This document shows, piece after piece, positions 1-64,000 of a stretch of 64,000 nt of DNA. Both the position numbers and the translations under genes were made by a program. Under the pieces are notes generated by a model that was not told the origin of the DNA, ran no database searches, and was given only the letters and a program-made list of their open reading frames with translations. Each line of letters opens with the position of its first letter. Within the stretch, counting starts at the first letter, position 1. This DNA is from Candidatus Latescibacterota bacterium (lineage in GTDB: Bacteria; Latescibacterota; UBA2968; GCA-2709665). The stretch is from contig OZ242358.1 of NCBI GenBank assembly GCA_965208835.1, forward strand, positions 4,672,001 to 4,736,000. The letters run 5' to 3'.

Positions 1-144
1 TGCACAACATCTGGTATTAATTTCGCGCCTTCCGCTCCATACCCACCACATTTTCCCGGGATGCGTGGTTCTGCCGTGTACATGCACACATGGTCACGGG
101 GTTGTTTTTTTTAGAGATATGGGAAAAAATCGCCTAGAAATCCC

Positions 145-173
145 TTGACTTTTGTATGTCCTGGCCCTAATTT
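145..173 (+). promoter_or_regulatory. sigma70-type promoter of the dcw operon
   Basis: TTGACT (145-150), 17 bp spacer, TAATTT (168-173), upstream of mraZ. Confidence 0.7.
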
Positions 174-175
174 TG

Positions 176-201
176 GTGGTGGAAAGTGGTGGAAAGTGGT
201 G
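176..201 (+). promoter_or_regulatory. MraZ operator (three GTGG boxes at 10-bp period)
   Basis: GTGGTGGAAA-GTGGTGGAAA-GTGGTG right after the -10 box; MraZ binds GTGG/TGGG repeats at 10-bp period upstream of its own gene. Confidence 0.8.
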
Positions 202-248
202 TATCAGGGAGGACACGGAAGTTTCCGAAGACATCGATTGAGGAGGAC

Positions 249-278
249 AAGCCCCGGCAAGTCAGTCGGGGCTTTTCT
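249..278 (+). terminator. intrinsic terminator-like hairpin in the mraZ leader
   Basis: AAGCCCCGGC-aagtca-GTCGGGGCTT followed by TTCT. Confidence 0.5.
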
Positions 279-375
279 CCCGATTCTGTTCCTGGCGGGA
301 GCGCCTTCGAAACGCCTCTGTTGTCAATCGTGGATCATGCCGATGTAGAAGCTGTTTAACCTCCGAGCGCCACCC

Positions 376-831
376 ATGTCGGACGAAACGCCATTGTTCA
401 TTGGAGAATATGAGGATATTCCCGTCGATAACAAGGGTCGGCTGATTGTCCCCGCCGCCATTCGCCGGGTATTGCCTACTCATGTGACTTCACTCGTCAT
501 TGCCAGGTGGTTCGACGGCTGCCTGGCCGGATTCGACCCCATTGGGTGGCAACAGGTTTTGCAGCAGATAAGGGACGGGAGCCACAAAGGCAGGGTAAAA
601 CGTCAGATCGCACGTTGGGTGATGGGGGGCGCCGCGGAGACGAGAATCGACCGGCAGGGGCGTCTGCTGGTACCCCGTAAGCTGCTCGATACATCTGAAA
701 TCTCGGATCGTGCGACGCTCAGCGGCGTGGGCAACAGGATAGAAATCTGGAATCCTGAGCGATACACGGCGGATATGAGCGACGTCGGCGAGAATCTGGA
801 AGCATTCGCCGAAGACCTCGACATTCTCTAG
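376..831 (+). CDS. mraZ: division/cell wall cluster repressor MraZ
   Basis: Two DxKGR/DxQGR AbrB-like motifs, FIGEY, GVGNRIEIW; first gene of the dcw cluster. Confidence 0.96.
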   Translation: MSDETPLFIGEYEDIPVDNKGRLIVPAAIRRVLPTHVTSLVIARWFDGCLAGFDPIGWQQVLQQIRDGSHKGRVKRQIARWVMGGAAETRIDRQGRLLVPRKLLDTSEISDRATLSGVGNRIEIWNPERYTADMSDVGENLEAFAEDLDIL

Positions 832-841
832 TATTTCGTCA

Positions 842-1777
842 ATGTCCGGGGCCGCGGAATTCCATACACCGGTTTTGGGACCGGAAACTGCCCTTCAGGT
901 GGTCAACGACCCGAACGGTGTGTACGTCGATGGCACGGTAGGAGGCGGGGGCCACGCTGAGCATATGCTGGAGCGGATGGGCAGGCGTGGACGACTGATT
1001 GGAATTGATCGGGATCCAGAGGCGGTTCAGGCCGCCGCCCTTCGGCTGCGGCGATTCTCCGAACGGCTGGACATCATCGAGGCGTCTTATCGGGAACTGC
1101 CGGGGGTCCTGGAAAAATTGGAGGTCGATCGGATCTCGGGCGCGCTCTTCGACCTCGGCGTTTCTTCCCATCAGATCGATGAGCCCTCCCGCGGTTTCAG
1201 CTACCTGCGAAACGGGCCCCTGGATATGCGTATGGGACCCGACGCACTCCGGTCGGCGAAGGACATTGTGAATGCCTACTCTCAGAAGGAGCTGACCCGG
1301 ATTTTCAGGGACTTCGGAGAAGAACGCGTCTCCGGGCGGATCGCCCGGGCCATTTGCCGCCGGCGGGTCCGACAGCCGTTGAAAGACACATCCGAACTGG
1401 CAGCGCTGATTTCGGAGACCACGCCGGGATCTCAAACCACGAAAACCCTTGCCAGGATCTTCCAGGCGATCAGGATTGAGGTAAACGGCGAACTGGATCA
1501 GCTTCACGAAACACTTGAGTACACAATCGGCAAGTTGACGAGTGCCGGACGTATCGGCGTTCTATCCTATCACTCTCTTGAAGATCGTACGGTAAAGAAG
1601 GTCTTTCGTTCGGCTGCTCTGGGTTGCGTCTGCCCGCCGAATCTACCCGTTTGCGGATGTGGACGGATCCCGCAAGTGCGGGTGCTGGCCCCCGGAGGCA
1701 TACGACCGGAACCGGAAGAGCGCCAGCACAACCCGCGATCCAGAAGTGCGACGTTGAGGGTTGCGGAGAGATTGTAA
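842..1777 (+). CDS. rsmH: 16S rRNA m4C1402 methyltransferase RsmH
   Basis: HTPVL, DGTVGGGGH, DLGVSSHQID, FQAIRIEVN, SYHSLEDR, NPRSRSA. Confidence 0.98.
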   Translation: MSGAAEFHTPVLGPETALQVVNDPNGVYVDGTVGGGGHAEHMLERMGRRGRLIGIDRDPEAVQAAALRLRRFSERLDIIEASYRELPGVLEKLEVDRISGALFDLGVSSHQIDEPSRGFSYLRNGPLDMRMGPDALRSAKDIVNAYSQKELTRIFRDFGEERVSGRIARAICRRRVRQPLKDTSELAALISETTPGSQTTKTLARIFQAIRIEVNGELDQLHETLEYTIGKLTSAGRIGVLSYHSLEDRTVKKVFRSAALGCVCPPNLPVCGCGRIPQVRVLAPGGIRPEPEERQHNPRSRSATLRVAERL

Positions 1778-1782
1778 GGTTA

Positions 1783-1868
1783 AGAAGGTGTCTTAAAATT
1801 CCCAGCGGTCTTCGCACGGCTGCAAAAGCGACGGTCGGGAGCTCACCGGTAATTTTAAGACAGCCTTT
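1783..1868. repeat. family A TIR element, short form (MITE-like)
   Basis: Ends AGAAGGTGTCTTAAAATT / AATTTTAAGACAGCCTTT; body CCCAGCGGTCTTCGC.CGGCTGC shared with copies at 15748, 18222 and 24726. Confidence 0.85.
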
Positions 1869-1891
1869 AACGGTCTGGAGTGACTTGGTGA

Positions 1892-2230
1892 ATGCATATG
1901 AATACCCGTTCCGATATGAAGACGTCGGGTGGTTATCGATACGTACTCCTTACCCTGGCGCTCGTCGTTCTGGGTCTTCTGGGTTATCTGTGGGCCCAGG
2001 CGCAGACCGTAAGGCAGGGTGACGATATCTCGCGGCTTCGAATCGAACACCAGCAGCTTCTCCGGCAGCAGGAGCGTCTCCGGGCGGAAATCTCGGGACT
2101 CCGAAGAAGCAGCAGAATCCGGGAGATCGCCACCAACAGACTTGGGATGGTATTTCCTCAGGGACCGCCGCAGAATCTCTACCTGGGTCGGCACCCGGAC
2201 CACCACGCTCTTTCCGACCACAAAAACTGA
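1892..2230 (+). CDS. ftsL: cell division protein FtsL
   Basis: Single TM, leucine-zipper coiled coil, RIREIATNRLGM; lies between rsmH and ftsI; start uncertain. Confidence 0.88.
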   Translation: MHMNTRSDMKTSGGYRYVLLTLALVVLGLLGYLWAQAQTVRQGDDISRLRIEHQQLLRQQERLRAEISGLRRSSRIREIATNRLGMVFPQGPPQNLYLGRHPDHHALSDHKN

Positions 2231-2233
2231 ACC

Positions 2234-4330
2234 ATGCGGATAGAAGTGCGCCACATTCGCCGGCAGAAAGCCATCTGCCTGCTGGGCGGTATCTTCGTTC
2301 TGATCTTGACCTGCAGACTGGCTGCGCTTCAGGTGTGGACGGGTGACGTTTACAGCGCCCGTGCGAAGAGGCAGCACGAAATGCGGACTGTATTGCAGGC
2401 GAACCGCGGTCGTATTCTGGACCGCAAGGGCAGGCTGCTCGCAACGAACCTGGAAGCCCAATCGTTCTTTGTCAACAAGGTTGCCGGGTTGGACAGCCTC
2501 CGTTCCATCGCCGTGCGGTTTTCCGGTCGCGATGGCGCGGAGAATGCCGCGCTGCTGCGACGGCTGCAAGAGAAGCGTTTTGTCTGGCTGGCTCGAAAGG
2601 TGTTCAGCGACCCGCGACAGGATCCGCTGCCGAAGGGTGTCGGTCGCATTGTCGAGATGAGGCGAACCTATCCGATGGGAGAGCTTGCCGGACAGGTTCT
2701 GGGGTACACCGACATCGACAATCTGGGCATCGAGGGCGTGGAGCTGGCTTGCAATTTGCTGCTGGAGGGCGAACACGGGGATATGACGTCCAGGCGGGAC
2801 GCGCGCGGCGAAGCACTGGGCGCCTTGGGCGTTGTGAGGAGAATGCCCGAGGACGGCGAGGATGTGATGTTGACCCTGGACGTCGATTATCAGTCGATCG
2901 TCGAAGAGGAGTTGGCTGCCGCGGTGTCGCAATTCCGGGCGGTAAACGGTATTGTTGTCGTCACCTCGCCCCGGTCAGGTGAAATCCTGGCAATGGCCAA
3001 TGTGCCGCTGTACGATCCCAATCACTTCGGCAAATACGATGCGGCGTTCCGGCGCAATCGCGCGGTGACCGATATCTTTGAGCCGGGATCCACGTTCAAG
3101 GCGATCGCTGTAGCGGGGGGGTTGGAGGAAGGCCTCTGGCGCCGGGAGGATCGGATCTTTTGTGAGTTCGGACGGATGCAGGTTCCCGGCGGCGTGATTC
3201 GAGACACACATCCGTGTGGATGGCTGACGGTCCAGCAGGTTGTCGAAGAGTCCAGCAACATCGGTACCGTGAAAATCGCCCGGAAACTGGAACAGGCGGG
3301 TCTGTATAAATATGTCCGGCTCTTCGGATTTGGAAACAAGACAACCGTGGACCTGCCGGGTGAAGTGGCCGGAAACGTGAAAAAACCGACACGATGGTCC
3401 GGAAGAACGCTGGCGTCAATGTCGATCGGACAGGAAATCGGCGTAACGGCATTGCAGATGGCGATGGCTTACGGCGCAATCGCCAACGGCGGTCGCCTAA
3501 TGGCCCCGCGCATCTATCGCCGCCGATCGCCGGACGGTGTCTGGGAGTCCAAACGGCCCCATGTGCTGCGCGACGTCGTCTCCGAGGAGACGGCAGGAAA
3601 CATCGCCGAAATCCTCGAAGGGGTGGTTCTGCGAGGCACGGGCAAAAACGCACAGGTACCAGGTTATCGCGTGGCTGGAAAAACGGGCACTGCGCAGAGG
3701 GCAAAGGAGGGTGGAAGGGGCTATGATCCAAACCGGTATGTTTCCTCGTTCATCGGCTTTTTGCCGGTAGAGCGCGCCGAGTTCGTATGTATCGTGATTG
3801 TGGACAGCCCGAAGGGTATTCGCTGGGGCAGCAAGGTGGCGGCGCCGGTTTTCAGCCGCATCATGCAACGCATACTGAGTCTGCGGGACACGGAAATGCG
3901 ACACCGGGCAGTGGCTGAATCCCGGGGGGACGAAGCCGACAAGGCATCCAGGCCCGTATTGGCGGGATTGACCCGCAAGATAGCGAAACGGGTAATGGAT
4001 CGACAAGGTATCGAGCCGATCCAGGTGCACGAGGGCTCACGATTATCGGTCGGCCCTCGAGCCCGGTCGACCGGGAACCTTGAATCGCGGCACGAGGCCG
4101 TTGAAGCAGACTCCGGGAAGACCGGGGATTATATCGCGACGCCCAATGTGTTGGGAGTTCCATTGCGCCAGGCTGTGGTACAATTGACATCGTCAGGATT
4201 GGCGGTTAGCGCCTCGGGCAGCGGGCGAGTCGTCTCTCAGACCCCCGGCGCCGGGATGCCGGTTGCCCGCGGCACGACCTGCAACGTCGTATGCAGCCCG
4301 CAGCACACGCCAATTCCGAACGACCTGTGA
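2234..4330 (+). CDS. ftsI: class B PBP FtsI with C-terminal PASTA domain
   Basis: RGRILDR, EPGSTFK (SxxK), SSN, KTGTAQ, PASTA-like PNVLG...VVSQTP. Confidence 0.95.
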   Translation: MRIEVRHIRRQKAICLLGGIFVLILTCRLAALQVWTGDVYSARAKRQHEMRTVLQANRGRILDRKGRLLATNLEAQSFFVNKVAGLDSLRSIAVRFSGRDGAENAALLRRLQEKRFVWLARKVFSDPRQDPLPKGVGRIVEMRRTYPMGELAGQVLGYTDIDNLGIEGVELACNLLLEGEHGDMTSRRDARGEALGALGVVRRMPEDGEDVMLTLDVDYQSIVEEELAAAVSQFRAVNGIVVVTSPRSGEILAMANVPLYDPNHFGKYDAAFRRNRAVTDIFEPGSTFKAIAVAGGLEEGLWRREDRIFCEFGRMQVPGGVIRDTHPCGWLTVQQVVEESSNIGTVKIARKLEQAGLYKYVRLFGFGNKTTVDLPGEVAGNVKKPTRWSGRTLASMSIGQEIGVTALQMAMAYGAIANGGRLMAPRIYRRRSPDGVWESKRPHVLRDVVSEETAGNIAEILEGVVLRGTGKNAQVPGYRVAGKTGTAQRAKEGGRGYDPNRYVSSFIGFLPVERAEFVCIVIVDSPKGIRWGSKVAAPVFSRIMQRILSLRDTEMRHRAVAESRGDEADKASRPVLAGLTRKIAKRVMDRQGIEPIQVHEGSRLSVGPRARSTGNLESRHEAVEADSGKTGDYIATPNVLGVPLRQAVVQLTSSGLAVSASGSGRVVSQTPGAGMPVARGTTCNVVCSPQHTPIPNDL

Positions 4331-4343
4331 CAAAAGCCATGTT

Positions 4344-5789
4344 ATGCGGCTGGTCGACTTCATTTGCCGGATTCCTGGAGCGCAAAGGCTTCATCCGGGC
4401 AATCCCCGGGTTACGGGTCTCGCCACGGATTCGCGCAAGGTTCGACCGGGCGACTTGTTCGTCGCCATCAGAGGCGGACAGCTTGAAGACCGGCATGACT
4501 TCGTACCGCAGGCGATCGCTGCAGGGGCCGTGGCGGTTGTTGTTGAAGAGCCGGTCCAGGCGGACATAGCCGTTGTCCGGGTGCCGTCAACGCGGGAGGC
4601 GCTGGGCGTATTCGCGGAACATTTCTACGGGTCGCCGTCGCGAAAGCTGCGGATGGTGGGCGTAACGGGGACAAACGGGAAAACCACGACGGCAATGCTG
4701 ATACACGCGTCGCTGGAGGCAGCCGCCGGCGATTGCGGGTTGATCGGGACGGTTGAAACCCGGGTGGGTGGCCGCCGGATGCCGTCGTACATCGGAACTC
4801 CTGAAGCGCACGACCTGCAGCGGTTGTTGAAGAAAATGACGGACAGCGGCTGCACAGCGGCCGTGATGGAAGTTACGTCGCATGGGCTGGCACTCGACCG
4901 CGTATACGGTATCGCGTTCAATACAGCGGTTTTTACGAATTTTTCTCGGGACCATCTGGATTTCCATGGTTCGTTGGAGTCCTACCTGGCCGCCAAGAAG
5001 CTGCTCTTTGACAACTTGAACCCGGATGCGCGTGCGGTGGTCAACGCGGACGACGTGGCGACCGGCCGCCTGTTGAGCAACTGTTGCGCGACAGTTGTGT
5101 CATACGGCCGATCCACGACCGCCGACGTACGAATCGAAAACGCGGAAACAGACGATCGCGGGACCCGCATGGACCTGGAAACGAGATGGGGATCGCTGGA
5201 ACTCAACCTGGCGCTGCGGGGCCGTTTCCATCAGATGAACGCCGCCGCTGCGATTGCGGCGGGGCTGGCAATGGATGTCGACGCGGAAACGATTGCCGAT
5301 GCCATCCGGGACGTACAGGTGCCTGGCCGTTTCGAGAGCATTCAGGAAGGGCAGGATTTCAGTGTGATTGTGGACTACGCGCATACACCGGACGCGCTTG
5401 GAAATGTCCTTCGGGCCGCCCGCGAGTTTACGGAAGGCCGATTGATCTGCGTGTTTGGATGCGGCGGCGATCGTGATCGCGGAAAGCGCCCGCAAATGGG
5501 ACGGATTTCCGCGCGGATGTCCGATCTGACCATCGTGACTTCTGACAATCCCAGGACCGAAGCCCCGGACTCGATTCTCAGAGACATCGTGGCGGGAGTC
5601 GGCGGTGCGGACCACCTCGTGGAAGTTGACCGACGGAAGGCGATTTCACTGGCCATTGAAAACGCTTCCGGCGGCGATCTTGTCGTCATTGCGGGCAAGG
5701 GACATGAAGATTACCAGGATATCGGCGGACGGAAGATCCACTTTGACGACCGGCTGGTCGCAAGGGACATCCTGAGCGGCCGGGTATGA
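4344..5789 (+). CDS. murE: MurE ligase (meso-DAP type)
   Basis: DSRKV, GVTGTNGKTT, DYAHTPD, FGCGGDRD, DNPR, AGKGHE; ATG at 4344 preferred over the ORF-track start. Confidence 0.96.
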   Translation: MRLVDFICRIPGAQRLHPGNPRVTGLATDSRKVRPGDLFVAIRGGQLEDRHDFVPQAIAAGAVAVVVEEPVQADIAVVRVPSTREALGVFAEHFYGSPSRKLRMVGVTGTNGKTTTAMLIHASLEAAAGDCGLIGTVETRVGGRRMPSYIGTPEAHDLQRLLKKMTDSGCTAAVMEVTSHGLALDRVYGIAFNTAVFTNFSRDHLDFHGSLESYLAAKKLLFDNLNPDARAVVNADDVATGRLLSNCCATVVSYGRSTTADVRIENAETDDRGTRMDLETRWGSLELNLALRGRFHQMNAAAAIAAGLAMDVDAETIADAIRDVQVPGRFESIQEGQDFSVIVDYAHTPDALGNVLRAAREFTEGRLICVFGCGGDRDRGKRPQMGRISARMSDLTIVTSDNPRTEAPDSILRDIVAGVGGADHLVEVDRRKAISLAIENASGGDLVVIAGKGHEDYQDIGGRKIHFDDRLVARDILSGRV

Positions 5790-5847
5790 CCGGAATCCAG
5801 TTGCCAAGGGGATACAGACTCCCGGACCTTCACCCGGATTGCTGCGT

Positions 5848-7281
5848 ATGGAAGGGATGACACTCGTTGAAGCGGCCGATGCAATGGGCGGAGAGCTCGT
5901 TGGCGCCGTCGATCCTGCAATCTGTCCAGTTGGAGGCTGCATCGACTCACGAGTGTTGAATGCGGGGGAACTGTTCTTCGCACTTGAAGGAGAGCGCGCA
6001 AACGGAAATCGGGATGGACATCGTTTTGTGGAAGATGCCCTCGAGAAGGGTGCATCGGCGGCTGTCGTCTCGAGGCACTGGGCTGAAGACCGGAAACGCC
6101 GAAGCCTGTCCGGAACGATGATCGTCGTCGAGACACCAGGCACGGCGCTTGGCGCTCTCGGAAGAACGTACCGCCGGCGTTTCCGGATTCCGGTGGTGGG
6201 CATTACCGGCAGCAGTGGAAAGACAACCACCAAGGATATGGCTGCCGCCGTGCTGAGCACCCGGTACCGAGTGCTGGCTACGGAAGGCAACCTGAACAAC
6301 TGGCTTGGAGTCCCGCTGACCCTGCTGCGACTCTCGAAAACCTGCGAAGCCGCAGTGATCGAAATGGGCATCAGCGAACACGGCGGATTGAAATACCTGT
6401 GTGAAATTGCCGATCCTACGATCGGCGTCATTACCAATATCGGACCTGCACATCTGGAGTTTTTAGGCTCTGTAGAGGGGGTGGCCAAAGCCAAAGGGGA
6501 ACTCCTGGATCATCTTGAAGAGTCTTCAATGGCTATCTTGAATCTCGATGACCTGTTCGTGTCCAAGGAGCGAGCAAGACTAAAGGGGAGACTCCTGGGC
6601 TTTGGTATCGAGAAGATATGTCAGTTTCGTGGGGAGGGACTTGTCATAGACCAGGAGGGCTGCGGTCATTTCTCTCTGCAGGGCCGTTTTTTTCATCTGG
6701 CTGTTCCCGGCCGGCATCACGTGTACAACGCACTTGCCGCAACGGCGGTGGGCGCGGCACTGGATGTGCCGGTTGAACAGGCCGCTAAAGCGCTCGGCGC
6801 GTTTCGGCCTTCGAAGCTGCGCGGCCAGATCGTCGAATGGAACGGAATCCGTCTATTAAACGACACGTACAATGCCAATCCGGCCTCGATGCGGGCGGCC
6901 CTGGAAACGCTGGCGCGGATGTCCGTCTCGGAAGGCGGGCGCCGGGTGGCTGTGCTGGGCGATATGCTGGAACTGGGCGCGTCGGCCGTTCAGAGCCACG
7001 AGCGTCTTGGAGAACTTGCCGCCGGTATCGGGATGGACGCCATCTTTGCGCTCGGCGACATGTCAGGTCACGTGTCCCGGGGGGGCATATCGGGAGGTCT
7101 GCCTTCCGACAGGTCGCGGGCATTCAAAGACCGTGAATCCCTGGTGACGGATCTCAGGGCATTTCTCAAACCGGGCGATCTCGTACTGATGAAGGGCTCT
7201 CGCGGCGTGGCGATGGAGACAACCGCGGAAGCACTGGGATTCGAGACAACTTCTGAACGAAGCCATGCCGTCGAGGGATGA
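5848..7281 (+). CDS. murF: MurF ligase
   Basis: ITGSSGKTTTK, GNLNN, DTYNANP, LGDMLELG, KGSRG; start approximate. Confidence 0.96.
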   Translation: MEGMTLVEAADAMGGELVGAVDPAICPVGGCIDSRVLNAGELFFALEGERANGNRDGHRFVEDALEKGASAAVVSRHWAEDRKRRSLSGTMIVVETPGTALGALGRTYRRRFRIPVVGITGSSGKTTTKDMAAAVLSTRYRVLATEGNLNNWLGVPLTLLRLSKTCEAAVIEMGISEHGGLKYLCEIADPTIGVITNIGPAHLEFLGSVEGVAKAKGELLDHLEESSMAILNLDDLFVSKERARLKGRLLGFGIEKICQFRGEGLVIDQEGCGHFSLQGRFFHLAVPGRHHVYNALAATAVGAALDVPVEQAAKALGAFRPSKLRGQIVEWNGIRLLNDTYNANPASMRAALETLARMSVSEGGRRVAVLGDMLELGASAVQSHERLGELAAGIGMDAIFALGDMSGHVSRGGISGGLPSDRSRAFKDRESLVTDLRAFLKPGDLVLMKGSRGVAMETTAEALGFETTSERSHAVEG

Positions 7282-7398
7282 ATTCTTTTGTCGTCGTCAT
7301 CGTAATTTGCGATTCCGTTCGTCAAGGCACTGACCCGGTTTCCGGCAACCGTTCCCGGAGTTCGTTTCAGGATCCTTTTTTCAGACAAGCAGATTCAT

Positions 7399-8574
7399 AT
7401 GTCGACCTCAGGAGCAGAGCGGCAGACCTACCTGCTGTTATTGCTGGTCGTCGGGCTGGTGGGTTTTGGCCTGGTAATGGTATACAGTGCCAGCACGGCG
7501 TTGGGTCACGTGCGTTTTGAGAGCGACCACTTTTTCTTGAAGCGGTCAGCGGTGCGTACGGCGGTCGGTCTTTTTGCGATGCTTTTGATCATGCGGGTTG
7601 ACTATCGCGTCTGGGCGCGTTTCGCCAAGGTCCTTCTCGCCATCGGTTTCCTGGGACTGGCGGTTGTCCTGGTATTCAAAATCGCGGGCTTCGGCAAAGT
7701 TCGCGGCGCGTATCGATGGATTCCATTGCCCGGCGGCGCCTTTCAACCTGCGGATCTGATGCGACTCGCGCTCGTGGTCTATCTGGCGGAATCCTTGAGC
7801 CGGCGCCAGGGACTGGTAAAGGACCTGGTTCAGGGTTACCTCCCCCATATCGCCATAATCGGCCTGGCGATGGGTATGGTTATGTTCCAGCCAGACCTCG
7901 GTACGGCGCTGGCGATCGGCCTGACCTGCACGCTGATGCTATATCTGGCCGGTGTCCGGGTCAAGCACCTGGCCGGCACCGGGATCGTCCTTCTGCCGGT
8001 GCTATTCATCGTTGTATTCGTTCTTGGATATCGAAAAGAACGAATGACGGCGTTCTTCAGTCCCACGGACGACGTCCAGGGCGCCGGATATCATGTAATG
8101 CAGTCATTGCTGGCGCTGGGCAGCGGAGGATGGTCCGGCGTGGGTCTTGGACAGAGCCTTCAGAAATATCTCTTCTTGCCGGAGCCTCATACCGACTTTG
8201 TGTTCAGCATTGTCGGAGAAGAGCTGGGATTGCTCGGCACGGCTGGCGTGGTGATCTGTTTCGTCATATTCGCACGGTGTGGTTTTCAGATCGCCCGTCG
8301 CGCACCGGACCTGCACGGGTTCTTTCTGGCGTCAGGCATCACATTCATGATTCTGGTCTATGCGTTTGTAAACATGGGGGTGTGCACCGGGCTGATACCG
8401 GCCACCGGGCTTCCCCTTCCCTTTATCAGCTACGGTGGAACTTCCATGCTGTTCACACTGCTTGCCGTGGGTATTCTGATCAACATCGGCCGGCGCGGAT
8501 CGGCCGACCCTGGAGCGCTTCCTCAGCGGACCGGTGCCGTCAGAATGTACCGGAGAGGAGATCGCAGGTTCTGA
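7399..8574 (+). CDS. ftsW: SEDS peptidoglycan polymerase FtsW
   Basis: MVYSAS, GAYRWI, QPDLGT, LPEPHTDF, EELG, LPFISYGG. Confidence 0.96.
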   Translation: MSTSGAERQTYLLLLLVVGLVGFGLVMVYSASTALGHVRFESDHFFLKRSAVRTAVGLFAMLLIMRVDYRVWARFAKVLLAIGFLGLAVVLVFKIAGFGKVRGAYRWIPLPGGAFQPADLMRLALVVYLAESLSRRQGLVKDLVQGYLPHIAIIGLAMGMVMFQPDLGTALAIGLTCTLMLYLAGVRVKHLAGTGIVLLPVLFIVVFVLGYRKERMTAFFSPTDDVQGAGYHVMQSLLALGSGGWSGVGLGQSLQKYLFLPEPHTDFVFSIVGEELGLLGTAGVVICFVIFARCGFQIARRAPDLHGFFLASGITFMILVYAFVNMGVCTGLIPATGLPLPFISYGGTSMLFTLLAVGILINIGRRGSADPGALPQRTGAVRMYRRGDRRF

Positions 8575-9680
8575 TGCCATTACGCCTGTTGTTTGCCGTT
8601 ACCCTGACCGGCGGCCACACGGTGCCCGCGCTGGGTGTAGCGGCCGCAGTCCGACAGCGGCGCCCTGCGACGAAAATCAGATTCGCAGGTGTTGCGCGGG
8701 GCGTTGAAGCCAGGCTGATTCCGCGTGCCGGCTACGTCCTGGAGACCTTGCCGGTCATAGGCCTTAAACGCCGCCTCCATCTGGATCTGTTGCAATTCCC
8801 GTGGTCGCTCCTGAAGGGTATCTGTTCAGCATTCCGAATCCTCGTTGCGTTTCATCCCCACGCGGTGATTTGCACGGGGGGCCATGTCAGCGGTCCGGTG
8901 GGCGTTGTCGCGCGGGTGCTTGGTATTCCGCTGGTTCTGCACGAGTCGAACAATTACCCCGGGCTCACCGTTCGCCTGTTGTCCCGGGCAGCCCGGCAGG
9001 TCTATCTGGCGTTTGAAGGGGCAAGGCGCCGCGTAGGCGGCCGTGAGAAGCATGTCGTGGGCAACCCGATTCGGGAGGGATGGCGGCGCGTGGACAGGGA
9101 AGCAGCTCGCCGGCGGTTTGGTCTGGACGTCGACCGGGTCACGCTGTTTGTGACCGGAGCCAGCCAGGGATCAATGGGAATCAACCGCGCCGTGGCTGAG
9201 GCGCTGCCGGTACTGACGAAACGTGGCTATCAGATTCTGTGGCAGACCGGCAAGGTGGGTTACGACGCCGCGGCATCCGCGGCCCGCCCCTGTGGAGACC
9301 GCGTGGTCGTCAGGGAATTCATCGACGAAATGGCGGTGGCTTACAGCGCGGCGGACCTCGCGTTGACCCGGGCGGGCGCAATAACGGTAACGGAAATGAC
9401 GCAACTGGGTGTGCCCGCATTGATGGTGCCACTGCCGCTCGCGGCCGAGAACCATCAGGAATACAATGCAAAGGCCGTTGTTCGAGCGGGGGCCGCGCGC
9501 ATGGTGCGCGAATCGGAACTTAGCGCGGAAAGACTGGTGCAGGAAGTGTCCGTGATGATCGATTCTAACGGGCTTCTTTCGGAAATGTCCCGCCGCAGCC
9601 GCGCGGTGGCGGTTCCTGACGCGGCTGTGCGGATGGTGGAGGGAATGGCGCACAGCGGACTGCTGCGCGGTGAGCGGTAG
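8574..9680 (+). CDS. murG: MurG GlcNAc transferase
   Basis: TGGH, HESN, GNPIR, GASQGS, WQTG, RAGA, HQEYNA; ATG overlaps the ftsW stop. Confidence 0.93.
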   Translation: MPLRLLFAVTLTGGHTVPALGVAAAVRQRRPATKIRFAGVARGVEARLIPRAGYVLETLPVIGLKRRLHLDLLQFPWSLLKGICSAFRILVAFHPHAVICTGGHVSGPVGVVARVLGIPLVLHESNNYPGLTVRLLSRAARQVYLAFEGARRRVGGREKHVVGNPIREGWRRVDREAARRRFGLDVDRVTLFVTGASQGSMGINRAVAEALPVLTKRGYQILWQTGKVGYDAAASAARPCGDRVVVREFIDEMAVAYSAADLALTRAGAITVTEMTQLGVPALMVPLPLAAENHQEYNAKAVVRAGAARMVRESELSAERLVQEVSVMIDSNGLLSEMSRRSRAVAVPDAAVRMVEGMAHSGLLRGER

Positions 9681-9702
9681 AACATCAGGGGATGGATGCC
9701 GC

Positions 9703-11091
9703 ATGTTGAAACTGAAACCGGGTTGCCGGGTTCATTTTGTGGGCATCGGTGGAGTGGGCATGAGCGCGGTTGCTGAACTGCTGTTTCAGCAGAAATGCAT
9801 TGTAACCGGATCCGACCGTGAGGCCTCCGCGTTGACCGACCGGTTGGGGTCGCTGGGAATTCCCGTTCGGATCGGACATGCGTCGGAGGCAGCAGAAAAC
9901 ACAGACCTGGTTGTATACACTCCTGCCGCGGAACCGGAAAACGTCGAATTGAAACGAGCCCGGTCGAGAGGGATTCCAACGGTCAAGCGGGCGTCGCTTC
10001 TTGGTCAATTGACGGCAGGACATCGGGTCGTAGGGGTTACCGGCACACACGGGAAGACAACGACAACAGCGATGGTTGGCGGGGTTCTCGAGGCGGCGGG
10101 TCTGGATCCCACGGTTTTGGTGGGCGGGATCGTTCGTGGCCCTGAGAGAAACCTGCGCCCCGGCTCACGAACGCTGTGGGCGGTAGAGGCCGATGAATTC
10201 GACCGCTCCTTTCTGACATTGCGTCCCGAGGTCGCAGTCGTAACGTCACTCGAGGAGGATCATCTCGATACTTACGGGAACATGGAGGGCCTCTTTCGAG
10301 CGTTTCAGCAGTTTCTGGATCAGACAAGCCGAAGCGCGGTGATGGCCTACGATGGACCGTTCGTGAGGCGATTGAACGCTGGACATCTTGAGGTTTTCTC
10401 GTTTGGTCTGGAGTACGAAACGAGGATCTCCGCACGGTCCGTGCTCCAGGACGGCATCGAAAGTCGGTTTCAGGTGGTCGATCGCGGAAAACCACTCGGG
10501 GATATTGTCCTCCAGGTTCCAGGCCGTCACAATGTGAGCAATGCGTTGGCCGCTGTGAGTGTGGGCCTGGCCCTGCAACTGCCCTGGAAAGCAATCCGCA
10601 CGGGACTGGAGAACTTCCGGGGTGTGAGACGCCGGCTGGAGGTACTCGGCGATCCAGGCGGTGTCTGTGTTGTGAACGACTACGCCCACCATCCAACCGA
10701 GGTTCGTGCCGCCATCGAGACGATCAGGGCGGGATGGCCGGGCCGACTGGTAGCTGTTTTCCAGCCGCATCTGTACTCTCGAACCCGGGATTTCGCTGTT
10801 GAGTTCGGAAGGGCGCTGAGTGAAGCCGACCAGGTCTGGGTAGCCGACGTCTACGCCGCTCGCGAGGACGCGATTCCCGGTGTGACCGGCGAGACGGTGG
10901 CAGGTCAGGTACGCAATGCCGGCTGTTCCAACGTATTGTATGTCTCGGGCCTGCAGGATCTGGAACTTTGCCTGTTGAGAGCGCTTGCGCCGGGTGATCT
11001 CGTATTGGTGATGGGCGCCGGAGACGTGGAACAGGTTGCATACGGGCTCATTGACCGGTTGTCCGAGGGAGCGTCGCGGGCCGATGCCTGA
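9703..11091 (+). CDS. murC: MurC ligase
   Basis: HFVGIGGVGMS, GTHGKTTT, EADEFDRSF, DYAHHPTE, FQPHLYSRT. Confidence 0.97.
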   Translation: MLKLKPGCRVHFVGIGGVGMSAVAELLFQQKCIVTGSDREASALTDRLGSLGIPVRIGHASEAAENTDLVVYTPAAEPENVELKRARSRGIPTVKRASLLGQLTAGHRVVGVTGTHGKTTTTAMVGGVLEAAGLDPTVLVGGIVRGPERNLRPGSRTLWAVEADEFDRSFLTLRPEVAVVTSLEEDHLDTYGNMEGLFRAFQQFLDQTSRSAVMAYDGPFVRRLNAGHLEVFSFGLEYETRISARSVLQDGIESRFQVVDRGKPLGDIVLQVPGRHNVSNALAAVSVGLALQLPWKAIRTGLENFRGVRRRLEVLGDPGGVCVVNDYAHHPTEVRAAIETIRAGWPGRLVAVFQPHLYSRTRDFAVEFGRALSEADQVWVADVYAAREDAIPGVTGETVAGQVRNAGCSNVLYVSGLQDLELCLLRALAPGDLVLVMGAGDVEQVAYGLIDRLSEGASRADA

Positions 11092-12022
11092 TGTTTCGAA
11101 TCGGAATCTGCTCGCCCGGGAAATCCGGGCGCGATGCAGGGGCGAACTCCTGGTTGATGAACCCTTGAAGAAGCATACCCATTTTGGCCTGGGTGGACCC
11201 GCGGACCTGTTCTTCCGGCCTGCGAATATGGAAGACCTGATTACTGCCGTGCCACTCGTCCTGGATTCCGAACAGCAGGTGTTACCCGTGGGCGGCGGAA
11301 CCAATATGCTGGTGAGCGAAGCCGGTTTCAGAGGACTGGTAATCTGTTTGGCCGGCGGACTATCGGATATGGCGGTTGAATCGAATCTGGGCATTGCGCA
11401 GGCGGGCGCGAGCCTGCAGGTGTTTTCCAGACGCTGCCAGCGCGCCGGGCGTACCGGAATGGAGTTCGGCTGCGGAATTCCCGGAACCGTGGGGGGCGCA
11501 ATAAAGGGCAACGCCGGTGCGTGGGGAGGGCAGATCATGGAGCGGACGGCGTGGCTGAGAGTTCTGGACCTCCGATCTGGAGAAGCGCTGGAATTGCAGA
11601 GAGATTCGATATCGTTCTCGTACCGTCGCACGGACCTTCCGGCAGGATTCCTGATCGTGGAGGCGGGTTTCATTCTCGAGGAGGACGATCCGGGACCGGT
11701 CCAGGCACGCATGGACGAGATGCTGGCCAACCGGAGAAGCTCCCAGCCTCTGTGGGCGCGCAACGCCGGCTGCATTTTCAAGAACCCTCCCGGGACTTCG
11801 GCAGGGCTGCTCATCGACAGAGCCGGATGCAAAGGGCTATCCGTGGGCGATGTGGAAGTGTCCGATGTCCATGCCAATTTTATCGTGAATCGCGGCGGCG
11901 GCACCGCGGCGGATGTGCTCTCGCTGGTGCGAACGGTTCAGGAGAGAGTACGGAAGGCCTTTGGCATTGAAATGAACATGGAAGTTCGCGTTGTCGGCGA
12001 GCAGGGAATTGAGAACCCGTGA
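11084..12022 (+). CDS. murB: MurB reductase
   Basis: GGPAD, GGGTN, GIPGTVGG, NAGA, AGCIFKNP, HANFIVN. Confidence 0.96.
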   Translation: MPDVSNRNLLAREIRARCRGELLVDEPLKKHTHFGLGGPADLFFRPANMEDLITAVPLVLDSEQQVLPVGGGTNMLVSEAGFRGLVICLAGGLSDMAVESNLGIAQAGASLQVFSRRCQRAGRTGMEFGCGIPGTVGGAIKGNAGAWGGQIMERTAWLRVLDLRSGEALELQRDSISFSYRRTDLPAGFLIVEAGFILEEDDPGPVQARMDEMLANRRSSQPLWARNAGCIFKNPPGTSAGLLIDRAGCKGLSVGDVEVSDVHANFIVNRGGGTAADVLSLVRTVQERVRKAFGIEMNMEVRVVGEQGIENP

Positions 12023-12118
12023 ATCAGGGTGTCGCAACACGTCGCTGCCACGGATTCCCGCGAATGGCACCGGCCGCGGAACAGGATTGCCCGATTCTTA
12101 CGAAACGACGGAGGTTAT

Positions 12119-12913
12119 ATGTCCAGACATAGACCGATCTATTCACGGACGCAGGAACGTCAGCGGATTCATCACGAGGAGGCGGAACCGCGATCGTCGG
12201 CCCGCGTATTGCGGTGGATTGTCATTCTGGCGCTCGTTGGATTGCTGTTTTTCGGGATTCAGAACGCATATTCGGCACTCACCGATTCCGACCTGTTTCG
12301 TCTGGGCCATATTACCGTGGTCGGCAACCAGTTCCTGAAGGAAAGCGAAGTCGAGGTCCTGTCCGGTCTGAAAATCGGCGTCAATCTGTTTGCGGCCGAT
12401 CTTAGGGCGGCGACGCAACGGTTGGTGGCAGACCCTTCGATCAGGGACGCGATGTTACTGAGACAACCTCCGAACGGGCTTCTCATCGAACTGCAGGTGA
12501 GGCGCCCGCTTGCGCTGGCCGCAGTGTCGGAGAGATTGTTCGTGCTGGACGGGGATGGCGTGCTCTTTCCGCTGCCTCAGGCGCCGTTAGACCTGCCGAT
12601 CGTGACCGGCATTGAAACAGTCGTAGACACACCGGGGGTCTATCGATTTTCCCACCTCGTGGCATTCCTGGATCAGCTTCGGTCAAACGCGCCGGCGTTT
12701 CTGGACGACGTCTCCGAAGTAAACCTGGTCTCCGCCACGGAGGCGCGGGTCTATCTGGTGGGAGACGGGCTGACGCTTCTCATGCGACTTGAAGATGCGA
12801 CTGACCAGGTCCGTCGGTTTGATGCGTTTTTAAAGGCGGGAGCGCACAGAGTTCGGACGCCGTCCTACGTCGATCTCCGGTTTTCAAATCAAGTCGTTGT
12901 GGGCACAGGGTAA
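12119..12913 (+). CDS. ftsQ: cell division protein FtsQ/DivIB
   Basis: GGAGG RBS, single TM, POTRA-like region, C-terminal YVDLRF; directly upstream of ftsA. Confidence 0.9.
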   Translation: MSRHRPIYSRTQERQRIHHEEAEPRSSARVLRWIVILALVGLLFFGIQNAYSALTDSDLFRLGHITVVGNQFLKESEVEVLSGLKIGVNLFAADLRAATQRLVADPSIRDAMLLRQPPNGLLIELQVRRPLALAAVSERLFVLDGDGVLFPLPQAPLDLPIVTGIETVVDTPGVYRFSHLVAFLDQLRSNAPAFLDDVSEVNLVSATEARVYLVGDGLTLLMRLEDATDQVRRFDAFLKAGAHRVRTPSYVDLRFSNQVVVGTG

Positions 12914-13070
12914 CAGTCCGTTGACAAAGTCGTTCTGCTGGCGAGGCGTTTTGGACGAAGACAAAGCGCGCGACTGAGCCCCATCCAACGATTCGGCGAG
13001 GGAGCGCAACGCAGGTTTTCGACCGCAGGGGTCGGCCGCAGCCCGGATGGACTTTTCCAACGGGCTGCTA
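12911..13070. repeat. family B TIR element (MITE-like)
   Basis: TAACAGTCCGTTG...CAACGGGCTGCTA; begins at the ftsQ stop codon; homologous to the 14369 copy. Confidence 0.85.
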
Positions 13071-13135
13071 AGCACCAGGAGTTTCGCGAACCGGTATCAG
13101 GCACCCTTCATGCAGTAGCCGGAAAGGAAGCGAGG

Positions 13136-14371
13136 ATGGCCAGAGGGGATCAGATCGTTGGATTGGATATTGGAACGACCAAGATCTGTGTGGTCGTGGC
13201 CGACGTGGAGGAAGACGATCAGCTCAGGATTGCGGGTATTGGCACAAGTCCTTCCAACGGGCTGAAACGCGGCGTCGTGGTAAATGTCGCCCAGACGGTC
13301 CAATCCATTGAGCGCGCCGTCGAAGAAGCCGAACAGGCCTCGGATGTACGTATCGGGGCGGTCTACGCCGGCATCGCGGGCGATCACATTCGCAGCCTCA
13401 ATTGCCGGGGGGTGATCGCAGTTTCAGGAAATGACAATGAGATTACAGCTCAGGATGAAGCGCGTGTGATTGAAACAGCCAAGGCGGTTTCGATACCCAT
13501 GGACCGGGAAATCATCCACGTGCTGCCCCAATCTTTCGCGGTGGACGATCAACCCGGTGTCAAGAATCCGATTGGAATGTCGGGAGTTCGTCTCGAAGCC
13601 GACGTGCACATGGTGACCGGTGCCGTGACGTCGGCACAGAACATATGCAAGAGCATCCGAAGGGCAGGTGTGGAGGTTGTGGACCTCGTGCTGGAACCGT
13701 TGGCATCCAGCTACGCCGTATTGTCGCCCGAGGAAGAAGAGATGGGCGTAACGCTGGTCGACATTGGCGGCGGTACAACCGACGTCGCGGTCTTTTACGA
13801 CGGGAGCATCCGGCATACGGCGGTCGTGGGACTGGGAGGCGAGAATGTAACCAGCGACATTTCAATCGGATTGAGAACACCCCTGGCACAGGCGGAAACC
13901 ATCAAGCGCTCTCGGGGCTGTTCGTCGCGCTCAATGGTCGAAAAGGACGAGACCATCCACGTGCCGGGAATAGGCGGACGGCCCTCTTTCGAAGTGCCGC
14001 GAGAGGAGCTGTCGGCGATTATCGAAGCGCGCATGGAGGAGATCTTCACCCTGGTCCATCGGGAAATCCGAAGGACCGATTATGCCGATCTGCTGGCGGC
14101 AGGCGTCGTTATCACCGGCGGCGGATCGATGCTCGAGGGGACGGCCGAGCTGGCCGAGAGGGTGTTCGGAATGCCGGTCAGCGTCGGCACGCCGAACGGC
14201 GTTGCCGGCCTTTCGGACGACGTCACCGAGCCCATCTACGCGACCGGTGTCGGCCTCGTGAAGTTCGGTCTGCAGCATCAGGAATTCGGTGGCGCGTTGA
14301 GCGCTGGCGGCAACGGTTATTTCGGATCGATTCTGGGCAGGATGAAAGCGTGGGTGAAGGACTTTTTCTAG
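13136..14371 (+). CDS. ftsA: cell division protein FtsA
   Basis: GLDIGTTK, GMSGVRLE, DIGGGTT, TGGG, C-terminal amphipathic WVKDFF. Confidence 0.98.
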   Translation: MARGDQIVGLDIGTTKICVVVADVEEDDQLRIAGIGTSPSNGLKRGVVVNVAQTVQSIERAVEEAEQASDVRIGAVYAGIAGDHIRSLNCRGVIAVSGNDNEITAQDEARVIETAKAVSIPMDREIIHVLPQSFAVDDQPGVKNPIGMSGVRLEADVHMVTGAVTSAQNICKSIRRAGVEVVDLVLEPLASSYAVLSPEEEEMGVTLVDIGGGTTDVAVFYDGSIRHTAVVGLGGENVTSDISIGLRTPLAQAETIKRSRGCSSRSMVEKDETIHVPGIGGRPSFEVPREELSAIIEARMEEIFTLVHREIRRTDYADLLAAGVVITGGGSMLEGTAELAERVFGMPVSVGTPNGVAGLSDDVTEPIYATGVGLVKFGLQHQEFGGALSAGGNGYFGSILGRMKAWVKDFF

Positions 14372-14530
14372 CAGCCCGTTGATGAAGTCGCTCTGCAGGC
14401 GAGGCCGAGCCATTGTGGCCGAAGACAAGGCGCGCAACCGAGTCCCATCCTGCGATTCGGCGAGGGAGCGCAACGCAGTATTTCGACCGCAAGGGCCGGC
14501 CGCACGGCAATCGCGAATTTTAACGGATGG
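14369..14530. repeat. family B TIR element, right end degenerate
   Basis: TAGCAGCCCGTTGATGAAGTCG starts at the ftsA stop; CGATTCGGCGAGGGAGCGCAACGCAG is identical to the 12911 copy. Confidence 0.82.
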
Positions 14531-14584
14531 GACTGACCGACGGCGTTCGCCCACTCCACAACGCGAATTTATAGGAGGAGCTAA

Positions 14585-15748
14585 ATGGTCACGTTTTCAA
14601 TAGTCGATAATGACAATCAGGCGAAGATGCGGGTTGTGGGGGTTGGCGGCGCGGGGGGCAACGCGGTAAACCGGATGATCGCCGCAGATCTCAAGGGTGT
14701 GGAATTTATCGCGGTTAACTCCGATTTGCAGGATCTGGACAAATCCGAGGCGTCAAAACGGGTGCAAATTGGGGAGGCGATCACAAAAGGACTCGGCGCG
14801 GGTGCCAATCCGGAAATCGGACGGCAAGCCATGGAGGAAGACCGTGACCACGTCACGGAGCTTCTGGCCGGTTCGGATATGGTTTTCGTGACAGCCGGTA
14901 TGGGTGGCGGTACCGGGACCGGCGCTGCGCCAGTGGTGGCGGAAATCGCTAGAGATGCCGGCGCACTGACGGTAGGTATCGTGACCAAACCGTTCAAAAT
15001 GGAGGGCGTGCCCCGGTTGCGAAACGCGGAGATGGGCATCACTCAATTGAAGGATTCCGTGGACACGCTCATCGTCATTCCAAACCAGCGCCTCCTTGAC
15101 GTCTGCTCCGAGGAGACGACGCTGCGCGAGGCTTTTAGAGTTGCCGACGACGTCCTACTGCAGGCCACGCGCGGAATCTCGGACCTGATTGCGATGCCTG
15201 GCGAAGTCAATCTGGACTTCAATGACGTGCGTACGGTAATGCGGCAAGGGGGAGACGCGTTGATGGGAACCGGCACGGCCACCGGGGAGGGCCGCGCATT
15301 ACATGCTGCCGAGGCAGCCATCAGGAGCCCGTTGCTGGAAGATCTTTCGATCGACGGCGCACGGTTCGTGCTGATAAATATCGCCGCCGGCAGCGACTTG
15401 AAACTCTTTGAAGTCGATGAATCGGTATCTACCGTCACCAAGGCGGTCGGCTCCGAGGCGAACATAATCTGGGGTACAGTATTGGATGACGGGCTTAGCG
15501 ATGAGCTGCGGGTAACGGTGATTGCCACCGGCTTCGCCGAGCAAGAGAACGTCGCAGGAACGAAAGCGTCGCGAGTACCGATGGACAACCCGATCGGCCT
15601 GGACGTCCCGGCATATATGCGCAAAGCCGATGCCGCCCAGGTTACGGAGCCCCCTGTCGCGCCGGAGGAGAACGCTGAGGGGGATATTTCACTCGACGAC
15701 CTGGAAATCCCGTCGTTTCTGAGGCGGCGCCTGAAGGATACGGCCTGA
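14585..15748 (+). CDS. ftsZ: cell division GTPase FtsZ
   Basis: GVGGAGGNA, GGGTGTG, NLDFND, C-terminal LEIPSFLRR. Confidence 0.99.
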   Translation: MVTFSIVDNDNQAKMRVVGVGGAGGNAVNRMIAADLKGVEFIAVNSDLQDLDKSEASKRVQIGEAITKGLGAGANPEIGRQAMEEDRDHVTELLAGSDMVFVTAGMGGGTGTGAAPVVAEIARDAGALTVGIVTKPFKMEGVPRLRNAEMGITQLKDSVDTLIVIPNQRLLDVCSEETTLREAFRVADDVLLQATRGISDLIAMPGEVNLDFNDVRTVMRQGGDALMGTGTATGEGRALHAAEAAIRSPLLEDLSIDGARFVLINIAAGSDLKLFEVDESVSTVTKAVGSEANIIWGTVLDDGLSDELRVTVIATGFAEQENVAGTKASRVPMDNPIGLDVPAYMRKADAAQVTEPPVAPEENAEGDISLDDLEIPSFLRRRLKDTA

Positions 15749-15833
15749 GAAGCTGTTTTATAACTCCCAGCGGTCTTCGCGCGGCTGCGAGAGCGCCGGT
15801 CGGGAACTTACCGGAAACTATAAAACAGCTTCT
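15748..15833. repeat. family A TIR element, short form
   Basis: AGAAGCTGTTTTATA...TATAAAACAGCTTCT perfect 15-bp TIR, overlapping the ftsZ stop. Confidence 0.88.
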
Positions 15834-15857
15834 GACGCCCCGCTTCGCTTCGTCCCG

Positions 15858-16883
15858 ATGAATGATACATCGGGATTACAGAGGATCAGAGACATGGAGT
15901 GCGTGCGATGGGGTATCGTTGGATGTGGCGATGTCACCGAGGTGAAGAGCGGACCTGGATTTCAAAATGCGAACGCGTCGAAGTTGATGGCGGTGATGCG
16001 GCGGGACGTGGACAAGGCGGCCGATTACGCGAACCGGCACTGCGTGCCCCGGCATTATGGCCATGCGGATGCATTGATTGAGGATGCCGGGGTCGATGCC
16101 GTGTATGTGGCGACCCCGCCTTCTTCGCATCTGGATCTGGCCTTGAAGGTGGCGCAGGCCGGAAAACCATGCCTTGTCGAAAAGCCGATGGCGATGAATC
16201 ACAGCGAATGCCGGCAGATGGCGGCGGCCTTCCGGAAAACTGGACGGCCGCTTTTCGTGGCATACTACCGGCGGGCGCTGCCTCGATTTCTGCGCGTCCG
16301 GGAGTTGCTCCGGGAAGGAGCGATCGGTGAGTTGAGTTCGGTTCATATTACACATTACGATCAGCTCGCCCGGGGTGAAGCGGCGAATGGCTGGCGATTC
16401 AGACCGGAGATATCGGGCGGGGGGTTGTTCATGGACCTGGGATCTCATGGCCTGGATTTGCTGGATTATCTCGTGAGTCCGATCAAGCGGGTCTGGGGAT
16501 GCGCGGCGAACACGGGAGGCACGTATAAGGCCGAGGACACGGTCGCGGCCAGCTTTGAGTTTGAATCCGGGATTGTGGGAACAGGCGTCTGGAACTTCAA
16601 CGCGGATTTTTCCGAAGATCGAATGACGTTTACCGGCTCCGACGGTGAGATGCAATGTCCTGTTTTTTCGGATACCGATATTCTGGTCACGAGAGGCGGG
16701 GCAACAACCACCCTGGAATTCAGGAATCCGCCTCATGTACATCAGCCGCTGATCCAGACGGTGGTGGATGAACTCCTGGGCTGGGGGACGTGCGAGTCAA
16801 CGGGCGAGAGCGCGGCGCGGACGGGATGGGTGATGGATCGATGCCTGCGATCGTACTACGAAGAACCCGACTCGACGTCTTGA
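15858..16883 (+). CDS. Gfo/Idh/MocA oxidoreductase
   Basis: WGIVGCG, VYVATPP, EKPMA, GGLFMDLGSH. Confidence 0.9.
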   Translation: MNDTSGLQRIRDMECVRWGIVGCGDVTEVKSGPGFQNANASKLMAVMRRDVDKAADYANRHCVPRHYGHADALIEDAGVDAVYVATPPSSHLDLALKVAQAGKPCLVEKPMAMNHSECRQMAAAFRKTGRPLFVAYYRRALPRFLRVRELLREGAIGELSSVHITHYDQLARGEAANGWRFRPEISGGGLFMDLGSHGLDLLDYLVSPIKRVWGCAANTGGTYKAEDTVAASFEFESGIVGTGVWNFNADFSEDRMTFTGSDGEMQCPVFSDTDILVTRGGATTTLEFRNPPHVHQPLIQTVVDELLGWGTCESTGESAARTGWVMDRCLRSYYEEPDSTS

Positions 16884-16927
16884 GGAACACGCGCCGGTCC
16901 GCGAAGATCGCCTTTGCGTCAACGGAC

Positions 16928-17085
16928 CGGTGTCCTGTCTCGGAATAGGTTGCCTAAATTCGGCCGTCGAGTCGCCCGGCTCGCAGGGCGCCTCTGACCT
17001 GCGTAAGGTCGGCGAGCGAAGGCAACGCAGCGAGACGGGATGAATCGGCGGGAGAATGGTGAGAAATCTCCGAGAAAGGACTCTG
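16928..17085. repeat. family C TIR element
   Basis: CGGTGTCCTGTCTCGGA...TCCGAGAAAGGACTCTG; homologous to the inverted copy at 59267-59456. Confidence 0.82.
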
Positions 17086-17104
17086 CAACTGTCCGGAAGG
17101 ACAG

Positions 17105-18202
17105 TCAGGCGGTCCTCCCGGTTTGAAGATATGCCTTTAGTTCGCATGGGTCCATCCCGGCGATACCAAGATCACTCACGTCTCTGCCTGAAGTCCAGCC
17201 GTCATCTCCGATGACGATAGATCCGATGTCGACCATCGCGCGAATGGTGGGTGCGGGTACATTGTACTGTGTACCGACCGAGTGCCACGCCGCCAGTCCA
17301 TAGGGAATGTCTTCCGTGAGCCAACGGCTGTCCATGGACCCCGGCGCTTTAAGCCTGGTGAGCATGTAACTGCCGTTAATGGTAGCCCAGAGATCTCCTT
17401 CCGGTCCGAAGCCGGCGCGATGAAAGGCGACATTCGCCGGGCACAGGTTGTAACCGAGTTGACTGGCAATCGCGCGGCGTTCACCGTCTACCTGCATGAT
17501 CACTCTGGCCACGGTTGGCGTGACGCCCTCTTCGTAAAAGTAAAACTCGCCGTGTGAATATTCCACGCGGCCGGCGTTAAGCAGGACGCCGGCGGGATGA
17601 ACCACAGGGTTCATTGCGGCCAGGCCGCAGGCCATCACGTCAGGATATCCCGTTATGCCCGGAAAGAGGGTATCCAGCCGTTCGCGCACGTGTTCGAATT
17701 CGCAGGCAGGAAAGACACCCAGGCCCATGCCTGTGACGATTCCCCAAATGGTTGCCGTGTCCGGCGCCGTCTTTCTGCAAACGAAAGGCGCTGTGTCCAC
17801 TTCGGCGAGAACGACGCCCCCGGTGCCGGCTTCCCTGAGGAGACGCGCCCATTCGAGGGTACCGAGGGTGCCGGGCATGATGACGACGGTCTGATCCGGT
17901 CGCAGGTGCGGCGCACAGACTTCGGCAAAGGGTTTGTGCGCATACGCAGGTACGATGAGCAGGATGATATCCGGCGATTCAAGTGCCTCCTCGACATCGG
18001 TGGTGATGCAATGGATCCTGGCCGCACCCTGTCCACCTGCACCGAGCAGATGGATGATGCCGTCGTCCACAACCGGATCCAGAGACTCCTTGAAACCGGG
18101 AATCTCATAGAGCGTAATCTGAAAACCCTTCAGACTGAGGTTGGCGGCCACGGCAAAAGCTGTGTTTCCACCACCAAGAACGGTTATGTTCTTCAGGGAC
18201 AT
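17105..18202 (-). CDS. NAD/NADP octopine/nopaline (opine) dehydrogenase family protein
   Basis: VLGGGNTA Rossmann fold, NPVVHP, FYFYEEG, RWLTEDIPYGL. Confidence 0.88.
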   Translation of the reverse strand: MSLKNITVLGGGNTAFAVAANLSLKGFQITLYEIPGFKESLDPVVDDGIIHLLGAGGQGAARIHCITTDVEEALESPDIILLIVPAYAHKPFAEVCAPHLRPDQTVVIMPGTLGTLEWARLLREAGTGGVVLAEVDTAPFVCRKTAPDTATIWGIVTGMGLGVFPACEFEHVRERLDTLFPGITGYPDVMACGLAAMNPVVHPAGVLLNAGRVEYSHGEFYFYEEGVTPTVARVIMQVDGERRAIASQLGYNLCPANVAFHRAGFGPEGDLWATINGSYMLTRLKAPGSMDSRWLTEDIPYGLAAWHSVGTQYNVPAPTIRAMVDIGSIVIGDDGWTSGRDVSDLGIAGMDPCELKAYLQTGRTA

Positions 18203-18221
18203 TTCAAACGCCTCTCAGGTA

Positions 18222-18385
18222 AGAAGCTGTCTTAAAATTCCCAGCGGTCTTCGCGCGGCTGCAAAAGCGCCGGTCGGCGTTGGTCAAACCCACCCGTATA
18301 GACAAATATGGGAGGGTTTTCCCGCCTTGACCGCCACTTTTTCGCTCGCGCTCGGGAACTCTCTGGTAATCTTAAAACAGCTTCT
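18222..18385. repeat. family A TIR element, long form
   Basis: AGAAGCTGTCTTAAAATT...AATCTTAAAACAGCTTCT with an internal hairpin module. Confidence 0.9.
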
Positions 18386-18579
18386 GAACAAACGCGTCGC
18401 GTAAATGGATTTTCCTATTGATTCGGATTCGGACTCGCGAACCGGCTTCTGTCCACTTCAGGCACCAATATAAACCCCCCGCAGTACTGGGACAAGACCG
18501 GATTCGTTGAGTTCGCGCGGCCGGATTGATCGATCTGCCGGCGCATGCCCCGCGACCGCTCAACACGAGGAGGAACGCA

Positions 18580-19089
18580 TTGCCCTATCAGGACCATAAA
18601 AAGCAGGCAGAGGGCGCCGTATGCTGTGCCGTACTCACCATCAGCGACACACGGACCGAAGCCGACGACAGGAGCGGCCGGATAATCAGGGATCTTCTCG
18701 AGGCGGGTGGCCACACGACCGGCTTCTACCAGGTGGTCCCCGACGATCCTGCCCGCATTCGTGACCTTGTCATGCGGATTATCGAAAAAGGCGACTGCCA
18801 GGCGATTCTGACGAGCGGCGGCACGGGTATCGCCGCCAGGGACACGACCTACGAAGCCGTGACGGGCCTGCTTGAAAAGCGGCTGGACGGGTTCGGCGAA
18901 CTCTTCCGTTTCCTGAGCTGGGATGACATCGGCTCCGGCGCCATGCTCTCGCGCGCCGTGGCCGGCGTCTACCGCGACACGATGATATTCTGCATGCCCG
19001 GATCTTCCGGCGCCGTCCGCCTCGCAATGGAAAAACTGATCGTTCCCGAACTGTCACACCTTGTGTGGGAAATCTGGCGTCAGAAGTAG
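18580..19089 (+). CDS. moaB: molybdopterin biosynthesis MoaB/Mog family protein
   Basis: LTISDTR, DRSG, GGTGIAARDTT, GFGELFR, AMLSRA, PGS; TTG start after GAGGAGG. Confidence 0.9.
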   Translation: MPYQDHKKQAEGAVCCAVLTISDTRTEADDRSGRIIRDLLEAGGHTTGFYQVVPDDPARIRDLVMRIIEKGDCQAILTSGGTGIAARDTTYEAVTGLLEKRLDGFGELFRFLSWDDIGSGAMLSRAVAGVYRDTMIFCMPGSSGAVRLAMEKLIVPELSHLVWEIWRQK

Positions 19090-19249
19090 CCTTCGATCCG
19101 TCGGTCAGCCTGGAGCCCGCAGTAGCCCCGTCGAAATCCTCACATAAACCGGGGAAATCGGGAATCGGGGATATGGACTGTCGCACCCGCATTCGACCAG
19201 CCGAAGGGCAAGGCCGTGAACACGGGAACCGCGTTTGAATCCGTTCCCA

Positions 19250-19295
19250 TAGGCGTTTTGTCCTTAAGATGAGATATTTCAGGGACAGGACACTG
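19250..19295. repeat. collapsed family C element (TIRs only)
   Basis: GCGTTTTGTCCTTAAGAT...ATTTCAGGGACAGGACACTG; right end matches the family C terminus. Confidence 0.5.
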
Positions 19296-19309
19296 AATCC
19301 GGAGGGACA

Positions 19310-20260
19310 ATGCCAAGGGTGGGGCTGATCGCGCATCCAGACTTTTCACGGCATGACACCGGCTTCGGACACCCGGAACGACCCGGGAGGCTCCACGCCA
19401 TCCGGAGCCGGCTGGAAGAGACTGGTCTCGGAAACCGGCTGCTCGACATTGCGCCCAGAATGCTCGAACCTGACTGGCTGGAAAAAGTCCATACTTCCCG
19501 GCATATCGCGGATGTACAACGCCGGTGCGAGCAAAACACGCGCCTCATGGACGCGGGGGACACCTTTATCTGTCCTGCATCCTTCGAAGTTGGCCGCCTG
19601 GCGGCTGGGGCGGCCTGCGAGGCGGCGGACGCCGTCATGGATGACCGTGCAGACGCCGTATTCTGTGCCACACGTCCACCGGGCCACCATGCGGAACGGG
19701 ATAATGCGATGGGCTTCTGCCTTTTCAACAACGCGGCCGTTGCCGCCCGATACATCCAGGCCGCCCATCGGCTGGAGCGAATCCTCATCGTGGACTGGGA
19801 CGTACATCACGGAAACGGTACGCAGCACATCTTCGAGGAAGACCCCACGGTTTTCTATTTCAGTGCCCATCAGTACCCGCACTATCCGTGGTTCAGCGGC
19901 AGCAGCGAAGAAACGGGAATCGGCGCCGGAACGGGAACGAACCTGAACGCGCCCCTGCCCGCGGGCGCGGGGGACGAACAATTCCTTCGTGCATTCGACG
20001 AACTCCTGGTGCCCGAAATGGAACGTTTCCAGCCGGAATTCGTCATCGTCTCAGCCGGTTTCGACGCGCACGTCGACGACCCTCTTTCCGGTACCAGCGT
20101 CACGGAGGACGGATTCGCCGGAATGACGCGAAGGGCCCTTCAAATCGCAAGGCTGTACGCAAACGATCGCTTCATCTCGGTTTTGGAAGGCGGTTACGAC
20201 CTCAGCGGCCTCGCCCGTTGCGTCGAATACCATTTGAGCGCCCTGTTGGATAGCGGTTAG
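19310..20260 (+). CDS. histone deacetylase-family (Zn) deacylase
   Basis: HPERP, RPPGHHA, GFCLFNN, DWDVHHGNGTQ, SAGFDAH, LEGGY. Confidence 0.94.
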   Translation: MPRVGLIAHPDFSRHDTGFGHPERPGRLHAIRSRLEETGLGNRLLDIAPRMLEPDWLEKVHTSRHIADVQRRCEQNTRLMDAGDTFICPASFEVGRLAAGAACEAADAVMDDRADAVFCATRPPGHHAERDNAMGFCLFNNAAVAARYIQAAHRLERILIVDWDVHHGNGTQHIFEEDPTVFYFSAHQYPHYPWFSGSSEETGIGAGTGTNLNAPLPAGAGDEQFLRAFDELLVPEMERFQPEFVIVSAGFDAHVDDPLSGTSVTEDGFAGMTRRALQIARLYANDRFISVLEGGYDLSGLARCVEYHLSALLDSG

Positions 20261-20396
20261 CGCACAACCGCGGTCATGCTTCCGGACTCCGGACGCCGGC
20301 CGCCGGAACCTTTGACACAATCCGGTCGTCTACCCCTCGGATACCCCACTTCGGCCTACACGCACCGTATGCGTCGATTCCGTTCATGGAGGAAAA

Positions 20397-21266
20397 GTGA
20401 GTTCTAGAGATCCCGTCGTCGCATTCCAGGGTGAAATGGGCGCATTCAGCGAAATGGCCGCCCGCAGTTATTTCTGTGAGCAGGTTTGCGTGGTCCCGCA
20501 GGCCGATTTCGAAGGTCTCTTCAACGCCGTCTCCGGCGGTGTCTGCTCGCACGGCATGGTACCCATTGAGAATTCCCTCATGGGGAGCATTCACGAGAAC
20601 TACGATCTGCTCCTCCGGCAGGAACTGTACATCGTCGGCGAAATCAAGCTGCGAATCGTGCACAACCTTATTGTAAATCCGGGTGTCAGGATGGAAGACG
20701 TGAGGCAGATCTACTCACAGGCGCCTGCGCTCGCGCAGTGTACCGAGTTCATTCGATCCACCGCGGGCGTGGAAGCCGTGGTCGCGAACGACACGGCAGG
20801 CGCCGTCAAACAGATCAAGGAAGAGAACGCGAGAGATGCCGCCGCCATTGCCAGCGCACAGGCGGCCGTCGACTACGATCTGGAGATTCTCCGGGAAGGC
20901 CTCGAAAACGACCACCGGAATTATACCCGGTTTCTGGTCGTGGCCTCCGAACCCGCTGATCCTGTCGATCCCGCCAAAACCACCGTCGTCTATACCCTGG
21001 ATCACATCCCCGGAGCCCTGTTTAAAAGCCTGGGCGTATTTGCAATGCGGGATATCAACCTCCTCAAGATCGAATCGCGCCCCTTGAGCGGTCGACCCTG
21101 GGAATACGTCTTCTACCTGGATTTCGAAGGTCACATGTCCAGTGAAGAATGCCGGCAGGCGGTTGATCACCTTGAAAAAATGGCCAGCTTTCTCAAGATC
21201 CTCGGATCCTATGCGCTGGGCAAGACGGTCGAAGGCCGTTTGCGGGAGAAGAGGGTGGCCCCATGA
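20397..21266 (+). CDS. pheA: prephenate dehydratase (PDT plus ACT domain)
   Basis: AFQGEMGAFS, PIENS, NYTRF, KIESRP, WEYVFYLD; no chorismate mutase domain. Confidence 0.93.
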   Translation: MSSRDPVVAFQGEMGAFSEMAARSYFCEQVCVVPQADFEGLFNAVSGGVCSHGMVPIENSLMGSIHENYDLLLRQELYIVGEIKLRIVHNLIVNPGVRMEDVRQIYSQAPALAQCTEFIRSTAGVEAVVANDTAGAVKQIKEENARDAAAIASAQAAVDYDLEILREGLENDHRNYTRFLVVASEPADPVDPAKTTVVYTLDHIPGALFKSLGVFAMRDINLLKIESRPLSGRPWEYVFYLDFEGHMSSEECRQAVDHLEKMASFLKILGSYALGKTVEGRLREKRVAP

Positions 21267-22432
21267 ATCTGGCGCACAGGATGGACAACCTCGGTACAGA
21301 GTCCGCTTTCGAAGTACTCGTGAAGGCGCGAGACCTCGAAGCCCGCGGCAGAGACGTAGTCCACCTTGAAATCGGCGAGCCCGATTTCGATACACCTGCC
21401 CACATCGTCAATGCGGCCGGACAGGCGCTTCGTTCGGGTTATACCCATTACGGTCCCCCGGTGGGTCTGCCGGAACTTCGCGAGGCCATCGCTGACGACG
21501 TCTCCCGGTTCCGTGGAATCCCGGTCAATCCGGATCAGGTTGTGGTCACCCCCGGCGCCAAACCGATTATGTTCTACGCCATTCTGGCCCTCGCGCAGGC
21601 GGGAGACGAGGTGATCTATCCCGATCCCGGATTTCCCATCTACGAGTCCGTAATCAGATTTGCGGGCGCCCGGCCGGTGCCCATTTCGCTCACGGAAGAA
21701 CGCGACTTCAGTCTCGACGTGAATGAACTTGCGGACCTGATCAACGACCGCACCCGGCTTCTCATCATCAATTCCCCGCAAAACCCCACCAGTGGAATCA
21801 TCCCTCCGGCAGACCTGAAGGCGATCGCGGATATCGTCGTGGACAAGGGAATCCCGGTACTCGCCGACGAGATCTACTCCCGGATCCTGTACGAAGGCGC
21901 ATTCCACAGTATCTCGGTGTACGACGGTATGCAGGACCAGACCATCATTCTGGATGGCTTCTCCAAGACGTACGCGATGACGGGATGGCGAATCGGGTAC
22001 GGTGTGATGCCGCAAAGTCTGGCGGAAAAGTTCGGACTCCTGATGGTCAACAGCAACTCCTGTACCGCGACGTTCACCCAAAGGGCCGCACTGGCCGCAC
22101 TTCAGGGCCCTCAGTATGACGTCCAGGCGATGGTGGCTGAATTCAAACGCCGGCGGGACATCTTCGTCACGGGACTCCGCGAAATCCCGGGCATTCGCTG
22201 CCCGCTCCCGGGTGGCGCGTTTTACCTCTTTCCGAATGTTTCGGACCTGGGACTCTCCTCTCAGGAATTCGCTGATTACCTTTTGTACGAAGGAAACGTC
22301 GCGGCTCTCTCCGGCCATGGCTTCGGCGCGTTCGGAGAAGGGCACATCCGCTTTTCCTTCGCCAATTCGGTCGAAAACATCCAAAAGGCGCTGAATCGTA
22401 TCGCGGTGTGCGTGCGGAACATCCGGCGATGA
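21263..22432 (+). CDS. class I PLP aminotransferase (aspartate/aromatic)
   Basis: IGEPDF, NSPQNPT, DEIY, GFSKTYAMTGWRIG; overlaps the pheA stop. Confidence 0.92.
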   Translation: MNLAHRMDNLGTESAFEVLVKARDLEARGRDVVHLEIGEPDFDTPAHIVNAAGQALRSGYTHYGPPVGLPELREAIADDVSRFRGIPVNPDQVVVTPGAKPIMFYAILALAQAGDEVIYPDPGFPIYESVIRFAGARPVPISLTEERDFSLDVNELADLINDRTRLLIINSPQNPTSGIIPPADLKAIADIVVDKGIPVLADEIYSRILYEGAFHSISVYDGMQDQTIILDGFSKTYAMTGWRIGYGVMPQSLAEKFGLLMVNSNSCTATFTQRAALAALQGPQYDVQAMVAEFKRRRDIFVTGLREIPGIRCPLPGGAFYLFPNVSDLGLSSQEFADYLLYEGNVAALSGHGFGAFGEGHIRFSFANSVENIQKALNRIAVCVRNIRR

Positions 22433-22566
22433 CACGCGGCTCGTGACGGCCGTAAAATAACCCCGGTGAAGAATCGTCATCGGGGCATCTTGTATTCGAT
22501 GTGGAAGTGTCATTCAGACGCACGGAGGGCAGGATACCCCCCGCATAAGACTGACCTTCCCGCTTT

Positions 22567-24720
22567 CTACCACATCACGCGAAATGACGTGGCCGTACTC
22601 ACTTCCTGCCGGCTGTTCAAATCGAAAACTTTCACACGGAAATCCCTGGGGCCGGGAAACATCTCCAGTTTCAACACCTGGTATATCGGCTCCCAAGCCT
22701 GCGAACCCTTGTGGGTATAGGAGACCGCCGTTGTCCATTCCGGCTCCGCCTCCGCGTCGTCTTCCTTCAAGGTCCGGATCTGGTAGGTTACCTGATAGTT
22801 GGTTGCGCCGAAGCGGTCCTTCTGAAGGTTGTAGACTTCATAGTAGAAGTAAGCCTGTGCGCCCTGTCGATACTGTTTGAGCGGATTGGGCAGAATGAGA
22901 TACCGATCCCGTCCGTAAGGCGCCTGCTCCCTTTCGACGATCCTTCGCGCAAGCAACATGTCGCTCACGCTCAGCGAATCGTATCCAAATTCCCCAATCT
23001 GCAGGACGCTCCGGAACGTACCTATCGAATTTGTCTTCCTGTCCTCGGCCTCCGCCGCTATGAAATACTTCCCCGGCGACAACATCAGCTTCTCGCCGGT
23101 AAACAGATACCCTTCCCGGGTTGCTTCATACTGTACCCACGGCATGACATCAACCCTTCCGATATCCTTCCTCAGCGTATCCCAATCCGCGTCGAACAGG
23201 AACAGTCCCTGCCGGATTTCCACGGCCTGCGCCCCGGCCTGCACCTCTTTGTGTTGTACTTCCTCTCCAGGAAGCGCGTAGTATACCTCCACTCTGGCCT
23301 TGTCGCCTTCCCCGCGAAACCGGGCCATCTGGTACGGGGCATCGTAGCGCTCCCATTTGTATGGATCCTTATAGTACTCGGGCACCCTTGTCGTCAATGC
23401 CTCCAGATCCATCGGTCTCCTTCCCAACCAGCCCACGCGATAGCGCCAGGTATCCCGCGTATCCGTATTTGCAAATAACAGCCGAAACCCGCCGTAGTCC
23501 CACATCTCAAGACGGGGACGGTGTTTGAACGGCGTCGTCCCCTGCTGAGTCAGCCAGTACAGATGGTCCTGGTACCACGTCGGTTCATCCAGACCTGTAT
23601 CGATCTCGGGCGGGCGGACGCTTCTTGCCTCCGGACGTCCATAACGGATGTACGCCTGACCCTTGTCCGTCGTCCAGCCCGCTATTCCGCGTTCCGGATC
23701 TCCGAAACGAAGGTTGGCGTATGCCACCCTTCCACAGTGTTCCATCAGGCGCTCGTTAACCGGCGTGAGGAACAACGGATCGCGGCCGGTCCAGAATGCC
23801 CGCAACGCCTCTTCATCCGGGAGATCTTCGCCCGCCTCCATGCCCTGTTTGCCCACCAGCATGAATACCGACATCATGAACTGCTGTTCCCGCGCCGACA
23901 TCCGGCTTAATCCGTTCACGTAGGCCGGATAGGCGCGCTGGAGTTCTTCCTGCGCCTGGTATGCCAGTCCCAGGAAGAAATGGACGTCGGGATCGTCCGG
24001 GCGGCGCTTCAGGAAGTCCTCGAAAAGCACCGCCATCTTTTCCGGCATCAGGGCTTCGTAATACACCAGTCCCAGCAGCAGCAGCGAAGGTCTGTGCTCG
24101 GGATCGACATCCAGCGCCCTGGTCAGGTATCCGATCGCCTGGTCCCGGTCCTTCTCCCCGAATCTTTCCAGACTGAACGATCTCATTCGCCGATTGCCCA
24201 GGTCATCGTATTGATAATCGATGCGCTCGCTTTCGAGGTAACGCGACATCTGCCACGCCGCGTACCGGCCGGCCAGGTACAAGGCGCCGACGTGGTTCGG
24301 GTTCATGTCAATTGCCTTTTTCGCATTCTTGTAGGCGTGGCCTCTTCTGCCCAGCGCCCACAATACCCTCGCATATTCGATTCGAAAGTCGATATTCGAC
24401 TTGTCTTTCCGCATCGCCCGTTGCAGCCACGTCGAGGCCTGTCTGCGCGTACCCTGCGTGCTTTCATCGCTGTAGAGCCGGGCGAGTTCGTACATTGCCC
24501 ATCCTGTGTCATCGAACCGGATCGCCTCTTTCAAAAGTCTGGTGCGTTTCCCGTATTCGACGGTTGTATCCGACGCCGCCGCAAGGAGCGAGTCCACACG
24601 CATCGAAACCGCCCGTGCGGCTTCGACGTGCGCCGCACAGACCGGAATGGCTGCCAGAATCACAAGAAGCATTGCCCGCATACGCCCTCCAGTTACACGT
24701 GACGTCAAGTATCCCGACAC
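22567..24720 (-). CDS. GWxTD domain protein with signal peptide and TPRs
   Basis: FWTGRDP...TPVNE...RVAYAN..F...GWTTDKGQAYIRYGRP; TPR-like helices; start uncertain. Confidence 0.88.
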   Translation of the reverse strand: MSGYLTSRVTGGRMRAMLLVILAAIPVCAAHVEAARAVSMRVDSLLAAASDTTVEYGKRTRLLKEAIRFDDTGWAMYELARLYSDESTQGTRRQASTWLQRAMRKDKSNIDFRIEYARVLWALGRRGHAYKNAKKAIDMNPNHVGALYLAGRYAAWQMSRYLESERIDYQYDDLGNRRMRSFSLERFGEKDRDQAIGYLTRALDVDPEHRPSLLLLGLVYYEALMPEKMAVLFEDFLKRRPDDPDVHFFLGLAYQAQEELQRAYPAYVNGLSRMSAREQQFMMSVFMLVGKQGMEAGEDLPDEEALRAFWTGRDPLFLTPVNERLMEHCGRVAYANLRFGDPERGIAGWTTDKGQAYIRYGRPEARSVRPPEIDTGLDEPTWYQDHLYWLTQQGTTPFKHRPRLEMWDYGGFRLLFANTDTRDTWRYRVGWLGRRPMDLEALTTRVPEYYKDPYKWERYDAPYQMARFRGEGDKARVEVYYALPGEEVQHKEVQAGAQAVEIRQGLFLFDADWDTLRKDIGRVDVMPWVQYEATREGYLFTGEKLMLSPGKYFIAAEAEDRKTNSIGTFRSVLQIGEFGYDSLSVSDMLLARRIVEREQAPYGRDRYLILPNPLKQYRQGAQAYFYYEVYNLQKDRFGATNYQVTYQIRTLKEDDAEAEPEWTTAVSYTHKGSQAWEPIYQVLKLEMFPGPRDFRVKVFDLNSRQEVSTATSFRVMW

Positions 24721-24725
24721 CTTTA

Positions 24726-24888
24726 CGAAGCTGTCTTAAAACCCCCAGCGGTCTTCGCGCGGCTGCAAACGCGTCGGTCTGCGTTGGTCAAATCCACCCG
24801 TATACCCAAATATGGGCGAATTTGTCCGCCTTGACCGACACATTTTCGCGCGCGCTCGGGACTCACCAGGAATTTTAAAACTGCTTCT
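24726..24888. repeat. family A TIR element, long form
   Basis: GAAGCTGTCTTAAAA...TTTTAAAACTGCTTC; colinear with the 18222 copy. Confidence 0.9.
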
Positions 24889-24909
24889 AACATCGCCACA
24901 AATGGCAGT

Positions 24910-24938
24910 TTGACAATGAAATAAATGCCCGGTATCAT
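24910..24938 (+). promoter_or_regulatory. sigma70-type promoter
   Basis: TTGACA-17 bp-TATCAT. Confidence 0.75.
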
Positions 24939-25118
24939 GTATACGAACGATCGGCGGAAAAGTTCTCCGGTCCTGCCATCAGCCCGATATGCAAACTGAA
25001 AGAACGTGGATCGGCTTTCGTATTGCTGCGGGCCGAAGACGGGAATGCATCTCCGGTGCGGAGCCGCATATCGACGATCACGTTTAGACTCTTGGCAGCG
25101 CGATTCCTGGAGATTTCG

Positions 25119-26189
25119 ATGGCGAACCCTTACAGTCGACCAGCTGAAACCGTCAGCCGCTGGATCAGCGACCGTCAGCGCCTGCTTCGAAACGAGACTG
25201 AAGACCATCTCCGCAACGAAGTCCTGAACTATGGCCCGCGGCAGGCCGCGCACTGGAACCGGGACTACGGCTCGGTCGAGGCCTTCGAGCGTTCGGTCGA
25301 AACCAACCGCCGCCGCTGGCGGGAAACGATCGGCATCTTCGAGTTCGACGGCACCCCGCTCGAACCGGTGCTGGATCCGTGGTACGAAAACGACAGGTTC
25401 ACGGCCTGGTGGATTACCATCGGATTGCTGGGCAACCTGAGAGGCCGCGGTATACTCGCCCTGCCCAAGGGCGCGGATGGTCCCGCACCGCTTGTCATCG
25501 CCCAGCACGGTATCGGGTCGTCGCCCGAAAAGGCATTCGGCCTGGATGACCCGAACGATACCTACAAATCCTACGCCCGTCGCCTCGCGGAAGAAGGTTT
25601 CGCGGTGATCGCTCCGATGAATATCACGGGCGGCCCTGCCCGGGCGCGTCAGGAACGCCTCTGCAAGCTCCTTGGCAAAACCCTGTGGGGTCTCGAGATC
25701 TTCCGTACGCAACGGCTTCTGGACTACCTTGAGACCCGCCCCGAAATCGATATCGAACGCACCGCCATGTATGGAATCAGCCTCGGGGGCGCCTACACCA
25801 TGTTCACGACTCCGGTCGAACCCCGCATCCGGGCCGCCGTGGTATGCGCCTGGTTCAACCACAGGCGAAACAAAATGGCCGTGGACGACCCAAGGTACAG
25901 CTGCTTTCTTTCCGTCAACGAGGAGCACGTCTGGATTCCCGGCTGGCTGAGCGCGTTCACCGACAGTGACCTCGTTTCGCTCATCTGTCCCCGTCCCCTG
26001 CTGGTTGAGCAGGGCAAGGCCGACGGAATCGCCTGGTGGCCCATGATGCTCGATGAGTATCACCAGGCCTGCGAACACTACGCCAAACTCGGATTATCCG
26101 AGAATATCGAGATTGATCTTCACGAAGGCGGCCACGAGATCCGGCTCGACAAGAGCCTTCAGTTCCTCAGGAAATGGTTGACGCCATAG
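25119..26189 (+). CDS. alpha/beta hydrolase (dienelactone hydrolase/acetyl esterase-like)
   Basis: AQHG, GISLGG nucleophile elbow, LICPRPL, GGHE; ATG after GGAG. Confidence 0.82.
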   Translation: MANPYSRPAETVSRWISDRQRLLRNETEDHLRNEVLNYGPRQAAHWNRDYGSVEAFERSVETNRRRWRETIGIFEFDGTPLEPVLDPWYENDRFTAWWITIGLLGNLRGRGILALPKGADGPAPLVIAQHGIGSSPEKAFGLDDPNDTYKSYARRLAEEGFAVIAPMNITGGPARARQERLCKLLGKTLWGLEIFRTQRLLDYLETRPEIDIERTAMYGISLGGAYTMFTTPVEPRIRAAVVCAWFNHRRNKMAVDDPRYSCFLSVNEEHVWIPGWLSAFTDSDLVSLICPRPLLVEQGKADGIAWWPMMLDEYHQACEHYAKLGLSENIEIDLHEGGHEIRLDKSLQFLRKWLTP

Positions 26190-26252
26190 AAGGTTACCTG
26201 CGGATTGTCGGAGGCTTGACATGACAAAATACATTACAGGAAGGGAATTAAC

Positions 26253-27260
26253 ATGGTAAAACTCGGTGTCTTCGGATGCGCGGGCATTTCTACCCATCAG
26301 CTGAGTTCCGTGTGGGACGACAACTGCTTCCAGGTGGTCGCGGGCGCGGATGTCCGTCCGGCGCAGCTCGACCATTTCAGGGAGAGATTCGACATGCGGC
26401 AGGGGTACGCCGATTATCGCGTTCTGCTTGATGAAGCCGACGTCGAGGCCGTCATGATCTGCACGCCCACCTTTCTCCATCCGGAGATGGCGATTGCGTC
26501 CGCGGAGGCCGGCAAGGACATCTTCTGCCAGAAACCCATGGCGATGAATTCGTACGACTGTTACCGCATGATCCAGGCGTGCCGCAGAAATGACGTTAAG
26601 CTCCAGATCGGTTTCGTGCGTCGCTTCGACAACGACTGGGGTACGGTCAAAAAGGTCGTCGAATCCGGCCGTCTCGGCAGCCCTGTTCTCTGGCGGCAGA
26701 TCTCCGGCGGACCGCCCCCGGGCAGCCCGTTCTTCATGGACCGCTATCAGGGCGGCGGGCCGATGATCGACGGCATGGTACACAACTACGACTTCGCGGT
26801 CCACTGTTTCGGTGAACCCGTGGAAGTCAAGTCGATGCCAATGAAAATCCACCACACGTCCACGGCCTGGGATACGGGCACCGTCCTCGTACGCTTTGAA
26901 CGGGGCGACGCCATTATGTGCTCATGGACGTGGGGACTGCCGTCCGGCGTTCGACCCGGAGGAGGTACCGACATTATCGGTCCCAACGGCGTACTCATGT
27001 TTCCCGGGAACTACGATCCGAATAAGGTCGAAGGCAAGTACGACGCGGACACCCAGGGTGCCTACCTCCTTTCCCTGGCTGACGGCGAAGAGGAAGTCAT
27101 CCCGTTTGAAAAGAAGAATATGTTCCGGGACGAAATGCTGCATTTTGCCGAATGTGTTCAAAGTGGAACGGGCCCGCTCGTTACCGGTGAAGACGGCCTG
27201 CGCGCCACCCGGATCGCCGAACTCGCGCTCAACGGCGGCGGACTGTATCAACCAGCGTGA
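26253..27260 (+). CDS. Gfo/Idh/MocA oxidoreductase
   Basis: GVFGCAGI, ICTPTFLH, CQKPMA, GFVRRFD, DGMVHNYD. Confidence 0.88.
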   Translation: MVKLGVFGCAGISTHQLSSVWDDNCFQVVAGADVRPAQLDHFRERFDMRQGYADYRVLLDEADVEAVMICTPTFLHPEMAIASAEAGKDIFCQKPMAMNSYDCYRMIQACRRNDVKLQIGFVRRFDNDWGTVKKVVESGRLGSPVLWRQISGGPPPGSPFFMDRYQGGGPMIDGMVHNYDFAVHCFGEPVEVKSMPMKIHHTSTAWDTGTVLVRFERGDAIMCSWTWGLPSGVRPGGGTDIIGPNGVLMFPGNYDPNKVEGKYDADTQGAYLLSLADGEEEVIPFEKKNMFRDEMLHFAECVQSGTGPLVTGEDGLRATRIAELALNGGGLYQPA

Positions 27261-27353
27261 AAATTGCCGCGGAAATCCTCACAGGATGCGATGAGACCGG
27301 CGAAATTCAAGGGAATCAACTGATTTCAAGAACACCTCGAGCAAGAGATTTAT

Positions 27354-28238
27354 ATGACCCTGTTACGCATCGCCCTGGCGCAGACAAGGCAGACCTCGGA
27401 TCGAGAGGACAACCGCCGCGCCATTCTCGATGCCATCGACCGCGCGGCTTCCCGGAACGTGCAGATCCTGTGTTTTCCCGAGACGCAAACAATCGGGTAC
27501 CGGGTGGACATCGCTTCCGCCGACGCGCCGGTGCCCGCCGGCTGGCTCGATGAGGTCCACAGTGAGGTTGCGGCACGGTGCGCGAAGCACGGCATCGCCT
27601 GCATCCTGGGTACTGAAGCCGCGTCCGACGGCGGAAGGCCTTACAACACCGCGCTCGTAATCGATAAGCAGGGGAACTTCCTGGGTATGCATCACAAGAC
27701 GATGCTGACGCCGCTGGACGCCATGGCCTACGAGCGTGGAAACGCACAGCATACGTTCGATCTTGCCGGCGTGCGTATCGGCGTGGTCATCTGCTTCGAG
27801 GCGCTGCGCTTTGCTGAAACGACGGCCGAATGCGTACGCCGCGGCGCACAGGTCGTCTTCCATCCGCAGAACAACACGACCCGTCCGAACGACTGGAAGA
27901 TCCCCATCCACCATGCCATGATCGTCACTCGGGCCGCCGAGAACACCGTCTGGTTCGCTTCCTGCAACGCCTGTCTCCCGCACCAGAACAGCCGCAGCCT
28001 GATTGTCGCCCCCGACGGCCGTATACACGGGCAGACGGAACTGAGGCAGGAGGAACTGCTGGTGCGCGACATCGACGTCCGGAAGGCAACGCGTGCCATG
28101 TTTCGCCTTGGAGAAGACAGCCCGGCCGCAGGTGCGCTGGAACAAAGCGCAAGCCTGCTGTTCGCCGACACGGTGAAGACGGAAGAGTATGCCGCCGCGC
28201 TCGAAGCGGGCAAGTCCCCGACCAGAGCCACGCAATGA
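27354..28238 (+). CDS. carbon-nitrogen hydrolase (nitrilase superfamily)
   Basis: Catalytic triad motifs FPE, HHK, ICFE. Confidence 0.88.
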   Translation: MTLLRIALAQTRQTSDREDNRRAILDAIDRAASRNVQILCFPETQTIGYRVDIASADAPVPAGWLDEVHSEVAARCAKHGIACILGTEAASDGGRPYNTALVIDKQGNFLGMHHKTMLTPLDAMAYERGNAQHTFDLAGVRIGVVICFEALRFAETTAECVRRGAQVVFHPQNNTTRPNDWKIPIHHAMIVTRAAENTVWFASCNACLPHQNSRSLIVAPDGRIHGQTELRQEELLVRDIDVRKATRAMFRLGEDSPAAGALEQSASLLFADTVKTEEYAAALEAGKSPTRATQ

Positions 28239-30268
28239 TCGCTCGAACCATCCTGATTGTAGTCGTTCTCCTCTGTACGGCCACGACGCATTGCAGCGAG
28301 GCGCCGCCGGAAGCCGACTTCAACGGCGACAATACCGTCGACTTCCAGGATTTCATCCTGTTTGCAAAGGCCTTCGGCTCCGGACAGGCCCTTTACGACC
28401 TGGACCGGGACGGCAGTGTTTCCTTTGGTGACTTCCTGCTCTTCGCCCGATCGTTCGGCCGGACCGGCGAGCCGACGCTTCGGGTCCTGGATATCGGGAT
28501 CCCGGTACGTTCCGTAAACTGGGTCCGCCTTCATCCGGGCACGGACAGTGAAAACCGTCCGCGCGTGTACGTCACCATGGGGCAGCAGGCCGACAACCTG
28601 TTCGTCCTGCAGGTCGACCCGGAAACCGGGGCGTTCAAACAGTTTGTCTCCCAGGTACCGCGATCCAACTACCCCACCGCCACCCTGATGAGCCGTTCCG
28701 GCCGGCTCTACATCGGATCCGCGTACGCCGGCCATCTCCTCTGCTTCGATCCCCGTCTGAACGCCCTTCTGGACCTCGGCGCCATCAATCCGGGCGCCGC
28801 AACGTTCCCGTGCCGAATGGACGAAGACGTGAACGGACGCATCTGGATCGGCAGCTACCCGGGGGCCGACCTGACGGTCTACGACCCCAAAACCGGCGAG
28901 TTCACGCGCTACGGCCGCATGTCAAACGTGGACAAGTACAACTATCCCCTGGTCGCTCCTGACGGAAAGATCGCGTGCCTCATCAGACAGACGCGGCCTC
29001 ACGTCGTCGTCTTCGATCCTTCAACACAGGAGCGTTTTCTCGCAGGACCGATCACGTTCAAGGGTCAGGGCTCGCTTAAGCTGGAGAGGCGGCGGGACGG
29101 CAACCTCTACGTCATCACGTCGGACCACGGAAACTTCCTGATTTCCGGGAACGAAGGCATCGCCGTTGCGACGCTTCCGGGCAAAATGCCGCGTCCTGCG
29201 CTTCCCGACGGCAGCACCTTCGCTTTCTCCGACGGCACGGAACAGATCTATCGCACACTCAGCATCCGCCGTCCCTTCGGCAGCGTCCGAACGTTCGAAC
29301 TCGGTTACGAGGCCAGCGGCACTGACATTTTCTACGTTCACACGGGCCCGGACGGCTTGATTTACGGATCGAGCATCCTGCCGCTGCACCTCTTCAGATT
29401 CAATCCCCTCGCCAGTGAACTGGTCGACCTGGGCAAGTGTTCCCGTTCCACCGGCGAAGCCTATTCGATGGCAAACCTGAATGGGAAGCTTTACATCTCC
29501 TCCTATCCGGCGGCTCGCATTTCGGTGTACGACCCTGCCCTTCCCTACCAGTATGGCACAAGCCCTGACGCCAACCCCCGCGAGCTGGGCCGGCTGGATG
29601 ACATCTCCTACAGGCCGCGTTCAACGCTCGCCGGTCCAATGGGCAGGGTCTGGATTGCTTCGGTGCCGGACTACGGCCGGTGGGGAGGACCCCTCGCTTA
29701 CTACGATCCCGGAACGGGTGAAAGGAAGTCCTATAAACGCATCGTGGGAGATGCGAGTTGTTATACCCTCGCCCACCTCGAATCGCAGAACCTCATTGCC
29801 GTGGGCACGACGATCCGCGGCGGCAGCGGGACGGATCCCAAAGTCAGCGTAGCCACCCTCTTTCTCTGGGACTATCACGCCGAGATAAAAACCTGGGAGG
29901 GAACAATCGAAGGTCGAAGCTCGCCCGTAACCGCCTTCAATGCGCTGCTCCCGGGGCCCGACGGCCTGCTTTATGGCACGGTTCAGGGGGGCGGCGATGA
30001 ACTCTTCGTGTTTGATCCCGATACCCGCGCCTTCATCCACCGCGCTCCTCTGCCCGCGGGACGTGCTCTGGATCTGGGCATGCAAAACGGGCCGGACGCC
30101 AAGATCTACGGTTTCACCTCGTCACTCATCTATCGCCTCGACCCAGCCACCCGTCAGGTCGAGGAGGTCCTCAGCGTGGATGACGGTATCGGTATCGCAG
30201 GGCCGATTCTGGGCGAAGAGATTTATTTCGCGACCGGCGCCGTGCTTCGGTCGGCTACGATCTTCTGA
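28235..30268 (+). CDS. secreted protein: EF-hand/dockerin-like module plus beta-propeller repeats
   Basis: Signal peptide; ADFNGDNTVDFQDF and YDLDRDGSVSFGDF; repeated GRxWIGS/YDPxTG blades. Confidence 0.8.
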   Translation: MIARTILIVVVLLCTATTHCSEAPPEADFNGDNTVDFQDFILFAKAFGSGQALYDLDRDGSVSFGDFLLFARSFGRTGEPTLRVLDIGIPVRSVNWVRLHPGTDSENRPRVYVTMGQQADNLFVLQVDPETGAFKQFVSQVPRSNYPTATLMSRSGRLYIGSAYAGHLLCFDPRLNALLDLGAINPGAATFPCRMDEDVNGRIWIGSYPGADLTVYDPKTGEFTRYGRMSNVDKYNYPLVAPDGKIACLIRQTRPHVVVFDPSTQERFLAGPITFKGQGSLKLERRRDGNLYVITSDHGNFLISGNEGIAVATLPGKMPRPALPDGSTFAFSDGTEQIYRTLSIRRPFGSVRTFELGYEASGTDIFYVHTGPDGLIYGSSILPLHLFRFNPLASELVDLGKCSRSTGEAYSMANLNGKLYISSYPAARISVYDPALPYQYGTSPDANPRELGRLDDISYRPRSTLAGPMGRVWIASVPDYGRWGGPLAYYDPGTGERKSYKRIVGDASCYTLAHLESQNLIAVGTTIRGGSGTDPKVSVATLFLWDYHAEIKTWEGTIEGRSSPVTAFNALLPGPDGLLYGTVQGGGDELFVFDPDTRAFIHRAPLPAGRALDLGMQNGPDAKIYGFTSSLIYRLDPATRQVEEVLSVDDGIGIAGPILGEEIYFATGAVLRSATIF

Positions 30269-30332
30269 TCCGCGTCGGGCGGAATTTAGCGCAGACATCC
30301 CCGGTGAAGCCCGCCCGGGTCGTTTTTTCGTG

Positions 30333-30361
30333 TTGCATGTCGTCGGATGACGAGATATAGT
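30333..30361 (+). promoter_or_regulatory. sigma70-type promoter
   Basis: TTGCAT-17 bp-TATAGT, upstream of 30433. Confidence 0.55.
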
Positions 30362-30432
30362 AGGGCATTCAGCCTTCCGAACGACGTTCTCGGTCTCTCA
30401 ACAAGATACCCCACTTCAGCCTGGCATAGCGA

Positions 30433-31497
30433 ATGGCCGACTCCAGCAAGAGAAAGCTCCGAATCGCCTTCATCGGCGCCGGGGGCATCGCCGGTACCCA
30501 GATGCGTTGTTTCAAGGAGATGGACGACGTCGAAATGGTCGCAATCGCGGATATATCGGAGACGGCGCTTGAAAGTCGCTCCACGGAATACAACATTGCC
30601 GAATGCTTTGCGGACTACGAGTCCATGTTGAGCAAAGTCAGCCCCGATGCCGTAAGCGTCTGCACGCCGAACGGCCTTCACGCGCCCGCCACCATTGCCT
30701 CCCTCTCGGCGGGTGCGCACGTCATCGTCGAGAAACCCCTGGCCATGAATGCCCGCGAAGGGAAAGCCATGCTCGACGCTGCCGGGAACCATCGGCGCAA
30801 GCTGGTGATCGGCTTCCAGCAGCGCTTCGACCCCAGAGCCCAATTCATCAGGAAGGCCGTTGACAGCGGCCGGCTGGGAAGAATACTGTTTGGCCGGGTA
30901 CAGGCCCTGCGCAGGCGGGGGATTCCGAACTGGGGGGTTTTCGGCAGGAAGGAACTCCAGGGTGGCGGCCCGCTCGTCGACATTGGCGTACACGTGCTGG
31001 AGGCCGTCCACTACATCATGGGCGCACCCAGACCCGTCGCAGCCAGTGGAAACGTCTTTACGTACGTCGGCGACAGGAAGTCCGAAACGGTCTGCAGGTG
31101 GCCCGATTGGGACCACGAGACGTACACCGTCGAAGACCTGGCGGTGGGCCAGGTCCGCTTTGAAGACGGCGCCGTCATTCACGTGGAATCCAGCTTTGCC
31201 GCACACATCCAGGCCGACGTCTGGAACTTTCAGCTTATGGGCGACAAGGGCGGCGCCACCTGGGATCCACTCTCAATCGCACGTGATGACAACGGATATA
31301 TGGTGAACACCGAACCGGGTTGGCTGCACAAATCCGGATTCGAATCCACCTTCGGCGCCAAACTGCGCAATTTCGTCGACCACGTGCTTTATAACAAGCC
31401 CACGCTCGCACCAGCCGAACATGGGCTGATGGTGCAGAAGATGATGGATGCGATTTACCTGTCGGCTGAAAAGGGCCGGGAAGTGGACATTGAATAG
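30433..31497 (+). CDS. Gfo/Idh/MocA oxidoreductase
   Basis: IGAGGIA, VCTPNGLH, EKPLA, GGGPLVDIGVH. Confidence 0.9.
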   Translation: MADSSKRKLRIAFIGAGGIAGTQMRCFKEMDDVEMVAIADISETALESRSTEYNIAECFADYESMLSKVSPDAVSVCTPNGLHAPATIASLSAGAHVIVEKPLAMNAREGKAMLDAAGNHRRKLVIGFQQRFDPRAQFIRKAVDSGRLGRILFGRVQALRRRGIPNWGVFGRKELQGGGPLVDIGVHVLEAVHYIMGAPRPVAASGNVFTYVGDRKSETVCRWPDWDHETYTVEDLAVGQVRFEDGAVIHVESSFAAHIQADVWNFQLMGDKGGATWDPLSIARDDNGYMVNTEPGWLHKSGFESTFGAKLRNFVDHVLYNKPTLAPAEHGLMVQKMMDAIYLSAEKGREVDIE

Positions 31498-31531
31498 CAG
31501 TCCGCTTTTCCTGAGATAACCGGAAGACAGC

Positions 31532-32920
31532 ATGAAAAACCCGCTCAATACCGAAGACGTCGTGGCCGCATCGCGTCACCTATGGCAAAGCTACTTCCAC
31601 GGTGAGCAGCCCGATAAACCCCCGATGACGATTACGCACGGCGACGGCCTGTACATCTACGACACCGAGGGCAATGAATACCTGGACACCTTCGCCTCGC
31701 TGCTCACGACCCTGTGCGGGCACGGCCGTACCGAAGTCATCGACGCGGTCACGAGGCAGATGGAGAAACTGGCCTATTTCCCCGGCGGCCAGGAACACGT
31801 GATCGAGCCGGCCGCCAGGCTGGCCGCGAAACTGGCCGAGATCGCCCCAGGCGGCCTCTCGGTCTCCTTCCTTGTCAACGACGGTTCTGAGGCAAACGAG
31901 GCGGCCATTAAGCTGGCGCGCAGCTATTACTGGGCCAAAGGCGAGAAAAACCGCTACAAGGTCATATTCCGACGGGGCTCATATCATGGCGCCACACTCG
32001 GCGCGCTCTCCGCAACCGGCCTGGCAGGAACCCGCGAGCCCTATGAACCCCTGCTGCCGGGGTTCTCCCACGCCATGCCCGCGAATTGTTATCGCTGTGA
32101 GCTCGGCCTGGATCCCGACACCTGTGCGCTGGCCTGCCTCAAGAATCTGGCGTCCGTTCTGGAATGGGAGGGCCCTCAATCCGTCGCGGCCGTCATCATG
32201 GACCCCATCCCGGGATCCAACACGGGCTTTCCACTTCCACCGGATGGATATCTGCAAGGGGTGCGCGATCTCTGCGACCGGCACGGCGTCCTGCTCATCT
32301 TTGACGAAATCCAGACGGGTTTCGGCCGCACCGGAAGGATGTTCGCCTGCGAGAACTGGAACGTAACCCCGGACATTATGACCGTCGCCAAGGGTTTCTC
32401 GGGGGGTTATGTGCCCATTGGCGCCGCGATTGCGACCGAGGAGATTGCCGAGAACATTCGAAGCGCCGGGACCGGATTCCGCCACATCCACACCTTCTCA
32501 GGCCATGCCGCCGCCTGCGCCGCCGCGCTCGCCCATATCGAAATCATCCAGAACGAAGACCTCGTGCAGCGCGCTGCCGATCTGGGTGTCTGGTTCAAGA
32601 GAAAACTGGACGAACTCTACCGATATCCTCTGGTGGGAAATGTACGCGGCCTCGGCACGCTCTGGGCCGTCGAACTCGTGGGAAACCGCGAGACGCGGGA
32701 GGCCCTGAATCCTCAAGGAAAAGCCGGGAGCTTTATCGCCGATTTCTGCAGGAGAGCCGGCATGATCCTGCGCAACAACGGCGACATCCTCGTCCTGGCG
32801 CCCGCTCTTGTCATGACTTTCGCACAGGCAGACCGGATTCTCAACATGCTGCACGATGCCGTCGATTCGGCAATGGGTCATTGTAAACAAAATGGAGACC
32901 GGCTCGAGTGGATCGCGTAA
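31532..32920 (+). CDS. class III PLP aminotransferase
   Basis: GSEANE, SYHGAT, FDEIQTGFGRTG, PDIMTVAKG, HTFSGH. Confidence 0.92.
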   Translation: MKNPLNTEDVVAASRHLWQSYFHGEQPDKPPMTITHGDGLYIYDTEGNEYLDTFASLLTTLCGHGRTEVIDAVTRQMEKLAYFPGGQEHVIEPAARLAAKLAEIAPGGLSVSFLVNDGSEANEAAIKLARSYYWAKGEKNRYKVIFRRGSYHGATLGALSATGLAGTREPYEPLLPGFSHAMPANCYRCELGLDPDTCALACLKNLASVLEWEGPQSVAAVIMDPIPGSNTGFPLPPDGYLQGVRDLCDRHGVLLIFDEIQTGFGRTGRMFACENWNVTPDIMTVAKGFSGGYVPIGAAIATEEIAENIRSAGTGFRHIHTFSGHAAACAAALAHIEIIQNEDLVQRAADLGVWFKRKLDELYRYPLVGNVRGLGTLWAVELVGNRETREALNPQGKAGSFIADFCRRAGMILRNNGDILVLAPALVMTFAQADRILNMLHDAVDSAMGHCKQNGDRLEWIA

Positions 32921-32989
32921 GCTTCTTCCGGACCGGCACCGGGACCCGCTTGACGTCGTGACCCTCCCGCAACCGGGGAATACAGGCCA

Positions 32990-33988
32990 ATGATGCCCGA
33001 TAAAGAAACTTGCCTCGAGATGCTCCGACGGATGTACCTCATCCGCTCGTTCGAAGAGCAGGTAAGGATCCACTACGACTATACCAGCTATCTTCGCGAC
33101 AATCCCGAAAGCGAAGGGGTCATCTCGGGAGCCGCCCACCTGGCCATCGGCCAGGAAGGCGCCGAGGTCGGCGTCTGCGCCGCCCTCGAACCGGATGATT
33201 TCGTGGCCAGCACGCACAGGGGTCACGGCCATGCCATCGCCAAGGGCGCGGAACTCAAGCCGATGATGGCCGAGTTGATGGGGCGGAAACACGGGTACAG
33301 CGGCGGATGCGGCGGTTCCATGCACATATTCAGTTCAGAACTCGGACTGATTGGCGGGAACGGAATCGTGGGCGCTCAGGTCCCCATCGCCACCGGCGCC
33401 GCTTTCTCCGCGAAATACCGCGGCACTCAGCAGGTGGCCGTCGCTTTCTTCAGCGAGGGCGCCGCCAATCAGGGCGCATTCCACGAAGCCCTGAACATGG
33501 CCGCGCTCTGGGACCTCCCCGCCGTCTACGTCTGCGAAAACAACCTCTATGCCGCCACCACCCCCGCTTCCATAACGCTCTCGCCTCCGGATGTCGCCGC
33601 CAAGGCCGCCGCGTACGACATGCCCGGTTGTATTGTCGATGGCCAGGACATTCTTGAAGTCTATCGTGCCGCATCGGAGGCCGTTACCAGAGCGCGCACA
33701 GGAAACGGACCCACGCTTATCGAGTGCAAGACCTATCGCTTCGTGAGCCACGCGGGCGGAGGCCAGGGCGAACACAACAACCCGGAGGAACTGGAGACCT
33801 GGAAAAGCAAGGACCCGATCGCCCTCTTCGAACACAAGCTCTTTGACGCCGGAAACCTCACGGACGAAGAAAAACAAAACGTCATTTCCGAAACCAGGGC
33901 GGCGGCCCGCGAGGCCGTCGCCTACGGTAAGCAATCTCCATATCCTGATTTCGAAGACTTGCCCGTTACTTCAGGGGTCGCCCTCTAA
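32990..33988 (+). CDS. TPP-dependent 2-oxoacid/acetoin dehydrogenase E1 alpha
   Basis: HLAIGQE, STHRGHGH, GGSMH, EGAANQG.FHEALN, CENN, KTYR. Confidence 0.9.
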   Translation: MMPDKETCLEMLRRMYLIRSFEEQVRIHYDYTSYLRDNPESEGVISGAAHLAIGQEGAEVGVCAALEPDDFVASTHRGHGHAIAKGAELKPMMAELMGRKHGYSGGCGGSMHIFSSELGLIGGNGIVGAQVPIATGAAFSAKYRGTQQVAVAFFSEGAANQGAFHEALNMAALWDLPAVYVCENNLYAATTPASITLSPPDVAAKAAAYDMPGCIVDGQDILEVYRAASEAVTRARTGNGPTLIECKTYRFVSHAGGGQGEHNNPEELETWKSKDPIALFEHKLFDAGNLTDEEKQNVISETRAAAREAVAYGKQSPYPDFEDLPVTSGVAL

Positions 33989-34950
33989 TGCCCCTCGTTA
34001 CGTACGCACAGGCCATTAGCGATGCCATCCGGGAAGAAACCGCCCGCGACGAGCGCGTCTTCACCATCGGCGAGGATATCGGTCCGGTCCGCGAGCGCAA
34101 GCAACTCTGGGACCAGTTCCGCGAACGCCGCACGTGGCAGACGCCCATTTCCGAAACGGGTTTTGTGGGACTGGCGGTGGGCGCCGCCATGACCGGCCTG
34201 CGTCCGGTCGCGGTCATCATGTATTGCGACTTCGTTACCGTTTGCATGGATCCCATCGTCAACCAGGCCGCCAAGATCCACCTGATGTCCGGGGGCAACG
34301 TCAATGTCCCGATGGTGATCCGTACTCCGGGGGGCGCCGGCACACGGGAGGCGGGTCATCACAGCCAGAGCCTTGAGAGCTGGTTCGTGCATGCTCCGGG
34401 ACTGAAGGTGGTCATGCCGGCCACGGCCGCCGACGCCAAGGGGCTGATGAAAGCCAGCATCCGAGACGACGGCCCGGTTGTCTTCATTCAGCACCGGCTG
34501 CTGGGCGATATCGAGCAGGACGTGCCCGAAGGCGATCACGTCGTTCCTCTGGGTACGGCTGACGTCAAACGCGAGGGCGCCGACGTTACCGTTGTCGCCG
34601 TCTCCTACGCCCTGCAAAAGACACTTGAGGCGGCTGAATCCGTAGACGCGGAGATCAGCGTCGAAGTGATCGATCCCCGTACGCTGGTCCCTCTCGACGT
34701 GGAGACCATCCTTCGCTCGGTCAAAAAAACAGGCCGGCTTCTCGCTGTGCACGAGGCCCCGGCGCGCGGAGGGGTCGGCGCCGAAATCGTCCGCCAGGTC
34801 GCCGAACGGGGTTTCGAACACCTTCGCAAACCCCCAAAGGTTCTGGGCGGCTTGAACACGCCAATGCCCTACAGCGCCTCGCTGGAAGACGCCTGCCTGC
34901 CCCAGACCGGGGACATCGCCGAAGCCATCAGAGACTGCGTTTGCGCATAA
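33988..34950 (+). CDS. TPP-dependent dehydrogenase E1 beta
   Basis: GEDI, TPISE, GLRPV, HSQSLE, EVIDPRTLVPLD. Confidence 0.92.
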   Translation: MPLVTYAQAISDAIREETARDERVFTIGEDIGPVRERKQLWDQFRERRTWQTPISETGFVGLAVGAAMTGLRPVAVIMYCDFVTVCMDPIVNQAAKIHLMSGGNVNVPMVIRTPGGAGTREAGHHSQSLESWFVHAPGLKVVMPATAADAKGLMKASIRDDGPVVFIQHRLLGDIEQDVPEGDHVVPLGTADVKREGADVTVVAVSYALQKTLEAAESVDAEISVEVIDPRTLVPLDVETILRSVKKTGRLLAVHEAPARGGVGAEIVRQVAERGFEHLRKPPKVLGGLNTPMPYSASLEDACLPQTGDIAEAIRDCVCA

Positions 34951-35022
34951 TCGTATTCGGGTAATGACACCGGTCCCCGCTTTACACTCCCTCGCTGCAA
35001 AACTTCCTTTCGTGGAGGATCA

Positions 35023-35047
35023 GGGCAGGTTTGAAACCTGCCCCTAC
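35023..35047 (-). repeat. GTAG-type REP sequence
   Basis: Minus strand reads GTAG-GGGCAGGTTT-C-AAACCTGCCC. Confidence 0.75.
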
Positions 35048-35105
35048 GATCGCACCTTTGGGCCGTTCCCACCTGCGCTAAGACGCTGTCCAAGCGGGTG
35101 TGAAG

Positions 35106-35130
35106 GTGGGGCGGACATTCCCGTCTGTCC
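35106..35130 (+). repeat. REP-like hairpin (GTGG variant)
   Basis: GTGG-GGCGGAC-ATTCCC-GTCTGTCC. Confidence 0.5.
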
Positions 35131-35412
35131 AACGTCGCTGTCACACGATGCCCAACCTGACACGCAGCACGGCCGTTCCTGCTCAGACGACGCTCTGAAT
35201 GACATGTTGCCCGACAACCCTCCGTGAAATCTACCCGCGACACGTGAACATTGCTTTTACGTGACAATTTCGTAACGAGCTCTTTCCCAATGAACTCGAA
35301 TGCCGACTTGCATTTTTTGTAGATCAGGGTACAATAGGGGTACAGAACAGAGGAGAAGCCGTCCGGCATCCCTCCGAATCGTCCCCTCTACATCTTTCAT
35401 CCGGAGAATGAA

Positions 35413-37149
35413 ATGAGCGCAGGTATACGCAAGTTCATCATCTTCGCCATCGCCCTGATCGTATCCTGGATCGTCGGCATCAACGTGGCCCCAACCTGGA
35501 CCGTCGAGCAAATCGCCCTCGATGCTCACGTCGACAGAGACGGAAATCTCTACTACATATATCGGGGAGAGCCGACCTATTTCCACCCCGTACCCATTGA
35601 GGAGGTGCTGCTCAACCCCGAGCGAATGGAAGGCTCGCGCGAGACCCCGGAAGTGAAGAAGGAGTTTGTCTCCGTAGTCAGGCTGGAGGAGGGTGAGCCA
35701 AGGACCTTATATTATCAGCTGCTGGCCAAACACCACTGGGGCTTCTGGTCCCTTCTGCCCGCGGTCGTCGCCGTGCTCCTGTGCTGGCTCACCCGGGAGC
35801 CGGTTACCTCACTCATTGGCGGTATCCTGTCGGGAGCCCTGTTGCTTACCCGCTACGACTTCACCGGCGACGTGCTGATCCCCTCACTGGCCACGACCAG
35901 TTCCGCCGGCGTCCTGCTGCTCTACCTGTGGCTGCTGGGCGGGCTGATGGGGATCTGGTCCCGGACGGGCGCCGCGCAGGCGTTCGCCGAGCTAATGACC
36001 GAGCGCTTCGTGCGCGGCCCCCGAAGCGCGAAGCTCGTTTCCTGGATGCTGGGCGTCATCTTCTTTCAGGGGGGCACGGTCAGCACCGTGCTTGTCGGCA
36101 CTACGGTCAAGCCGATCGCCGATACAGAAAAGGTCAGCCACGAAGAGCTCGCCTATATCGTCGACTCGACCGCCTCGCCGATCGCTTCCCAGCTCGCTTT
36201 CAACGCCTGGCCAGGATATGTACAGGCCTTCATCTTCGTCTCCGGGGTCGGATTCCTGGCCACCGAGACGGACCGCATCGCCTTCTTCTTCCAAAGCGTG
36301 CCGTTCTGCTTCTACGCGATCTTCGCCGTGCTCGGCACCTTTCTCCTCAGCATCGAGAGGCCCCTGTTCCTTGGCAAACGGCTCAAGGCGGCGATGGAGC
36401 GCTCCCGCGCGACCGGCCAGCTCGACGCCGAGGGAGCGAACCCCCTCAGCGCGAAGGAGCTGCAGGGAAGCAACGTTCCCGAGGGCTATACCCCGCACGT
36501 AATGGAGTTCTTCCTTCCCCTGATTTCCCTCATCGGCATCGCCGTCGGCACCTTCATCGTCAGCGGCTCACCCAACGTGCAGTGGGCCTTCGGATCGGCC
36601 CTGGTGCTCGCCGCGGGGATGGCTCTGGCCAAGGGAATGTCGCTGAAGGATCTCGTGGCGGGATTCCACGACGGCCTCAAGGGGGTGGTGCTCGGCTCCG
36701 TCATTCTCCTGCTCGCCATCACCATCGGAGGGATAAACAAGGAGACGGGGGGCGGCATCTTTCTGGTCGAGCAACTCGGGGAGGCCATTCCCTACTTCCT
36801 GCTGCCGGTGCTGCTGCAGATCATGACCATGGTCATCGCCTTCTCCACGGGGACGAGCTGGGGCACGTACGCGGTGGCCTTCCCGCTGGCCATGCCGCTG
36901 GCCTGGGCCGTGGCCGGGGCTCACGGGCTCTCCCATCCCGAGCTGTTCATGACCCTCTGCTTTGCCGCGGTCATGGACGGCAGCGTGTACGGCGACCAGT
37001 GCTCGCCCATCTCCGATACCACCGTGCTCAGTTCCATGTGTACCGGTTGCGACCTGATGGACCACGTCAAGACTCAAATACCCCAGGCGTCCGTCGCGGC
37101 CGGCCTGGCGGCGATCTGCTGGACCGTCGTCGCCTTCTTCACCGCCTGA
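35413..37149 (+). CDS. Na+/H+ antiporter NhaC-family transporter
   Basis: WSLLP, LAYIVDSTASP, AFSTGTSWGT, GDQCSPISDTT, DHVKTQ; TTGCAT-16-TACAAT promoter at 35308-35335. Confidence 0.88.
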   Translation: MSAGIRKFIIFAIALIVSWIVGINVAPTWTVEQIALDAHVDRDGNLYYIYRGEPTYFHPVPIEEVLLNPERMEGSRETPEVKKEFVSVVRLEEGEPRTLYYQLLAKHHWGFWSLLPAVVAVLLCWLTREPVTSLIGGILSGALLLTRYDFTGDVLIPSLATTSSAGVLLLYLWLLGGLMGIWSRTGAAQAFAELMTERFVRGPRSAKLVSWMLGVIFFQGGTVSTVLVGTTVKPIADTEKVSHEELAYIVDSTASPIASQLAFNAWPGYVQAFIFVSGVGFLATETDRIAFFFQSVPFCFYAIFAVLGTFLLSIERPLFLGKRLKAAMERSRATGQLDAEGANPLSAKELQGSNVPEGYTPHVMEFFLPLISLIGIAVGTFIVSGSPNVQWAFGSALVLAAGMALAKGMSLKDLVAGFHDGLKGVVLGSVILLLAITIGGINKETGGGIFLVEQLGEAIPYFLLPVLLQIMTMVIAFSTGTSWGTYAVAFPLAMPLAWAVAGAHGLSHPELFMTLCFAAVMDGSVYGDQCSPISDTTVLSSMCTGCDLMDHVKTQIPQASVAAGLAAICWTVVAFFTA

Positions 37150-37223
37150 TCAGAGTAAAATGCCACTCATCGACACGACCTCGGCACATCAGTCACTTCA
37201 GCGAGGTCGCGCTAAATGGGTTA

Positions 37224-37469
37224 TTATCCGGTTCGTCGTCCCCGCCCTCTTATCCTCCGTCTCTGGTCTCTGATAAGCGTGACGATTTCCCGGCTCGAGA
37301 CGTCAGCCTGGATCGACGGAACGTCCAGCGGCGACGCGGCGGGCCGTTCCGGTACAAGGGCGTAAGTCCTGCCGTCTTTTCGACGAATAATGACCTTGCC
37401 CGTCGCCTCGGCTTTGTCGAGTACGGTTGAGAAATTCTGCCTGGCTTCCGAGTAGGTATACACGTCCAT
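37224..37469 (-). CDS. Phd/YefM-type antitoxin
   Basis: MDVYTYSEARQNFSTVLDKA...VIIRRKDG; starts 1 nt after the toxin stop. Confidence 0.85.
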   Translation of the reverse strand: MDVYTYSEARQNFSTVLDKAEATGKVIIRRKDGRTYALVPERPAASPLDVPSIQADVSSREIVTLIRDQRRRIRGRGRRTG

Positions 37470-37470
37470 T

Positions 37471-37869
37471 TCATCCCTCCAGACTGACGAGCTTGATACC
37501 CAACAGACCTGCAGCCCGTCCAAGCGTTCGATCCAACGTCAAAAGTGATGCACCATGCCGTAAAGCGCAGTCCAGAAAGTACGCGTCGTACGCGTATGCG
37601 TTCACCTGTGCTGCGATGGCCAGGACATTTGACATGTCGACGTTCACGTATTGAAGCCTGATGCTTTCCAGAATTTCCAGGCCGCGCTGAGCATCCGCGA
37701 CGCGAACGCGGCGTTGCTTGATCATCGCCGAGAATGCATTGCCGATTTCCCATGGGATGGACCCGGGACCGACAAGCGTATGCCCGGACGTGGCTGCGAC
37801 AATCGAATCTCTCTCCGGCTCGGCTACAATTACCGCAATAATCGCAGAAGTGTCGATCACAATGTTCAC
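37471..37869 (-). CDS. PIN-domain (VapC-like) toxin
   Basis: IVIDTSA, WEIGNA, AYDAYFL, LLTLD. Confidence 0.9.
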   Translation of the reverse strand: MNIVIDTSAIIAVIVAEPERDSIVAATSGHTLVGPGSIPWEIGNAFSAMIKQRRVRVADAQRGLEILESIRLQYVNVDMSNVLAIAAQVNAYAYDAYFLDCALRHGASLLTLDRTLGRAAGLLGIKLVSLEG

Positions 37870-37891
37870 GTTTACCTCTCCCTGATACTAT

Positions 37892-37921
37892 CAATTGTAC
37901 AATTGTCGGAAAAATTGTCAA
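37892..37921 (-). promoter_or_regulatory. TA promoter with palindromic operator
   Basis: Minus strand TTGACA-16 bp-TACAAT; the perfect palindrome CAATTGTACAATTG (37892-37905) covers the -10 box. Confidence 0.75.
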
Positions 37922-37995
37922 GTAGTGAATTAAACCTTGGTGATCGCCAACCCGGGGTTCGAACGCATATCTGAGATGTCCCGCGCCCAGCCGCT

Positions 37996-40953
37996 TCACT
38001 CACGCGTCCGTCTGTTTTCTTGGACATCCTTTGAACCTGCCAGCCGTTTCTCCTGGACACTTCGGGTATATTTGCAGTCGGGCCAGTTCGAACAACCGAT
38101 GAACCGTCCATATTTTCCCCTCTTCTCCCGCAGCCATCCAAAGCACGTCGGACATCCTTCAACACCCTTCCGGCAGTCCAGGCAACGGTAGTTCCCATCA
38201 ACTTTAGCCTGTAATCCAGTCCGGCAATGGGGACACCCGGGCTGTCGAAACTCGCAATACGGCCAGAGCGAACAACCGTAGAATATCCCCCTGCCCCGAG
38301 CGCTGCCTCTCCGCTGCAGCCGTCCATGGATGCATCCGGGGCACGGAACATCCCGTTTTGGTTGCTCTCCATGAACCTCTACGTCATAGCCGTCCTTCAT
38401 CAACTCCTCGACGAAAGCCGAAGGCGTTCCCAAATCGGCAAGGAGATAGACGCCGCGCCTGGCGCGGGTGACCGCGACATAGAACAGGCGGCGCTCCTCG
38501 GCGTTTGGAAATGCTTCCGGCGCAGCCAGAACGAGGTCCAGCAGCGGGTCGTCGACGATCCCCGTGGGGAAGCCGTACTTTCCGGAGCACAGGTCAAGTA
38601 CCACCACGTAATCGGCCTCAAGGCCCTTGGATCCGTGGACAGTCATGAACGTGAGTTCAAGATTCAAATGCGCTCGCGCCAACGTGCCTATATTCCGGGG
38701 CCTGTTGTGCCGGTATCGGCCCAGCAGCAGAACCGTAGCGGGCTCGTCGTCACCGGCTGTATGTGCAGCAATTGCGTTCAACGCCTCCGCCAGCGGATCC
38801 GGGCACGTTTCCCGGGCGACCATTATATGCACGCACGGCTCGTCCGCATTGAAGATGGATGAAACACGCTTGCGAATCTGAGCGGGGTTGCTGAGTACGA
38901 ATCGGGTAGCGAGATCGGAGATACGATCCGTACATCTGAACGTCGTCTCCATGTCGACGCGTTCGCTCTCGCCAAAGTGTGCCGCGAACTCTCGCATAAT
39001 GGCGATGTCCGAACCTGCAAAGCGGAAGATGGCCTGCCAGTCGTCGCCGACGGCAAACAGCTGTGCGGTATTCGATGTGTCCAGCAACGCCTTCAGCAGT
39101 CGCGCTCTTCCGGCCGAAATGTCCTGAAACTCATCGACGAGTATGTAGCCATACCGGTTGCGGTAGCGCCCACTTTGCACGTGTTCTGTCGCGATGGTGA
39201 TCATGTCGTGGAAGTCAATTTGCCGCTTCCTTGCAAGCGATTCCTGGTAACGCTCGTATACAGGAATGAAAACGGTCAGGAAGGCCTCTGCCCGAGGACG
39301 GAATGGCGCCTCGGCGGCGCGACGGGCCACGTCGTTTGCCGAAAGTTGCGCACCCTTGTAATGATGGAGGAACGTCGCAACCAGACGCGTGAAAGGGTCG
39401 ATTCGACCCTGCTGTTCAAGTACGGAAAAGGTCTCCTCGGATGGGATCGGAGACAGCGTTACCCCATGGGCGGTTAATTTTTCCTCCAGGTTCAGGGTCA
39501 GTCTGCCCGCTTTCTTTTCGTGACTGTAGGTCTCCACGAGTACGGTGCCATGTTCAGCGTGCAGGCGTCTCTTCCAGTCCAATGACCTGAGGTATTTTCG
39601 GCGGTCGATAAAGGGGGGTGTATTGTTCGATTCCGAAAGTGCAATGTGTTCAATGTATATCCCCGCGTCGGGAAGGTAGAAGTCGGGCTGGTATTGCCTC
39701 TTCTCCGGCGTGGCGGTTTCGTGTTCGTAATCGCGTTCGTACTCATAGGCCACGCCGTTGAGGTAAAGGAAGTTGGCGATCTCGCATTCTTCGAAACTCT
39801 TGAGTTTCTCGCCTTTCAGGGACCGGACGCCGTTGTCCCGGAGATAGGCCCAATACGCTCCCTGCGTCTGAAATTCGAACTCGCTTCGGTACGGAGCGAA
39901 GTGTTCCGCGAACCATTTGAGCGTGACCTCCGAGAACCTGGGATCGGCGACGAGGTCGCGAACGATGCCCCTCAGCAGATCGTACAGCGCTTGCTCATCT
40001 ACCGCGGCCCTGGCCACGGCCGGGCGCCTGCGTTCCACTTCGCCGATAATCGACATTCCCAGGCTGTGGAACGTTCGGACCGTGAGCTCGGCTCCCACCC
40101 GATCCCCGAGGCGTTTCCGGATCCTTTCCACCATTTCTTCCTGGGCATCTTTGGCAAATGCAAGCAGAAGCAGTTCCGATGGACGCCGGTAACCCTTCTG
40201 AATGAGCCAGCCCGCCTTGGCAACGATGACCGACGTCTTGCCGCTCCCGGCCGCTGCAACGATCAGGTTGCGGTCTTCATCAACGACAACCGCTCTACGC
40301 TGCTCGTCCGTGAGCGGCCTCGCCTCGATCCCGTCGAAGAATTCCCTGGATCGCAACAGCTCGTTGGCCACAAACGTGTCGCAGGCTCTCGTCCGCCAAC
40401 GTTCGGAGTCATCCGAGAAGTCCTGAATCGCCTTCAGCATTCGGATTTCCGCGAGGTCGGACAGCTGTTCGGGCCACTGGGAGGGGAACCGTGCGGCCAC
40501 GTCATTGGCGTCGTATTCGATTGGGGAAAAGACAGTGCGCGCCACATACCTCGGCGGATCGGTAAACCGGGCCAGGCGGTCGTAAACGGATTCTATCGTT
40601 TCAATGTGTGAATCCAGGGCGTCTTGCCACCAATCGACTCTTGCGCGCAAGAGTGCGTCGCCGAACAATTGCGCGGACGGTTTAGACAGTCCGGACACCG
40701 TTACATCGCCGGAGGCCAGACGTACTCGCAAGCGGCCCCAGAACCACCCAAGCCCCATCTCCGCGGTCTCGATTGCCCGAAAGGGGATAACAATGGACCG
40801 GGACCGGCGTTCCAGGATCAGCCTTTCACCCGTCAGCCTGACCGCTCCGGCCTGTCCCGGACGCAGGAACCGGAACACGAACGAGGCCAGGCCGGATCGT
40901 CCGGCGCACATGGATCTCCCGGGGTCCGAATGACGACTGTGCGTACGGGCCAT
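37996..40953 (-). CDS. helD: UvrD-family helicase IV-like protein with C-terminal topoisomerase-type Zn ribbons
   Basis: AAAGSGKT, VDEFQD, VGDDWQAIFRF, TVHGSKGLEAD, EERRLFYVAVTRA, FYGCS/FIGCSNWPDC. Confidence 0.85.
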   Translation of the reverse strand: MARTHSRHSDPGRSMCAGRSGLASFVFRFLRPGQAGAVRLTGERLILERRSRSIVIPFRAIETAEMGLGWFWGRLRVRLASGDVTVSGLSKPSAQLFGDALLRARVDWWQDALDSHIETIESVYDRLARFTDPPRYVARTVFSPIEYDANDVAARFPSQWPEQLSDLAEIRMLKAIQDFSDDSERWRTRACDTFVANELLRSREFFDGIEARPLTDEQRRAVVVDEDRNLIVAAAGSGKTSVIVAKAGWLIQKGYRRPSELLLLAFAKDAQEEMVERIRKRLGDRVGAELTVRTFHSLGMSIIGEVERRRPAVARAAVDEQALYDLLRGIVRDLVADPRFSEVTLKWFAEHFAPYRSEFEFQTQGAYWAYLRDNGVRSLKGEKLKSFEECEIANFLYLNGVAYEYERDYEHETATPEKRQYQPDFYLPDAGIYIEHIALSESNNTPPFIDRRKYLRSLDWKRRLHAEHGTVLVETYSHEKKAGRLTLNLEEKLTAHGVTLSPIPSEETFSVLEQQGRIDPFTRLVATFLHHYKGAQLSANDVARRAAEAPFRPRAEAFLTVFIPVYERYQESLARKRQIDFHDMITIATEHVQSGRYRNRYGYILVDEFQDISAGRARLLKALLDTSNTAQLFAVGDDWQAIFRFAGSDIAIMREFAAHFGESERVDMETTFRCTDRISDLATRFVLSNPAQIRKRVSSIFNADEPCVHIMVARETCPDPLAEALNAIAAHTAGDDEPATVLLLGRYRHNRPRNIGTLARAHLNLELTFMTVHGSKGLEADYVVVLDLCSGKYGFPTGIVDDPLLDLVLAAPEAFPNAEERRLFYVAVTRARRGVYLLADLGTPSAFVEELMKDGYDVEVHGEQPKRDVPCPGCIHGRLQRRGSARGRGIFYGCSLWPYCEFRQPGCPHCRTGLQAKVDGNYRCLDCRKGVEGCPTCFGWLREKRGKYGRFIGCSNWPDCKYTRSVQEKRLAGSKDVQENRRTRE

Positions 40954-41386
40954 TTCTGTTTCCCATACATGCGAAGTACATCAGTTGGCGAGTCAAGTGC
41001 CCTTAAGGCGCACTCGAAATGTCGCCCGGCAGCTTGTCCTATTCAAGCTGGGCGAGTTTTTCCACGCAAATCGTACGCCAGGCTGGTCGGAAATCGAATT
41101 TAAAACCCGTCAGGCGGTTGTTGACCTGGGCGCCGGGCTCCGCCTCATCGGCTGCCGCGCACGGCAGAAGCCGTGTGACATGCGGCCTCCAATTCCGCTT
41201 CTGGTTTCCGTTGACACGCTCCCGCAATTCCGCTTTCTTTCGCCATTGGCGTCTGCGTCCTGACTCACGCATGGTCTCGTCGCTTCACAATGCGGTTCTG
41301 CCTTGAGTCGACGCAATAAGGCGCCCGTTCGACCGTTCACGCGGGTGCCGTCCTTTGAGACGTTTCTTGCAAGCGAAAGGCATCCA

Positions 41387-42187
41387 ATGGAAACCGTACG
41401 CGACAGGCTCTGGATCTTCACCTGTGTAGCGGGTTCGGACAACGACTCGCTCACGTCCGCCGGATACACGCAGGGGTCCCGGATGACGCCCGCCGAAGGC
41501 GCGTTATTCCTGGACGTCCCCAATCTCCATATGATCCGGTGGCGCGGCCTGCCCGCGTACCCTTACGATCAGCTTGCCGTTACCTTTTCCTCGCTGAAAC
41601 AGGTCACCTGGTCCATCGTGGGCAGCGGCGGCCAGGTGGAAGGGGACGAACTGCAGCGCGTATTGGATCTTGCCGAGAAGAATTCCAACGTCACGGGCGT
41701 CTATCTGGACGACTTCATGCGAGAGAACGGCAGGGGCGTCCTCAGCGTGGATGACCTCGCCGCCATTCGACCGCGACTGAACGTTGCCGGCAGACGGCTG
41801 GACCTCTGGGTCGTCCTCTACATCAGGCAACTCGATCTTCCCGTCGCCCCGTACCTCGAACACTGTGACGTCGTCAATCTCTGGACCTGGAATTCAGACG
41901 ATCTGAAGGACCTTGAACGGAACCTGGACCGCCTCGAATCGATCAAACCAGGCGGCCGGGTATCCCTGGGGTGCTATCTCTGGGACTTCCATAACCGGCG
42001 CACGGTTTCCGTCCCGCAGATGGAGCACCAGTGCGAACTGGGTCTCAGGTGGCTCCGGGAAGGACGCATTGAAAGCATCGTCTTTCTTGCCAATACCACA
42101 TGCGACATCGGCATCGAATCCGCGCCATGGGCGCAGGCGTGGATCAGAAAAGTCGGCGATATACCGCTCGACGCTTTCAAGGGATGA
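41387..42187 (+). CDS. hypothetical protein (possible TIM-barrel hydrolase)
   Basis: Clean ORF with RBS; GVYLDDF, WVVLY, LGCYLWD; no recognised family. Confidence 0.6.
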   Translation: METVRDRLWIFTCVAGSDNDSLTSAGYTQGSRMTPAEGALFLDVPNLHMIRWRGLPAYPYDQLAVTFSSLKQVTWSIVGSGGQVEGDELQRVLDLAEKNSNVTGVYLDDFMRENGRGVLSVDDLAAIRPRLNVAGRRLDLWVVLYIRQLDLPVAPYLEHCDVVNLWTWNSDDLKDLERNLDRLESIKPGGRVSLGCYLWDFHNRRTVSVPQMEHQCELGLRWLREGRIESIVFLANTTCDIGIESAPWAQAWIRKVGDIPLDAFKG

Positions 42188-42249
42188 ACCGGACGCGCGG
42201 TACAACAGCCACATGACAGATCACGCCGGACATTGAGGAGACCACCAGA

Positions 42250-43518
42250 ATGAAAGAGAACGAACGAGTCGGCGCAGGCGTTGGCAAAAACACCTATATA
42301 CCCAGCGACGGGCTTCACGCGTTCTACGCCAGCGGCCAGACGTACACGGGTGCGACCGGTGAGAGAATGGTCGAAACCGTGACGTCCGAGCTCCTCCAGT
42401 GGGTGAATCACGACGACGGACGCACAACGCTGGATGCCTGCTACGACGGCAACTGGGTGAGGGTGTCGGACGACAACGGATCGCAGTGGGCGGAATTGGG
42501 ACCGCGGGTACGCTTCGACGTCGGAATCGCCGAAGAACAGTTGATGCCGGCGGGATTCAGCCTGGATACGAAGAACGACGTGCTGGTGAGGTTTTTCAGG
42601 GGGCAAAGGGCAGACAAGCGATGCTACGGTTACATCAATCAGGGCGCTTACCGCGCATTCTACAGCATATCCGCAGACCAGGGAACGACCTGGAGCGATC
42701 CCGTCCAGATTGTCGCCCGGGGGGACGGTTTCGACGCGGACCGCTGGGGCCCCGGCTTCGAGTATGGCGTTCGCGGCGGAATCCTCAACGGAACCCACTG
42801 CATCTGGATGGCGGACGGGTCGGTGCTTGCGCCCTTCACGGAGTACGAACGACTGGACGGTACCAGACCCTGGTGCTTCAGGGTGGTCTGCGCAAGGGGA
42901 CACTGGAATGAAGACCGGAGCGGATTTGACTGGGAATTCGGGGATTTTATCGAAGTACCGCCCGGGAAATCCAGAATTGGATGCTGCGAACCATCGATCG
43001 CAGCGCTGGAATCGGGCGCGCTGTTCGCCACCATGAGATGCCAGGGCAACGAGGCGACCGGCAGCTATACCATCCCCTACTCCGCCGTTTCAGAAGACGG
43101 CGGGATGAGCTGGTCGCAGCCGGAACCACTGGTCTACGACGACGGGTCGAACGTCTGGACGCCCGCCTCCTGTACGGCCTTTTATAATTCCTCCGTTATC
43201 GGCAAGACCTACTGGATCGCCAATATCCTGGATGGCCCGGTTTATGGACAGATCCCTCGATATCCGCTGCAGATCGCCGAATTCGACACGGGTAACGCGT
43301 GTATCGTGAAGGACTCGGTCCGGCTGATTCAGGACCGACCCGACGACGCGCACGAAAACGTGAGATATACCAACTTCGGGTGGTACGAAGACAGAAGGAC
43401 CGGTCAACTGATCATTACGCTTCCGGAGCAGTATCGCCGCATGGGCTGGGCCGACATGGAAAAGCCGGAGGACTTCGCGGCGGATTGCGTCAGATATACG
43501 GTGGACATGGACGAATAG
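42250..43518 (+). CDS. sialidase-like Asp-box (BNR) protein
   Basis: SDDNGSQW, SADQGTTW, SEDGGMSW, EPSIA, PRYPL. Confidence 0.8.
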   Translation: MKENERVGAGVGKNTYIPSDGLHAFYASGQTYTGATGERMVETVTSELLQWVNHDDGRTTLDACYDGNWVRVSDDNGSQWAELGPRVRFDVGIAEEQLMPAGFSLDTKNDVLVRFFRGQRADKRCYGYINQGAYRAFYSISADQGTTWSDPVQIVARGDGFDADRWGPGFEYGVRGGILNGTHCIWMADGSVLAPFTEYERLDGTRPWCFRVVCARGHWNEDRSGFDWEFGDFIEVPPGKSRIGCCEPSIAALESGALFATMRCQGNEATGSYTIPYSAVSEDGGMSWSQPEPLVYDDGSNVWTPASCTAFYNSSVIGKTYWIANILDGPVYGQIPRYPLQIAEFDTGNACIVKDSVRLIQDRPDDAHENVRYTNFGWYEDRRTGQLIITLPEQYRRMGWADMEKPEDFAADCVRYTVDMDE

Positions 43519-43565
43519 ACGTTTACTTACAGGGAAAGTGTGGCACGCAACCGTTTGTCGAAACA

Positions 43566-45257
43566 TTATTCCACGTATCCGGAGATGAGATCCACAGTGG
43601 CCTCATCTCCTTTTTTCTGCGCCCAGGCGAGGGGTGTGGCCCATTCGGCTCCGGACAGTATGGGGTCGGCCCCACTTTCCAGGTACAATCGGGCCAGTTC
43701 GTGCTTGCCCCATCTGACCGCCCAACCGAGCGGTGTGGACTGAAGAAGCTCGTCGATGACGTTCAGGTCGGCGCCGTGGTCAAGCAGGATGGTTGCAAAT
43801 GTTATGCGTTCGGGTTCGGTCATAATCGGTTCGCCCCAGACGATCCCGCAGGCCGCCAGATGGTGAGCGAGCCGATACCCGAAACGACCCACAAGATTGG
43901 GGCTGACGCCGTGGGCCAGAATCATCCGGAAGATCTCGGGATAGACCGTTCGGTCGAAGTCGCGGAACTTGCGGTGGGGGTTGGTCCGCCACAGGCGCAG
44001 CGGCTGCTCCAGCAGGCCGAACCACCGCCCGTCGTCCGGTTTCCAGTCGAGTTTCCTCAGGCACATCCCCACGATATCCGGGTCGCCGCCGCATCCGGCC
44101 GCCCAGAGCAGCTTTTCCGCTATCGACGGGTCGTTGTGGAGGGCGACCGCGCCGGCGGCGGTTTCAGCCTCGAGTCCAATGGTAATGTGATCCAGAACGC
44201 CTCCGTATCGGAACAACAGTCCCTTCATCCGATCGTCGCGGTTGTTGTACGCCGCACCCACGGGATTGGCGCTGGCATAGATGCTGGCGTTGGGGTCGGC
44301 GCCCCGCTCGAGCAGGAGTTCGGCGATTTCATGTCGGGAGTTACCTGACGCATCGGACAGGGGCCCACCCCACGAATACGGCTTGGATTCGTAGTGGTGC
44401 AGCTGATGCCGGTCGTCCGGGTGCAGACCGAGGTCCAACAGCAGGCGCACCATGTCGATATTGTCATTCTGGACGGCGATCGTCAGAAGCCCGTTGCGCT
44501 CACTGTCGTTCGCCTGAAAGCGTTCGGGATGCGTCTTCGCGAACGTACGGACAAACTCGAAATCCCCCAGGGCAACGGCGGATTCGATGGATTGCTCGCA
44601 TCCCGCCTGGAGCAGAATTCCCGTGCAGATCAGACACCCTTCGTTGAGCGGCCTGTTGCGGCCGCGAATGTTGTGTACGGCCCCGTCCAGGGGCGACTGT
44701 CCCTCCGGCGTGAGATGGGTGATATCGGCGCCACGTTTAAGCAACTCGCGAACGAGCCTGTAACGGCCGTGCGATGCCGCGGCGTGAATGACGCTGCCGC
44801 CATTGCGATGACAGGCATCCAGCAGTTCGGGCTGCCCATCCAGGACGTCGAGCGCGGCCTCGTCCCTCCCCTCACTGACGGCCTCGAAGAGTGCGTCGTT
44901 CTCGTCGGTGATGGTGATATTCTTGCAGGCAGCCAGCTTGCGTCTTTCGTCTTCTTCCCTGATCACGTGGACGATGTCGTCCAGGCCGCGTTCCCGGGCC
45001 ATGGTATACGCGCCGGTGGCATCGCGGTGGGGATAGATGCCCGAGTTGTGGTCCGCGCCCGCTTCCATAAGAACGCGGACCGCATCGATGTGCCGGTTCA
45101 TCACCGCGTAATGAATCGCGCGGTGTTCGTTGTTCTCCGCCATGTGTACGTTTACCAGGTCGGGCTGTTCGCCAAGTATCTGTTCAATCCTCGAGACGTC
45201 GCCGCTGGCTGCCGCCTCGCAGAGATCGGCGACCCTGAACGATCCGTTGTTGGCCAT
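43566..45257 (-). CDS. ankyrin repeat protein
   Basis: Multiple A.HYA/TPL.WA...LL..GAD repeats. Confidence 0.88.
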   Translation of the reverse strand: MANNGSFRVADLCEAAASGDVSRIEQILGEQPDLVNVHMAENNEHRAIHYAVMNRHIDAVRVLMEAGADHNSGIYPHRDATGAYTMARERGLDDIVHVIREEDERRKLAACKNITITDENDALFEAVSEGRDEAALDVLDGQPELLDACHRNGGSVIHAAASHGRYRLVRELLKRGADITHLTPEGQSPLDGAVHNIRGRNRPLNEGCLICTGILLQAGCEQSIESAVALGDFEFVRTFAKTHPERFQANDSERNGLLTIAVQNDNIDMVRLLLDLGLHPDDRHQLHHYESKPYSWGGPLSDASGNSRHEIAELLLERGADPNASIYASANPVGAAYNNRDDRMKGLLFRYGGVLDHITIGLEAETAAGAVALHNDPSIAEKLLWAAGCGGDPDIVGMCLRKLDWKPDDGRWFGLLEQPLRLWRTNPHRKFRDFDRTVYPEIFRMILAHGVSPNLVGRFGYRLAHHLAACGIVWGEPIMTEPERITFATILLDHGADLNVIDELLQSTPLGWAVRWGKHELARLYLESGADPILSGAEWATPLAWAQKKGDEATVDLISGYVE

Positions 45258-45302
45258 TGCTGTTCCTCCATCTATCCTTGATTCGTCACTTTTCGGGGCT
45301 CT

Positions 45303-45433
45303 ACGAAACTACGAAAGAGCGAAATTACGAGAAGACGAAACTACGAATTTACGAAAAAGCGGGAATAAATCATCCGTCTACTGGGCTTCTCGTTTATTCG
45401 TCTATTCGTATTCTCGTATTCTCGCCTTTTCGT
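45303..45433. repeat. inverted array of degenerate 8-mers
   Basis: 8 RCGARAHD-like units (45303-45366), 19-nt spacer, 6 inverted units (45386-45433). Confidence 0.85.
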
Positions 45434-45435
45434 CC

Positions 45436-45993
45436 TCACATTCCGTATTCGAAAGTAAGTTCCCTCTTCACGTCCGTTTTCCCGACGCTCTCCCTTAAAT
45501 CCTCCATCATTTCCAGCCATCTGTGTTCCCTGAATTTGCCGAAGTCAAGGACGAGTCCGGGAAGGGCCCTGCTCTCGACGAGGCCGGCCGGCTCCTGGCC
45601 GAGGACTTCAAACTTGCCTCCCCGAAGCTGGTACCACGTCGCCGGTTTACCGTTTTCCAGGAACAATGCCTCCTGGACTCCCGACGCCTCATAGATCTGA
45701 CGTTTCTTGCCCAGGTCCGTGAATCCGTGCTTGGACTCGATCTCCAGTACGAAGTTCGGCGGCCCTTCGTAGACCTGGTGATCGTGGTTTTTTCTGCAGA
45801 TCTGCCTGGGGCCGTTTCTCCGTACGATCACGCCCACGTTCGGATAGACCATACAGTCCGATTTGCCGCCATAGCTGAGTCGCACCGGCGGGAAGAGAAC
45901 GACGTCCATCCCACCGGCTAACATGCGATAGTAGTTGATCACGGTAAGGATGTCGGCGTGATGTCGCGACACATTCGCATCAGGTACCCACAT
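45436..45993 (-). CDS. Uma2-family (PD-(D/E)XK) endonuclease-like protein
   Basis: YEGPPNFVLEI, DLGKKRQIYEASGVQE, SRALPGL; N-terminus looks short. Confidence 0.75.
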   Translation of the reverse strand: MWVPDANVSRHHADILTVINYYRMLAGGMDVVLFPPVRLSYGGKSDCMVYPNVGVIVRRNGPRQICRKNHDHQVYEGPPNFVLEIESKHGFTDLGKKRQIYEASGVQEALFLENGKPATWYQLRGGKFEVLGQEPAGLVESRALPGLVLDFGKFREHRWLEMMEDLRESVGKTDVKRELTFEYGM

Positions 45994-46068
45994 GACTATG
46001 CTCCTTCCACGTCAATTCCGTAAGTGGTCATCCCGTTCCCTATGCGTTCTTTAGCTGGCCGTGCGTCT

Positions 46069-48462
46069 TCATTCGTGGCGCAAAGCTTCTATGGGATTGG
46101 CGCTTGAGGCTCTGAAGCACTGGAATCCGACAACCAGCAGCGTGCCAAGAACAGATCCCAATGCCGTGACAAGAAAGGGGAACAGGCCCATGTTTGCGCG
46201 ATAGGCGAAATCCTGCAGCCAGTCCTGCATAATGACATAAGCGAAGGGCCATGCGATGAGATTGGCGATAAGCACCAGTTTTGTGAACTCGGCGCCCAGC
46301 AGGATCGCGATTTTGCCGATGGATGCGCCGAAGACTTTGCGGATGCCAATCTCTTTGCGGCGGCGCTCGCACGTGTGGGCTGCGAGGCCAAGCAGGCCGA
46401 TAGAGGCGATGAGAAAAGAGACTCCGAATCCAACGGCGAATATGCGCTGGAAGCGCAGGTATTTTTCGTAATTGATCTCCAGCCGGTCGTCGAGAAACGC
46501 ATACATGAACGGACGAACCGGGATATAGGTCTTCCAGATTTCCTCGAGGCCCTGCATGGTTTCACGAATGTTTCCGGCGGCGAGTCGCAGGTTGACCACG
46601 CGAAAGGAACGCGGGCGCAAGACAAAGGCATTGGCGTGGAGTCTTTCGGTCAGCCGACGCATGTGAAAGTCCTCTACAACGCCGATGATCCAGCCCTCAT
46701 TATTGTGAAGTTTAAACGGTTTTCCGACCGGATTTTCAAGTCCGAGTTTCTCCACGGCTGTCTCGTTGAGAACATATGCACTTTCAAAATCACTCTTGAT
46801 GTCAACGGAAAAATTGCGCCCCGCAACGAGATTGACGCCGATCATGCCGAATTGATCTTCGTCAATGGCGTATTGCCGTATCTCGAAAACAGCGCCCGAT
46901 GGATCCAGCACCATTTCCCTTCTGCTGGTCCAGCCTTCGCCCGGAAGGCTGGCGGATGCGGTTGCCGCGAGCACATCGGGGTGTTCGAGAAAGCGCTGTT
47001 TCACTTCGTTGTAAGTATTCCTCAGCGACCCGTCGACGTCGAAGATACGGAGCGCCAGGATGTTTTCTTTGTTGAACCCCAGATCTTTCTTCAGGACATG
47101 GTCGAGTTGGACAAAGGCGACAAGCGCGACGTAAACGAGAAAAACGGAGACGGCAAACTGAAAGATCATGAAAACCCTGCGTGCTAATGATCCGCCGGAC
47201 CCCGTGGCGGTTTGGCTGTGCAATGCGGCAATGGGGGAGACTCGGCTGAGAAGAAAGGCTGGATAGACGCCCGAAAACAGACCGACCAGAACCGTTGCGG
47301 CCACGAGTACAACCGCCATTTGCGGCTCCAAAAATGCAGAGAGCGTATCCGTTTGCCCCACGATATGTTGCCAGTAAGGCCCGGTCATGCCCGTGAGAAC
47401 AAGGGACAGGGGCAGTGCGAGAATGGTAAGCAGGACGGACTCGAGGAGGAACTGGAATGCCAACTGCCGCTGACCTGCACCAACGACCTTTCGCATACCC
47501 ACTTCCTTAGACCGAAGGGCCGCGCGCGCGGTGGAGAGATTGACGAAGTTGATACAGGCGACGAACAAGACGAGCATGCCAATGGACGCGAGGGAGCGAA
47601 CCGCCTTGAGATCGCCGGCGCCAATGCCGGTGCCCGGACCACTGATGCCTTCTGGAAAATCTTCCCGACCATAGAGACGCGTACGCAAGAGCGATTGAAG
47701 GCGATGGCTGGTTGTGTTTTCCGGGTTTTCTTCGGGTATCGCCAGCGCTCGCAATTTCTGTTCGGTTCGTTCCGGGTCGGCATCCTTGCGCAGACGGACA
47801 AAGGTCTGTACCCACCGAAATGACGTGCGGAGTTCCCAATTGGACCAGGCATCGCGGACGCCTGCCGGCAGGGTTGCAGTTACAAAGTGGGGATTGAAAT
47901 GCGTGTTGCGCGGCTGCTCTTCTATAATTCCAGTGACGATGTAATCGCCCCACTGGCCTTCGAGTACCCTGCCCATGGGGTCTTCCCCGGTCGGGAAGAA
48001 TTCGGCGACCGCCTCTTGCGAAAGGACTACGCCGCCCGGTTGCTTTAGCGCTTTGTGGAGATCGCCGCGCTTTAGTCTGATCCCCCAGAATGCGAGATAG
48101 TTGGGATCGGTATACCAGAACGCGCGGCGCTGTGCAAACTGTCGATATCCCACCCAACGATGGCCCGGACGGATGCGGTTGGCAGATTCGATTTCGGCGA
48201 TGGATCCGATCAATTCGGGGGTGAGGGCAGCGTGAGCCTCGATCTGGTAATCCATTTTGTAGGGGGTGGTCAGTTGCCGCAATACCCGATACGTGCGTTC
48301 GGCCCCGGGGCGAAACGCGTCGAAGCCGGTTTCGTGGGCGACGTAGAGCCAAGTCAGGAGCATGCACGCGAGACCAACGCTCAGGCCGAGGAGATTGGCC
48401 AAAGCATACAAGCGATGGCGAATGACGTGCCGGACGGCGACTGTGAAAACGTTGCGTAGAAT
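46069..48462 (-). CDS. MacB/FtsX-like ABC permease (proposed ATT start)
   Basis: ACINFVNLSTAR, KEVGMRKVVGA, KEIGIRKVFGA, WLQDFAYR, NPIEALRHE; family N-terminus (I)LRNVFTVAVRH lies upstream of the ORF-track TTG. Confidence 0.88.
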   Translation of the reverse strand: MLRNVFTVAVRHVIRHRLYALANLLGLSVGLACMLLTWLYVAHETGFDAFRPGAERTYRVLRQLTTPYKMDYQIEAHAALTPELIGSIAEIESANRIRPGHRWVGYRQFAQRRAFWYTDPNYLAFWGIRLKRGDLHKALKQPGGVVLSQEAVAEFFPTGEDPMGRVLEGQWGDYIVTGIIEEQPRNTHFNPHFVTATLPAGVRDAWSNWELRTSFRWVQTFVRLRKDADPERTEQKLRALAIPEENPENTTSHRLQSLLRTRLYGREDFPEGISGPGTGIGAGDLKAVRSLASIGMLVLFVACINFVNLSTARAALRSKEVGMRKVVGAGQRQLAFQFLLESVLLTILALPLSLVLTGMTGPYWQHIVGQTDTLSAFLEPQMAVVLVAATVLVGLFSGVYPAFLLSRVSPIAALHSQTATGSGGSLARRVFMIFQFAVSVFLVYVALVAFVQLDHVLKKDLGFNKENILALRIFDVDGSLRNTYNEVKQRFLEHPDVLAATASASLPGEGWTSRREMVLDPSGAVFEIRQYAIDEDQFGMIGVNLVAGRNFSVDIKSDFESAYVLNETAVEKLGLENPVGKPFKLHNNEGWIIGVVEDFHMRRLTERLHANAFVLRPRSFRVVNLRLAAGNIRETMQGLEEIWKTYIPVRPFMYAFLDDRLEINYEKYLRFQRIFAVGFGVSFLIASIGLLGLAAHTCERRRKEIGIRKVFGASIGKIAILLGAEFTKLVLIANLIAWPFAYVIMQDWLQDFAYRANMGLFPFLVTALGSVLGTLLVVGFQCFRASSANPIEALRHE

Positions 48463-48465
48463 GTC

Positions 48466-50841
48466 TTATTCCCGACTCAAGACATCGACGGGGTTGGTAC
48501 GGGCCGCCGTTCTGGCAAGATGAACAACAGTTCCGACGGCGATAAGGAGCGTGACCGCCACACTGAGAAGGAACGGCCAGACGGTGAGGTCGATCCGGAA
48601 TGCAAAGTTCCGCAGCCAGTTCTGCGTCAACAGAAGGGCAAACGGACACGCAGCCGCCCCGGCCAGGAGTGCGAGCATCGGAAATTCCCGGGCAACCCGC
48701 AACAGGAGATGACCCTCGGACGCCCCCATCACTTTGCGAATCGCAATCTCACGGGTGCGTCGCTCGGCCGCGAATGCCGCGAGCCCCATGGTACCCAGGC
48801 AGGCCAGAAGGACGGCAACAATGGCGGACCGGACGACCAGCGCCCCCTGCCGGGACTCATGGCTGTATTTCGAATCGACGTAGTCGTCGATGTAGAAGCT
48901 GTCGAATGGAACGGTGGGGACAAGCTGAGCCCAGATCCGCATTATGTCCGATAGCGTTTCCTGCTCGCGATCCTCCCTGATCTTCAGATGCAGATATTTC
49001 AGATTCGATCCCGCTGCCGATATCACCAGGGGGACCATGGGCTCTCTCAGCGAGCGTACGTGAAAGTCACGGGTCACCCCGACGACCTGCGCGGGTCGCC
49101 CATGCAGCAGTAGCGCCTGTCCGACGGGCCGGGTCCAGCCCAGTCGTTTCGCGGCTGTTTCGTTAATCAGTACCTCGGTTACGTCGTCCCAATCGGTTGT
49201 CCGTTCGGCGTAAGCCTGCGAGAAATTCCGTCCCGCCAGTAACGGAATATCATAGCAATCGAAAAATGCTTCATTGGCCCGAAACACCCGGGCTTCAAAC
49301 TCGCGGTTCGGCGAATCGACTGGAGATACGAATCGCCGTTTGGGCCAGCTGTGCCCCGGCAGATCCAGGCTCGCCGCGGCCGCTATGATATCCGGATGGT
49401 CCGCAAACCGCTGTTTGACTGTATTGTAGCGGCTGTTCAGCGGGAGCCGCTCGGCATCGGGTCCGAAGATCTTGACGACCAGGACCCCTTTCCGGCTGAA
49501 TCCCAGGTCCCTCGTCCGCACCAGGTCCATCTGCTGATAGACGACGAGCGTGGTCGCAATGAGGACAGTGGATGCCGCGAACTGCAGAATCACCAGGGCC
49601 CGGCGAACCCAGAGGTCCCTCGGGAGTCCGCCGCGCAGGCCCCTCAATATAGCCACCGGCTGCTGGGCGGACAGATAGAGACCGGGGTAGATTCCGGATA
49701 CAAGGCCGGTAATTATGGTAACGACGAGAATCCAGTGAATCTGTTCGACGACGTTGAAGACAAGCGGCTTGCCCATCAGAGTCGCATACTGCGGCAGGAG
49801 CGCCTGCGTCAACCCGATGGATACCGGCAGCGCGGCAATGGTAAACAGAAGGGACTCACACAGGAATTGGCCGACCACGTATCGGCGGTGTGCGCCGGAG
49901 ACCTTGCGAAGGGCGGTCTCGCGGGCGCGAAGGGCCGACCGCGCGGTGGCCAGATTCATGAAGTTGATACACGCGATGATCAGAATGCCGAGACCGAGGA
50001 CCGATAACGGATAGAGATTGCGAACGTCGCCGTACAACATCCCCGAATCACCCTTGAAGCCCTCCAGGTCAATCCTGGAATAAAGGTGAATGCGCGGCAT
50101 GGGTTGGAGCCGGTACGTCGCGCGGCCGGATGCCGTGGGAAACCGGGCGGAAAGCGCCCGCTCGACCGCCGCCGGGTCCGCGCCCGGTTGCAGACGGATA
50201 AAGACAGGCGCCGCCCGGATCGCCCAGTTGCCCGAAGCAAAGCGCGTGACGCTGTCGAACTCAAAGCGCGTATTGGTGGGAAGATCTTCCATTACCGCGA
50301 TGACATTGAACGCCTGAACATGGGTCTCGCGCTGAACTTCCACTGTCCTTCCCACGGGCTCCGCGTCCCCGAAGAGCTTTTCGGCAAGGCTCCGCGTCAG
50401 CAAGATAGACGCGTCCTCCCGCGAAAGCGAGGCGGCGTCTCCGCGAATGACGTCGAGCCCGAAAAAGCCCAGGGCGTCGCCTTCGACGGGACAGAGCCGC
50501 TGGCGAAATATCCGGCCTTCCGCGCGAAACCAGGAGCTGATCTGGCGGTATTGGACCACATCCTCCACCTGGGGATGGTCATTGCGCAAACTCGCGGCGA
50601 CCTTTGCCGGCAGCGCGCTCTGCCACCGGATGCGTCCGCGCTCGTCGATGTTCTTCCTCATGACTCGGTAGACGCGGTCTGCATGAGGACGAAATGCGTC
50701 ATAGCTCATCTCGTAGCGGATAAACAGCATGATGAGCATGGCACAGGTCAATCCGATCACCAGGCTGGCAACGCTGATCGCGGTGTAGGTCTTGTTCCGG
50801 ACCGCGTTGCGAATCGCGACTGTAAGAATGCTGTGAAGAAT
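48466..50841 (-). CDS. MacB/FtsX-like ABC permease (proposed ATT start)
   Basis: ACINFMNLATAR, REIAIRKVMGA, WLRNFAFR, NPVDVLSRE; N-terminus (I)LHSILTVAIRN with GAGG 7 nt upstream. Confidence 0.88.
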   Translation of the reverse strand: MLHSILTVAIRNAVRNKTYTAISVASLVIGLTCAMLIMLFIRYEMSYDAFRPHADRVYRVMRKNIDERGRIRWQSALPAKVAASLRNDHPQVEDVVQYRQISSWFRAEGRIFRQRLCPVEGDALGFFGLDVIRGDAASLSREDASILLTRSLAEKLFGDAEPVGRTVEVQRETHVQAFNVIAVMEDLPTNTRFEFDSVTRFASGNWAIRAAPVFIRLQPGADPAAVERALSARFPTASGRATYRLQPMPRIHLYSRIDLEGFKGDSGMLYGDVRNLYPLSVLGLGILIIACINFMNLATARSALRARETALRKVSGAHRRYVVGQFLCESLLFTIAALPVSIGLTQALLPQYATLMGKPLVFNVVEQIHWILVVTIITGLVSGIYPGLYLSAQQPVAILRGLRGGLPRDLWVRRALVILQFAASTVLIATTLVVYQQMDLVRTRDLGFSRKGVLVVKIFGPDAERLPLNSRYNTVKQRFADHPDIIAAAASLDLPGHSWPKRRFVSPVDSPNREFEARVFRANEAFFDCYDIPLLAGRNFSQAYAERTTDWDDVTEVLINETAAKRLGWTRPVGQALLLHGRPAQVVGVTRDFHVRSLREPMVPLVISAAGSNLKYLHLKIREDREQETLSDIMRIWAQLVPTVPFDSFYIDDYVDSKYSHESRQGALVVRSAIVAVLLACLGTMGLAAFAAERRTREIAIRKVMGASEGHLLLRVAREFPMLALLAGAAACPFALLLTQNWLRNFAFRIDLTVWPFLLSVAVTLLIAVGTVVHLARTAARTNPVDVLSRE

Positions 50842-50889
50842 CCTGGAACCTCGTGGTCTGTCTCCCAGACAGGTCGCCTGGTCAGAACA

Positions 50890-51318
50890 CTAATGTCGTG
50901 CGTTCAGCGCCCGTTCGCGGAGTTCCTCCGCGGTCAGATTCTCCACGCGCGTGGCAATCCACCAGGTGATGCCCTGGCTGTCCTTCACGCCGGCGTTCCG
51001 GTCCCCATAGAACTGGTCCGCGGGCTCCATCAGGGATTCCGCACCGGCATCGAGCGCGGATGCGTAGGACGCATCGGTATCTTCGACGTACATATAAAGC
51101 GCGGCCGGCAGGGGCGGATACCCCTCCTGTGCTGCGCCCATCATGACAACAGAATCCCCAATTCGGACCTCGGCATGCCTGGTGGCTCCGTCCGGGCCGG
51201 GAACGCGTTCGGTCTCTTCAGCCCCGAATGCGGCCTTCAGGAAAGAAATGAGCGCTTCAATATCCTCAACGACGAGATAAGGGGTGATCGTATGGAATCC
51301 AGCAGGTGCAGGTGACAT
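50890..51318 (-). CDS. VOC/glyoxalase (PhnB-like) protein
   Basis: HTITPYL, HAEVRIGDS, DQFYGDR.AGVKD. Confidence 0.9.
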   Translation of the reverse strand: MSPAPAGFHTITPYLVVEDIEALISFLKAAFGAEETERVPGPDGATRHAEVRIGDSVVMMGAAQEGYPPLPAALYMYVEDTDASYASALDAGAESLMEPADQFYGDRNAGVKDSQGITWWIATRVENLTAEELRERALNARH

Positions 51319-51337
51319 GGTTTACCTCCTTTCCAAT

Positions 51338-52141
51338 CTATGATTCCCAAACATAGACCTTCTTGTAGTAGGCGATCTCGAATCCGTTGCGCTGGAGATT
51401 GCCCAACGAAGTCTTCAGCCTGGCAAGCGTTTCACTGCAGGCCGCCCGGCATCCCAGTTCCGCGGCGCGATTCAGGCGCGCCCTGATCAACGCGTTCTGC
51501 CCGCCCTTCTTCCTGTGGTCCTCGGCCGTACCCGCCCAACCGAGATACGCAAAGTCGCCTTCGTACGCGAGTATGGCTGCGCTGACGGGCGCGCCGGCCT
51601 CGTACGCCATGAAGTGCTCGAATCCGGTCTTTTCGACGCTCTCGAAGAAGAATGAACTTGGCCAGGGATCGAAAATGCGCAGAATCGCATCCTTCCGGCT
51701 CTGTACCTCAGCCCGGGATACGCGGCGCACGTCAAGTGGGGTCTTGAAAGGCGCCAGGGGTTCCACGGAACGAATCAGCGTCGGATACGTGGACCCCTTG
51801 AATGGTTTGAGGCCGCTGCCCCGCAGCCACCCGCTGATTTCCTCTATCTGGGGATTCGGGCTCAGCCAGAAGAAAAACCGCTGAATCTCCGATTTTCTGA
51901 ACAGATCCAGGACGTTCAGGAAGTCGTTGTGGGAAACCTTCGTCCGGCATCCGAAGAAAAACACGCCGTTCCGATTCGCCGATGGATACGGCGATGCAGC
52001 GGAAGGAGGATCCAGTGTGACGACGGCGGTTTCGGAAGGCACCTGAATGCTCGAATCGAGCGGAGCGCAGTCGAGTTGCCTATGCCTGATCGCGATTAGT
52101 CGCCGCGCAATCTCATCCGGTTTCATCTCGGCGGGGAACAC
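51338..52141 (-). CDS. GNAT acetyltransferase-like protein
   Basis: AYLGWAGT...[14 protein letters not shown]; S..NLQRNGF; overlaps the uvrA end. Confidence 0.78.
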
Positions 52142-55014
52142 GAATTCCCTTCCAGTTGCGGCCTGAGAAACTGACCGGTATATGACTCGCCGACCGCGGC
52201 CACGGCCTCCGGCGGGCCGGTGGCAATGACGTCGCCTCCGTTGTGTCCGCCCTCGGGGCCCAGGTCGATCACATAGTCGGCGGTCTTGATCACGTCGAGG
52301 TGATGTTCGATGACCACAACGGTATGCCCGGCGTCGACGAGGCCATTGAGCGCGTCGAGAAGCTTCTGGATATCCGCCAGGTGCAATCCGGTGGTCGGCT
52401 CGTCGAGAATGTATAGATTGTGTTTGCCGCGTTTGATCTTGCCGAGTTCGCTGGCGAGTTTGATGCGCTGCGCCTCTCCGCCGGAGAGGATGGTGGCCGG
52501 GTGGCCGATTTTCAGATAGCCCAGGCCCAGGTTGTCGAGCACGGCCAGTTTGTGGGCAATGAGGTTGTTTCCAGCAAAGAACGCGACACCCTCTTCAATG
52601 GGCATGTTCAGGACGTCGGCAATCGTCTTTTCCCGGTAGGTGACCGCCAGTGTCTCGTCGTTGTAGCGTGCGCCCTTGCAGGTTGGACAGGGTATGGAAA
52701 CGTCGGGCATAAAGGCGAAACTCGTCTTGATCTCGCCTTCGCCGGCGCACTCCTCGCAGCGGCCCCCCTTGACGTTGAAGCTGAATCGGGAGGCGGTATA
52801 GCCTCGTTCCCTGGCTTCGCCGGTGGATGCGAAACACTTGCGAATATTGTCGTAAAATCCGATGTAGGTGGCGGGATTGGACCGTGGAGACCGGCCGATG
52901 GCGGACTGGTCGATGTTGATGACGTCTCCCACGTGTTCGTGGCCTGAGAGCTCATCGTGATCGCCGGAAAAGACGCGGCTGTCGTGAAACAGGTTGTATA
53001 GTTTCTTGTAGAGCACTTCGTGAACGAGGGTGCTCTTTCCCGATCCGGACGCGCCGGTGATACACGTAAAGATCCCCAGCGGAATCTCGACGTCGATGTT
53101 GTTAAGGTTGTTCGCGCGCGCGCCTCTGATACGAATCACCCTGGCGTTCTTCTCGCGTCGCTGAGGGGGAACGGCGATTGTTATGCTCCCGCTCAGATAT
53201 TGCGCGGTTGGCGATTCCCGACACTTGAGAACGTCCCTGAAAGGACCTGCTGCGACAACGCGGCCGCCATGCACTCCGGGACCGGGACCCATTTCAATGA
53301 TGTGATCGGCGGAGCGGATGGTCTCCTCGTCGTGTTCGACGACAATGACCGTGTTGCCGATGTCTCTAAGGCGCCTCATGGTGCTGATCATCTTGACGTT
53401 GTCTTTGGGGTGCAGGCCGATACTGGGTTCATCCAGAACGTAAAGCATGCCCATCAGCCCCGAGCCGATCTGGGTGGACAGGCGAATGCGCTGGGACTCG
53501 CCGCCCGAGAGCGTGCCGGTAGGGCGATTAAGGTTGAGATAGTCCAGGCCGATGCCGATCAGGAGCTCGAGACGGGACGAAATCTCGTGGATGATCTGTG
53601 AGACCACCTCCTTCTGTTTCGCAGGGACGGCGAGCTCCGAGAGAAAGCAAAGCAGTTCCGGGAGATGCATTTCACCGAGACCGTGGATGTTGTGATTGTC
53701 AATTGTGACCAGAAGGCGCTGTTTCTTCAACCGCTCGCCGCCGCAGTCCGGACACCGATTCTCAACCATGGTCTTGCGCAGATAGTCTTCCATGCCCCCG
53801 TGCGCCACGCCCTTCTGCCTGTATCGGCGGTACTGGCGTTCGATCTGGTTGATGACGCCGTCGTAACGAAACTCGCGCCCGATGTATTTCGCGCCGACCT
53901 TGGCGTCCGGAGGCTGTTCGATGACCACGCTTTCGCCGCGCGTCCCGTAGAGAAGCAGGTCCCTTACGTCGTCGGACAGATCCTTGTATGGGGTATCGAG
54001 GTCGAAGCCGTATTTCCTGGACAGGCTGTAGAGGATGCGCCCGCCCCAGGTATTGACATCGTACTTCAGCGCTTCCTTTACGAACGCGCCCTCCCGCAGA
54101 CTGCGGTCCTTGTCGGGGGCGACCAGGTCGGGGTGCGCTTTGAGATAGGTACCGAGGCCGGAGCATGTCACGCAGGCGCCCGCAGGGTCGTTGAACGTGA
54201 ACATCCCGTGATGCATGCGGCCCGCGACGACGCGTGCGGAGGAGGCACCAAGCCTTCGGTGGAACGTATCGACCGCTGTCTTGCCGATATCGGAGAGAAC
54301 CCGGAAACTCAGGAACCCCTCGCCAATGACCTCGAGCCCGTGCGTGAGGGACGTGACGATCTGTTTGTCGAGGCCTTCGCGTACAAAAAAGCGGTCCACG
54401 ATCACTTCGATCCGGTAGTCTTCGTTTTCATCGAGATCGATTTCCTCGCTCAGGTCATTAGCCTCTTCGTCAATACGCACCCGGCGGTAACCCTTGGTGC
54501 GAACGTCGTCGAAGAGGTAGGCGTAGTCCTCGCCATAGATCTTGAGAACCGGTGCGCAAACTTCGACCTCCGCGCCGTCCGGCAGGGCGAGCAGGTTTTC
54601 CATCATCTGATGCGGTGTCCATACCTTGACTTTCTCGCCGGTGACCGGACATCGCGGCTGTCCGATATTTGCAAACAGCATTCGCAAATAGTCTGAGAGG
54701 TCCGTCATCGTCCCCACGGTCGAGCGGGGATTCTTCATCACGGTCTTCTGTTCAATGGACACGACCGGAGAAAGGCCGTTCACGAAGTCGACGTCGGGCT
54801 TCTTCAGCTGGGAGACGAATCGCCGGGCGAAGGTGGATAGCGATTCCATGAATCGCCGCTGTCCTTCGGCATACACGGTATCGAACGCGAGGGAGGATTT
54901 CCCTGAGCCGCTTACGCCGGTGACAACGACCAGCTTGTCGCGAGGGATTTCGAGTTGGATATTCCGCAGGTTGTTTTCGCGGGCGCCCTTGACTTCAATG
55001 GTGGATCTCATCAA
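52123..55014 (-). CDS. uvrA: excinuclease ABC subunit A (possibly a secondary paralogue)
   Basis: [59 protein letters not shown]. Confidence 0.93.
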
Positions 55015-55024
55015 TGGCCTCGGA

Positions 55025-55202
55025 ACAAAACTACGAGACTACAAAACTACGAGACTACGAGACTACGAAGGAACGAAAGAGCAGGAATACACCAGACATT
55101 TTTCGCCTCTTCATCTCTTCGTCTATTCGTATCCTCGTTTTTTCGTATTTTCGCTTTCTCGTATTCTCGTCTATTCGTATTCTTGTCTATTTGTCTACTC
55201 GC
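55025..55202. repeat. inverted array of degenerate 8-mers
   Basis: 8 units ACRARACT-like (55025-55088), 10-nt spacer, 13 inverted units (55099-55202). Confidence 0.85.
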
Positions 55203-56118
55203 CATCGTAGTAATAGGCGGGTTCTTCAACTTCAATCCGGCTCTTCTCGGTCAGGTGAATGGGGCTCGAAAGCTTCTGGATGACTTCCTGCCCTACGAGC
55301 CATTCGCAGGCCGCTTCAAGGCCGCCTCCCTGGATCTTCTTCCGGAAATAATCGTTGATTTCCGAGAGTTTGCGTACTTCTGACGATTCCTCGAGGTAGT
55401 CCAGCAGCGGGAGAAAGAGGTCCGGCGTCCTTTCCTGGAGATAGCGGTTGACCAGATCGAGTACACGTTTGACGGATTCGTGGGTCTTGGGTTGATTTAC
55501 AAAGTCCGTGTAGACGGCGTTGAACAACTCCGGATTGTACCTGAGCGCCTGATGGACCACTTCCCGGCCCGGCGCCTCGTTGTGAAGGAGCACCTGGATC
55601 GATGCGAGATCCCGCACGACCTGCATGAGCCACCAGAAGCTGTACTCGAAATCCTTCTTCAGGTAGAAGTACTTTTCCGCTTTGTTGAGCGACGGTATCA
55701 GAAAGATCGCGTGTCTCAACAGCTGGAATGACCGGTCCCGGGTTCCGATGTGATCGATGGCATCGTACCACTTCGCCACGGAATCGTCTTTGGTGAAAAG
55801 AAGCGTGCTCTTCGAAAACGTAAAGTCCAGCCACCCGCCGGCGAGGTCGCCTTCGATTCGGCGTTTGAAGACGCCGCGGGGAATGCGTTGCGCCTGGATG
55901 TTGACGTCGTCTTCACAAAGTGTTACATGTCCTTCTTTCACCCCATCCTGCATGATGATCCACAGATCGATATCCGAGTTCACCCAGACTTCGTCGTAGG
56001 ACAGACTCCCGAACAGAATCGCAGCGAGTACCGTCCGGTCGTTTTCGAGTTTTCCGACCAGAGACGAAAGCGCGCCCCGGTAATGTTTCCGGATTTCATC
56101 AGGCGTCGCAGCAGACAT
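55195..56118 (-). CDS. Pol-beta-superfamily nucleotidyltransferase domain protein
   Basis: ILFGSLS...SDIDL; helical C-terminal region. Confidence 0.78.
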
Positions 56119-56436
56119 CGATAACCCCTTCAACGCTACATTTATGAACGCGAGAGAACACATGATATACGCAGGTACAAATCAGGTGTCAAGGTCAATT
56201 CCCGGAATTCACCGGCATCCGTCCCGGGAGCGAAAATTCGCTTGTAGACAAAGAATCTGACAATCAGCCGGATGATCACATGTCTGTAACTCAGGGCTTT
56301 CAAACCGGTGTATTCCAACACGCTGCTGCAACCTTGACGGGATATCAAATCCTACGAAAATCGTCGTGCAGTCTTTCGTTCCCAACAACCGGCGCTCGCA
56401 TCAGGCCGCTTTCCACCACATCCGACGGAGGAACCG

Positions 56437-58842
56437 ATGTTTCATCAAATCCGGTCATGGGGTCCGACTGTCGTCCTGTTGATCTGTCTGCTTGCGGCAT
56501 CCGGCGCAGCGTCCGCCGGCGAGTTCAGACTCACGATTCTGCACAACAACGACGGCGAGTCCCAGTTGATAAACGCCGGCGACGGCCTGGAAGACTTCGG
56601 CGGCGTGGATCGATTCAAAACCGTGGCAGATCAGCTCAAAGCCGAAGCGCGGATGGACGGCGGCGTACTCATGGTTTCATCGGGCGACAACTTCCTCGCA
56701 GGCCCCGAATTCAACGTCAGCCTCCGGCTCCCCGAATCCGCCCCCTTCTACGACGCCCTTGCGATGGACCTGATCGGGTACGATGCCGTATGCATCGGCA
56801 ACCACGACTTCGACTTCGGACCGGACATTCTGGCGAGGTTCATCTCCGGCTACAGTCTCACCCGCCCGCCATATCTCAGCGCCAACCTGGATTTCGGGGA
56901 TGAACCGGAGCTGGCAGGCCTCGTCGCTTCCGGCCAGATTGCCGGGAGCGCGGTCGTCAGTGTCGACGGCGAACATATCGGCATCGTGGGCGCCACCACA
57001 CCGGACCTGGCGTTCATATCCAGCCCGCGAAACGTGAGAGTGGACGGCCGGCTGCGGGAAGCCATCCAGGCCGAGGTGAACGGTCTGGCGCGACGCGGCG
57101 TGAGAATCATCGTCCTGATCAGCCACCTCCAGTCCATTGACAACGATCTGGAGCTCGTCCGGGAATTGCGGGGCGTGGACGTGGTGATTGCGGGCGGCGG
57201 CGGCGACATCCTGGCAAACCCCGGCACGCGCCTGATTCCCGGCGACGAAGTCGAGATTTCAGGACCTTACCCCATACTCGAACAGGACGCGGACGGAAAC
57301 GACGTCCACGTTGTCACCACTGCGGGGAACTATCGGTACGTCGGCCGGTTCGTAGCCAGTTTCAATGCTGCCGGCGTGATTACGTCAGTCGACCGGGACG
57401 CCAGCGGCCCGGTGCGTGTGGCGGGCGGCGGCCAACCGGATGCCGTGGTCCCGGACGCCGATGTCCGGAACCGGGTCGTCCGCCCGGTCAGCGATGCCCT
57501 TGCCTCCCTGGCTTCAAATCAGGTGGGAACGTCGGAAGTTGTACTCGACGGCGTAAGAAGCAGAATTCGGACCAGGGAGACCAACGAAGGCAACCTGGTG
57601 GCCGACGCCCTCCGATGGCAGAGCGCACAGCTTGCGTCGGCGTTCGGCGTCCCCGTTCCACAAGTGGGCATCGTGAACGGAGGGGGAATTCGCAACGCCA
57701 GCGAAATTCCCGTCGGGGCGATATCTGAACTCACGACCTTCGACATGCTGCCGTTCCCCAACTTCGTCACCGTCGTGCCCGCCGTTCCCGCAGCGCAATT
57801 CAGGGAAATCATGGAGAACGCGGTCTCGAAGGCAGAACGCACCTCTGGCCGGTTCGCCCAGATTTCGGGCTTCACGATGGTCTGGAATCCCGATGGCTCC
57901 GCTCAGGAACTGGATGAGAGTGGGAGCGTGACAAGAGGCGGCAGCCGTATCGTGGCGATCACTCTGGACAACGGCGCCGGCATCGTCAGAAACGGAAACG
58001 TCGTATCCGGCGCGCCGGACATTCACGTGGCAACAGTTGACTTCCTCGCCAGGGGCGGTGACCAGTATCCCTATCGGGGCGCCCGCTTCACGCGTCTGGA
58101 CGTAACCTACCAGCAGGCGCTGGCCAACTTCATCAGGGAAGGCCTCGGCGGCCGCATCACGGCGGCGGCATATCCGGAAGGTGGGCAGGGCCGGATTACC
58201 ACCGGGCAGCCGAAACATGCGGACGAGTCGAACGTCGCGAACCGCTCTGTCGCGCACGTGTTCCTGACGCGGGACGGCGGGCCAATACCGAACGTACGGG
58301 TTGAATTCTCACGTTCCGTCTCCGGCCGCGCGAGGGACTACCGGTGGAAAGGCACAACCGACGCCGATGGCGGCGCCACAATAGAAATCCGATCTGAAGG
58401 TCGCCAAAGCGTCTCGGGCTACTACGCGGTTCGTGCGGTGGATATCGCGGGCAATACGATCTCCAGATGGGAGAGCGTCCCGATCAACAGCGGGCGGGAA
58501 ATCACGCTCCTCCTGCCGGTGGGTGGCGTCGCCCGCGTCAAGGCGGAACAACTGCTCGCTCCGGAGACCCTGGCGCTCTACCCGAACACACCCAACCCGT
58601 TCAATCCTTCCACCCTGATTACCTACCGGCTCCCGGAGCCCGGGCAGGTCAACCTCACGATTTACAACCTGCTGGGCCAGCAGGTCCGGGTTCTGGTACA
58701 GGATCATCAGAGCCAGGGCCGGTACGAGGTCCTGTGGGACGGAAGGGACGGGTTCGGAAGCTTCGTCTCCAGTGGCGTCTATTTCTATCGACTCGGGCAT
58801 CCAGGCGGCGTACTAATCAACCGCATGCTCCTGGTCAAATAA
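56437..58842 (+). CDS. secreted 5'-nucleotidase with C-terminal FlgD-Ig/sorting-type domain
   Basis: Signal peptide, LHNND, SGDNF, GNHDFD, NGGGIR, GGDQY, YPNTPNPFNPST...IYNLLGQ...SGVYFY. Confidence 0.9.
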   Translation: MFHQIRSWGPTVVLLICLLAASGAASAGEFRLTILHNNDGESQLINAGDGLEDFGGVDRFKTVADQLKAEARMDGGVLMVSSGDNFLAGPEFNVSLRLPESAPFYDALAMDLIGYDAVCIGNHDFDFGPDILARFISGYSLTRPPYLSANLDFGDEPELAGLVASGQIAGSAVVSVDGEHIGIVGATTPDLAFISSPRNVRVDGRLREAIQAEVNGLARRGVRIIVLISHLQSIDNDLELVRELRGVDVVIAGGGGDILANPGTRLIPGDEVEISGPYPILEQDADGNDVHVVTTAGNYRYVGRFVASFNAAGVITSVDRDASGPVRVAGGGQPDAVVPDADVRNRVVRPVSDALASLASNQVGTSEVVLDGVRSRIRTRETNEGNLVADALRWQSAQLASAFGVPVPQVGIVNGGGIRNASEIPVGAISELTTFDMLPFPNFVTVVPAVPAAQFREIMENAVSKAERTSGRFAQISGFTMVWNPDGSAQELDESGSVTRGGSRIVAITLDNGAGIVRNGNVVSGAPDIHVATVDFLARGGDQYPYRGARFTRLDVTYQQALANFIREGLGGRITAAAYPEGGQGRITTGQPKHADESNVANRSVAHVFLTRDGGPIPNVRVEFSRSVSGRARDYRWKGTTDADGGATIEIRSEGRQSVSGYYAVRAVDIAGNTISRWESVPINSGREITLLLPVGGVARVKAEQLLAPETLALYPNTPNPFNPSTLITYRLPEPGQVNLTIYNLLGQQVRVLVQDHQSQGRYEVLWDGRDGFGSFVSSGVYFYRLGHPGGVLINRMLLVK

Positions 58843-58901
58843 CGATCGGCACTGACCTGACGCGCAGTCGAAAATCCGGCTGCTTTCCGCCCTCCGTTCT
58901 C

Positions 58902-58930
58902 TTGACGGAGCCGTCCGTTTCCGGTATATT
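58902..58930 (+). promoter_or_regulatory. sigma70-type promoter
   Basis: TTGACG-17 bp-TATATT. Confidence 0.7.
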
Positions 58931-58978
58931 TTCGGGATGGATCCCGGTAAGTCCTGTACTCTTCCGGAGACGGTAGGG

Positions 58979-59260
58979 ATGTTTTTTTCCTACAGACGGA
59001 GTCGCCCTGTTGTCGTTTTCGCGCTGGCGATATTCACGGGCTACCTGGTGTGTTTTCTACTTGCCGCCTTCCCCGGACACGTTCACGATCACGATCAGCA
59101 ATGTACTGTCTGCGCCTGGTTCAACAACCTGAGCATTAATCTGCCTGCAGTACTGGTCTTGCAACTATGCTTTCTGTATTTCAGGCAAGGGTTTTTCTCG
59201 TTTCGTTCCCCTCTCTCTTCTCTCCTTCTGCCGGACGGACGCGCACCTCCCGTGTCCTGA
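58979..59260 (+). CDS. DUF2946/CruR-like leader protein (TM, His/CxxC, C-terminal RAPP)
   Basis: Hydrophobic segment, HVHDHDQQCTVC, ends DGRAPPVS; alternative start at 58937. Confidence 0.72.
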   Translation: MFFSYRRSRPVVVFALAIFTGYLVCFLLAAFPGHVHDHDQQCTVCAWFNNLSINLPAVLVLQLCFLYFRQGFFSFRSPLSSLLLPDGRAPPVS

Positions 59261-59266
59261 TCCATC

Positions 59267-59456
59267 CTGGTGTCCTGTCCCGGAAATTCCTCACAATTCG
59301 ACAGCCGATTCATCCCGTATCGCTGCGTTCCCCTCGCTCGACGACCTTACGCAGGTCGCCTGCGCTCCGGCGCTGGTTTCTGAGCCTGTAGAAGGATGCG
59401 AGCCGGACGACTCAGCTGTCGAATTCAGGCAACTTAATTCCTGGACAGAACACTGG
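59267..59456. repeat. family C TIR element (inverted relative to the 16928 copy)
   Basis: CTGGTGTCCTGTCCCGGAA...TTCCTGGACAGAACACTGG; shares GACCTTACGCAGGTC and GCCGATTCATCCCGT. Confidence 0.85.
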
Positions 59457-59762
59457 CGTGTCTTCCTGACACGTCTTCCGTATTTCCAGGTTTTTTCAAA
59501 CAGGTCGTTCCAGGTCGGCCCTGGCTCGATTCCGCATGCAGAAATGTGGATCGGTTCTGCTCGCGGATAGACTCTCGGGACCGCGTATTGCGCCGTCCCG
59601 CCCCTCACCGGGTTAGGCTACATCCGCAATGGCGGAAAATCAGCCCGGCGATTTGGCACTTATCGCCAGCATGCCGGCAAATCCGCAGTTCCTTTACCGC
59701 GCCGGCGGATGCTCACGCGAGAATCGGGGCGAAGTGAGATTCCGGTACACAGGAGAACATTA

Positions 59763-61016
59763 ATGTTCAGCATGCTGAAGATGAAAACAACCAATCGATT
59801 GATTGCAACGGCGGCGGTTCTTGCCGTGTTCGCGTCCGGTTGTGGAAAAGAAGACCCCATTACGCAACAGGAAGAACATTATGAAGCTGAAGGCCTCGTC
59901 CTCCTCGACTCCGGCCAGCGGTTCTTCCGATATTTCCAGGGCAGGATCGACTCGGGCGATGGTCGTGCGGAAGCTTTGGACGTCGCCCATGGCGAAGTCA
60001 CCAGCAAGTGGAGCATTCGCTTCCTTGACAAAGACGGAAACGAAATGGCGCCCCCCACTGGCGAGGGTTTCAGTTTCACGTGGGAAATCGCAGATAAGGA
60101 TATTGTGGAAGTCGTCCAGGACGCGGCCGAGGTGGGCAAATTCGTCTTCGCCCTGCGCGGCCTCGAAGATGGCGAAACCACCATCAAGCTTCAGATTGCG
60201 CACGAAGGTCACATCGACTTCACCACGGTGCCGCTGCCGGTACACGTGGGAGGAGAGTTCGAGGCGGAAGGGCTCGTCATTATCGAATCCGGCGTTCGAT
60301 TCTTCCGTTACTTCCAGGGCGAAATCGACTCTGGCGAAGGTCGGGTTTCGGAACTCATGGCGCCGATCGGCATGACGCCCCACTGGCGCATCATGTTTCT
60401 GGACGAACACGGCGATGAAATAGATCCGCCGGACTATCCCGAATTCACGTTCGGCTGGACCATCGCCGACCCCGACGTCGTCGAAGTCGTCCAGGACGAG
60501 GGTGACGAAGGTTTATTCGAGTTTCACCTGCGCGGCTTGAAGGGGGGCGAAACCACCATCGTGTTGAAGGTCGAACACGATGGACACACGGATTTCAGCA
60601 CCCAACCCATTCCCGTACACGTGGAGTCACAGGAGGGCCAGCACGGCGAACCCGCGGGCTTGCGGCTTAAGGAAGAAGACAGCGGTGAAGTGCTGGTAGA
60701 GGCGCCCGTGGCGGGAGAAGGCACAGCCGGCGATGCGCTGTCGGTCGCCGTTGGTGACACAACCGACCACATCGCGACGTTCTTCTTTGACGAAGACGAC
60801 GTGGAGTTCCAGCCGGAAGCGCCCGATCACACGCTGGGCATCGCGGTGGCCGACACCTCGTTGCTTGCCATCGATCCGCCCGCAGCGCCCGAATACTGGG
60901 CGTTCAGACTCATCGGCAAAAAGGCCGGCACGACCACCATAACGCTTTCCATTCTCCACGACGGCGAGGAGGAAGAAGAATTCGCGCCCATTTCGGTGGC
61001 GATCACCGCACAATAG
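59763..61016 (+). CDS. acidic His-containing lipoprotein with three tandem domains (putative metal binding)
   Basis: Lipobox FASGC; repeats EAEGLV...RFFRYFQG...GETTI...HEGHIDF/HDGHTDF. Confidence 0.8.
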   Translation: MFSMLKMKTTNRLIATAAVLAVFASGCGKEDPITQQEEHYEAEGLVLLDSGQRFFRYFQGRIDSGDGRAEALDVAHGEVTSKWSIRFLDKDGNEMAPPTGEGFSFTWEIADKDIVEVVQDAAEVGKFVFALRGLEDGETTIKLQIAHEGHIDFTTVPLPVHVGGEFEAEGLVIIESGVRFFRYFQGEIDSGEGRVSELMAPIGMTPHWRIMFLDEHGDEIDPPDYPEFTFGWTIADPDVVEVVQDEGDEGLFEFHLRGLKGGETTIVLKVEHDGHTDFSTQPIPVHVESQEGQHGEPAGLRLKEEDSGEVLVEAPVAGEGTAGDALSVAVGDTTDHIATFFFDEDDVEFQPEAPDHTLGIAVADTSLLAIDPPAAPEYWAFRLIGKKAGTTTITLSILHDGEEEEEFAPISVAITAQ

Positions 61017-61103
61017 CAGGAAGCACGGCGGGAGGGCGAGGCTGCGCTTGCTCGCCTCTCATAGCCGGCTTCACCCGTCGGCGCTGCGCGCCCCTCGTGC
61101 CTC

Positions 61104-61162
61104 TTAACCGCCACTTTTTCGCTCGCTCTCGGGAACTCACCGGTAATTTTAAAACAGCTTCT
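61104..61162. repeat. family A element, right part only
   Basis: ACCGCCACTTTTTCGCTCGC...AATTTTAAAACAGCTTCT matches 18330-18385; abuts the SDR stop. Confidence 0.8.
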
Positions 61163-61908
61163 TAGTTTTTTCCGAGCATCGCCCGCCGCATCACCCGTTC
61201 TACAACGCGTGGAAACAGGGTACCCAGAACAGCCGCCGTACGGTTTCCGAAACCCGGGACAAGCAGACGCCTTCTCTTCCCGATGCCCCGATGGATGGCA
61301 TCTGCCAACGTTTCCGGCGGCATGCGTTTTTCCTCCCGCGAGTTATCAGGGCTGTACCGACGGGCATGGGCGGTGCGTGTCGGTCCCGGAAAGACCGTCA
61401 TGACGTGTATGTCACGCGGAGCGAGCGCAACCGAGAGACTTCGCGCGTACGACGCCAGCCCGCTCTTGGTTGCCGCGTACGCCGCGGCGCCAGGATAGCA
61501 TACGTAGTGCGAGAGTGACGAAATGAAAACCAGGGACCCGCCGGAGACAATGCGGTCGGCCTCCAGCAACCTCGCCGTCAACAACAGGGGCGCCTGGAAG
61601 TTTACCGCGACCACCTTCTCCTGATCCTTCAATCCCACGCGGGGAAACCGCCCCACGGCGTTGATACCCGCGTTGTGTACCAGGACGTCGATCGGATCCA
61701 TCGAGCCCAGTTCATCGTGAACACGCGCAATGCCAGCATCCGTACTCAAATCGGCCAACACAAACCTGGCCCCCATTTCCGGCTGGAGATCGGCGGCGCG
61801 TTTCGCGTCCACGTCCACACCGGTCACGGAATATTCCGCGCGAACGAGCCTGCGTGCGAGCGCCTCGCCGATTCCATTCGCCGCCCCGGTTATGACCGCG
61901 TGTTTCAT
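61162..61908 (-). CDS. short-chain dehydrogenase/reductase
   Basis: ITGAANGIG, HNAG, YAATK; ATGA overlap with the upstream SDR. Confidence 0.9.
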   Translation of the reverse strand: MKHAVITGAANGIGEALARRLVRAEYSVTGVDVDAKRAADLQPEMGARFVLADLSTDAGIARVHDELGSMDPIDVLVHNAGINAVGRFPRVGLKDQEKVVAVNFQAPLLLTARLLEADRIVSGGSLVFISSLSHYVCYPGAAAYAATKSGLASYARSLSVALAPRDIHVMTVFPGPTRTAHARRYSPDNSREEKRMPPETLADAIHRGIGKRRRLLVPGFGNRTAAVLGTLFPRVVERVMRRAMLGKN

Positions 61909-62648
61909 CTCGCCCGCCATCGCATCAGGGCTTCGATTGCGCCTTCGCAATAACGCCCGCAGAACCTCAGGGAACTGTTTCTCAAGCCGATTGTCACGAC
62001 GGATCGTCGCCCGTCGATCGCCCGCGCGATCCGCCGGGCGACGCGTTCCGCCGGCGGGAAGGGTCTGGATTCCTCGTCCTGCCATCCTGACTTTCGATGA
62101 ATGCCCGTTTGCGTCGCCCCCGGGTGTATGACCTGGACGGTCACATCGCCCTCTGCGCGCAGATTGCGCCCGAAGACATCGAGCGCCTCCTTGGTCGCCG
62201 CATACACTGCGAATTCGGGACACGGGAATGCGTGGGCGATGGAGCCAATGAGTACGTGTTTGCCCCGCACATTGTTCACAAATGGTACAAGCGCATGGGT
62301 CAGACGCAACGGCGCCAGAAGATTGACGGCCAGGATTGTTCGAATGTCTGCTTCGGTCTGATTGGCGACGGAACCGTAGTATCCCGTCGCCGCATTCTGA
62401 ATTGCCAGATCCAATGCATCAATTCTCCGCGATCTCAGAAACGAACACACTCTTTCCGCGCAATCCGCCTCCGACAAGTCCGCCTCGCAATACGTCTTGT
62501 CGCTGTAGAGCCCGCATTCAAACGAATCCAGCGCGCGCCTGCCCACCAGCACCAGCCGCTCACCACGCCCGCGATAGATTTCGGCAAGCGCTCGGCCGAT
62601 ACCATCCGTCGCACCGGTAATCAGCACGGTTTTTCTTACCCGGGCCAT
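61905..62648 (-). CDS. short-chain dehydrogenase/reductase
   Basis: ITGATDGIG, QNAA, YAATK, HPGAT. Confidence 0.9.
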   Translation of the reverse strand: MARVRKTVLITGATDGIGRALAEIYRGRGERLVLVGRRALDSFECGLYSDKTYCEADLSEADCAERVCSFLRSRRIDALDLAIQNAATGYYGSVANQTEADIRTILAVNLLAPLRLTHALVPFVNNVRGKHVLIGSIAHAFPCPEFAVYAATKEALDVFGRNLRAEGDVTVQVIHPGATQTGIHRKSGWQDEESRPFPPAERVARRIARAIDGRRSVVTIGLRNSSLRFCGRYCEGAIEALMRWRAR

Positions 62649-62881
62649 CAATTGCCCTTCCTTCGTCGCGCCCGTGCCCTAGTGGGTGTGTCGCGAACAG
62701 CCCCGGTCTGGGTCTGTACTGGAATGACCGTCCCATCCATGTCTTGCTCTGAGGCGGGCTAGATCTTATCTTTTCCCGATCACGGATTAACAGCGCAGCC
62801 GCCCGGTACAATTGACACCCTCCATTGGCAGCGGAAACCGGGAACACTATCGGAGGCGACGCGGAGTGACGAGACGAGACA

Positions 62882-63841
62882 ATGGATGATTCGCAGATGT
62901 TGACCGAAAGCGTTTCCGAGAAGCGGGCGTGGCGGACAGGTAGCATCGATGATTCCGCAACCTGGCACTATACGCTGTCCGATGATTTTCTCTCCAACAC
63001 CGAGCGCATCATACGCGAAGTGCGGGGTCGTGACCTGCCCATTACGGAGATTTCCCGCCAGGCCATGTCGTCCAACAACGGCGGCGAATACCTTCAACCG
63101 GTACTTGACGCTCTCAGATCGGGGCGTGGATTTGCCATCGTCAATCGCGTGCCGATCGATGGATATGATATTGAAGAAGCGCAGTTGATGTACTGGATGA
63201 CTGGCCAGCACCTCGGCACGCCAATGGAGCAGAATATAGAGGGGACGTTATTGTACGACGTCCGGGATACGGGCGAGAATGTGACACAGGGAGCCAGGTT
63301 TTCGGTGACCAACGCGGAGAGTACGTTTCACAACGACAATGCCTTCGGCGAACCGCTGCCCGACATTGTGGGACTGCTCTGTCTGCGCACGGCGAAATCA
63401 GGCGGCCAGAGTCAGCTTGTCAGCGGCTGCGCCCTCCATAATGAACTTCTGGAGAATCACCCCGATGCCCTCGAAACCCTCTATCAGCGATTCTATTTCG
63501 ATCGTCGAGGACAGTTCAGGGCCGGGGAGTCACCGACGTCTCATTTTCCGGTTTTTCAGTGGAGCGGGGGTGAATTGACGCTCCGATACCTGTACTATTA
63601 CATCCAGGTGGGTCACGAGTGCGCCGGCGAACCGCTGACCGCCGATCAGAGCAGCGCACTGGAAATTGTGGAAACGTTGCTTCGCCGCGCGGATTTCAGG
63701 GTGGAGTTCAATCTGCAACCCGGACAGATGCTGTTTACGAACAACCGCTGGATACTTCACAATCGCACCGCGTTCGAGGACGATGCCGACCCTGCACTTC
63801 GGCGGCACTATGTACGACTCTGGTTGCGGCACCGGGACTGA
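62882..63841 (+). CDS. TauD/TfdA-family Fe(II)/2-oxoglutarate dioxygenase
   Basis: FHND (HxD), LLCLR.AKSGG.S, NRWILHNRTAF. Confidence 0.88.
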   Translation: MDDSQMLTESVSEKRAWRTGSIDDSATWHYTLSDDFLSNTERIIREVRGRDLPITEISRQAMSSNNGGEYLQPVLDALRSGRGFAIVNRVPIDGYDIEEAQLMYWMTGQHLGTPMEQNIEGTLLYDVRDTGENVTQGARFSVTNAESTFHNDNAFGEPLPDIVGLLCLRTAKSGGQSQLVSGCALHNELLENHPDALETLYQRFYFDRRGQFRAGESPTSHFPVFQWSGGELTLRYLYYYIQVGHECAGEPLTADQSSALEIVETLLRRADFRVEFNLQPGQMLFTNNRWILHNRTAFEDDADPALRRHYVRLWLRHRD

Positions 63842-64000
63842 CGGATACAAATCACAATAAACGGTCGCTCGTTACGACCACGCGTTCACGCCTTTCGCTA
63901 ATCTACAATCTCGTAGACCCCTGAATTGTTCATATTCTCCCTCGTCTCCACCCTGTAGACCCAGCAACGTCCGTTCGTCGTCTCGCGTATCATTCGATCT

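Follow-up and report, generated by a model that had tools for sequence, protein, structure and literature searches.

We find that two adjacent permease genes, p1 and p2, are probably functional genes translated from AUU start codons that are inherited in their genus, with p2 presumably made in part by reinitiation. Both lie on the minus strand of the window, the 64,000-nucleotide stretch that was analysed (positions 4,672,001 to 4,736,000 of contig OZ242358.1, assembly GCA_965208835.1) from an uncultured marine Candidatus Latescibacterota bacterium. The features on which the argument depends are listed here in window coordinates.

48466..50841, minus strand: p1, duplicated MacB_PCD+FtsX permease gene, 791 codons plus TAA counted from ATT, frame open
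46069..48462, minus strand: p2, duplicated MacB_PCD+FtsX permease gene, 797 codons plus TGA counted from ATT
50839..50841, minus strand: ATT, proposed p1 start codon, aligned to the ATG or GTG of the paralogues and at the coding-score boundary
50849..50852, minus strand: GAGG, Shine-Dalgarno-like, 7 nt 5' of the p1 ATT, read directly
50890..51318, minus strand: glyoxalase/VOC-family gene upstream of p1 (Pfam Glyoxalase, E 4.5e-11)
48460..48468, minus strand: junction TAA-GAC-ATT, made up of the p1 stop (TAA, 48468-48466), a 3-nt spacer and the proposed p2 start (48462-48460)
48470..48473, minus strand: GGGA, Shine-Dalgarno-like, 7 nt 5' of the p2 ATT, within the last p1 codons
50758..50760, minus strand: GTG, p1 codon 28, first canonical in-frame codon, rejected as a start, inside the first membrane helix
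48409..48411, minus strand: TTG, p2 codon 18, first canonical in-frame codon, rejected as a start, present in 3 of 12 orthologues

An earlier note on this DNA had read the 5' ends as ATT-CTT-CAC-AGC from 50841 (p1) and ATT-CTA-CGC-AAC from 48462 (p2), with GAGG at a 7-nt spacing before p1 and a GAA-TAA-GAC-ATT junction that places both genes in one frame, and all of this was recovered on the minus strand. Equally, neither ATT is separated from the preceding in-frame stop by any ATG, GTG or TTG, the intervening stretch being 16 codons for p1 and a single codon for p2. The p1 stretch is bounded by the VOC-gene stop (TAG, 50892-50890), here 48 nt upstream and in frame with p1, so that p1 in this genome lacks the close stop-to-start spacing found at p2; among the 10 same-genus loci, seven have that stop 8 nt from the p1 ATT and in a different frame.

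Each protein of about 800 residues contains two MacB_PCD and two FtsX stretches (Pfam, E 1e-19 to 1e-30), and both therefore have the duplicated, ADOP-like architecture. With TIGR03434, the model for ADOP, the acidobacterial duplicated orphan permeases, they score 249.3 and 241.1 bits, far under the NCBIfam cut-off of 622.3. The two proteins are ADOP-like but not members of the ADOP subfamily: they share with the ADOP/MacB-FtsX superfamily the architecture, the length, the many paralogues and the lack of an adjacent ABC ATPase gene, whereas their nearest relatives are found in Latescibacterota, Bacteroidota and Ignavibacteria. A scan of 15 neighbouring ORFs turned up neither a transporter ABC ATPase nor an adaptor/membrane-fusion gene, as the earlier note had stated. 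The neighbourhood comprises uvrA, a GNAT-like gene, VOC, Uma2, an ankyrin-repeat gene, a helicase and a nucleotidase. Of these, uvrA lies 1.3 kb upstream of p1, beyond two small genes, and its ABC domains belong to a DNA-repair protein.

The ATT codons stand exactly where the rest of the family starts. The nine other full-length paralogues of this genome carry ATG (8) or GTG (1) at the aligned codon, so that ATT affects only 2 of 11 paralogues, and control at the start codon as a trait of the expanded permease family, which had been suggested, is not borne out. Among 124 family N-termini from 79 loci in other genomes, the aligned codon is ATG in 111, GTG in 3 and ATT in 3; two of these ATT cases are the orthologues from the same genus (L047), and in the third the next codon is ATG. 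Five further N-termini are off register with a canonical codon within four codons, and two have no settled codon. Outside the genus, ATG or GTG occupies the aligned codon in 114 of 122 members, six more have a canonical codon within four codons, and no clear ATT was seen at this position among the 122.

Within the genus the picture is different. The p1 start codon is ATT in all 10 loci, in contrast to the sister family, where it is ATG in nine and GTG in one; the p2 start codon is ATT in 9 of 13 loci, ATC in 3 and ATG in 1 (G012), and the ATG of G012 marks the position as a start. The nine full-length p1 orthologues are 83-94% identical to p1, and the 12 p2 orthologues (11 of full length) 85-94% identical to p2. 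A family N-terminal motif is in frame across codons 1-27 in every orthologue, and the six-frame codon score places the beginning of the p1 coding signal exactly at ATT. In codons 2-27, pN (0.03-0.20) is below pS (0.05-0.33) in most comparisons and about equal to it in a few. Sequencing error is ruled out, given that the position is conserved in 10 (p1) and 13 (p2) genomes and that contigs of four independent studies cover both start codons with no difference there among the 40 of 152 differences listed. In the explanation given at the outset, the ATT state probably goes back to the common ancestor of this Latescibacterota genus.

That two divergent paralogues share an ATT start had been taken as a sign of deliberate dampening or IF3-linked control. 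Both genes do have the codon, yet their independence is weakened by a homogenised 5' tract: p1 and p2 are identical at 20-25 of the first 30 nt and at only 24-28 of the next 60. Codon 2 in the tract common to both genes is CTA, which makes up 2.1% of the leucine codons of this genome (p1 here reads CTT), and in two species recombination inside the shared tract has fused p1 and p2. The homogenised tract, the rare CTA and the fusions within the tract together point to a likely single origin of ATT, followed by its spread from one 5' end to the other through gene conversion.

Whether the weak codon is actively selected, either for IF3-sensitive dampening or as a start used only by coupling, and not merely tolerated, is a refinement of the AUU reading that we consider possible but doubtful. 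In its favour, two genes have kept ATT or ATC throughout the radiation of the genus, and a third gene, for an MFS transporter, has kept ATC (12 of 14 same-genus loci); the third-base changes all stay within AUH except for one ATG, in a lineage from which p1 had been lost; and infC in all 24 relatives examined has an ATC behind a 10-nt perfect Shine-Dalgarno sequence, consistent with autoregulation by IF3 in this lineage. However, the three third-base changes on the p2 tree (T to C twice, T to G once) over about 0.65 substitutions per site amount to a roughly neutral rate, only 2 of the 11 paralogues are affected, and G008 holds its ATT without an intact p1. Selection on the T itself was rejected, since its conservation is no stronger than at ordinary isoleucine ATT codons (4 of 10 conserved p1 columns are fully conserved) and no constraint on it is visible. 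Deliberate dampening is possible at most.

In the mechanism that we propose, initiator tRNA would read the near-cognate AUU as methionine in both genes. At p1 the AUU would be served by its own GAGG 7 nt upstream; the 3' end of the 16S rRNA of this genome carries CACCUCCU, so that an anti-Shine-Dalgarno sequence is present, and the GAGG is kept in the nearest relative (G011), with SD-like sequence before the p1 ATT being weak in most other species. At p2 the AUU lies 3 nt after the UAA of p1 and behind an SD-like motif, GGGA here and AGGA in most relatives, which suggests that part of the p2 output probably comes from ribosomes that have just finished translating p1, and the remainder would come from weak de novo initiation. 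As the motif overlaps p1 coding sequence, its conservation is not independent evidence. Of the 13 same-genus p2 loci, 11 retain the layout of TAA, three nucleotides and start, the spacer being GAC, GGC or TTC. The expected outcome would be low output, with p2 tied to p1. We looked for further signals around these sites: neither the leader nor the junction hairpin folds better than shuffled sequences (z -0.51 and +0.92, respectively), and the junction stem is disrupted in relatives with a TTC spacer or with GAC in the 5' arm. Counts of promoter-like (1 versus 3.4 expected) and terminator-like (10 versus 8.5 expected) sites between 45300 and 55400 are uninformative.

Coupling between p1 and p2 is not essential. 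Loss within the genus is frequent (p1 in four genomes, p2 in one, both in one): p1 persists without p2 in G001, and p2 persists in G003, G007, G008 and G012, where p1 is deleted or decayed. In G008, p2 retains ATT next to a mere remnant of p1, which argues against a strict dependence of p2 on p1 translation, and in G003 and G007 a hybrid gene retains ATC behind a decayed VOC gene. A broader proposal is that AUU or AUC placed 3-8 nt after a stop is a genus-wide habit, serving as a start used only by coupling for several membrane transporters, namely p2 after p1, p1 after the VOC gene in most species, and the MFS transporter after an ion-channel gene. We think this unlikely. If it were true, these transporters would be synthesised only while the gene in front is being translated, in amounts proportional to its translation, and the thrS-infC geometry would be used on ordinary cargo genes as a recurrent habit of the lineage.

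The MFS transporter gene is the third case in this genome, with ATC three bases after the stop of the ion-channel gene (TAG-CCG-ATC). A genome-wide codon-score filter for ORFs with 12 or more coding-like codons ahead of the first canonical start kept 145 of them, among which p1 ranked 17th; p2, with too short a stretch ahead of its first canonical codon, escaped the filter. The pre-start score was at least 4 in 53 ORFs, and 20 were taken to Pfam (19 of the top 20, with p1 left out, and one ranked lower); the MFS gene alone among these 20 has a domain that begins before its first canonical codon. A second scan, for in-frame tandem ORFs, gave 335 pairs and five more AUH candidates, none of which was informative in Pfam. 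Many of the scan hits have an upstream TGA and are selenoprotein-like, and one is the prfB frameshift.

Initiation at another codon is the next alternative to be weighed. Upstream of p2, no canonical codon occurs back to the stop in 12 of 13 same-genus loci (G012 has its ATG at the start itself, and the G003 hybrid has a TTG four codons upstream), and in 11 of 13 loci a single non-start codon separates the start position from the upstream stop. Upstream of p1 the stretch is free of canonical codons in this genome and in five others of the 10, with GTG at -12 in G011 and TTG or GTG in G013, G001 and G005. Four codons 5' of the p1 ATT, overlapping the VOC stop, there is TTG in 2 and CTG in 4 of the 10 same-genus loci, and p1 could start there instead in those species. 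The upstream CTG at -9 in this genome, which the earlier note had kept in view, was rejected as a start because the nearest relative, G011, has CTC. Downstream, initiation at GTG 28 of p1 and TTG 18 of p2, which would turn the conserved codons before them into untranslated leader, is improbable. Although GTG 28 is present in 9 of 9 orthologues and canonical codons initiate far better than AUU in the account of PMC3592434, this GTG encodes a conserved valine midway along the first membrane helix (about residues 20-41), and TTG 18 is found in only 3 of 12 p2 orthologues, with the first canonical codon in 5 of 12 being an ATG at codon 34, inside the first helix. The Pfam MacB_PCD model itself starts with the first membrane helix, and its alignment begins at residue 20 in p1 and residue 22 in p2. 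With the family motif held in codons 1-27 of every orthologue and the p1 coding-score boundary at ATT, the latter appears to be the sole plausible start for p2 and, in this genome, the strongest candidate for p1.

It could also be argued that p1 and p2 are silenced copies in decay, whose start mutation is tolerated through the redundancy of the family. The locus does turn over fast, the VOC gene has decayed in several genomes, and nine other paralogues are present in the genome. However, nine p1 and 12 p2 orthologues retain intact frames of about 790 codons without internal stops, and dN/dS is 0.16-0.20 for p1 against each of eight other species and 0.13-0.18 for p2 against the 11 full-length orthologues (dS 0.16-0.54); even the closest pair, G000/G011, with dS of 0.16-0.18, has an omega of 0.14-0.17. 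The earlier note would have given up its reading had orthologues kept ATG while these copies decayed; the same-genus p1 orthologues have ATT throughout, and decay is very improbable. These data support p1 and p2 as functional genes.

Least plausible of all is that the TAA is read through or bypassed to give a fused double permease of about 1590 residues with ATT as an internal isoleucine codon, the alternative raised in the earlier note, for although the genes are in frame across one TAA in all 11 junction-bearing loci, the ATT to ATC changes would be synonymous and an N-in, C-in topology of each half would presumably permit fusion, the spacer codon changes radically (GAC, GGC or TTC, for D, G or F), p1 ends in a family-typical C-terminus, each gene persists alone in some species, G012 has ATG at the p2 start, and the p1 ATT would be left unexplained, the VOC stop being out of frame with p1 in 7 of 10 loci.

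AUU starts are rare in bacteria (infC, pcnB) and sensitive to IF3, and E. coli pcnB is one of the genes initiated at AUU or AUC. An ATT start is a rare but already known way to hold output low or tied to the preceding gene, and no new mechanism is revealed here. In practice, gene callers limited to ATG, GTG and TTG would cut off the first membrane helix, giving 764 and 780 residues in place of 791 and 797, or might flag the genes as broken, and the MFS gene would suffer the same miscalling. Translation of p1 and p2 from AUU would add conserved examples of AUU/AUC initiation other than infC from an uncultured phylum, and the natural series of ATT, ATC and ATG, with and without an upstream gene, offers material on near-cognate starts and reinitiation.

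Enterococcus faecalis ebpA has an ATT start with lowered output, as described in PMC4447247, and Deinococcus dnaA has an ATC start, as described in PMC2830850. As in pcnB, ebpA and dnaA, the near-cognate starts of p1 and p2 are conserved among relatives and the downstream canonical starts that a gene caller would annotate appear to be wrong; unlike them, p1 and p2, known from sequence alone, are two adjacent paralogues whose starts lie beside a stop codon. Closer still is the E. coli thrS-infC junction, UAA GGU AUU, for which reporter work described in PMC3592434 puts the contributions of reinitiation and de novo initiation at about equal and the AUU six- to eight-fold below AUG. In contrast to infC, the product here is a membrane permease and not IF3, so that no autoregulatory loop exists, and the two genes at the junction are paralogues of each other. 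Nevertheless, the UAA, the 3-nt gap and the AUU are shared (UAA GAC/GGC AUU here), with a Shine-Dalgarno sequence, a candidate one here, within the end of the upstream gene, and the stop-NNN-AUH junction of E. coli infC thus recurs in unrelated genes.

The two permease genes, p1 and p2, belong to a row of closely packed genes, all on the minus strand, which in window positions reads as follows.

52123-55014, minus strand, uvrA
51338-52141, minus strand, GNAT-like gene
50890-51318, minus strand, glyoxalase/VOC-family (VOC) gene
48466-50841, minus strand, p1, permease with two MacB_PCD and two FtsX domains
46069-48462, minus strand, p2, permease with two MacB_PCD and two FtsX domains
minus strand, Uma2-family gene
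minus strand, ankyrin-repeat gene

Both permeases resemble ADOP permeases, yet their scores (249 bits for p1, 241 bits for p2) lie far under the model's cut-off of 622, and, in line with the remark of an earlier note that none is adjacent, the scan of 15 neighbouring ORFs turned up neither a transporter ATPase nor an adaptor gene. The start regions likewise read exactly as that note had given them: GAGG, a gap of 7 nt and ATT-CTT-CAC-AGC at 50841 for p1, and a junction of GAA-TAA-GAC-ATT-CTA-CGC-AAC, with the p2 ATT at 48462. Reading back from either ATT to the previous in-frame stop meets no ATG, GTG or TTG, and the earliest canonical codons downstream are the GTG that forms codon 28 of p1 and the TTG that forms codon 18 of p2. 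The comparison of paralogues proposed in the same note confines ATT to p1 and p2 among the 11 full-length copies that tblastn finds in the entire genome (G000, a single contig of 5.18 Mb); the others have ATG (8) or GTG (1) at the position of residue 1. The 124 family N-termini surveyed in 79 loci of other genomes carry ATG in 111 cases, GTG in three and ATT in three, two of these last being same-genus orthologues and the third having ATG as its next codon; five further, off-register N-termini have a canonical codon at most four codons away, and two were left unresolved. The named relatives of p1 are Candidatus Latescibacterota MAGs. Within the genus, p1 has ATT in 10/10 loci (83-94% protein identity) and p2 has ATT in 9, ATC in 3 and ATG in 1 of 13, and the 10 p1 orthologues of the sister family, from related genomes outside the genus (61-65% identity), have ATG (9) or GTG (1).

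That two divergent paralogues share ATT holds true as regards their divergence (overall identity is only ~33%), but their 5' tracts are alike and point to one origin. The first 30 nt of p1 and p2 are identical at 20-25 positions, against 24-28 of the following 60, and codon 2 is CTA in 12/12 full-length p2 and 7/9 p1, which accounts for 2.1% of the Leu codons of long ORFs in G000. Recombination inside this shared tract deleted p1 in G003 and G007, leaving a p1/p2 hybrid gene (L027, L028). Both ATT codons would be explained by a single ATG-to-ATT change followed by gene conversion, with convergent selection at the start region as another possible source. Deliberate dampening through a weak codon, which the earlier note had favored, is no more than a possibility. 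The p2 tree shows three changes at the last base of ATT, from T to C once in G002 and once in the common ancestor of G003 and G007, and from T to G in G012; the p1 tree shows none. Of the ordinary columns where every orthologue has Ile and G000 reads ATT, 4/10 (p1) and 1/5 (p2) keep ATT throughout.

The case for p2 initiation at the ATT/ATC/ATG position is strong. In 11/13 loci only one codon, GAC, GGC or TTC, none of them start-capable, separates this position from the upstream TAA, and in G012, the sole such species, codon 1 is itself ATG. A truncated start at a downstream canonical codon is unlikely, given that TTG at codon 18 is present in just 3/12 p2 orthologues and that the first canonical codon in 5/12, ATG at codon 34, falls within the first membrane helix. 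For p1 in this genome, the coding signal begins exactly at ATT by six-frame codon score, and no candidate other than this ATT, preceded by GAGG at 7 nt, is shared by the nearest relative; the upstream CTG, at -9, is CTC in that relative and was rejected. Codons 2-27 show pN < pS in most comparisons, not in all, and the chief argument for their translation is the retained family N-terminal motif. In 7/10 same-genus loci 8 nt separate the VOC stop from ATT, and four codons before ATT in the p1 frame an upstream codon overlaps that stop, CTG in 4/10 and TTG in 2/10, because the VOC gene ends CAY-TGA in those loci; in those other species p1 might start there instead of at ATT. A VOC-p1 spacer of 48 nt is found only in G000 and G011. 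It contains a small hairpin (50853-50889, minus strand; GUCUG-GGAGA-CAGAC), of which both arms are changed yet still pair in G011 (CCGUC...GACGG); the spacer hairpin folds no better than shuffles. Read-through of TAA into a fused double permease, raised earlier since both genes share a frame, is unlikely.

Decay of the two genes as pseudogenes is also unlikely. The locus is unstable within the genus, with four genomes having lost p1, one p2 and one both genes, p1 cut down to remnants of 200-600 nt in the G008 and G012 lineage (L029, L030) and the VOC gene carrying internal deletions in several species; against decay, all frames are intact and pairwise dN/dS to G000 is 0.13-0.20 (dS 0.16-0.54). 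Sequencing error is ruled out by the 10/10 p1 and 13 p2 loci and by contigs of four independent studies, which cover both start codons and show no start-codon difference in the 40 of 152 differences listed.

The 16S rRNA 3' end carries the usual anti-Shine-Dalgarno (SD) sequence, and an SD-like GGGA or AGGA for p2 sits in the last p1 codons. UAA, 3 nt and AUU at the p1-p2 junction are spaced as in E. coli thrS-infC (UAA GGU AUU). Reporters of thrS-infC assigned about equal shares to reinitiation and de novo initiation and showed a six- to eight-fold advantage of AUG over AUU (PMC3592434); PMC2268962 discusses how IF3 bears on reinitiation and, for 70S ribosomes that remain on the mRNA, non-canonical restarts. 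From this geometry and these reporter results, p2 would have weak initiation with partial coupling to p1, and p1 weak initiation from its own SD. Judging by gene content, coupling cannot be strict, because G008 retains the p2 ATT though its p1 is only a remnant, and because the hybrid gene of G003 and G007 retains ATC behind a decayed VOC gene. The ATG of G012, sister of G008 and likewise without p1, would fit compensation, as a single event.

A genome-wide screen for non-canonical starts, from which 25 candidates were sent to Pfam, yielded one additional supported case, and infC was also read; both lie on contig C1 of G000.

G000:C1:99282-100547, plus strand, MFS transporter, outside the window (loci L133, L145)
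G000:C1:1872660-1873200, minus strand, infC (locus L124; relatives L165-L187)

Pfam domains of the MFS protein begin at residues 10 and 24, and its first canonical codon is residue 31; GGGAGGA precedes an ATC that lies 3 nt past the TAG closing an ion-channel gene and appears to be the MFS start codon, and 14 same-genus loci have ATC (12) or ATG (2) there. In four sister-family genomes the MFS orthologue lies ~2 kb or less from the p1 orthologue. Many other ORFs of this contig show coding-like sequence continuing up to an in-frame TGA, among them 4401330 (selD-like), 2174722 (thioredoxin-like, TGA-CCG-ACC-TGC), 784544, 2365620, 3772196 and 3046847, which fits a genome rich in selenoproteins. 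In the selD-like case the frame opens right after the TGA, where Sec would be expected, with AIRS domains further on. At G000:C1:1557538 (plus strand) the coding signal picks up again past an in-frame TGA behind a release factor 2-like N-terminal sequence, which probably marks the usual +1 frameshift site of prfB.

The infC gene lacks ATG. In all 24 relatives examined an ATC-AAY is preceded, across a gap of 3 nt, by GGAGGTGATC, which is perfectly complementary to the 16S 3' tail. The infC start is probably this ATC, near-cognate as in other bacteria, the alternative being a GTG inside the SD. Literature searches not designed to prove absence gave no account of near-cognate starts in this family of permeases or in the phylum. 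Initiation at AUU/AUC is known for infC and pcnB. Further known cases are ebpA (PMC4447247) and Deinococcus dnaA (PMC2830850). It is well supported that p1 and p2 are a further example of such initiation, one that offers a tidy evolutionary series and a recurrent layout of stop-NNN-AUH.
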